Positions 1 to 37,389 of a stretch of 37,389 nucleotides of DNA are shown one piece after another; the stretch's first letter is position 1; the number at the start of each line of letters is the position of its first letter. The notes under the pieces are model-generated. The model saw only the letters and a list, made by a program, of their open reading frames with translations. It did no database searches and was not told the DNA's origin. A program made the position numbers and the translations under genes. Source of the DNA: Phoronis australis (lineage: Eukaryota; Animalia; Phoronida); contig NMRA01000807.1 in the NCBI GenBank assembly GCA_002633005.1, positions 100,183 through 137,571 of the forward strand, given 5' to 3'.

Positions 1-277
1 GACTTAGAATTGAAAGTTCACAATTTCGAACTTTATACAACTAACGTGAACATAAAACGTCTAAAATCAGTAAATTAGATTCAGGATGAGTCCAAATGCA
101 CTCCATCAAAATGATTATTATTCCAGTGCAACAGAACACAAAGCAATATACCCAGTACCTTTTTACGCACACAGTGAACCATTTTGTTTACATCGGAAGT
201 AAAACCAAGGCATGCGCATTGATGCCCACACACGGAATTCCGTGTGTCGGTCATCATGTTTCCACAGGGCCACTTTG

Positions 278-307
278 CAGTATAGGTGGCGCTGTGTCAG
301 AGGGTAC
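278..307 (+). repeat. 30-bp dispersed repeat, exact inverted copy at 36524-36553
   Basis: CAGTATAGGTGGCGCTGTGTCAGAGGGTAC is identical to the reverse complement of 36524-36553. Both ORF-track peptides contain SIGGAVSEGT. Confidence 0.85.
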
Positions 308-695
308 TGCGCACTACGACTCCGTTTCCGTCGTCTGCTCCACTGTGCAATGAAGAAAATTTACTTATTTTTTAAAGAAAATGGAACCTGAGTGACGATG
401 AAAAAACAAAAGCTGTTGGTAAGATGTGAATTTTAATCGAAGCCTTAGTGAATCACTCAGAAACTCGCAATACTCTCTTTGCCAAACCTTATCTTAAGAC
501 CATTTCCAAAGCAATCCCGTAACGGATTTGGTCTTTTTGGAATTTGAAGACTATTTTAAATACGACAAATTTGTTAAGAATCGATGGCACACAATATAAA
601 ACGTGTAATAAGCATTACAAAAAGGAGAACGTTTCGCGCGCAAACGCTGTGGACCATTAACAAGTAGGTCTCTTGGTATGAGATTAGAGGCAAAA

Positions 696-760
696 TCGTT
701 GTGGTGTAGCGGTAACGCACGCGCCCACTAATCGGCAGGTCGTGAGTTCGATTCTTTGAT
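696..760 (+). mobile_element. degenerate tRNA-derived (SINE-like) head
   Basis: A-box-like TGGTGTAGCGG (702-712) and B-box-like GAGTTCGATTC (744-754) at tRNA spacing, with no intact acceptor stem. Confidence 0.55.
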
Positions 761-819
761 ACTTGCAGTTTTTCCTATTTGACACGTTCTCCGTTTTTTT
801 TTTGCTTTTTTCTTGAATA

Positions 820-1021
820 ATACTTCAGGAATCAAGGAAAATGCTTGATTTTTAGAGGTAAAAACAGAAAAATTTCCTGGGCGGGAGGGGGGCAAACCCC
901 CCTCCCGACCTCCCCCCATTCGGTGCTATGCGCATCTACAATCGTGGTTCAGTTTTCGCAAATTCTTACAACCGGAAAAAAAATTGGGGCCCCCCCTTGT
1001 GATATCCTAGATCCGCCACTG
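820..1021 (-). mobile_element. MITE fragment, CAGTGGCGGATCTAG-TIR family (copy 1)
   Basis: Ends in CCTAGATCCGCCACTG (1006-1021). The internal CGGGAGGGGGGCAAACCCCCTCCCGACCTCCCC matches the reverse complement of about 16200-16231. Left boundary approximate. Confidence 0.75.
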
Positions 1022-1208
1022 ATTATTTGCATAATATGCAAATAATATAACGGATTAAAACCACTCCGACACTTGCAGGATTAAATGACGTCCAATGACA
1101 CGTAAATTATATTGGCAATCATAGATAAATTCTTCGGTGTGAGAGAAGTGTTTGAGCGAGACTGAGTAAGTGCTATGTCGTAGGTTGTCGATAACCAAGC
1201 AGGTTTGG

Positions 1209-1420
1209 AAGTGTAGAATTTAATGTCATTACATATCACATTTGAATTGCACATCAAATATTCACCAGGACACGTCGAAATATCAATCGCATGAAGAGGA
1301 TGTATGTGCAGCCGAAGATGATAGGGTAAATATAACTGCGCGGAAATCAAGCCCTCCAAAAGAACGTATTCAAAATTCACTTGTCACTGCGGCATTTGCA
1401 TTTTTCACCAAACAGTGAAC
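1209..1420. repeat. diverged direct repeat, copy A
   Basis: Shares the colinear blocks AAGTGTAGAATTTA, ACATATCAC, CGTCGAAATA, ATATAACTGC, GGAAATCAAGC and TTGTCACT with 1867-2070. Confidence 0.8.
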
Positions 1421-1866
1421 TCGTGAACCGTGCATTCACTAAGCTAATTGGCTACAAATTATAATATGGCGCCATTTGGTCAAACTCTGTGAACATAAGA
1501 CGGCAGGCGACTTGATTGATCGCCATTGTTACAAAGAGGTGAAAAGACGCAAATTACAACAAAGTAAGACTTTTATAATGCCACAAGTACGGTACCTGAC
1601 GAAATTTGATTTGGTTGTAGTGCTACCGCATTTAATAAGTAGTTTGGCCCCACATCTAAAATTTCTTCTGATTCACGGAAACTGAATCAAATTTTCGATC
1701 ATCTCCAGCTCTGTTTGAGCTGATGTATTAGCTATGTCGTAGAGAGAATTTTGAAATATCTATAAAACTTTGAAACGCGCTGATTTATAACTGAATAAGT
1801 CACTGAGCACCATGTTATCAGTCAGTAAACCAAACCTCATACAGGGTTGAAAGGTCCGTACATATA

Positions 1867-2070
1867 AAGTGTAGAATTTAGCGCCATACATATCACACTC
1901 GAATTGAATACCAAATATTTACCTGCACTCGTCGAAATAACAATCGCGTGAACACAATTATCTGCAGAAAAAACAGTGTATATAACTGCATGGAAATCAA
2001 GCTTTAGAACTTATTCACTAGAAAATTCGGTTGTCACTCCGCCATGTTCATTTTTTACCTAGCGGTGAGT
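1867..2070. repeat. diverged direct repeat, copy B
   Basis: Colinear with 1209-1420. Confidence 0.8.
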
Positions 2071-2769
2071 CCTTATCTCAAAGGGCAATCTACTTCAAAA
2101 ACTTAAAATATATACCAAACTAAGTTCTATGTAACAAGACATAATGTTCACCTCCTTTTGAGCACAGTTTTGTGCCTAGTCCGCTTACCGAAAATCATCG
2201 ATTATTCCTGTCTATTTCTGTTACCCGAGTTTCTGAACATCAGTTCAGGAACGATTCCTGAATAACGGCCATGTTATAATTGAAAACGTATTGACAGCAC
2301 CGTGAGCGGAAATGCGTTGTTATTTCATATTTGTGGTTGATTTTGATTCTCAATTTGGTTCTTTATATTCAAACTTGATTATTGATTACTTGGCAGCAAA
2401 TCGACACCGGCTTTACTGGCCGTTAAAGATGTAAAATAGAAAAAAAAATCGGCACACGGTGAAGTTTCATCAAAAGTAGCCGCGTCTGGCTATAAGGATG
2501 AATTGAAGAGAATAAGTAGAGTCGCCGTTTGTATAACACACTTTATTCGGTGCAGCACTGACAAGCGATAGAATTACATGCGATGAAAAAGTGTCCGAAC
2601 AAGCGTTGAAAGAGATGCCAAAGAAGCGTTGAAAAAGTGAAATCGAACGAGCGGTTAATCTGCAAGAAAGAAAAGCACTTTCTGAGTATTCGGCAAGCAA
2701 GCATAATTAATTAACAAACACTATATATCAGAGCGTTAGAAAGACCCGCGGCAATGACTCTATATTACA

Positions 2770-3018
2770 CATGGGCGAACCCGGGGGGATTGAATTTGGC
2801 GAATTGGGCAAAAAGGTCCGCCTCTGTGGAACAAAAAGTCCGAGTAAACGAGACATAAGTCCACAAAGTCCACAGGAATTATGCGCAGATGCACAATTTG
2901 TAGGCCTGAACCTAGTGGCCCCGTTTTTTTCAGTCCTTGTTGATTTCCTTCACTAAAAGGTCCGCATACCGAAAAATTCGAGCCCCCACCCCTATATTTT
3001 AGGCTGGGTGCGCGCATG
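2770..3018. mobile_element. complete MITE with CATG termini and 5-bp TSD (TTACA)
   Basis: Left end CATGGGCGAACCCGG versus right end (reverse complement) CATGCGCGCACCCAG. TTACA at 2765-2769 and 3019-3023. A second diverged copy lies at 28678-28885. Confidence 0.85.
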
Positions 3019-3400
3019 TTACAGGCCTAACAAATACTACCTTACTAGCAATACGCAATTAACTGGAACCCGTGCTATCTATTCCACAACTGGGAACTGT
3101 TACCATGCACAAACAACTGCCTAACTGCTACCCGTAACTATTTATCCCATGAAACGGGTACCGTGCAACATATACGCCAAACCAGAGGCGTCCTCAGCTT
3201 CTGATCGTCCCCAATACACTACATATAATACTATGACACTCCCGACTAGAAATTCCACCCCTCCATAGCTAACATAAAACTCAATAAATTTACACAAAAC
3301 AAGGTTTCAACAAACCATTGGCAATTGTTCTTTCTTCCAATCTCATTCACGGTGTCCTGTTCCGGCGACTTCGTAAGAAATTTGCAGTCGAAGAACAAAA

Positions 3401-3582
3401 ATGTTCACAAAAAGCCCAAACACACATCCATCTTGGACGGCTCGTGGTCAAGGACGGTACGGAAACTACCGATGAGTTACGGATGGACGGCGTTATCGAC
3501 ATCGTGACTTTACGCGACAAACTGGCAGTTTCGTACCTCGAGACGTCCAAGATGGAAGTGTGTTTGGGCTTTTTGTGAACAT
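3401..3582. mobile_element. foldback MITE with 39-bp inverted repeats
   Basis: ATGTTCACAAAAAGCCCAAACACACATCCATCTTGGACG matches the reverse complement of 3544-3582 with one mismatch. Further imperfect pairing inside (GGTACGGAAACT / AGTTTCGTACC). Confidence 0.85.
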
Positions 3583-3631
3583 GGGATGTATGACTTAACA
3601 GTTGGCTGTAAACAGTAATGGCATAGCTATC

Positions 3632-3794
3632 GGGACCTCAGTAGCTCAGTGGTGAGAGCAGTAGACCGGCAATCTAGAGACCTATGGTTCGATTCCCAGT
3701 TGGAGTTCCGGATTTTTCTGTGTTTAGTTGATATACTTCATTACTGCCCAACCTCAGCAGGAAACTTAAAATGGATCTATTCTTACTAATTACT
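3632..3794 (+). mobile_element. tRNA-derived SINE-like element
   Basis: A box TAGCTCAGTGG (3642-3652), B box GGTTCGATTCC (3686-3696) and a TAGA/TCTA anticodon-arm remnant. The 3' 32 bp recur at 20543-20574. Confidence 0.75.
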
Positions 3795-5699
3795 GAAGAC
3801 TATATCCAAGCAACACCCAACTGCAACTGCGAATGCGTCGATGAGAGAAGTTCTAGACATTGTAGACAAGCCATGACGACAGAGCGTCTGTCAAGGGAGT
3901 TTCCGTCGTTCAACTCCGCGCCATCTTCCTGCAACACACCTTTAAGGGGGGTGTATAGACTGGTCAAATCTCCAAGTTCCTATCTACAATAAGTATAAAG
4001 GGGGTTTTAACTAGTTAGACATGACTCTGAAAGTGACAAAAATCGAAAAGAAAAACGTTTTTATTGTACATCGTTTTTTTTTAAATATCGTATTTTAATT
4101 TTCAAAAAATCCAATTTTACCTTGATTTTTTTCAAAATGCACAGGGATTATCATCAACTGTTTCCTTACACAATATTCTACTTATCCATACCAAATATAT
4201 GTACAAAATCATCATGATCTTGATACAAAATCATTATGATCTTGATTTTGTGTCATTTTTGCGTGTGAGTTGTGGCAAGCATGCCACTTTCTGTCATTTG
4301 GTCACTTTCCGTCTATTAACTAACAATCAAAAAACCCTGGCACGCCATTTTACTTCAGTTCTAGGCGATTTCAAATTTGAAAATTTCGTAAAAATTGACC
4401 CACGTGTTGCGGAAAAATAGGCCCGAGAATCTTGTCACTACCCTGAAATTACGAGCCGAGAAAAACGGCTTTGTAGGTATGCCTCCCAAAAACAACCTAT
4501 TTTGTATCAAATTAGATCGAGTAGTTCTACTCGATAACGGCACGTTCGGTTGTGTTACCTGACACCTAACGGCAGCCAAAGGTGTTGAAATTATCCAATG
4601 ACGTCATTGGTTTTAAACGCAGTCTGTTCAGCAGTTCACAACACGGGTTACTGATGTTAGCTTATCGCTTGAATTCATCGTCTAACACTGATAAATCGTC
4701 AAACTTAGATTAAAAAAACCTTAAAAACACACCGAGTTCATATAAAAACGTGTTGTTTTATTTCGCTGTTAGGGATTTATTGGTATTTGGACACACCGTA
4801 GCCTACAAAGTTCGGTAGGCCAATTTACCAAGGTCCGTAGCAGGAGTTTGGGGTCTGTTCGGAGATAAATTCGAGGTATTCTTCCGTGAAATACAGACAG
4901 GAGAACCTAGATCTGTGTTGTTTAGACTTGTAATTTTTTTAGTTCTAAACTCACAAAACGCTTGTTATCCCGGCCAATGGCTCGGAACCAGATCAGGCTC
5001 GTCGCGGCAGGACTGAAGACATCACGAACATAAAGCAGCCAAAGTTGGAAACTAAACTTCCAATCAAGAAAATACTATACTAGTGAGCCAAAGAAGTAAT
5101 GTGCAAGTGATTATATTGGTGAATTAGCCACGAAACTGCAAATCTACTTACTCGTCGGAGGCCACGAATTTATGGTTCTCCTTTGGCCACAGAACCGTCA
5201 GGGCAGAAGTTGACAATCATTATTTGAATAATGTATAGGTAAATAAAGATTCCTCTAACACCTGGCCGTGGGATAGAAAATCGAGCTATTGTTTCACAAC
5301 AGTTTCTGTCAGCAAACACTGAATTAGCATGCGCTTACACAGTCTCGGTGTCCGGTCAGTTAGTTTTATTGCACCGCCGGTAAAGCAGTGATTTGTTCAT
5401 TGCTGGCTTCTCAAATCATGTGCACTCGCGATCACTCCAAAGGCATTACAAATTGCATCTAATGAGACAGACTTTGTTTCAGTTTTATATAAGTATTGGT
5501 TAGAGTGAGAATAATTCATTTTGAAACAGAACACTCAGTAATAAACGTCAACATGGCAACTCGCAATCCCGAATTAGACGAGAGCTCATGCGACGAAGAC
5601 TTCGCAGGTCGATAGTTAAGTTTCACAGGCTATCAGGAATACATTGATGATTTAATACTAGAGAGGCGCCGTGAACAAGCTCAGGCGACGGAACGTATG

Positions 5700-6046
5700 A
5701 ATAGTTATTCGGTAACCCGGCATTCGTCAGACGCACTGTCGACGACTGCAGGCCACAGACACGGAGATGGTTCACGGCCTCATACTTGCTATTTACGGCG
5801 TACTTTTCATTCTTCACTACCGCGAGCCAATTCCTAATCATTTCGGACTCTAGAGGAAGTCGAAAAAACGTTATACCCGCCTCCCGTGAGATTACGAGAG
5901 ATATTGCCGTGTATTTTAAATGAGAACACGTGGTGTTGACTAGATTTTAGCTAGGTCCTAGTGTAGGTCCTAGCGTCTACTGAACGCATGCCCGCTTTCC
6001 TCGCAGATGCATAATTCGGACAAACGGAAACGATGCACTGCAACAT
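5700..6046 (-). pseudogene. THAP zinc-finger domain fossil (transposase N-terminus), interrupted by an insertion
   Basis: Removing 5881-5990 plus one CCCGC gives one frame: MLQCIVSVCPNYASARKAGITFFRLPLESEMIRNWLAVVKNEKYAVNSKYEAVNHLRVCGLQSSTVRLTNAGLP. This fits the THAP pattern C-x4-C...F-x-x-P...W...RVC-x-x-(H>Q)...RL-x3-(AVP-like). Confidence 0.8.
5881..5990. mobile_element. 110-bp insertion flanked by 5-bp direct repeat CCCGC
   Basis: CCCGC at 5876-5880 and 5991-5995. Excision restores the THAP reading frame. Confidence 0.65.
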
Positions 6047-6143
6047 AGCGTCATTCACTCTGCAAATGAACCACTGACGTCGTTTCTCACCTTCCTCACA
6101 AGTTAACGCGACACCTCTTGGCAAGGTAATGTCGACCACATGA

Positions 6144-6237
6144 GAGGCAATGTGGATATAGACCGATTAAAGGAAAATGCCACCCGATTTAATTAGTCTT
6201 TTTTACCGTCTTAATTGGTCTATATATACGTCGCCTC
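6144..6237. repeat. imperfect inverted repeat (27-bp arms)
   Basis: GAGGCAATGTGGATATAGACCGATTAA versus the reverse complement of 6211-6237, 22/27 matches. Confidence 0.6.
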
Positions 6238-8670
6238 GTATACGGTGGACCCCACCTTGCCGAATACTCCACATGATTCACTATTAAAAACAAAACCTAA
6301 AAACCCGTCCGAGACGGATACCACATTGTGTTTGCATGAATTTCGATTTTTGGTTGTCCCAATTTACCAGTCTAAACTGCGTCCCTCTGTTTTTGGACGA
6401 GCCATTTGATGCAGCTGCTAAAACAAATAATAATCGAAATCCCGTATTTTGGCTGTCGTCTGCGTATAGTTTGCGCGCCGACTACCTTCATTTCACACAG
6501 TGATTAGTGGCAAATTTGGCAAAACTGATCAGTTTTGGTCAATGTCCATCTTTCTCATAAACCGATCCCACAGAAAACTCCAGAGATGCGTCAAGAACAA
6601 TGACGTCAGTGGCTATTTCAACACTTTCCCCGACAATGCTAGATGTATTCGTTGTCCTGAACCGCCCAAACTATGCCAGATGGGGAACATTGTTTTATCA
6701 AAAGTTGAAATTTGCAGACCCAATATTACGTGAAGCGCTGGAAAACGGAGTGTTCTCAGTGCTACGTACGAGGAAGAACTTCCGTAGATCGTCTGCTGAC
6801 CTCTCTTTGGAACAGTCCGTATTTTTGTTTGATATGGTGTTCTTCAAAAAGGCTGAAAAAACCTCTGCGGCACCTGACATTGGGTACGTGTGGTCGTGTT
6901 AGATTTCGTGGAAACTATCGAAGCTGTAACATAGATAAAACATTCTGTTCATGTTGCGAACATGTTATTCGCAATTCGTGGGTAAAACGAGTCCTGACAG
7001 TTTTTCAGTTACATTAGATTGACAATCATTTCATTTGCACGACACAGATATGCGGGCAATGGAACTATTCGCATTTTGTCTTCTTAGTGAATATAAAACA
7101 CGTTCGAATTAATTATTTGTAGATGTTGTATATGGTACTCAGTCACTGTGGCGACGACCCTGGGCCGGGGGAGGGGGTATCCAACCATTATATACAATCT
7201 TTTTTGGAAATAATGACTGAATTGCAGTTGAATTAAACAAATGTTCTAGTCTATACTTCACTTTTTTACTTTTGTTATTAATAGTACAGGCCCGTAGCCG
7301 GNCAGCGAAAGAAGAACCCTTGAAAGAAAATGTTACCGTTTTGCATGATTTTGGTGGAACGGTTCATTTCTTCTTGGCCTCTCACCACTTTTTTGTAACC
7401 TTTTGTCTACTGTATGAGGTACATTTTTCGCAGTCAGGAAATCACCTTGATTTATACGTTCATTGAACACCTGCTTGTAGGATAACATTGATGGCTAGAG
7501 CCTACGCTTTTCTGCTCTTACAACTGTTAGGACTGTCGAGCATTTTCATTCTTTGATCACTGTCAAAAAAACTTGGTTTAGTGTAACTTACCATCGACGT
7601 CTTCCACGCCCAGCCATTTGGTGAAACGTTGCTGATTTCATCAGTAATGAAGTCGATGTCAGTTACAAGAAGCATTCAATTTTATATACCACCGGGGATT
7701 TCCGTATCCGCGAGCCCTCGTTTATTTATCCAGCTTCAAACCAGATCCCAACGTACGAGTGAAATTTCCTATGATTTTTTGTGCTTTAGGGTATTTTTCA
7801 GTTTTTGTACAGCGTGTTGGCTTCTAACAAATGAATGTTACAAGTGCTTCAAAGATATATGCTACCGTATTTTATTGCAGTAGTCGTATAAGCCCCCCCC
7901 CGTTCCCCGTTCCAAAAAGTGCACTCTTTTAGACCTACTAGCACCTCTGGTCTACTTGGAGTGCCAACATTAAGTTGACCTTTTCAAATCCAGGTCGCTT
8001 GAAAAGAATGTAAATTTCGAGTTTTGACCCCGGCCGAGTCACACACAAACATCACCGCCATTTTCGCTTTTCAAGTTCATCGTTGTCGTTATCATTCACT
8101 ACTCATTGCTAAATTGAACGTACGTATACCTAAGATAACGTCTTGTCGTGTTACAGTTAGCTAGTTGTTCCCAGTTGATTATTCTTGAAGCAATGAAACC
8201 AAACGACCATCCCAATACAAGCAGCGACTCGTTATACTGTAACAACCCTAGTTTGATGCGGGTATGCACGCATTTTATAAATTACGCATTGCAAACAGAA
8301 ATTATAAATCGATACATTGCTTCGTCTACTCAACAATGACCTTTTAGTATTATACGAGGCGCTGAGTAGTAACGCATGTAAACTCCCACCATCAAGCTGG
8401 AAAGTGGCCGTCCCAAGGGACTGAGCAGACGATAACTGAATTGAGAAACGTGGTGGATAGAGACATGCGCAGTTAGAATTTTTGCTCGAAGCGTATTAAC
8501 AATTCTCAACATCTATGTTATGTGACGTTCCAATTCGAGGATAGCAAAATACTTCAAACGGACCATTCGAGATTAATGGATTTGATGGTGGAAGTGATTG
8601 AGCCATTCACAGTAAAATCTCTGCGGCAATGCTTTGATGCTACGTTTGTGATTGATATGGAATGATTGAC

Positions 8671-8754
8671 ATGGCGACAAAGAAGTATTCTCTAGATAGG
8701 ATAACTGAAAGCAGCTTTGAAAGCGAAACGTCGCAGGAAAACGGATTGCAGACG
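8671..8754 (+). CDS. putative first coding exon of host gene (MATKKYSLDRITESSFESETSQENGLQT)
   Basis: gacATGG start context and strong donor ACG|GTAAGC in phase 0, matching the phase-0 acceptor at 28218. Linkage across 19.5 kb is inferred. Confidence 0.55.
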
Positions 8755-10084
8755 GTAAGCACAGATACTGGGCAAAGTTCAAAGAAATATTTTAGCGTCC
8801 TGAATATTGATTACGTCCATTGTTTATGCTGCCTACTGGTATGGTAATAAACAAAACTGAATTCTTATGACAATAAAAACATTGATGTAAATTTGTCATT
8901 TTCCAATCACAGAAGTATCTTGTTCACAATACAACACCCTTATGACGTGACTCAACATCCACCACACCTCGATGATGGTTAAAGAGAATCAACCTGTGAC
9001 TTCTGTCAAAAACCCCGAACTCTCCGCTTAAACAAATTACATTTGCTGTTACAAAATCAATCTCACAATGTTCATAATTCAAATTTATTGCAAATTGTTT
9101 CTAACCGAATGGACCTGACTGATCGTTATTTCTTCAAGCACATTGAAGTTGCTTGTCACGCGGGTTAGTTTTAGTCGCCAAAGTAGAATGACCATCAAGA
9201 CAATTTCAGGCAATTTATTAAAACCAATTTCAATTCAATTGAAAGGTGAGAACGCAACAGGGTTGCTTTGAAAGAGCGCATTAGCCAGTGTTGATTTTTG
9301 ACACCACACATGATTTATAGTTCCAAGGTTTTTAATCTTCCCAAAGAGCTAAACTGTAGAGTGGGGGAACAGTCTAGAAACCAGATAATCTGAACCTGTA
9401 AGGCATAACAGGCTCGGATGCAGTATACATCTGCATCATAACGAGTAAAGACATGTAACTGGATTTTTTGGACTCTGACTAGCAGTGTTTAGCGTTATGT
9501 CATATATTGTTGTTCGCCCATTGAATTTAATAGCCAAGGCAGGGTACTGTCTAGCCACTTAGATGTTTCTGCAACCTAATGTACTTGAATAACTAAACGT
9601 TACGGCAGCTTTAGCTAGTGGTCTTCAAAAGAAATTAAAGGAAGTCTGGACGGATGAATAAATCAAAATTGTCACAGTTATTCTTTCTTCAATGATCTAC
9701 ATAACAGAAAAATGATTATTAAAAGTAGATTTTTCTAGGTTGTATCATTAGACCTATAACTGTCATTCACGTCGCTGTAATGATGGACGTTTGGAAACAA
9801 TGCCAACGTTCTTTACTCTGACGTCATTGCCACGTTAATTAAGCCCTGTTGTGTGTTGTCAATTGCTTCGACTGTGTGTTGGAACACACTGGTCAAACAT
9901 GCTCTCAATAACATTTTGACGATATCGACTTCACAAATTTATTTAATCTGGCTAATTGTTTTCTTAGAATACGTGGTTCCAGGTCGGCTTAAACATTATC
10001 GAGGTTTATGCACGTAACTTGAATAAGTACTGACACCTACTTATATTAAAAGCTTGTGATTTCAGACAGGAAAGTCTGACATAT

Positions 10085-10146
10085 CTGTCTCTGTTTGTGT
10101 CTCTCTCTCCCTCCCTCCCTCCCTCCCTCNTCTCCCTTTCTCTCTT
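10085..10146. repeat. CT/CCCT microsatellite
   Basis: (CT)n and (CCCT)n runs. Confidence 0.85.
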
Positions 10147-11129
10147 TAAAATCGTTAATATTAGTAACCACATTGCCACTATTAATTACTGATACCAATA
10201 CACATTGTTATTGTTAATATTTTTATTATTACTTTATGACTGTTCTTCTCCTCCCCCTCCTCCTTCTATTTCAATTGCCATTGAATCGTTATTAGTTGAA
10301 GAGGTCACGATGCATTGTTAACGATATTTTATGCAAAACATACATTTTCACATACTTCACCGGTGTACCGTCACGCGAAACCAATTGTTAGCACAGAAGA
10401 CGTCTCTCGTGTTTATTCGTGGTCACTTGCATTGGAATAGGTTATGAATGCAACAAGGCCACACCGTACAACAACAGACGTTGACAACATTACAGTTCTA
10501 ATTAGTTTTTCTTACGCGACAAGACGCGATTTAGTAATTGTATTGTCACACATTACTGGAAGGTGTACGCTTCATCCGCAACACCTGTTTCTACAGAATT
10601 ATTCTTAAAATATCTTTGGTTCCATAAAATTCAACCTCAATTCTGATTCTCAAAACTTGATCGATATGCACAGTACCAAAACGTTTTCTACACTATATTA
10701 CGACAGCATTACTGGTTCTATGTAAAACAAACAGAAAAAAACTACATTATCAAACTAGGCACCTTAAAATTTGCTAATGCGCCAACAGCAGTTTTTGTGT
10801 ATCGATTCACTTACACGCTGATGGCGCATAATTTCGAAAACGATAACTCCAGCGAAGCATGGTTTAATAACGTCAAGGTCGCCTTTTGGTAACAAGTGGC
10901 TTAACCATGACATTGAATTGCAACTCAAACATAGATCTTGTTGTGAGTGTTTTTGTAAACATATTTCTTAAAAAATATCCGAATGAACTTATTCAGGTTA
11001 CGCTTTGTCAGATACTTTGGTGTAAATTTCAGTAGTTCAATGATCTGTGGAGTCTTAAGCAAGAACAAAAGGTTCGAGGTGTTAACTAGATATCATTGAA
11101 AGAGCTCACATAACGGAGAGATAAACTGA

Positions 11130-11640
11130 GGTTAGAAAAATGTCCAAGTTTGACCAACTTCTTAAAATCATAAGCCAGAAATGACTGATCGGATTCATAT
11201 GAAACTGTTACATACTTTGCTTGAAGAAGTGTTCTCCACAACTCTGTTACAAATAGTTTTAGAAATGTTCCGTTTTTGCATGAGAGCTAATCAAAAATAG
11301 AACTTCCTGATTTCCATGAAACAAGAAAACTAATAGTTGCCCAGTAAAACAAAAATGAAATAATGATTTAGACATTTTTAACAGCGTCTTTGAGATTCCA
11401 TCTTGAACATCAATGTCAAAAGAAATTGGATAATGTTATTGATACCGATGTTTTGCTTTTATTGTACATTTCTTTTTGATAAAAAGGCATTGTCGCGTGA
11501 CCTAATCAATGACAGATTGGTAAGGAATCAAACATGAAATTCTACATAAAACAGGTTTTCTAACGTCAGACAACATTGAAGCAAACCCATAGCTTTTAGA
11601 TATTCGGCTATAACACAAACTTATACATAAGGTCCTTCCA
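11130..11640. mobile_element. old DNA-transposon remnant, copy A (family shared with 21480-21940)
   Basis: Colinear shared blocks AAAATGTCCAA, ATTCATATRAAACT, TTTGCA..GAGCTA, GATGTTTTGCT, TCAAACAT.AAATTCTACATA and TTTAGATATT. Confidence 0.7.
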
Positions 11641-12785
11641 CACGGAAATCTCGTTTTGTCATTGAATCCGAGACTTCATATCAACATGGTATTTACCGTT
11701 AAGTCACAATTATAGAATTCTTTTAACAGTTCTTTTGTTTTAGAGTGGAAAATTTTCTATTTAATCTAAGAGACAGATACACGTCAATTGGTTTTACATT
11801 TTCATTTTAATTTACAGTAATATCACGTAATGTCGATAAAGTTTATCTCCAACCTTATTCACAAAAATGGTCATTTTTACAATATTTCACATGTGTCTAG
11901 TAAAATACCTAATCTTCATTCTCGGGAAACTTCAAATACAAAATATATACTGCGTAGCGAGAAAAATAGATTTAACAAAACCACCTTGGAACCGCACAAC
12001 CGCGTGGATATTTTTCACTACTTATCCGAGGTCAAAGGTTAAAGGGCTTTCAATCAAATCGAATCTCCCACTAGGTACAGAACAGCTTCGTATACCCTCA
12101 GTCCTATCATTCACAAAATCGCCTCATATTGAGTCAACGAGGTGTAATTATGGTAGAATGGTGCCGAGGAAAACAAAAACAAAACGTAATTTTGATCCTA
12201 ATGGAGTTGTGCGTCTACGTGCATACGACCGTTGGCGTTGAGAACGAATGCTACGGTCGCCTCGGGCCTCTGTGGTCATTAACACAGCAAATTGTGAAAA
12301 GAGATAAATCCACACCTTAATTTCTTCATTTAATTAATAAATTGACATTTCAATGTTTCGATCTCATGCTAACGACATGCTTTAACCACCGATTCGATTT
12401 TTATTATCCATTTCTTACTTGGTTTCGTATCAGTCTCCCATCACGTGACGTGTACAGGCTACGTGTATAACAATGAAGTGTGACCTATTTATATAAAAGT
12501 AGGTCAAATGGTTGCAAATAACAGTACGAGTTAGTTGGGAACGGTACGTTTTAATGATAATTAAGTTAATTACGCACTGCAAAATCAATTGACATTGCGA
12601 GTGAATGTTGAAATAGCGAACAAGTTTAAGCCTTGTATAGGTTATGTCTACCGAAAACAAGCTTTCACCGAATAATGAACCGAAGACTTTGTGATTTTCA
12701 CTCGTCCCAGTTTAACCGGCTTTTTCTCGGCTTCGGCAAATCGACTTCATTTGAACTTAGGAACACGAGTTCTCGAAAACAGCTG

Positions 12786-13018
12786 GGTGGATTTTGCTGA
12801 AACTTTCAAAATTTAATATTTAGCCATCAGTCTCAAAAACCCTGTTAGGATTTTCGATATAAAGACCTAATGTAATGTGACAAAGACGAATACGACTTCC
12901 GTTTTTTACGAGTTGATTTGTCACAGAAACCAAACGAAAAGACTAATCGAAAATTTCTAAAAGCGTTTTTGAGGTAACTGATGAAGTTTCATTTAAAAAA
13001 GTTTCATTAAAATCGACC
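12786..13018. repeat. long imperfect inverted repeat, probably transposon-internal
   Basis: GGTGGATTTTGCTGAAACTTT...CATCAG..CTCAAAAAC..TTAG.ATTTTCGAT pairs with ATCGAAAATTTCTAA..GTTTTTGAG..CTGATG...AAAGTTTCATTAAAATCGACC. Confidence 0.6.
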
Positions 13019-13881
13019 GAGGGGTTATTTTGCAATGAATGTACCTTTCTGAAAAATAAAATTTTGACTTAAACAAGGTTTTTACGTAAAAATAATAATG
13101 GTACATTGATACAAAAAGTATTTTCATATTCCCTAATATTTTTCTTTCAGAAAATATATACTTTTACTAGTTGACAGAGCTTAGTTTTTTGATATATGAG
13201 TTTGAATAGAGGCCACTAAATAAGGTAGGAGATAACCTTAATTGGACAGTAAAGTGAGATGACATAACGTACAGCTGCCGATTACATCAAGCATTGTCTG
13301 TAGAATGTGAGTGTGCCCATTTTGAGGAAAGTGTTTTAAAAAATGTCTTGTCTGATTTTTGTAGGTCGTCTAGTTGAGGGGAACAATCGACGATTTACTA
13401 CACTTGCTTATCTCGATTTTTTAAGGAATCGCCACCCTTGTTTATTTCCGGTGGGCCGGCGTGAACCCAGTATCAATGGTTTTCGTCATGCCTTTCCTAA
13501 TCCATATTCCTTAAGTCTTGGGAACTCAAAACACTCCGATTTTTCAGTATACGACATTTGGAGCAACAAACTACGGATTAGTCGGCATGTGAACTCTAAT
13601 CGTAAATGACAAATTTGAGTTTGTGGTGTAGACAATGCCAGTGAAACTAGAACACGCTTACTCTTCTGCATTACTTAATGGAACAGAGCACTCATTTTCG
13701 TCGTCATCATCATTGTCCTCATATTTGTTCCACTCGTCATTACCATGATCGCCATCATTTTCGCCATTGTTACCGTCGTTTTCTTTTTAGTGGTGAAAGT
13801 TGTTGCATTTGCTGTTTATTGACAAATCAAGAATACACAGTTCATAGCTAACATGTTGATAGCATCTATGTATTGTGTGAC

Positions 13882-14179
13882 CAGTGGCGGATCTAGGATA
13901 TCATAAGAGGGGGCCAACAATTTTTCTCGGCCAAACGCACAAAGTACGATTGCATGTGCGTGTCTCGAATTTCCGTGGATGTGGACCATCTAGTAAAACA
14001 CAGTCGGAGGATTAAAAAAAAAACGGGTGAACAATTGTTCCGGCTGTCTCAATCGGACACTTGCAATGCGGTTCTGCCCCCCCCCCCCTCGGCCGCATGT
14101 TACTTACCGACGTTAATTAGTGAACTCAATATTTCCTCACGCTCTTTCTGCCCCCCTCCGCCCCTTAGATCCGCCTATG
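13882..14179 (+). mobile_element. complete MITE, CAGTGGCGGATCTAG-TIR family (copy 2, hAT-like termini)
   Basis: Runs CAGTGGCGGATCTAGG...CTTAGATCCGCCTATG. Flanks TGTGAC/AGTGAC suggest a 6-bp TSD with one mismatch. Confidence 0.8.
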
Positions 14180-16119
14180 AGTGACTGCAGCAGACTACTG
14201 CTTTCAAAACTATTAAAACAGCTAATTACACCCATACAGTTCGGTCTAATAAAAAATAATTATTTTAGCAAACATTTGATTTATACAAGGAGTAGTAAAG
14301 CCACAACTGTAACTCACGAGTTGTGTCTTAAATCTGGAAATTAAGGTTGACAGCAAAGTCAAAAATGTGAGCAATGGATGATTTATAAATATACGTATGT
14401 CAAGTACTTGTACCGGAAATTTTGTAATGGTCGTGATTAGTCACACGGAAGGAAGATTAAACGTGTTTAATGTAGTTGAAATCATTCTGTCTGTACTGAT
14501 TACTATGTCTCGTCATGCGTGCAGAATGGAGTAAACTACGCTGTTTGTATGCCCTCATACACGGACGTATTTGTCAGGGTTTGTCTAACTATTGGTTGAA
14601 TCCGACGAGGAAAGCAGGTGTCGTTAATTGACTTACTTCAAGTAATATTGGTGGTACGGGTAAACAGTTGCAGCTAATCTACTGATGAAAGTCATTTGTA
14701 ATTTTTTCTCTTGGAGATATTCTGACTGACAGATTCCATGTAAGACTGAAACGCAAAAAACGAAGATAAACGATTCTGAAATTTCCAGATGCGATAATTT
14801 AAAGTACCGTCCCCATGCCGTGGACGAGAAGCATGTGTCATTAAGGGAATATTCCAGGCTTTTGCGAATTCAAGTGTTCATCCTGTTATGGGTTTGCGTT
14901 GTTACTGAACTTGAATTAAATAACTCCATCTTGAAAGACCGCGACGGCAATCTAATTAATAGCCAGTATTTATTCACAATGCAGCTGCGCACTGACCTTT
15001 TTTCCTAGCCTCGTTTCAACCTCCAGCGTGCAGTTTATTGGCTTCCTTACTGGTACTCGGACAGTGAGACTGTACAATTACCGTGCGAACATCAACATGA
15101 TACTACGATTATTATGATGAGGGGACGTTGGGAGAGCCAGCCTTCGTTGCTAAGTTACTCGACGTCATTTCTATGACCAGCTTGCAGTGATACTAGTCCA
15201 TTTTTCCCTGCTGCCATGTTGTGTTTGTTTCTAATTCTGCACAAAGCATAATTTCATCATCTGTCACTTTTAAATGGCAAAAACTTAAATTTATGTCGGG
15301 AATTTAGCCAGATATCTAAGAACTACAGAATTAAACTGAGTAAAAGTACATATATTTTTGAAAGTAGAATGTCTTTAGATTTTTTTTTACGTGACACCAA
15401 TCTGTCATTAATTGGGTAACGTGACCGTATCTTTTACTGAAATGTAGCAAAAAAGAAACGTAAGGTACATTGTTAGCAAAACAACGATAACAATAACATA
15501 ACCAAAATTCGTTTGACTCGAATGTCTGATGAAATCTCAAAAGCGTAAATTATCATAAGGCAACTTATGATTTTTTTTCTAAAATTCATAGAATTTCTGA
15601 CGTCATGCAAAAATGGAAGTGTTTGATCCCTTTCGGTTTTGACCATTCTCGAGATATTCAAGATTTTCCGATGACTGTTCTTTTATTGATTGACTTTTCA
15701 TACAGCAGTCTCGGCGTACTTTACAGAAAATGCGTATGTAAATGGGTCTCCCAAAATGCTACAAAAGGTTTTAGGGACGTTGTCATCTCCGACTTACTGT
15801 TCTGGAATTATTTGACATTTACCAATGACTAGCAATGGTACGTTTCTCGGGGTTCAGGGTGTTTGTTTGCACGAACACTACTCGTCGCAGTTTTCGACCA
15901 TTGACAGCAAAATTTGTGCACTAGTATGTTATCGCGCGCTTCGCTTGCAATACATGGTAATATCTCGCGAAATATTGCGCGTTCTTGCATTTTTGCGAGA
16001 TTCTCGACTCTACGGAACGCACGCCTGGTTGCAAGCGTATCCTAGCAAAATGGCGGCCACTGAAGTGATTTGTCAGTGAGTTTGATGTCAGAGATTGACT
16101 GTAGGTTTGTTTAAAAGGT

Positions 16120-16290
16120 CAGTGGCGGATCTACGTTTTCAGCAAGGGGGGGGTTAGGATTCCCGCCAAGGTCGAATCCTAGGCGCGTGGCGCCGAGCTG
16201 GGGGAGGTCGGGAGGGGGGTTTCCCCTCCCGTGTAAGAATTTTTTTTGTTTTTGTAGCCAAATAGTGAAATTTCCATGCATCCTTATAAG
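16120..16290 (+). mobile_element. MITE fragment, CAGTGGCGGATCTA-TIR family (copy 3)
   Basis: Starts CAGTGGCGGATCTAC and has the internal G-rich hairpin shared with copy 1. Right end not found. Confidence 0.75.
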
Positions 16291-17364
16291 TTTCTGGCAC
16301 TTAACATGTCTCTGGAGTTTTTCTTAAGATAATTAAAAACCCTTCTCGATTTCGTCACATGAACTTGGCACATAAGTTTCGTGAAACCATATTGTGCACA
16401 TCTGGGTATGAGTCACGCCACCAGCAAAAAATTTTGTTGGAACATCTGCTTACACACCTTTTTAGCATACGATAAGTCGTATACGAAAAGTGTGGTGTGT
16501 ATACAGGGGTTTAGACAAATTCCACATATTCAAGAGCATAATTAAGGAGCACCGACGGGGCGTAAAAACTTGAATATCAGATGATCGCGTAACAGCAGCC
16601 TCAAGTTGTTTAAGAACGAAGACATGTACTGTTAGTCCGGAATTAANCGGTCAATTCACATCGGAAAAAATCCAGGCACTCAAAAATTTTACCAAAAACA
16701 CCAAATTTGACAGTTTTCTCCCCAAAATTGACACTTCCCTGCAAGTGCTAGGAAAAATCCGACTACAGATTCAGAATGATCGCACACTCTAAGTTCTAAA
16801 ATTGTGGTCACAGTATGCCCCTTACTAGCTACTTTTTTGGCAATTTTGATCTGTCTGACAGCCACCTGAAAAAGTCACCCGGTTTCTCGGACAGCAGGCG
16901 ACAGGGTTTGAAAGCAAATGACAGCCACCATTTTGCACCAAAAGTAGGTCACGGCTAAAAAAAATTGGCTTTTCTCATTGAAAAACACAAGTAAATCAGT
17001 TTCCTGGCATTTGTTTTCAACAAATTTCTCGAACAATCAGCCAAACCTGACATACGCCCTGTACATAAATTCTAGCGACTAGAAAATGCCCCCAACCCCC
17101 CTTGTGGCTGCAGCCTAACCGTCCAGTGCTACCTAACCCTTTCCCTTGCCAAGGTCCTCTCTAGAATCTTCCACGAGATGGCTCTGTTGTGCACTTTCCT
17201 GTGTACACTCTAGCAAGTCTTTTAGCTTCAACTACTATAGTTCATCTCAATATCCTCTTAATTTGAGCCCTTGTTATAACATTCTACTTATTTAGCGATC
17301 ACCCTGGCCAACCCGCGATCGAGAACGCCCGGAAGGCGATCGAGAACGAGACCTTACACCAAAA

Positions 17365-18453
17365 ATGGCAGACGACAGTCACGTACCCGGTGAGTTTAAG
17401 TGTCATTTTCTGCTTAAATAGAGGCTACTTTGGTACGAATGTTACACACAGAAAAGCGTCAGGGTGTAACCTTTGTTGTGGTTCTGAAATACTACTTGGC
17501 TTTTGCTTTTTTCAAATAAAGAGCTCAGAAAGCAATGACTTTCGGTAAAATGCCTTGCGCCTCGTAAAATCGACAAATTCTACATGTTATTAGCAATTCC
17601 AGGGTTCTTAAGGAGAGACGTGTGACGTTTATAGTTTAGTCGTCCCTGGTGACACCTTTGTTAGTTATGATTTGTGAAACAATTTGTGAGATATTTACCA
17701 ATACAAGCAGGTCCTTGTGTGAGACGGCGATCGGGAACGATGTCGTTAATTCTCTATGGCGATCGTGAACGCAAAAAAGGCGATCGTGAACGTACATTTT
17801 TTTCTCTGCATTGGCCTGAATAGTCGTTCAAGTTACGGTATTATGTCAATAATTTTAGAATAATGCGGAGCCTGAATTAGTTGATGGGTTGATTATTGAT
17901 TACATTTCGTCATTATTTCTAAGTGAGATTTAGTCTAACAAACATAACGGAATGCGTTTGATTTTTTTCAGTTGAACTCTTAATGTAGCCACGCGATGAG
18001 TCCTTCAGGGTGTTAACGTCCACGCCTTCAAAAAAGAGTAGTACAACTGCTGCATGTTACAACAGAGTGTGTGTGTGTTGTGGTGCCTTGTTCAGGAACT
18101 AAGAAATCGACTTAATTTGACCACATGGCAATAAAATACAGTGACACTACAACAAAGCAAGACCTTTACCAGCCCTGTGATTGACGCGTTGCATGCGTCA
18201 AGAGGTTTTTTACCAATATAGTAAAACACAGCATGAAGCATCGTGCTCAGGAAGCAAGTCGATTCAGTGTCCTATCTGTGATCCATGTTTCACAGAAAGA
18301 GTGTAGCCTGATGCGACACTGCGTCACAGCACGAGGACACTCCTTTTTGTGGTGAATGTGACATGTCATGCAAACAGTATGTCTCCTTCTGCAGGCATAG
18401 CAAGCAGAAACGCCATGAATGAAATCATTAAGTACAGTGCTGAAGGTTATTAA
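17365..18453 (+). pseudogene. element gene A: two exons, CxCCG motif plus RING-HC finger remnant
   Basis: Exon 1 is 17365-17389 (MADDSHVP, donor GTGAGT, phase 1), with acceptor TTTTTTTCAG ending at 17971. The spliced frame contains RVCVCCGALF (about 18064-18093) and KSIQCPIC (18256-18279). Adjacent frames give VTARGHSF, FCGEC and FCR (about 18323-18395). Several stops and frameshifts. Confidence 0.65.
17727..17792 (+). repeat. cluster of three internal 13-bp GCGATCGNGAACG boxes (left)
   Basis: Copies at 17727, 17759 and 17780. The same box occurs twice in the left TIR (17315, 17336). Confidence 0.9.
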
Positions 18454-19074
18454 GTCACTATAGTTTATTCAGATTTACAAAGTCTGTGGTTGGTAGTGGT
18501 CTGATGTGATAGTATTTTGACCTTTTGTTTTGAACCTTTTTTCCTCAAGTTTCTTTCAAAATTTGTATTATTTCAATAGGATCTTTAACAGAACCAGTAC
18601 ATTTTTATAGTGTTTAGGTAGATTGGGCAATACTTACACACAATTGCTCTGACCAATGAGTATTTTGAATGAAAATATACGTCTATGATTATTGTAGAAA
18701 TTGCTTTCATATTGCAGTTGATTTCCTGTGAGAGACTGTTATACTATCAATCAGCCCTAAATACATTGTCTATGATTCAGTGATGATTTAGTCATTCCAA
18801 AAGCAATTCGTTGGAAATGTTCAATGGATTTGTTTTTTTGATTTCCCTATAAATAAATTTATATATTTTTGTAAGACCAATTTTGAGGTATGTGTGTTAA
18901 AAGGTTAATATTATAATAGAAATGCTATAATATTGTTGGTTTCCTGTGTAAATGACTACAGTGTGTAGTTGAAGTGACGTTAATAACAACATGTTGACTA
19001 CGTTTTGAGAAAATCACAATATAGTATGTGTAATATAACTCTCAATCTTTTTCAATGTCACAGTAAACTCGAGA

Positions 19075-20284
19075 TCATGACCTGATGATGCAGGTGAACT
19101 TAGGACCAATACTACAAAACAAAAGAGTCAAACACAACGTACATTCAAGCCACACAGTGCCACAAGTCAATCTGTTCATCTCTGTATCGATGTTATCAGT
19201 AAAACATGAAGTAAAATCCCACTCGTTTATCAGCACACCAATTTACACAACTTCTGGCCAATTTTTTGATCCCAGACGTTTATGAGTGAGAATCATCTGG
19301 TGAAGTCTTGCCGCACTCCCCTCTCTCCCCATGGGCAAGGTCATCATCATTCTTTGACTTCACTCGCTAGTTGCTTTTTTTCCTTTTGCTGTCACAATTT
19401 TTTAATAAGATTTTACACTCGCTTTCATCTCGGTGCTGCAACAATTTGTTTACCCCTGGCTGACAGGCCACGTGGAGCAACTCCTGAGTGAGTCTTCAGT
19501 TTAGAAACCCTTGTTCTCAGTGGTTTGGTCTAAAAGTAGATGCCTGGCCTGTACTTTTCAAAACACTGGTCAGGTGTACCTTCACGTCGTGGGTAACATG
19601 TTCGACGAAGCTCGCCAGTGAACTTGTTTCCTGTAATGAGAAGATAAATTCGTTTGTGAAACTAAACTTGAATTACGCTTGATGTACATGTAGTGCTCAT
19701 GGCAATTTAATGGAAATATGCTATGTTGTTGTTCAGTTTTGATACGAAAGTAACACAGTAACGACACAAAATGTGATTAAATCATTGCACCACACTTATT
19801 GTGTAACCTTTTTCACGCTTTATAAGTAAAAAGTTCATTACTGTTCAACACACCACAATGCGTTCCTGATCGCATAAACAAACACAAGTTTGCGTTCCCG
19901 ATCGCTTATCGTTGCGTTCTCGATCGCATCTTTCAACAGAAAATCGTCGAAAAATCAGAGATCCTGACAAAACTACAAAAAGCAGGCGTGGCGTTATATT
20001 TTCACACCTCATTTCTTCATAAATCCGTGGTCAATTTATTGATTTAGTGCCAAAAATAACGGCAATTTGCCAAAATGACATTCAAATCACCTTCGGCTTA
20101 AGCGATGCCTCGGTCAACGTAACTTTTCTCCTATAATTGGGAGAGACACTAGCCTAAACCTCTACGTGCCCTTCCTAAATGTGTTACGCATTGAAGTCAT
20201 GTCTCTGTTTTCACAGTGGAAGTAAAAAAACAACGAAAATTCATCAAATTTACTCACCTTGCCTGACTTCGCTTCTCGCGCCAA
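19075..20284 (-). pseudogene. element gene B: two exons, basic region plus C-terminal PHD-like remnant
   Basis: Exon 1 is 20284-20258 ((L/M)AREAKSGK, donor AAG|GTGAGT), with acceptor CTCATTACAG before 19630. The terminal frame 19224-19075 reads EWDFTSCFTDNIDTEMNRLTCGTVWLECTLCLTLLFCSIGPKFTCIIRS*. Stops and a frameshift lie upstream. Confidence 0.55.
19861..19927 (-). repeat. cluster of three internal 13-bp boxes (right, inverted)
   Basis: CGTTCCTGATCGC at 19861, CGTTCCCGATCGC at 19893 and CGTTCTCGATCGC at 19915. TIR copies at 20289 and 20310. Confidence 0.9.
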
Positions 20285-20542
20285 ATTTCGTTCTCGATCG
20301 CTTTCCGGTCGTTCTCGATCGCGGGTTGGCCGGGGTGGCGATTGGATAATAAAAACCACATGATCTTATCTGATCATATCATTGGTTGTTACAATTTGCT
20401 CTCAGGAATTTCTAAAATCTCCAGAGTGCTTTGACCCCAGAACCAATGTTGCAAACACCATCTAAAAATAGATTTTGACGTTAAAATACATGCCAACAAG
20501 TTTGACCCCGTGATTTAAAAGTACATAACACAAATTTTGAGC

Positions 20543-20574
20543 AACTTAAAATGGATCTATTTTTACTAATTACT
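20543..20574 (+). repeat. 32-bp segment shared with the 3' end of the SINE-like element
   Basis: AACTTAAAATGGATCTATTYTTACTAATTACT, one mismatch to 3763-3794. Confidence 0.8.
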
Positions 20575-21479
20575 TAATCAATATTTATTCTGACAGTTGG
20601 AATGTTGAATTATGGCATAGAGTTCACTATTTCCGTTACATAAGCGAACATTTTTTGCCGCAGGCTCAGTGAGGGGACCACTATAACATGGTATATAATC
20701 TTTCTCTTACATTTGCTAGTTTAGTGCAACATTCAAGGGGTTTACTGTCACGAACACTTTTCAGAATAAATTTCGGAACACGTAAAATGTCTTGCTCAAA
20801 ATATTTATTTATAAACACAGACCTTCCGCGAGTTGCGCTGCGTAGATCCAAAGCCATAAGCCATGTACTTGCAGCTGTTTCATTGGGTGTACTTTTGTTG
20901 TGTATGTTCACGCAGTAAAAAACAAAAAAACGCTAAGTATTCATAGTCTTGAGATCACGCCTTCGCTTTAAAAGATGAGCCAGTCACATTGTATTTGGCT
21001 CGATGATTATTAGAGGCCACGTAAGTTTCCAGGGATGGAAGGAAAGGATCCCCGTCATTGTGTTTAATATGCAAGCCGGGTGTAAAGACGCCTAAAGTGA
21101 TATCAAACCTTGTTTTGGAGATTTCAATTAGATGGTTCTTTCATCTACTGTTACACAGTTAGTATCTTGCAGTAAGTATCTCGAATGTTCCTTGATTTTT
21201 GCCTCCTGAGAAGGAGGCTTGGTTTTGTATTTGTGTACATCAAGTATTTTGATTGATTGACATTTTCTGCTCAGTCACAGGTGCGTGGCTTTAGACCTTG
21301 CGGCTGACTTTCGTGGTCATGGACTGGTCTTAAGAAGAGTGGGACTGAAATTAAGTGGTTCAATAACAGAACTATTCATTTGGCCAAGTTTTCGACACAG
21401 CACATGAATGTGTGACATGCGCAGTTTTCGTCTGCCTCTGTAACCCACTTTTGATTTTATTCGTCATTTTACAACTAAG

Positions 21480-21940
21480 TTAAGGTAATGTACGTGGATA
21501 ACCCTAGAAAATGTCCAAATTTAGATACCTTCAAAACATCACATCTCAGTTAATTCATATAAAACTTGCAGACACTATGCTTTATGCACCGTTCTCGAAA
21601 ACGCTGAAAGGAATTGATTTTGAAATTTTCCATCTTTGCACGAGGAGCTATAAACGAAAACGAAATGATAAATAAAAAAACTACCACATCGTTTTTAAAA
21701 TTTTGTTTCAGACAGATATATCAAAATTTGATCATGTTTAATGATGTTTTGCTGTGCATGTATATTTAATTTTTGTTAAATTATACTCAAAATACTGGGC
21801 AATGTGAACCAAGTAGTTATAGTTTGGTATAGTCAAACATTAAATTCTACATACTTTTTACGTTCAGAAATATAAACTTTGACTGAATTAATTATTTAGA
21901 TATTTCACTAAATACACAGTCTTGTTTAAAAGGTCTTATA
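21480..21940. mobile_element. old DNA-transposon remnant, copy B, beginning TTAA|GG (Kolobok-like end)
   Basis: Colinear with 11130-11640 and starts TTAAGGTA. Superfamily inferred only from the TTAA-RR terminus. Confidence 0.6.
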
Positions 21941-22003
21941 TAACTTTACATGCTTCTCTTATATAACTTTACATGCTTCTCTTATATAACTTTACATGCT
22001 TCT
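21935..22003. repeat. perfect 23-bp tandem repeat x3
   Basis: CTTATATAACTTTACATGCTTCT three times. Confidence 0.95.
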
Positions 22004-23756
22004 TTCATGAAAAAGACATTATCTAGTTTCAGCCAAAGCGAATATAGGCAATGTTATTTCGTCAAACATATTATCAGCGAGACCAACTGTGAACAAATCG
22101 ATTTAAATGATGATTAATTATATTCTAAAATACACAAATTAGCTCAAAGTATTTGTTTTCGAGAGCATTGTTCATACGAGTCCACTTTGCACCGTAATGT
22201 ACATGTAAATTTCAAACATGAACCTGATCTTTCTGTATTTGTTTGCCATGAGAGTTTAGGCGTTTTGAGTCAACCGAACGCTATGGCATTTGGCAACCTT
22301 TACACAACAGTTATATAGATAAAATGTCAATAGACATTCACAAATTTAAATTGTATTTGTTCTTATCATTGTCTTTGATCAATGGCCTTTGGCTGTCCTC
22401 CTCAGCTACGTGTATACAGTGGCAGGTGGCGCTTGAAGTTTCCTGTGAGTGACCACGTCAAACTTGCTCTTGGATCTTTCCTACGGTGATACCCACGCTC
22501 ATTTGATATAACATACGTCATTTTCCGTACGAAGTTATAATGTATATATAAGTAGAGCTTGGGAAACTTTTTTTGCCTCCAAATCGGACCTTCATCTTTT
22601 CTAACAGAATTTTAACAAATGATACTGTTTTAATAGCCTAAAACCATACGTAGAGCTTCTTGCCATTTCTTTAAGCCCGCTTCTAAGCAACACACTATTT
22701 AACCAATCATACCAATAGTACCTTGAAAGAACCATTGAACATTTTCACGGCATCCTGTTTTCACTGCATAAAAACTCAGAGTAATGTTAAGTTTGGCCAA
22801 GTCACCAAAGCGAAAATCTGTACGTTATCGTCACACGCTCGCACCATGATACTTTTGTGATAAGTATTAGAGCAGTTTATTGAAGTCTTAATACAAATCA
22901 CTGTATCGCGATACTGTCATCGTAATGGCAAAGAGAACTGATTCTTAGTTATAAGTTGGCAAACTCAACGATTTAAGACGTATTTAAAATACATTGAACG
23001 GGAGATGTGATTGCCAAGATATAAGTGCCAATCCACATAACCTCGGAGTTTGACGGGATAGCTTAAGTATTTTATTTTTCCAGCCAAATACGGTGGTGTA
23101 AATGAAGTAATATCTAATCGAGGTACATTTTGTATTTATCCCATACTCTTCGAGTTCCTGAGATTTTTCATTTTTCTGCTAATTTTTCAAATACTTCACT
23201 AAGACTGTTCACGTGGCGGATCACATTCTATATGTATGTACTTGCGCGTTAGGTTGCAAGATTTCTCTAGTAAAAGAAACGGTTTTAAATGAAACGATTT
23301 ATTACTTGAAAAGAGATAAAGGGGATGAAAACAACGGTAACTTTGCACTGAACTTGAAAATAAAATAGTTAAATAACAGCAATATTAGGTATTGTAGTTA
23401 CCGAGGAATCAGCGCCTGAGTTGCAGACGATACAATATTTAGCAAATGAAATCTGAGACAGAATGTCATATAATTAACAGTCCTGTTCCAGATGTTACGA
23501 TTGAGACACGATTGCTTGTTGAGTGTTATTTTCACTGCTACAATTGTATTACTTTAAACTATTTTCCGAAAGTTTGGTGATCTAACCGGCTAGCGACGTC
23601 GAGTCCACATTGCTCTACCTTTTGAACTTTCTATGTCAGAGGTCACTGTTGAAGTAGTGCGAGAGGTGAATACGGAAAAAAATATTACATGGCCGTATTT
23701 CCCTCGACAGATTCAACGCGTATGGGATAAAGTATATGTAGTAATGTACATGACAA

Positions 23757-23850
23757 CTGACTGACTCTGACTCTGACTCTAGGCATTGTCCATCCACTGC
23801 AGGATGTAGCCCTTCCACAATGCTTTCCAATTTTTTCTGTTCATGACAAC
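23757..23850 (-). mobile_element. 3' end of an RTE-type LINE (or partner SINE) with (AGTCAG)n tail
   Basis: The minus strand encodes VVMNRKNWKALWKGYILQWMDNA*, like RTE ORF C-termini (R-x-x-W...Y-x-x-QW), followed directly by a short tandem-repeat tail. Confidence 0.7.
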
Positions 23851-26800
23851 GTCACTCAGAAATAGAGGAACTTCCTGTCGAATGCGCATGATCATACTTC
23901 TCACACATACTTAGCATCACGAATTATTACGCTACCTTCTGGTGACTGGAAAAATCGCCAGATGTAAAAATGTCAGTTCTCATCAAATCTGTTGCGTATG
24001 CTTCCCTACTCAGCTCCTGTGGCGCTTTGGATAGCCCATATTCCAATGGTTTATCATACTTTTGTATTTTCCACTATATTTTGTGTTTCTATTGTGGTAC
24101 TTATTCACAATCCTAATAAATCATTATATCGCCTAAATGCCCCTTTCTGTCATATTTTTGTACAGACGTAGGTTCGCAGACCCACCTGGGCTTCTTTCGT
24201 TTCTAGCATACGTGAATAAGTCGGTTATAAACAACATTTCGTTTACGCAGGCTTCAGTTTATAAAACGGGGTTCTGCTGATGAAGCCCGTGGGAGCTTTT
24301 TCGGAAAAGGAAACAAGGGGTCTTTTTTGGAAACGATGAAAAACAATCACCTTTTCCGAAACAACACTCTGTATACTTTTTGGATCAAAAGGCGACTTGA
24401 AGAAATCCTTGTCGCCCAGGGCACTTTATTGGAAATCCCCGGAATTAACAAAAATACGTAAACCATGCAGGGTCTAATGACGACATTGCCAGGCGAAATT
24501 CAGTTGGCTGGTTTTTATACCTTACTTTTACTCGCAAATTAAGCAAGGTTGGGTAATTTATTGAGTGCTAACATAGCCTTGCGAAGGCAGGGTTTTACTG
24601 AAGAATCAGCCTGCTCAACAGTAGTTCCTGAAGGCAAGTTCTGGTGCAACGCACCGCGGCAATTCACTGATCGCGGTGCCCGTCTTGCGCACTCCTCCTT
24701 ACGTTTCAGTCATTCTGAATTCATCAATCTTTACCTGATACCTTGTTCGAGACCATAGGTTCATGAAGGCACCAAACAATCCTTGAACTGTTTGTCAAGT
24801 TGGGTACTAGAACGAGCGTATGGGCTAGCCAGACGAGATCCTTACATGCTGTTCAAGCCTCGTTTTGTACTTGGAATGTTAGTCATGAATAAATTTCAAG
24901 AATGGCACCTTACGAGTTTACAACATCCTCAAATTTGTGAAAGTTGATAATTTTGTGCCAGCCAAAAAGCACAGAATGTACGATGTTGCAACACATTTAA
25001 AGATGTCTTTTTGTAATAACAGTTATGAATTGTATGTGAAAATATAACACTTTTCGCATTTCTGAAGGTTAAGGAATATTTTTGCATGTGAAAGGTGTAA
25101 AAGTTTAGCTAAAATTCCTTTTCAATTACTTATAGGTTAAAAGTGGTCTTTTGGCGAACGAAAAAATGTGGAAAACGCACGAACATTTTCAAACCGTGGA
25201 GAGATTTTAAAAAAGCGTATTGTTTCGTGAAGTGCTCTTTTTACTGCTATACTTTTAGAAAATCCGAAAAGCATGAAAAGGCCTTAGACGTTTTACCATT
25301 GTTGTAAAGGGAAAATGACAACGATTGCCGTGTCTCACATTCTATGTCATCAGTTTATGTAAACCAAGTGAAGAATGAATTGAAAATCCACCTCCATTTT
25401 TTTATCCAGTTTTGTCTTCATGACAAATTCATTGCAAAACATGGATTAATATGACAAACGTGACACAAAATGTTGTCAAATGTACAGTTTGAAATATGCC
25501 AAATTTACAATAAGTTTTTGACACTGGCAGAACTTATATCGAAAGTTTGTGTATAATTTTTTTTCATCCAAACAACGAGTTATTTAGAAATTTGGGAGAT
25601 CTTTGACGTTCATGCATGAAAAGATTATATGAAGATAATTTGATTGATCAACGTCTCATTTAGTGGATTGCTAAAGTGCTCAAAGCATTCGCGTGTAACC
25701 ATTTGTTTCCTGCAGCGCAGCAACTAAGTGCTGCTTACAAACTGACCTGATTTCAGCCTGATGGATTAAAACGCCGACGTCTTCTTAAATTAATATAATT
25801 TTGAGATTAAATTTCCTGAAGTACGAAAGATGATTCACTTGTTAGTACAGCACTGACTGAAAGACCAGTTAGTATTCTATCCTAATTTTGTTTATAATCT
25901 AATACGTTTGAGTATCAAAATGCATGTGAACATAGATCAGAGACAAAAGATTAGCAACTCTGGTAGTTTCCTACGAAATTGAGAGAGGAGGCTCCACTCT
26001 CATCTATTGAGCATTTCAGCTTCCGGTTAGTGAGCAGATCGATGACGTACTCAAGCAGGCCATGATACCAAGGGTCTATTCATGAAAGTGATTTCATATT
26101 TAAAGCAGTGGTTTAGTCTTACACTCCTAGTTCACAATTGCTGCAAAAAGCTTTAGCGAAGAAATTGTGAGCGCATCACTCCCTAGAAATAATTAATAGA
26201 AATTATTTCAAAAAATAGTAATTATATACATATTCTCGGAGACTGCACTTTTGCTCAAGTAAGGTTAAATTATTTTTTCGGAAATGGTTGGGTGAAGCGT
26301 AGGATCCTATTAGATGCGTCCTGGGGTAAGAGTGTCAACCTTAAGAAGTCTAAAAGAATGTTGGCCCCTGAGATCATACGAAAAATGGCACTTTTAAATA
26401 TAAATCTCAATTAAAACATTTCATATTTTATTTATTAAATATTTAGTAAGCTACTAATCTATTGTATTTAAATTGACCATGCCAAGGTTTATTGTTGGTT
26501 ATGTCATGTTATCCGGTCTAATTAAAACTGGATTTCTAAGAACTGCAAACGGTCGTTCTAATTGTTGTTTACAAAAATCACAGTTTTGATTGGCCTTGTT
26601 CTTTTATCCCGTCTACAAGAAAGAGGACGACACGGTCACGCCTTTGAGGCCCCAAAGAAAATGGCCGGCGTTTTCATGTCTTACAAAATCTCTGTTTGTG
26701 GATTGAAAACGACTTTCAACAGTGAGGACAGTTGAGCATTTTAAGGATTTAATCACGTTTACATAATCACGTAATCAGTTACTGAAAGAGATCGGTGGGT

Positions 26801-27386
26801 ACGCACGTGACAGAATGATCAGGTAGTTTTATTGAATTGATTTACTTTCAATATATAATTATTGATCTGGCGTCATTACCCATATACTGTGAAATGCTGC
26901 CTAAGATAAAAAAGCCCATAGATTAGAAAAACCAATTTGCAAAATAGTTGCCATAAATGAGCAAAAAGTTGGATGGGTTTCTATCACACAGGTATTCTTG
27001 CAGTCAAACTATGTTTCTGACTGAAAAAGACCACAAAATGTGACAGGCGATTTGTATTACGATATAATACAACGAGCGCCCTATGAGATATGTCGCAATC
27101 ATTTCATTTTGCAACACACCGTGATTCCGATAGGTTATGCTACAACTGACACACTGCTACATTTACCATTTACTGAAATTCAAAACGCTCACTGATGACT
27201 GTCTTTTCAAGGAAGACTATGGGACAACTTTCCAAATTATTTGAGTTAAGCTAAACTGAAAAGCCAAGGCTATCAACCCATTTTATTTAGACTGCTTATT
27301 GTCATAAAACTGGTATTAACTTGTTCTTTGCTCAGATGAGGAATGATTTCCGCGCTAGGGAAGAACTGGCATTTTGTCATTGTTCG

Positions 27387-27719
27387 GCACATAAAATGAC
27401 TCACTGAGACAAGCAACTTACTGAGTCCTCAGCGCCTAAAATGACTCACCGTGACAAGCAATTTACTGAGACCTCAGCGCATAAAATGCCCATGACTCTC
27501 TGTGACAAGCAATCTACTGAGACCTCAGCGCATAAAATGCCCATGACTCTCTGTGACAAGCAATCTACTGAGACCTCAGCGCATAAAATGCCCATGACTC
27601 TCTGTGACAAGCAATCTACTGAGACCTCAGCCCATAAAATGACTCACTGTGACAAGCAGCTTACTGAATACTCAGCGCATAAAAAGACTCACTGTGACAA
27701 GCAACTTTCTGAGACCTCA
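27387..27719 (+). repeat. minisatellite of seven units (45,45,51,51,51,45,45 bp)
   Basis: Unit GCGCATAAAATG(CCCATG)ACTCWCTGTGACAAGCAAYYTACTGAGACCTCA. It gives the ORF 27441-27770. Confidence 0.95.
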
Positions 27720-28217
27720 AGCAATAACGAAATCCCAGTTTCTACCAAGCCAGTGAATCACCTCTCATAGGAGTAAGGCAAATGTTAAAACGGAAAGAGC
27801 CCCAAATCGAAATTTATTTTTTGAAGAAAGTGGGTCTGTAGCCGCTTTTAAAAGTGTTTCATTTTAAAAAATGTCACGTTAACTACTTTCGATTTCCTTG
27901 GTTCCTTGCTTATCCTGAAATGGATTTACGTTACATCAACATCTGTTCACATGTTTTTGTACCCATTGCCTCAAGTAAGTGATCTCATAAGCCGGGTTTA
28001 CCCGGCGTTCATGAAAGGTGAGCCTGAGTACAATGTGAGTATCGAAACATAATTGTTTTTGAAAGTCCGCCACTAAATCGCGCTTGCATGATGTATTTCC
28101 ATGTTTTTGCATAAGCATAACGAATATTCTTGAACATAAATTAAATGCTTTAGTTGTATAACGAAACTATTTATAAACATGTCATGATGTTGTAAGCACC
28201 GTCTTATTATTTTTCAG

Positions 28218-28326
28218 CAGCAAGTGTATGACAATCCATCGTTTATTAGTGACGATGAAGAAGTATCGCCGGAAACAGCCGAGCGTGTTATGCAGAACTT
28301 CGTGAACCGACCAGTGCCGCTATCAC
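28218..28326 (+). CDS. internal exon of host gene (QQVYDNPSFISDDEEVSPETAERVMQNFVNRPVPLS)
   Basis: Polypyrimidine acceptor TTATTATTTTTCAG (NAGNAG), open frame, donor C|GTACGT, phase 0 to 1. Confidence 0.75.
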
Positions 28327-28359
28327 GTACGTTCAAAATTATAGGCCTTGTTTCATTTA

Positions 28360-28460
28360 TCTCCCTCTCTCTCCCTCCCTCCATCCGCCCTCTCCCTCTC
28401 TAACCCTATTAATATCCTTCCCTACCTTTCCATTTAATCCCCTTTCTCTCTGTATCTCTC
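28360..28460. repeat. pyrimidine-rich (CT) low-complexity tract
   Basis: Degenerate CT/CCCT repeats. Confidence 0.75.
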
Positions 28461-28677
28461 TTTGGCATTCGGTACCGAAAGTTATCTGTGGATGTGGAAT
28501 ATTCAGTCATACGGCCAATCATTCCCCAGTTTGCTAAGTCACGTGGCTTTTCATGTGACTCTCTTCTAAGTATCATCCGCGGTGATTAACGCGAGGCAAT
28601 TTGGTCACCGCTTCTCGTCTCTAATTGGTAAAAGCTCTCCACAACATTAGCAATAATCAGCACACACCTGTCTCGTC

Positions 28678-28885
28678 ATTTGGCGAAGTGGGCAAAAAGG
28701 TACGCCTCAAAGAGACAAAAACTTAAAAAAGGAGAAAACGAGACAAAATTTCACTAAAAAGGCAGGAACTACCAAAATTCGATGAATGCACAATTCATAG
28801 CTCTGAACGTACCCCGTGAATCTTAGTAAAAGGTCCACATTCTCAAAAATTCGAGCCCGCCATTTTTAGGCTGGGAGCGCGCATG
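28678..28885. mobile_element. left-truncated second copy of the 2770-3018 MITE
   Basis: Shares TTTGGCGAA.TGGGCAAAAAGGT.CGCCTC, AAACGAGACA, ATGCACAATT, TAAAAGGTCC, AAAAATTCGAGCCC and TTTTAGGCTGGG.GCGCGCATG. Confidence 0.85.
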
Positions 28886-30262
28886 TAGGAGGCACTTTTC
28901 CTTTGTTTTCAAGTAGCTCGATTTCATGGTTCCTCATTCCGCGAGACCAGTCATTGAAGATTTTATCTTTGACCTTAAGGAGTTGATTGTGTTAACGAGT
29001 CATGACATAGACTGTCATTTGTTTCCGCCGTTTCTGGCCGGAAGTCGTAAGGGCGCACTTCTGTTTGCGTGTATACCCATTAAAGCAGTGTGTCAACAGG
29101 TGTCGTAAGTGTCTGAAGTCTGCACATGCGCAGATAATGTTCACTCTCGGGAGAAAATTTGAGGCTACGAAAATATCCGAGTTGTTTGAAAAGTTCCATG
29201 CCCTGCTCTCCTCCTCCCTCTCTTTCTCGGTTTGCCTAAACGTTTCAAGTGGTGGCAAAGGTATTCATTGTAGATCTATTGACATGGGGAGCCTTGTTAC
29301 GGGCCAAAGAAGAGAAATAAAGATAGGAAACCAACCACTTTATAATTGTCGCCCACGGTACAGAACCTTGCACTAATCCTGTATAGGGAAGGAACATATT
29401 GGTCTTACATAGCATTTTTTATACTATAGTTATCTCATATCATGCAACTAGTGGTTGAGTAAAGTTATAATTGAACCAAAACAGCCGCAAGATAAACCTT
29501 AACGTTACATGTACAAAGACATGACGAATCCTGGAGAGTTATCACTTTAACATTTTCCCAAGAGTTATTAATTTGACGAAGACCATTTGTGAACTCATTG
29601 TCGGAATTAGGGGAGGAGGGCTAGAGATCCTGGTCCCTCCAAAGGACGTGACTAAAAACGAAGAAAGCGCCGCTGACAAGGCGTTTTTGGGATTTAAGCG
29701 GTCCTGTTTTCTTCATAAGTTTTGGGTGGGCCCACCTTATGGCGGGGGTGTTTAGTTTATACTGACCTTGGAACGGGTTTAGCGATTTTTGTAACATATT
29801 ATAGAGTACCGCGGTCTATTTATAGCCATGTAGTCAGTATTCTACTAATCGCGATACTGAATGGAATTCAGTAGGTGCGTCTACCGAGCATGCGCAATCT
29901 AACTAAAATCTGGAAATTGCGTCATGCACACTTTAATGGCTAATGGCCTTAGTAACAAAAATAGCCCAAGCAAGTAATATGGGTCGCGTGGCGCCTTCTC
30001 ACATTAGACTTGCTTTCGACTGCTATTGAACATTACTTTCATACGGCCGTACAACTTAACCAACGGACTACACATGTGAAATAACTGCCGTCCCATGCTA
30101 CTTTGATTTCAATTCTGCCTTGACAGGCATTCTGCCACTCTGTTGACTGTCCGATGTTCAAGTTTTTGTTCTAGTTCTTATGAGGCGGGAAGAAACTTAA
30201 CCTGTCCTTGAGTTCCGCGAAAACATTTTTGTTGGCGCCGTTGTGCATGCATCAGTGATAAA

Positions 30263-30264
<2 letters not shown>

Positions 30265-30324
<60 letters not shown>

Positions 30325-30370
30325 CCACCATCATCATCATCATCATCATCATCATTATAATCATCATCAT
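30265..30370. repeat. (CAT)n microsatellite
   Basis: Long TCA/CAT trinucleotide run with a few CAC/TAT interruptions. Confidence 0.95.
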
Positions 30371-30674
30371 TATTATATGATCTTTACAATCATTATTGTT
30401 TATGTATTATTTAGTTTATCCTTCGTTTAATTATTGCCTCATCAGATGTTTTTCAGTTTTTACTGGTCGTTTTGTTTTTTGCTCAGTTGTACAATTACCA
30501 AATTCAAATTACAGTACCCAAACGCAAGTACCTACACTGCACACGAGTACTGAGGATGCATACACGTATTGGCCTCGTCTCATGTCCCAATGCGTTATAA
30601 AATACCATCGATTTTATCATACAGCTCCCCGACACAACTTTGTTTTAATTACCTCAATGTATCTCATCCAACAG

Positions 30675-30833
30675 AACATCCTTTTGGGGTACATAATCCA
30701 TATAAAGAGGCCCTCTATGGAGAAGTTGAAGGACGAGGGCGGAGGAATGGTATTGACCATAGCCGAATTCTTATGTGGCTTGCGTTTTTCATGGCGATTC
30801 TCGTCCTTTGTGTTATTGTGATAATACTTGCAG
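30675..30833 (+). CDS. transmembrane-helix exon of host gene
   Basis: Acceptor CTCATCCAACAG, phase 1 to 1, donor CAG|GTAAGA. Encodes (Q)HPFGVHNPYKEALYGEVEGRGRRNGIDHSRILMWLAFFMAILVLCVIVIILA. Confidence 0.8.
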
Positions 30834-31111
30834 GTAAGAGCAGGTGTGCATCATTTAACTTTAGAGAAGCACGTCAAAATCCTGTCAAAGTAAAAATAAA
30901 AACGGATGGACCACGTTTGAATGTAGACCTCGCGCCTTGGAATGCCAACCCCCTCACGTGATCAATGTATTCTAATCATTAGAGCTTACGACTAAATGAC
31001 TGGCCGCGAGAGTTTACTGTGAATTTCCGGCTGTCTGTTCGACTGAGTTTTGATTGAGTGTTGTTGTCAAATCAAGCCTCATTTCAATGACTCATTTTCA
31101 TTTTTATTCAG

Positions 31112-31158
31112 TATGCGAGACTCTTGAAACAACGATGCTAGACAACCAGCAAAATTAA
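31112..31158 (+). CDS. putative terminal coding exon ((V)CETLETTMLDNQQN*)
   Basis: Acceptor CATTTTTATTCAG in phase 1, matching the upstream exon. TAA at 31156-31158. Confidence 0.6.
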
Positions 31159-31567
31159 TCAACAAATCCGACAATTACATTGGTCATTCTATATACGCAC
31201 CGGCCCGTGGCCCTGGCCGGATATGGGGAATAGTCTAGCCTCTGACATCTTTTCATCCTCAGTCTTAGAATCACTTTTGGCAACCTGTCAAACTACATGC
31301 TAGAAATTTTTTAACAACACATTTTTGGGTGTTGAGATCATGTAACTGCATTTTCCGGAAAGAAGTGACGTTTGGTTTCTGAGTGTTTGTGACTTTCGAA
31401 AAACTACTCATATTTGCGTAGCTAATTGTTTGGGTGTTCATCAGTTATTAGTGGTTTCATTTTTTCTATAATAATTGATTTGTGCAGTGTTAACCTGTTA
31501 CCGAGAAAGCTTTTTGTTAATTCGATTTCTGAGCAGTTGCAGTATGTAGCATTACTTATACCCGTGA

Positions 31568-31573
31568 AATAAA
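31568..31573 (+). promoter_or_regulatory. candidate polyadenylation signal AATAAA
   Basis: AATAAA about 410 nt downstream of the predicted stop. The hexamer is common in AT-rich DNA. Confidence 0.3.
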
Positions 31574-31640
31574 TTTAAAAATTAATAGTTCACTTTGTAA
31601 AAAATCCAATCCAATACTTTTTGTTGCTGACAGCGTACAT

Positions 31641-31802
31641 TGTACTTGCTTACAGTGCGTGTACTTGGTTACAGTACGTGTACTTGCTTACAGTGCGTGT
31701 ACTTGCTTACAGTACGTGTACTTGCTTACAGTACGTGTACTTGCTCACAGTACGTGTACTTGCTTACATTACGTGTACTTGCTTACATTACGTGTACTTG
31801 CT
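31641..31802. repeat. 19-bp minisatellite, about 8.5 units
   Basis: Unit TGTACTTGCTTACAGTACG. Confidence 0.95.
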
Positions 31803-32274
31803 AATTGTCCTGCTCTTGGCGGACTATCTCACTTTTTGAAAATTTTCCCGCCATCACGCCACACCACCAAAATGTCTCGCTTTTTGACACACGGCGATAC
31901 TGACATATACTGGCATATACTAGTGCAATTTCCTACAGGACGTAGCACTATTTTGTTGTTCGACTAAAAAGAAAAAAAACGGGACGTTTCATGGGTTTTT
32001 GAGCCACTTGCAATTGCCCATTCCACTCAAAAAAACAAAAGACGCTGTAGAGCCGGTTTTGTCTTTTGCTGCGAACATTTCACCCTAGCATTTTGTCTTA
32101 GNAGAGTGATACACCATCGGGAATGATAAGGGGCTGTCTAATGATATGACTCTTAAGCAATTCGGTTGAACAATGCCGCATTGAAAAAATTTTAGCGACA
32201 GTAATTTCCATAGCAATAACCAACACCGAAACAAACGAATGTAATCAAATCCCAACCTCAGCAGCACGAGATCG

Positions 32275-32460
32275 CTCGCTGATTCCCTGCGTGTAGATAA
32301 CACGCAGGTATCATTAAGTAGCACGCGTTTTATCAGTGGTTGATGTAACCTCGGCAATCATTGGTAAGTTTTACCACTAAGAAAGAAAATGGCGGACTAG
32401 ATCAACGATTTTTAGCCTTGTCATGCAAGTGGCGTAACAGCAACTGTTTCGTTTCTATGG
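32275..32460 (+). mobile_element. left end of hairpin-TIR family element (homologous to 35406-35595)
   Basis: CTCGCTG.TTCCCTGCGTG...CACGCAGGTATCA, GATGTAACCTCGGCA, TTTTTAGCCTTG.CATGCAAGTG and CAGCAACT.TTTCGTTTCT shared colinearly. Confidence 0.85.
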
Positions 32461-32592
32461 TAATGAAACTAGTTGCCAAAAAGTTGACCCTGAAATGTTT
32501 ACTGTAAAGATTTCTATTGAAAATTCATTATATGTGGTTAGGAGAATAAAATTAACTTGGTTGCACTTAGTGCAACTTTGAGCATTTTTCAT

Positions 32593-32625
32593 AATTCAAG
32601 ATGGCGGCTTCCGCCATCTTGAATT
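32593..32625. repeat. perfect 15-bp-arm palindrome made of two inverted YY1-like motifs
   Basis: AATTCAAGATGGCGG-ctt-CCGCCATCTTGAATT. Confidence 0.85.
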
Positions 32626-33399
32626 TCGCCTAATTTCCACACCCTGAACATGATGCCGTGTAGGATCCTGCAATTTATGTTTTCCAATGTTTTTGGGACG
32701 CAGAGACCATTAAAGTGACCCAGCATCCAAAATGAGTCTTAAGTCGGGATTTGTCATTTTTGTAATTGTTATTTTTTTGTTAAAAAAAAGTATTTTATGA
32801 TCATTTTGATGTATGAAACATGTCCTTATCTTAACAAATTACCGAGTTATTGCCAATTCCAGTCGGGGAAAGTGAAAATTTAGAGCTTACAAAAGTCAAG
32901 GAAAATGGAAGAGAAAAAGTGCCGATAGTGTTTTTGAAATTTCCATAGCAACCCGCAATTGAATGCTACATTCTAGACTTTTTAGTATACACAACCATAT
33001 AAACAAATATAAGTAATCAAAAATTAGAAAAAATATAGACCTTATTACGTAATTTCAGCCAAAAACGAGTGATATTCATGTTGGGTTGCTGCAACTGGGT
33101 CAATAAATTTCCCAGCTAATGTATGCAGGATCAGTCCACTTGTGGCAGGAGGGGTTACCGCAAGTAAAACAGGTACTTAAATTGTATTTTGGAGAAGTTA
33201 AATAAAACGAAGTCCTGCAGATTACAAAATGCACATTAGTGGCTGACTTGTGTTCACAATAATTCAAAATTTTACGCTAGTATAAATAATTTTGAAAAAA
33301 TGACAAACATTCATCCCTATCCAAGTCAACTGACACTGACTGCAGAGCAACGATTTCCTCGACTTCTCACCGAGTGATTCAGTCAGGACTGAGTCCAAT

Positions 33400-35290
33400 C
33401 GAAGATTGTTCTCTCTTGCAGTAATACTCAGCTGCTTGCACCCCGATCCACTTGTTTTGCAGGTACAAGACATTGTTCAGCGATTAAGCTAATCCGGACT
33501 GTTTTTCTTCAAGTTCTGCTCGTTTCAATTCACGATGGGTCGATTATGAAACTCATCTGGCGACGAGTTGCTGCCGTCAGACGACTCGTCGCTGTCATGA
33601 AATTCCTCCTTGTCCCCATCCACAAATATGCTCTTCGATGAGTTCAGTTAATTCTCGCTGATATTGATACGGCAAGAGTTAATCACTGAGATATCAGCTA
33701 CACGGCGATCAGCCGTCTTACTGTCTTGTAAATATGCCGTGACCTCGAGACCCCACAGTTTCACACCCCCTTAACTAGTTCTAGCGAATGAAGTCAGCGA
33801 TGTATTAGGTTAAAAGGTCGTTGCTAGCAACCAGACTGGTAAGTGACACCTCTGTTGAAGTTATTATATATGCGAAAAGCGAAATTACTACTAATGATTG
33901 GACGAAACACTCAGAGCTTACTACACGCATAATGAGCAGAGATTGACCTTTCACCGCTGAGCAATGGGGTAACGAAAAGCGGCGAATGTTGATGAAAATT
34001 TCACGAACTATCCAGTCGTGGAGAAGTTGATGTTTTTCAAAATGAAATAAATAAGGTTTAAAATGAAGTTTTCTAGTTTTAAAGCAATGTTTTGTGAAGT
34101 AAAATGAATGAATAATCATAATCTGCCATAAAACATTTTGAGCTAATTTTCACCGAAAGCTACTGTTTGCAGTCTGGACAGGAAATAGAGTTTTCGACTC
34201 ATTTTGTCGTGCTGGGTCACAATATTATTTTATGGATGCAAGGTCAAAGTCAAGGCCAAATGAGAGGTCAAAGGTCACGTTAAACTGAAACAAGGAAAAT
34301 TCATCTTGTTTTTGCGAGACGAAATGTTAAATTTATGAGAAATGCGAATTTATCATTTCTGTGATTCCATTATATCAAGAGTAAGGGATAGCTACTGGAA
34401 TAAGATATCCTCCCAACATCTCAATAACTAGTTTAAAATATTGCTGTACCAGACATACGCATGCCGCTCAGGAAGCCCCATCGCACTGATCACCTTGGAC
34501 CATCTGTTGATTTATTAGTTGAAACAGAGCTGAGGATCTAGGGACTTGACTCAAGCGACCAGCAGTGTGCCCCATGTCACTCGAAAACACGATCATGAGT
34601 AGAGGAAGGACACTAGGTCACACTGCCTCCTGATAGTGAATAGGGCGCGGTATGTGTAGAGATTACGCGTAATCCGTGCAGCTTACATATATGTAGACTA
34701 TTTATGGGCGCTATTATTAATCCAAGGAAAACTCATAAACTATGACTTTTGGAACTTGCTATAAAGTAAATTTCCCGCCTTTGCGGAGCCGCCTGGGGTC
34801 TTCTACTGGGGATTGATGACTCACTGGTTCTCGAGAAAATGTCACCTCCCCCCCTTCGTCGGTGTTCATAGAGAACAGCTTCAAGGCAATGGACCACTGA
34901 CTGCCATAAGTTCAACTTAACACCTCCGTGTCTACTCAGAAAGGGGTTATTGGAGTCTCTGACAGCTAGTTCAAACCAAGAACTTTTCTCTGTCCCTTAC
35001 CGTCACGCCTTGTGACCTCTCATTTTGGCGGCACTTGTTCAGGTCAAATCTTTGAAATGTTCCATTATGTCCAAAATACTACCATTCCACTTCTCCATTT
35101 GAGTCTTGGCGTCAACTGGCATCTTAGACGTCCCATAAACCAAGAGCTAGGAGACGTCAGTGTTGTCACAAGTGCTTCTGATGGTGTGGGTGCCTTCTTC
35201 CATCACCTTTCAACATTTACCAATACAACGTCTGCTTCAGCATGTGTAATTACACAGTGGCTCTCCTTGACCCACTCGATGTTAAATAGA
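33400..35290 (-). pseudogene. decayed Academ-type transposase C-terminal half (XPG/PIN-like domain plus Cys finger)
   Basis: Minus-strand motifs in the expected order across frameshifts: THAEADV (about 35227-35247), IRSTCDNTDV-x2-LLVY (about 35135-35182), QMEKWNGSILDI (about 35066-35101), RALF...SLP-x-TH...AH (about 34570-34650) and SCTCKTSGSGC...YCKRE (33400-33473). These resemble the HEEAD / DTDV / LPPT..RA / Cys8 series. Confidence 0.7.
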
Positions 35291-35405
35291 AGGGAATAGC
35301 TTAATACACATGGAAGGTTGTTTAACATAGCGTTCTTTAGAATAGTTTCGCGGCAAAAAGGGATGTTTGGTAACAAGGGTTAGTATGACTTCCTCAACTT
35401 TCCCC

Positions 35406-35993
35406 CTCGCTGGTTCCCTGCGTGCTTAGCCAAGCCAGCACGCAGGTATCACGCAGTGGCACGCACTTTAGTATTGGTCGATGTAACCTCGGCAGGGTCA
35501 TTGGTTAGCTTTACAACACCGTGAAAAAATGGTGGACTGTGAACTATTTTTAGCCTTGCCATGCAAGTGACGTCGCAGCAACTATTTCGTTTCTGCAGAG
35601 ATGTTTAATAGCCGCGTGCTTGAAGCACATACATGTACAATAAACACATATCTGGCCGATTTATGTGTTATTCATACTGAATGAATATAGGACACTATCG
35701 TAAACAAAAGTCATCGACAGTAGAAAGAGACATTCCGAAAAGTCGCAATCACAATTTCTAGGCTTCACATTTCCTGAACATAGATTTTATGCACCGATTT
35801 GTCTGTACAACAGACCCCATTTACTCTTCAGTCCACCAGTCATGTCAGTTTGTTTGCGTAAAGCGCTGCCTGTTGAGAATTCGACTAGTAAATCAGAAAC
35901 GCCGGTGTAAAAAATTTACCGAGGAAAATTAAGTGATACCTGCGTGCTGGCGCGGCTACCGCCCCACCTAGCGGCATGCAAGGTACCAGCGAG
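35406..35993. mobile_element. complete 588-bp MITE with hairpin-containing TIRs
   Basis: Left CTCGCTGGTTCCCTGCGTGC...GCCAGCACGCAGGTATCA and right TGATACCTGCGTGCTGGC...GCATGCAAGGTACCAGCGAG. No TSD seen. Confidence 0.8.
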
Positions 35994-36254
35994 TCACTGG
36001 TTGCGATCTTCTATTAGTTTGATATTTTCCCTATCGACTGATTGACTTTTAAAAACGCATGTAAGTATTGTATCACAGGTTTTTATGTTTCTGGAAAATC
36101 ACATGCTTCTGCCTTTTATAGTATGTGTTAGATATCGCGCTTTGAAAAGGGCGATTAACCGTGTCACGTGACTAGAAACACTCCAATATGGCAATATAGC
36201 GTCAAGTTGTCAGCTGCAGTAGCGCGTACGCCCGGTCTGTGTGATGTATATGGT

Positions 36255-36390
36255 CATGTCTGTTTGTTTGCGTAAAGCGCTACCTGTTGAAAATTCGACC
36301 AGCCAATTACAAACGCCGGTGTAAAAAAATTCCCGAGGAAAATTAAATGATACCTGCGTGTGTTCTACCACATAGCGACACGCACGCGTT
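36255..36390 (+). mobile_element. second right end of the hairpin-TIR family (homologous to 35841-35946)
   Basis: CATGTC.GTTTGTTTGCGTAAAGCGCT.CCTGTTGA.AATTCGAC...AAACGCCGGTGTAAAAAA...CCGAGGAAAATTAA.TGATACCTGCGTG. Confidence 0.85.
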
Positions 36391-36523
36391 CATTTAAACT
36401 GTTTTCGAGTACGGACCGTGTATTATTTATAGGGTAGGTACTTCTTGGATCCTTATAACATCTTCTAACCATGTAATAAGGGTTAACAACGCGTGAGACA
36501 AGGACTTTAATCTCACCACCAGT

Positions 36524-36553
36524 GTACCCTCTGACACAGCGCCACCTATACTG
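36524..36553 (-). repeat. inverted copy of 278-307
   Basis: GTACCCTCTGACACAGCGCCACCTATACTG. Confidence 0.85.
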
Positions 36554-36845
36554 TCGTTTAGCACTGTGATAGAGTGTAACCACCAGTGCAGTAGGGTTGT
36601 CAGTACGGTATACTGCTGAATGAGGGCGCTGTGGTACAAAGCAAGTACATAAACATGCGCTCTAACATTTTTTCCGAAGAAGCACCTGTAGCAACGTTTC
36701 TGCTAATACTTATCTACAAACACTACCTGTCTTCTTGTCTCAAATTTTCAAATGGGTAAATGGAACGAAGGAACGACTGAAAGTAAATCTGTAAGTAAAA
36801 CCTCCAGGAGGAACCAGTGATTGGACAACTGAAGTTCATCTTCAT

Positions 36846-37000
36846 CATGGGCGGATTTAGGGGGGGCCCAGGGCCCGCCCCCTTGGCTGCCGCAAGCAAA
36901 AATGGAACAGCAAGAGCGTGAAGCGCGTGGAAATATTGAGTATATTGAAGCCACTAGGACGCGGAGAAGGGGGCGCCCCAGATAGCGGCGATTCCGTTTT
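36846..37000 (+). mobile_element. MITE fragment related to the CAGTGGCGGATCTAG family (copy 4)
   Basis: Starts CATGGGCGGATTTAGGGGGGG, resembling the reverse complement of copy 2's right end. Extent approximate. Confidence 0.55.
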
Positions 37001-37389
37001 TTTTTCTTTTTTTTAGTCCACCGGTAGAGTAGATTTTCCGAACAGATGGTTCACATACTCGAATCCCGTACTCCCGCAACTTCGGGCCAGCTGCACATAC
37101 AATCGTCGCACTTTGATCCGCTAGACTGCATCTTAGACCCGTAGTTGATATGCATGTATCTTCCCGACAGCTTCCAGTCTAAATACCCGCCTTTTCAGTG
37201 ACAGTTTCACGATGAGCACAATTCGATCAGCATTCTCACTTCCCGTTTTCGTAACACTGAGTGGTAGCATTGCCCAAGGTCTCCAGGTTGTGACACACTC
37301 CCCCCGCTCGTTAATTGGGAATTTCTTTTGAATTCTTGTTTTACGGTTTTTATCTGCTGCTCTGTTGCTTCTACAATACCTTTTGTTAA

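Follow-up and report, generated by a model that had tools for sequence, protein, structure and literature searches.

A many-copy, non-autonomous transposon family of Phoronis australis with ends that best fit Transib and two convergent, spliced genes

A 3,038-bp stretch (17300..20337) of the window, the 37,389 nucleotides of Phoronis australis DNA analyzed here, is a real mobile element present in many copies; its ends are inverted, a target duplication of 5 bases flanks it, and reads show that its family produces convergent spliced RNA. The explanation we favor, to which we give an even chance, is that it represents one copy of a 3.0-kb non-autonomous Transib-type family that would obtain its transposase from elsewhere and would have carried two accessory genes of its own, both now decayed. 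The features are collected in Table 1.

Table 1. Features of the element and its insertion site (positions within the window).
Feature	Position	Strand	Basis
Target site duplication GCGAT, left, 5 bp	17295..17299	.	Empty sites with single copy only
Left TIR, 50 bp, first bases CACCCTG; 13-mers at offsets 15 and 36	17300..17349	+	Sequence; loose ends at 17300
Left gene exon 1, ATG, 8 codons + 1 base	17365..17389	+	Sequence; spliced reads
Left intron, 582 bp, GTGAGT...CAG, CpG-rich (o/e 1.3)	17390..17971	+	Sequence; spliced reads
Inner cluster, three 13-mers GCGATCGNGAACG; starts 17727, 17759, 17780; spacings 32 and 21	17727..17792	+	
Left gene exon 2, decayed (stops, frameshifts); end approximate	17972..18453	+	Sense-strand RNA depth over 17992-18521
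Candidate degenerate C2H2-like finger (finger 1) lacking both Cys, identified by eye	18171..18240	+	Weak: adds only 3 points
C2H2-like finger CPIC..F..L..H...H, spanning two 1-base frameshifts	18268..18332	+	Motif score
C2H2-like finger CGEC...F..H.....H, one intact frame	18348..18416	+	Motif score
AT-rich spacer between genes (GC 0.29), likely shared 3' ends	18460..19050	.	RNA strand switch
Right gene exon 2, decayed, Cys/His/Trp-containing; lower coordinate approximate	19050..19630	-	Sequence and RNA
Right intron, 627 bp, GTGAGT...CAG, CpG-rich (o/e 1.27)	19631..20257	-	Sequence; spliced reads
Inner cluster, three 13-mers; starts 19927, 19905, 19873; spacings 22 and 32	19861..19927	-	
Right gene exon 1, with 9 codons provided that TTG is a lost ATG (presumed)	20258..20284	-	Donor spliced in RNA from both studies
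Right TIR, 50 bp, first bases CACCCCG; 13-mers at offsets 15 and 36	20288..20337	-	Sequence; loose ends at 20337
Target site duplication GCGAT, right, 5 bp	20338..20342	.	Sequence and empty sites
High-copy host repeat hosting the insertion, right part	20343..20595	.	Depth, loose ends, empty-site joints

The inverted CAC…GTG ends, in which 47 of 50 bases are paired, form the longest of 39 inverted pairs within the window. As the initial annotation had proposed, they are 50-bp TIRs beginning CACCCYG, and their outer limits are confirmed by contigs. In four public contig sets (X1-X4, four runs of one sample), loose ends mark the left boundary at 17300 in 24 contigs (agreement 0.40, X1) and the right boundary at 20337 in 26 contigs of X1 and 24 of X2 (agreement 0.39), and the flanks differ among copies, with 24-26 distinct flanks per element end. 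A perfect GCGAT duplication had likewise been claimed; both flanks carry it, and a 5-base match at fixed places has a chance of 0.0012. Empty sites were joined at 17294->20338 ('both'=5) in 1, 2, 2, and 0 contigs of X1-X4 and at 17296->20340 in 3, 2, 3, and 0. Since each joint skips 3043 = 3038+5 bases, the 5-bp duplication is proven at this site. The insertion lies inside a separate high-copy host repeat, the left part of which extends from 17294 to 16900 or beyond; loose ends in 40-55 contigs mark its right limit at 20595.

Read depth in the interior was 56- to 330-fold that of the flank at 20699-20800 across X1-X4, which is not a true copy number, and every interior depth bin across the element was covered. 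The 3108 X1 contigs fell into identity classes of 99% and above, 95-99%, 90-95%, and below 90% with 469, 699, 1059, and 881 members, respectively. Single-base indels occurred at 18154 in 237 of 708 and at 19225 in 171 of 440 of the X1 contig depth, and a 4-base indel at 19430 in 25 of 55 RNA reads (X5). That such frame-breaking indels are common to large fractions of the copies implies that the family continued to spread after its genes were broken, and hence that the genes would have been dispensable in cis. As it stands, the family is non-autonomous, old, and decayed, and it could already have an entry in Repbase or Dfam.

The element had been described as lacking a catalytic core, and our searches agree: its longest stop-free stretch is 82 codons, Pfam returned nothing at cut-off for six whole frames and ten fragments, and the RAG1 DDE core had no match in the exon 2 frames searched (Pfam; HMMER). 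Because no autonomous partner was seen, superfamily placement draws on just two features, the ends and the single duplication that is proven. Judged from their letters, the ends fit Transib best. Both carry the CAC...GTG termini with a heptamer-like CACnnnG, and the duplication, known at this site only, has the 5 bp that are the hallmark of Transib, which prefers GC-rich targets (PMC1131882). In ProtoRAG, CAC and the G at position 7 are important, and Transib TIRs are mostly symmetric (PMC8289069). The A-rich nonamer that should follow the heptamer by 23 bp in the consensus of PMC1131882 is absent at the element's ends; this nonamer is not strictly Transib-defining, since the TIRs of Hztransib resemble the RSS nonamer little if at all (PMC8289069). 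In the sole known duplication 3 of 5 bases are G/C, and just outside the right end 5 of 25 majority letters are G/C over five consensus strings of low agreement (0.39-0.52). When metagenome contigs were scanned with the TIR, the four matches all lay in GC-rich contigs (0.59-0.65) and lost their likeness at 22-24 bases; for these reasons we attribute them to chance.

These ends could also have been served by a non-Transib enzyme, either hAT5 or an undescribed lineage of the CMCT clade (EnSpm/Chapaev-like), with the 13-mers described below as subterminal binding sites, although we consider this unlikely. It would accommodate the 5-bp duplication, which hAT5 also makes, and the CAC..GTG ends, which are found in EnSpm and Chapaev, the CMCT clade spanning 2-5 bp with CA..TG ends (PMC12730594, PMC4079192). 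The missing Transib nonamer points in the same direction, as does, weakly, the lack of a visible GC-rich flank bias. In contrast, Chapaev duplications measure 3-4 bp (PMC4079192) and those of fungal EnSpm families 3 bp (PMC12730594), versus the proven 5 bp here.

The element contains ten copies of a 13-mer, versus 0.38 expected, and all copies lie within it. They are mirror-placed at the two ends with spacings of 21, 21, 32, 21, 22, and 32 bases, or about two or three helical turns. Subterminal repeats in clusters are a common trait of hAT and CACTA elements. The usual hAT terminus is YARNG rather than CAC, which argues against hAT5. A scan for the double 13-mer pattern gave 0 matches both in viral contigs and among prokaryote genomes. 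The array was absent from the initial annotation. We also considered whether a single 600-bp unit, duplicated, makes up both ends (a long TIR), but outside the 13-mer clusters this was unsupported (z 1.2-1.8).

RNA reads bear out the earlier gene models, in which each gene has a short first exon, a GTGAGT intron, and a decayed second exon, and the two genes converge tail to tail: donors and acceptors are present, both introns are removed in spliced reads, and the RNA switches strand between the genes. The left joint 17388->17971 (GT..AG, cut +1), equivalent to the predicted junction 17389/17972, was found in 2, 0, and 3 reads of runs X5-X7. For the predicted right junction 20258/19630, splicing was seen at 19616->20257 in 3, 0, and 4 reads, but these hold 10 bases missing from this copy, in which exon 1 also has TTG instead of ATG. 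Only 8 of 1353, 1 of 1049, and 4 of 802 RNA reads were 99% alike to this copy; with so few, the reads come almost wholly from other copies, and expression of this one is not established. In run X7, 38 reads fuse left exon 1, leaving at 17393 (median 106 bases), to a different sequence that we hand-translated, over 30 letters only, as ...H-H-Q-V-I-R. Of all the data, these fusion reads offer the strongest pointer to a partner element.

The left gene is likely a C2H2 zinc-finger array, with two or three fingers in a small protein. When its Cys and His residues were read as tandem C2H2 fingers, two fingers filled 11 of 12 key positions with a score of 38, attained by none of 60 shuffles and none of 134 window tiles; the motif patterns (C2H2, RING, PHD, RAG1) were drawn up after the sequence was seen. 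By sequence against the PDB, six of eight weak matches were named zinc-finger or HIC2 proteins (E 0.15-5.4) and a seventh aligns through repeated fingers. Finger 3 alone gave three weak matches, one of them a matrin-type zinc finger, and the second left frame gave five, all irrelevant. HMMER against 1.84 billion proteins returned two matches, one a C2H2 array (E 4e-4); the other, a VWD protein with repeats (P0001, E 1e-6), is summed over seven stretches and probably spurious. A small HMM made from the P0002 fingers ranked the finger at 18268 first among 1488 tile-frames, yet with an E of 0.07. A word-based protein search at near lengths gave 0 candidates, by a method that is weak for decayed queries.

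One option in the initial annotation was instead a non-autonomous relative of RAG transposons reduced to non-core modules, namely a RING in the left gene and a PHD in the right. The element would then be a RAG1L/RAG2L transposon that had lost its interior by deletion, which we regard as very unlikely. The CACnnnG ends, 5-bp duplication, and tail-to-tail genes do agree with RAGL elements (PMC7204232, PMC8289069), non-autonomous members of 0.7-2.6 kb exist (PMC7204232), and PflRAG2L-A likewise has a 9-codon 5' exon near its 3' TIR (PMC10462144). The short X7 translation is also consistent with the start of the RAG1 motif H-x3-L, with I in place of L. The modules themselves fared poorly. A RING filled 6 of 9 positions and was matched by 5 of 60 shuffles and 6 of 134 tiles, whereas the C2H2 reading drew on the same residues. 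Of the CRxCG zinc domain of RAG1 we found only CVCCG (near 18070-18084, close to the start of left exon 2), and the RAG1 N-terminal motifs 1 and 2 (H-x3-L-x3-C-R-x-C-G and D-x3-I-h-P-x2-F-C-x2-C; PMC1131882) scored at chance level, 5.5/56, which 16 of 60 shuffles attained. The PHD score was equalled by 27 of 60 shuffles and 59 of 134 tiles. Planted PHDs scored as low as the right gene in 0, 6, and 4 of 25 trials at 10, 20, and 30% decay, and planted RINGs as low as the left gene in 4 of 25 at 10% and 14 of 25 at 20%; the intact fingers suggest the 10% level, but either domain could evade the scoring at 20-30%, and heavy decay may hide a RING.

The right gene had no kelch match in Pfam, the PDB, or protein databases, and its exon 2 of about 580 bp would be too short for six kelch blades. 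It returned 0 of 4 (near lengths) and 0 of 76 (longer) in word-based protein searches, which are weak for decayed queries, and 0, 0, and 2 PDB matches for three queries, the last two being irrelevant antibodies. Pfam, PDB, HMMER, and word-based searches of the gene frames found no RAG1, RAG2, or kelch match, the TIRs hold no RSS-like nonamer, and TIR positions 8-10 read GCC at both ends versus AAA (TR2) in the consensus of PMC7204232. No kinship to the RAG immune genes is detectable. Of the initial Transib/RAG-related reading, the non-autonomy, CAC ends, 5-bp duplication, and Transib as best fit stand, while the RING is unsupported and the PHD is not demonstrated; of its two options the second survives, a family carrying two accessory genes of its own.

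The genes might, on the other hand, never have served transposition. In a Pack-TIR, promoters and donors in the ends would splice into two captured host exons, one of them coding for C2H2 fingers, a possibility we consider unlikely. C2H2 arrays are common among host genes, the matches found are host-type proteins, and the CpG o/e of both second exons is about 0.6, compared with about 1.3 in the introns and at the ends. Animal Pack-TIRs exist, some of them multicopy and transcribed (PMC8277862). The reading nevertheless needs two mirror captures, both lying behind comparable exon-intron units whose 13-mer clusters sit similarly deep, and no parent turned up among public proteins for the left gene (HMMER) or for either gene (word searches).

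We return to the Transib-type family with accessory genes. We hypothesize that a trans-acting enzyme or helper would bind the 13-mers and pair the ends, and that the enzyme would cut at CAC and insert with a 5-base stagger. Each CpG-rich end may also drive transcription inward, beginning with a short first exon. The left gene probably encoded a small protein of two or three C2H2 fingers, and the accessory genes would have decayed while the family went on spreading. A more specific version, which we consider doubtful, is an undescribed Transib-clade lineage with a RAG-style layout and other cargo, in which the C2H2 protein would read the helically phased 13-mer of its element, as an end-binding or self-regulating subunit distinct from a transposase that is itself encoded elsewhere, and the X7 transcript would come from a better-preserved relative, perhaps with a RAG1/Chapa-like H-x3-L start.

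Canonical Transib codes for transposase alone (PMC4411706), and in the literature consulted a second gene in a Transib-type element means the RAG1L/RAG2L pair; for one with a convergent C2H2 gene pair we found no description in a literature judged mostly by titles and abstracts. If our reading is true, a CAC-ended family with 5-bp duplications and another convergent pair would mean that this layout is not exclusive to the ancestors of RAG, and would advise caution wherever ends and gene orientation are the sole basis for naming an element RAG-like. Should the C2H2 protein bind the 13-mer, the family would offer a simple, testable case of end recognition separate from catalysis.

Among known systems, Pack-TIRs and Pack-MULEs share with the element a non-autonomous TIR structure with transcribed gene-like cargo and convergent end-driven transcription as in MuDR; unlike the 8-11 bp of MULEs its duplication is 5 bp, and no parent gene was found. 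With hAT5 it has in common the 5-bp duplication and, with hAT generally, subterminal repeats, but its CAC ends differ from the general hAT consensus and no remnant of a hAT transposase was seen. Chapaev and Chapaev3 have the same CAC..GTG ends, and a CxxCG lies near the start of left exon 2, yet their duplications are 3-4 bp rather than 5, motifs 1 and 2 of RAG1/Chapa type are at chance level, and the RING is missing. The RAGL elements (ProtoRAG, TransibSU, RAGL-A/B) likewise place a tail-to-tail gene pair between CAC TIRs with a 5-bp duplication, and PflRAG2L-A shares the small 5' coding exon close to a TIR. The element differs in its symmetric TIRs, which lack AAA at positions 8-10, and in its left gene, likely a C2H2 array; it has neither a RAG1 core nor a RING, Chapa motifs, kelch, or a PHD that can be demonstrated. 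It departs from Transib in lacking the nonamer 23 bp past the heptamer and in having ten subterminal 13-mers and two spliced convergent genes, while it resembles non-autonomous Transib elements of the CMCT clade in its CAC..GTG termini, CACnnnG heptamer, symmetric TIRs, 5-bp duplication, lack of a transposase, and insertion into another repeat.

The element, 3,038 bp in length (17300-20337), belongs to a mobile family. Its terminal inverted repeats (TIRs) form the longest inverted pair of the window, and GCGAT stands at both flanks (probability by chance at fixed places, 0.0012). Among the loose ends listed for the DNA contig runs X1-X4, which represent a single sample from a single study, 24 X1 contigs depart from the window sequence at 17300 (agreement 0.40), and 26 X1 and 24 X2 contigs do so at 20337 (agreement 0.39); this low agreement indicates that the same ends adjoin many distinct flanks. 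Empty sites were recovered at the joint 17294->20338 ('both' = 5; 1, 2, 2, and 0 contigs in X1-X4) and at 17296->20340 (3, 2, 3, and 0 contigs), the latter also in RNA, with 27, 22, and 21 reads in the raw runs X5-X7 and one contig of the RNA contig set X8. Each joint omits 3,043 bases, the length of the element and five more, which together with the 47/50 identity of the TIRs bears out the 50-bp TIRs and perfect 5-bp target site duplication (TSD) of the initial annotation.

The flanks are themselves a separate high-copy repeat, with pieces at 16900-17294 and 20343-20595. Its right end at 20595 is marked by 40-55 contigs with loose ends per DNA run, while a search for its left end in the window found none. 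Since the flanks are a high-copy repeat ending at 20595, the empty sites are probably paralogues of this host repeat, although they may instead be alleles. A 35-bp piece of the host repeat recurs at 3763-3797.

Every interior bin of the element was covered in X1-X4, with depths exceeding that of 20699-20800 by factors of 56 to 330; these ratios, computed from summed contig depth, which is not copy number, suggest on the order of a hundred copies with the element's interior. The family is old, because 1,940 of 3,108 X1 contigs are less than 95% alike to the element. A rare, longer copy may exist beyond the loose ends listed.

A feature absent from the initial annotation is an array of the 13-mer GCGATCGNGAACG, which occurs ten times (≤2 mismatches), always within the element and oriented inward, against 0.38 expected in the window. 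The offsets are 15, 36, 427, 459, and 480 from the left end and 15, 36, 410, 432, and 464 from the right, and inside clusters the copies lie 21, 22, or 32 bases apart, close to two or three turns of the helix, which would fit putative phased protein-binding sites. Between the 13-mer clusters, no homology of the two ends was detectable (z 1.2-1.8). CpG o/e is 1.3-1.7 in the outer 600-700 bp, in contrast to about 0.6 in both exons 2.

Transcription was examined in X5-X7, three runs of a single study sampled to about 18-19% each, and in X8, from a second. The two splice junctions proposed initially were both found: 17389/17972 (GT..AG) in 2, 0, and 3 reads of X5-X7 and 20258/19630 in 3, 0, and 4, the latter with ten bases that this copy is without. 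The joint 17393->17984 (1, 0, and 11 reads) is, in our reading, junction 17389/17972 in copies without the six bases at 17978, which are missing in about half of X1 depth (191/368). One X8 contig uses donor 20258 with a different acceptor, and the alignment of a second starts exactly at 19630. Donor 20258 is joined in X8 to 19972, followed by 19898 -> 19526, so that the right intron may contain an alternative exon at 19898-19972 (-). Over 17992-18521 the first mates map to the minus strand and over 19158-19581 to the plus strand, agreeing with the sides of the spliced reads; this switch is the one predicted for convergent transcription of the two genes, as first annotated. Antisense-biased reads across the left intron (17356-17673; X5 and X6, not X7) probably reflect a family copy within a host transcript, and part of the RNA signal is therefore read-through from host transcripts. 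Only 8/1,353, 1/1,049, and 4/802 reads of X5-X7 are 99% alike to this copy, which argues against its activity. The family is real, old, transcribed, and non-autonomous.

Exons 2 of both genes are disrupted, with no stop-free stretch of the element exceeding 82 codons, and a Pfam search of the element's frames and fragments gave no match at cut-off. We scored motif patterns by frameshift-tolerant alignment against 60 shuffles and 134 real window tiles; the RAG1 motifs came from PMC1131882, and these and the RING, PHD, and C2H2 patterns were all composed with the sequence already seen. In the left gene, two tandem C2H2 fingers matched 11/12 key positions (score 38, reached by 0/60 shuffles and 0/134 tiles), with a degenerate third finger upstream. 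The RING originally assigned here matched 6/9 positions and was equalled by 5/60 shuffles and 6/134 tiles. Planted RINGs scored as low in 4/25, 14/25, and 20/25 cases at 10, 20, and 30% decay, and we reject the RING mainly since the same residues are better explained as C2H2. The RAG1-type N-terminal motifs scored at chance level in this gene, being matched by 16/60 shuffles. Seven of eight PDB matches were zinc-finger proteins or aligned via repeated fingers (E 0.15-5.4), and of two matches among 1.84 billion proteins one was a C2H2 array (E 4e-4), all of which weakly supports the predicted C2H2 fingers; the other, a VWD repeat protein, was taken as spurious.

For the right gene, the PHD first read from the sequence scored at chance level (equalled by 27/60 shuffles and 59/134 tiles), and planted PHDs scored as low in 0/25, 6/25, and 4/25 cases at 10, 20, and 30% decay, so that a PHD appears disfavoured. 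Word-based protein searches and PDB sequence searches found no homologue of this gene.

In appearance, each is a complete small gene that terminates in an AT-rich spacer, not half of a deleted transposase. One-base indels at 18154 (237/708 of X1 depth) and 19225 (171/440) and a four-base indel at 19430 (55/428 in X1; 25/55 reads in X5) are common to sizeable fractions of copies. At least one group was thus frameshifted yet still multiplied, making the genes passengers during later spread. The ends and empty sites suggest that a transposase supplied from elsewhere would bind the TIRs and 13-mers, cut at CAC, and insert with a 5-base stagger; each end would act as a promoter directed inward and supply a short first exon, whose splicing is observed.

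Other features of the window
Feature	Position	Strand	Evidence	Reading
THAP-domain-like fragment	5626-5946	-	Pfam E 0.0022, below cut-off	Possibly another transposon remnant
tRNA match	3635-3707		Rfam 42.2 bits; ARAGORN gives no tRNA call	Possibly a tRNA-derived repeat
48-bp inverted repeat	3401-3582		Adjoins the Rfam tRNA match
Three related pieces	860-1022, 13882-13928, 16119-16253		CAGTGGCGGATCTA ends	Likely members of one small MITE family
Tandem array	27339-27719		45/51-bp units
Tandem array	31603-31830		19-bp units
TCA microsatellite	30256-30373

As to classification, the combination of CAC ends and a 5-bp duplication suggests Transib (PMC1131882), and the family is probably Transib-type. 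hAT5 likewise produces 5-bp duplications (PMC12730594), and a hAT5 mover would match the element in TSD length; this, the missing nonamer of Transib ends (PMC1131882), and the AT-rich majority letters of the flanks (5/25 G/C, a weak signal) count against the Transib assignment. The AAA of RAG-like (RAGL) TIRs (PMC7204232) is missing as well. Chapaev does not match in TSD length (PMC4079192).

A small chance of a RAG link is retained because of two observations: PflRAG2L-A has its own 9-codon first exon, similar to the element's (PMC10462144), and 38 X7 reads (agreement 0.91, median 106 loose bases) join left exon 1 at 17393 to sequence outside the element whose 30 letters, translated by hand (...H-H-Q-V-I-R), resemble the start of RAG1 motif 1. 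By eye these letters also resemble the family's exon 2 start, so that a sister copy that has diverged, or a host exon, is equally likely. The joined sequence would belong to a sister or partner element, or to a host exon under the control of the element's end. Kinship of the gene pair to RAG genes is not shown.

Among known systems, the element resembles a non-autonomous Transib in its mode of action, and both of its ends retain a G at position 7, the base preferred by ProtoRAG (PMC8289069). Of the mini RAG-like transposon first proposed, the CAC ends, 5-bp TSD, and convergent pair, itself unusual, stand, giving a layout like that of RAGL transposons, from which the element differs in RAG1 core, RING, N-terminal motifs, kelch, and TIR.
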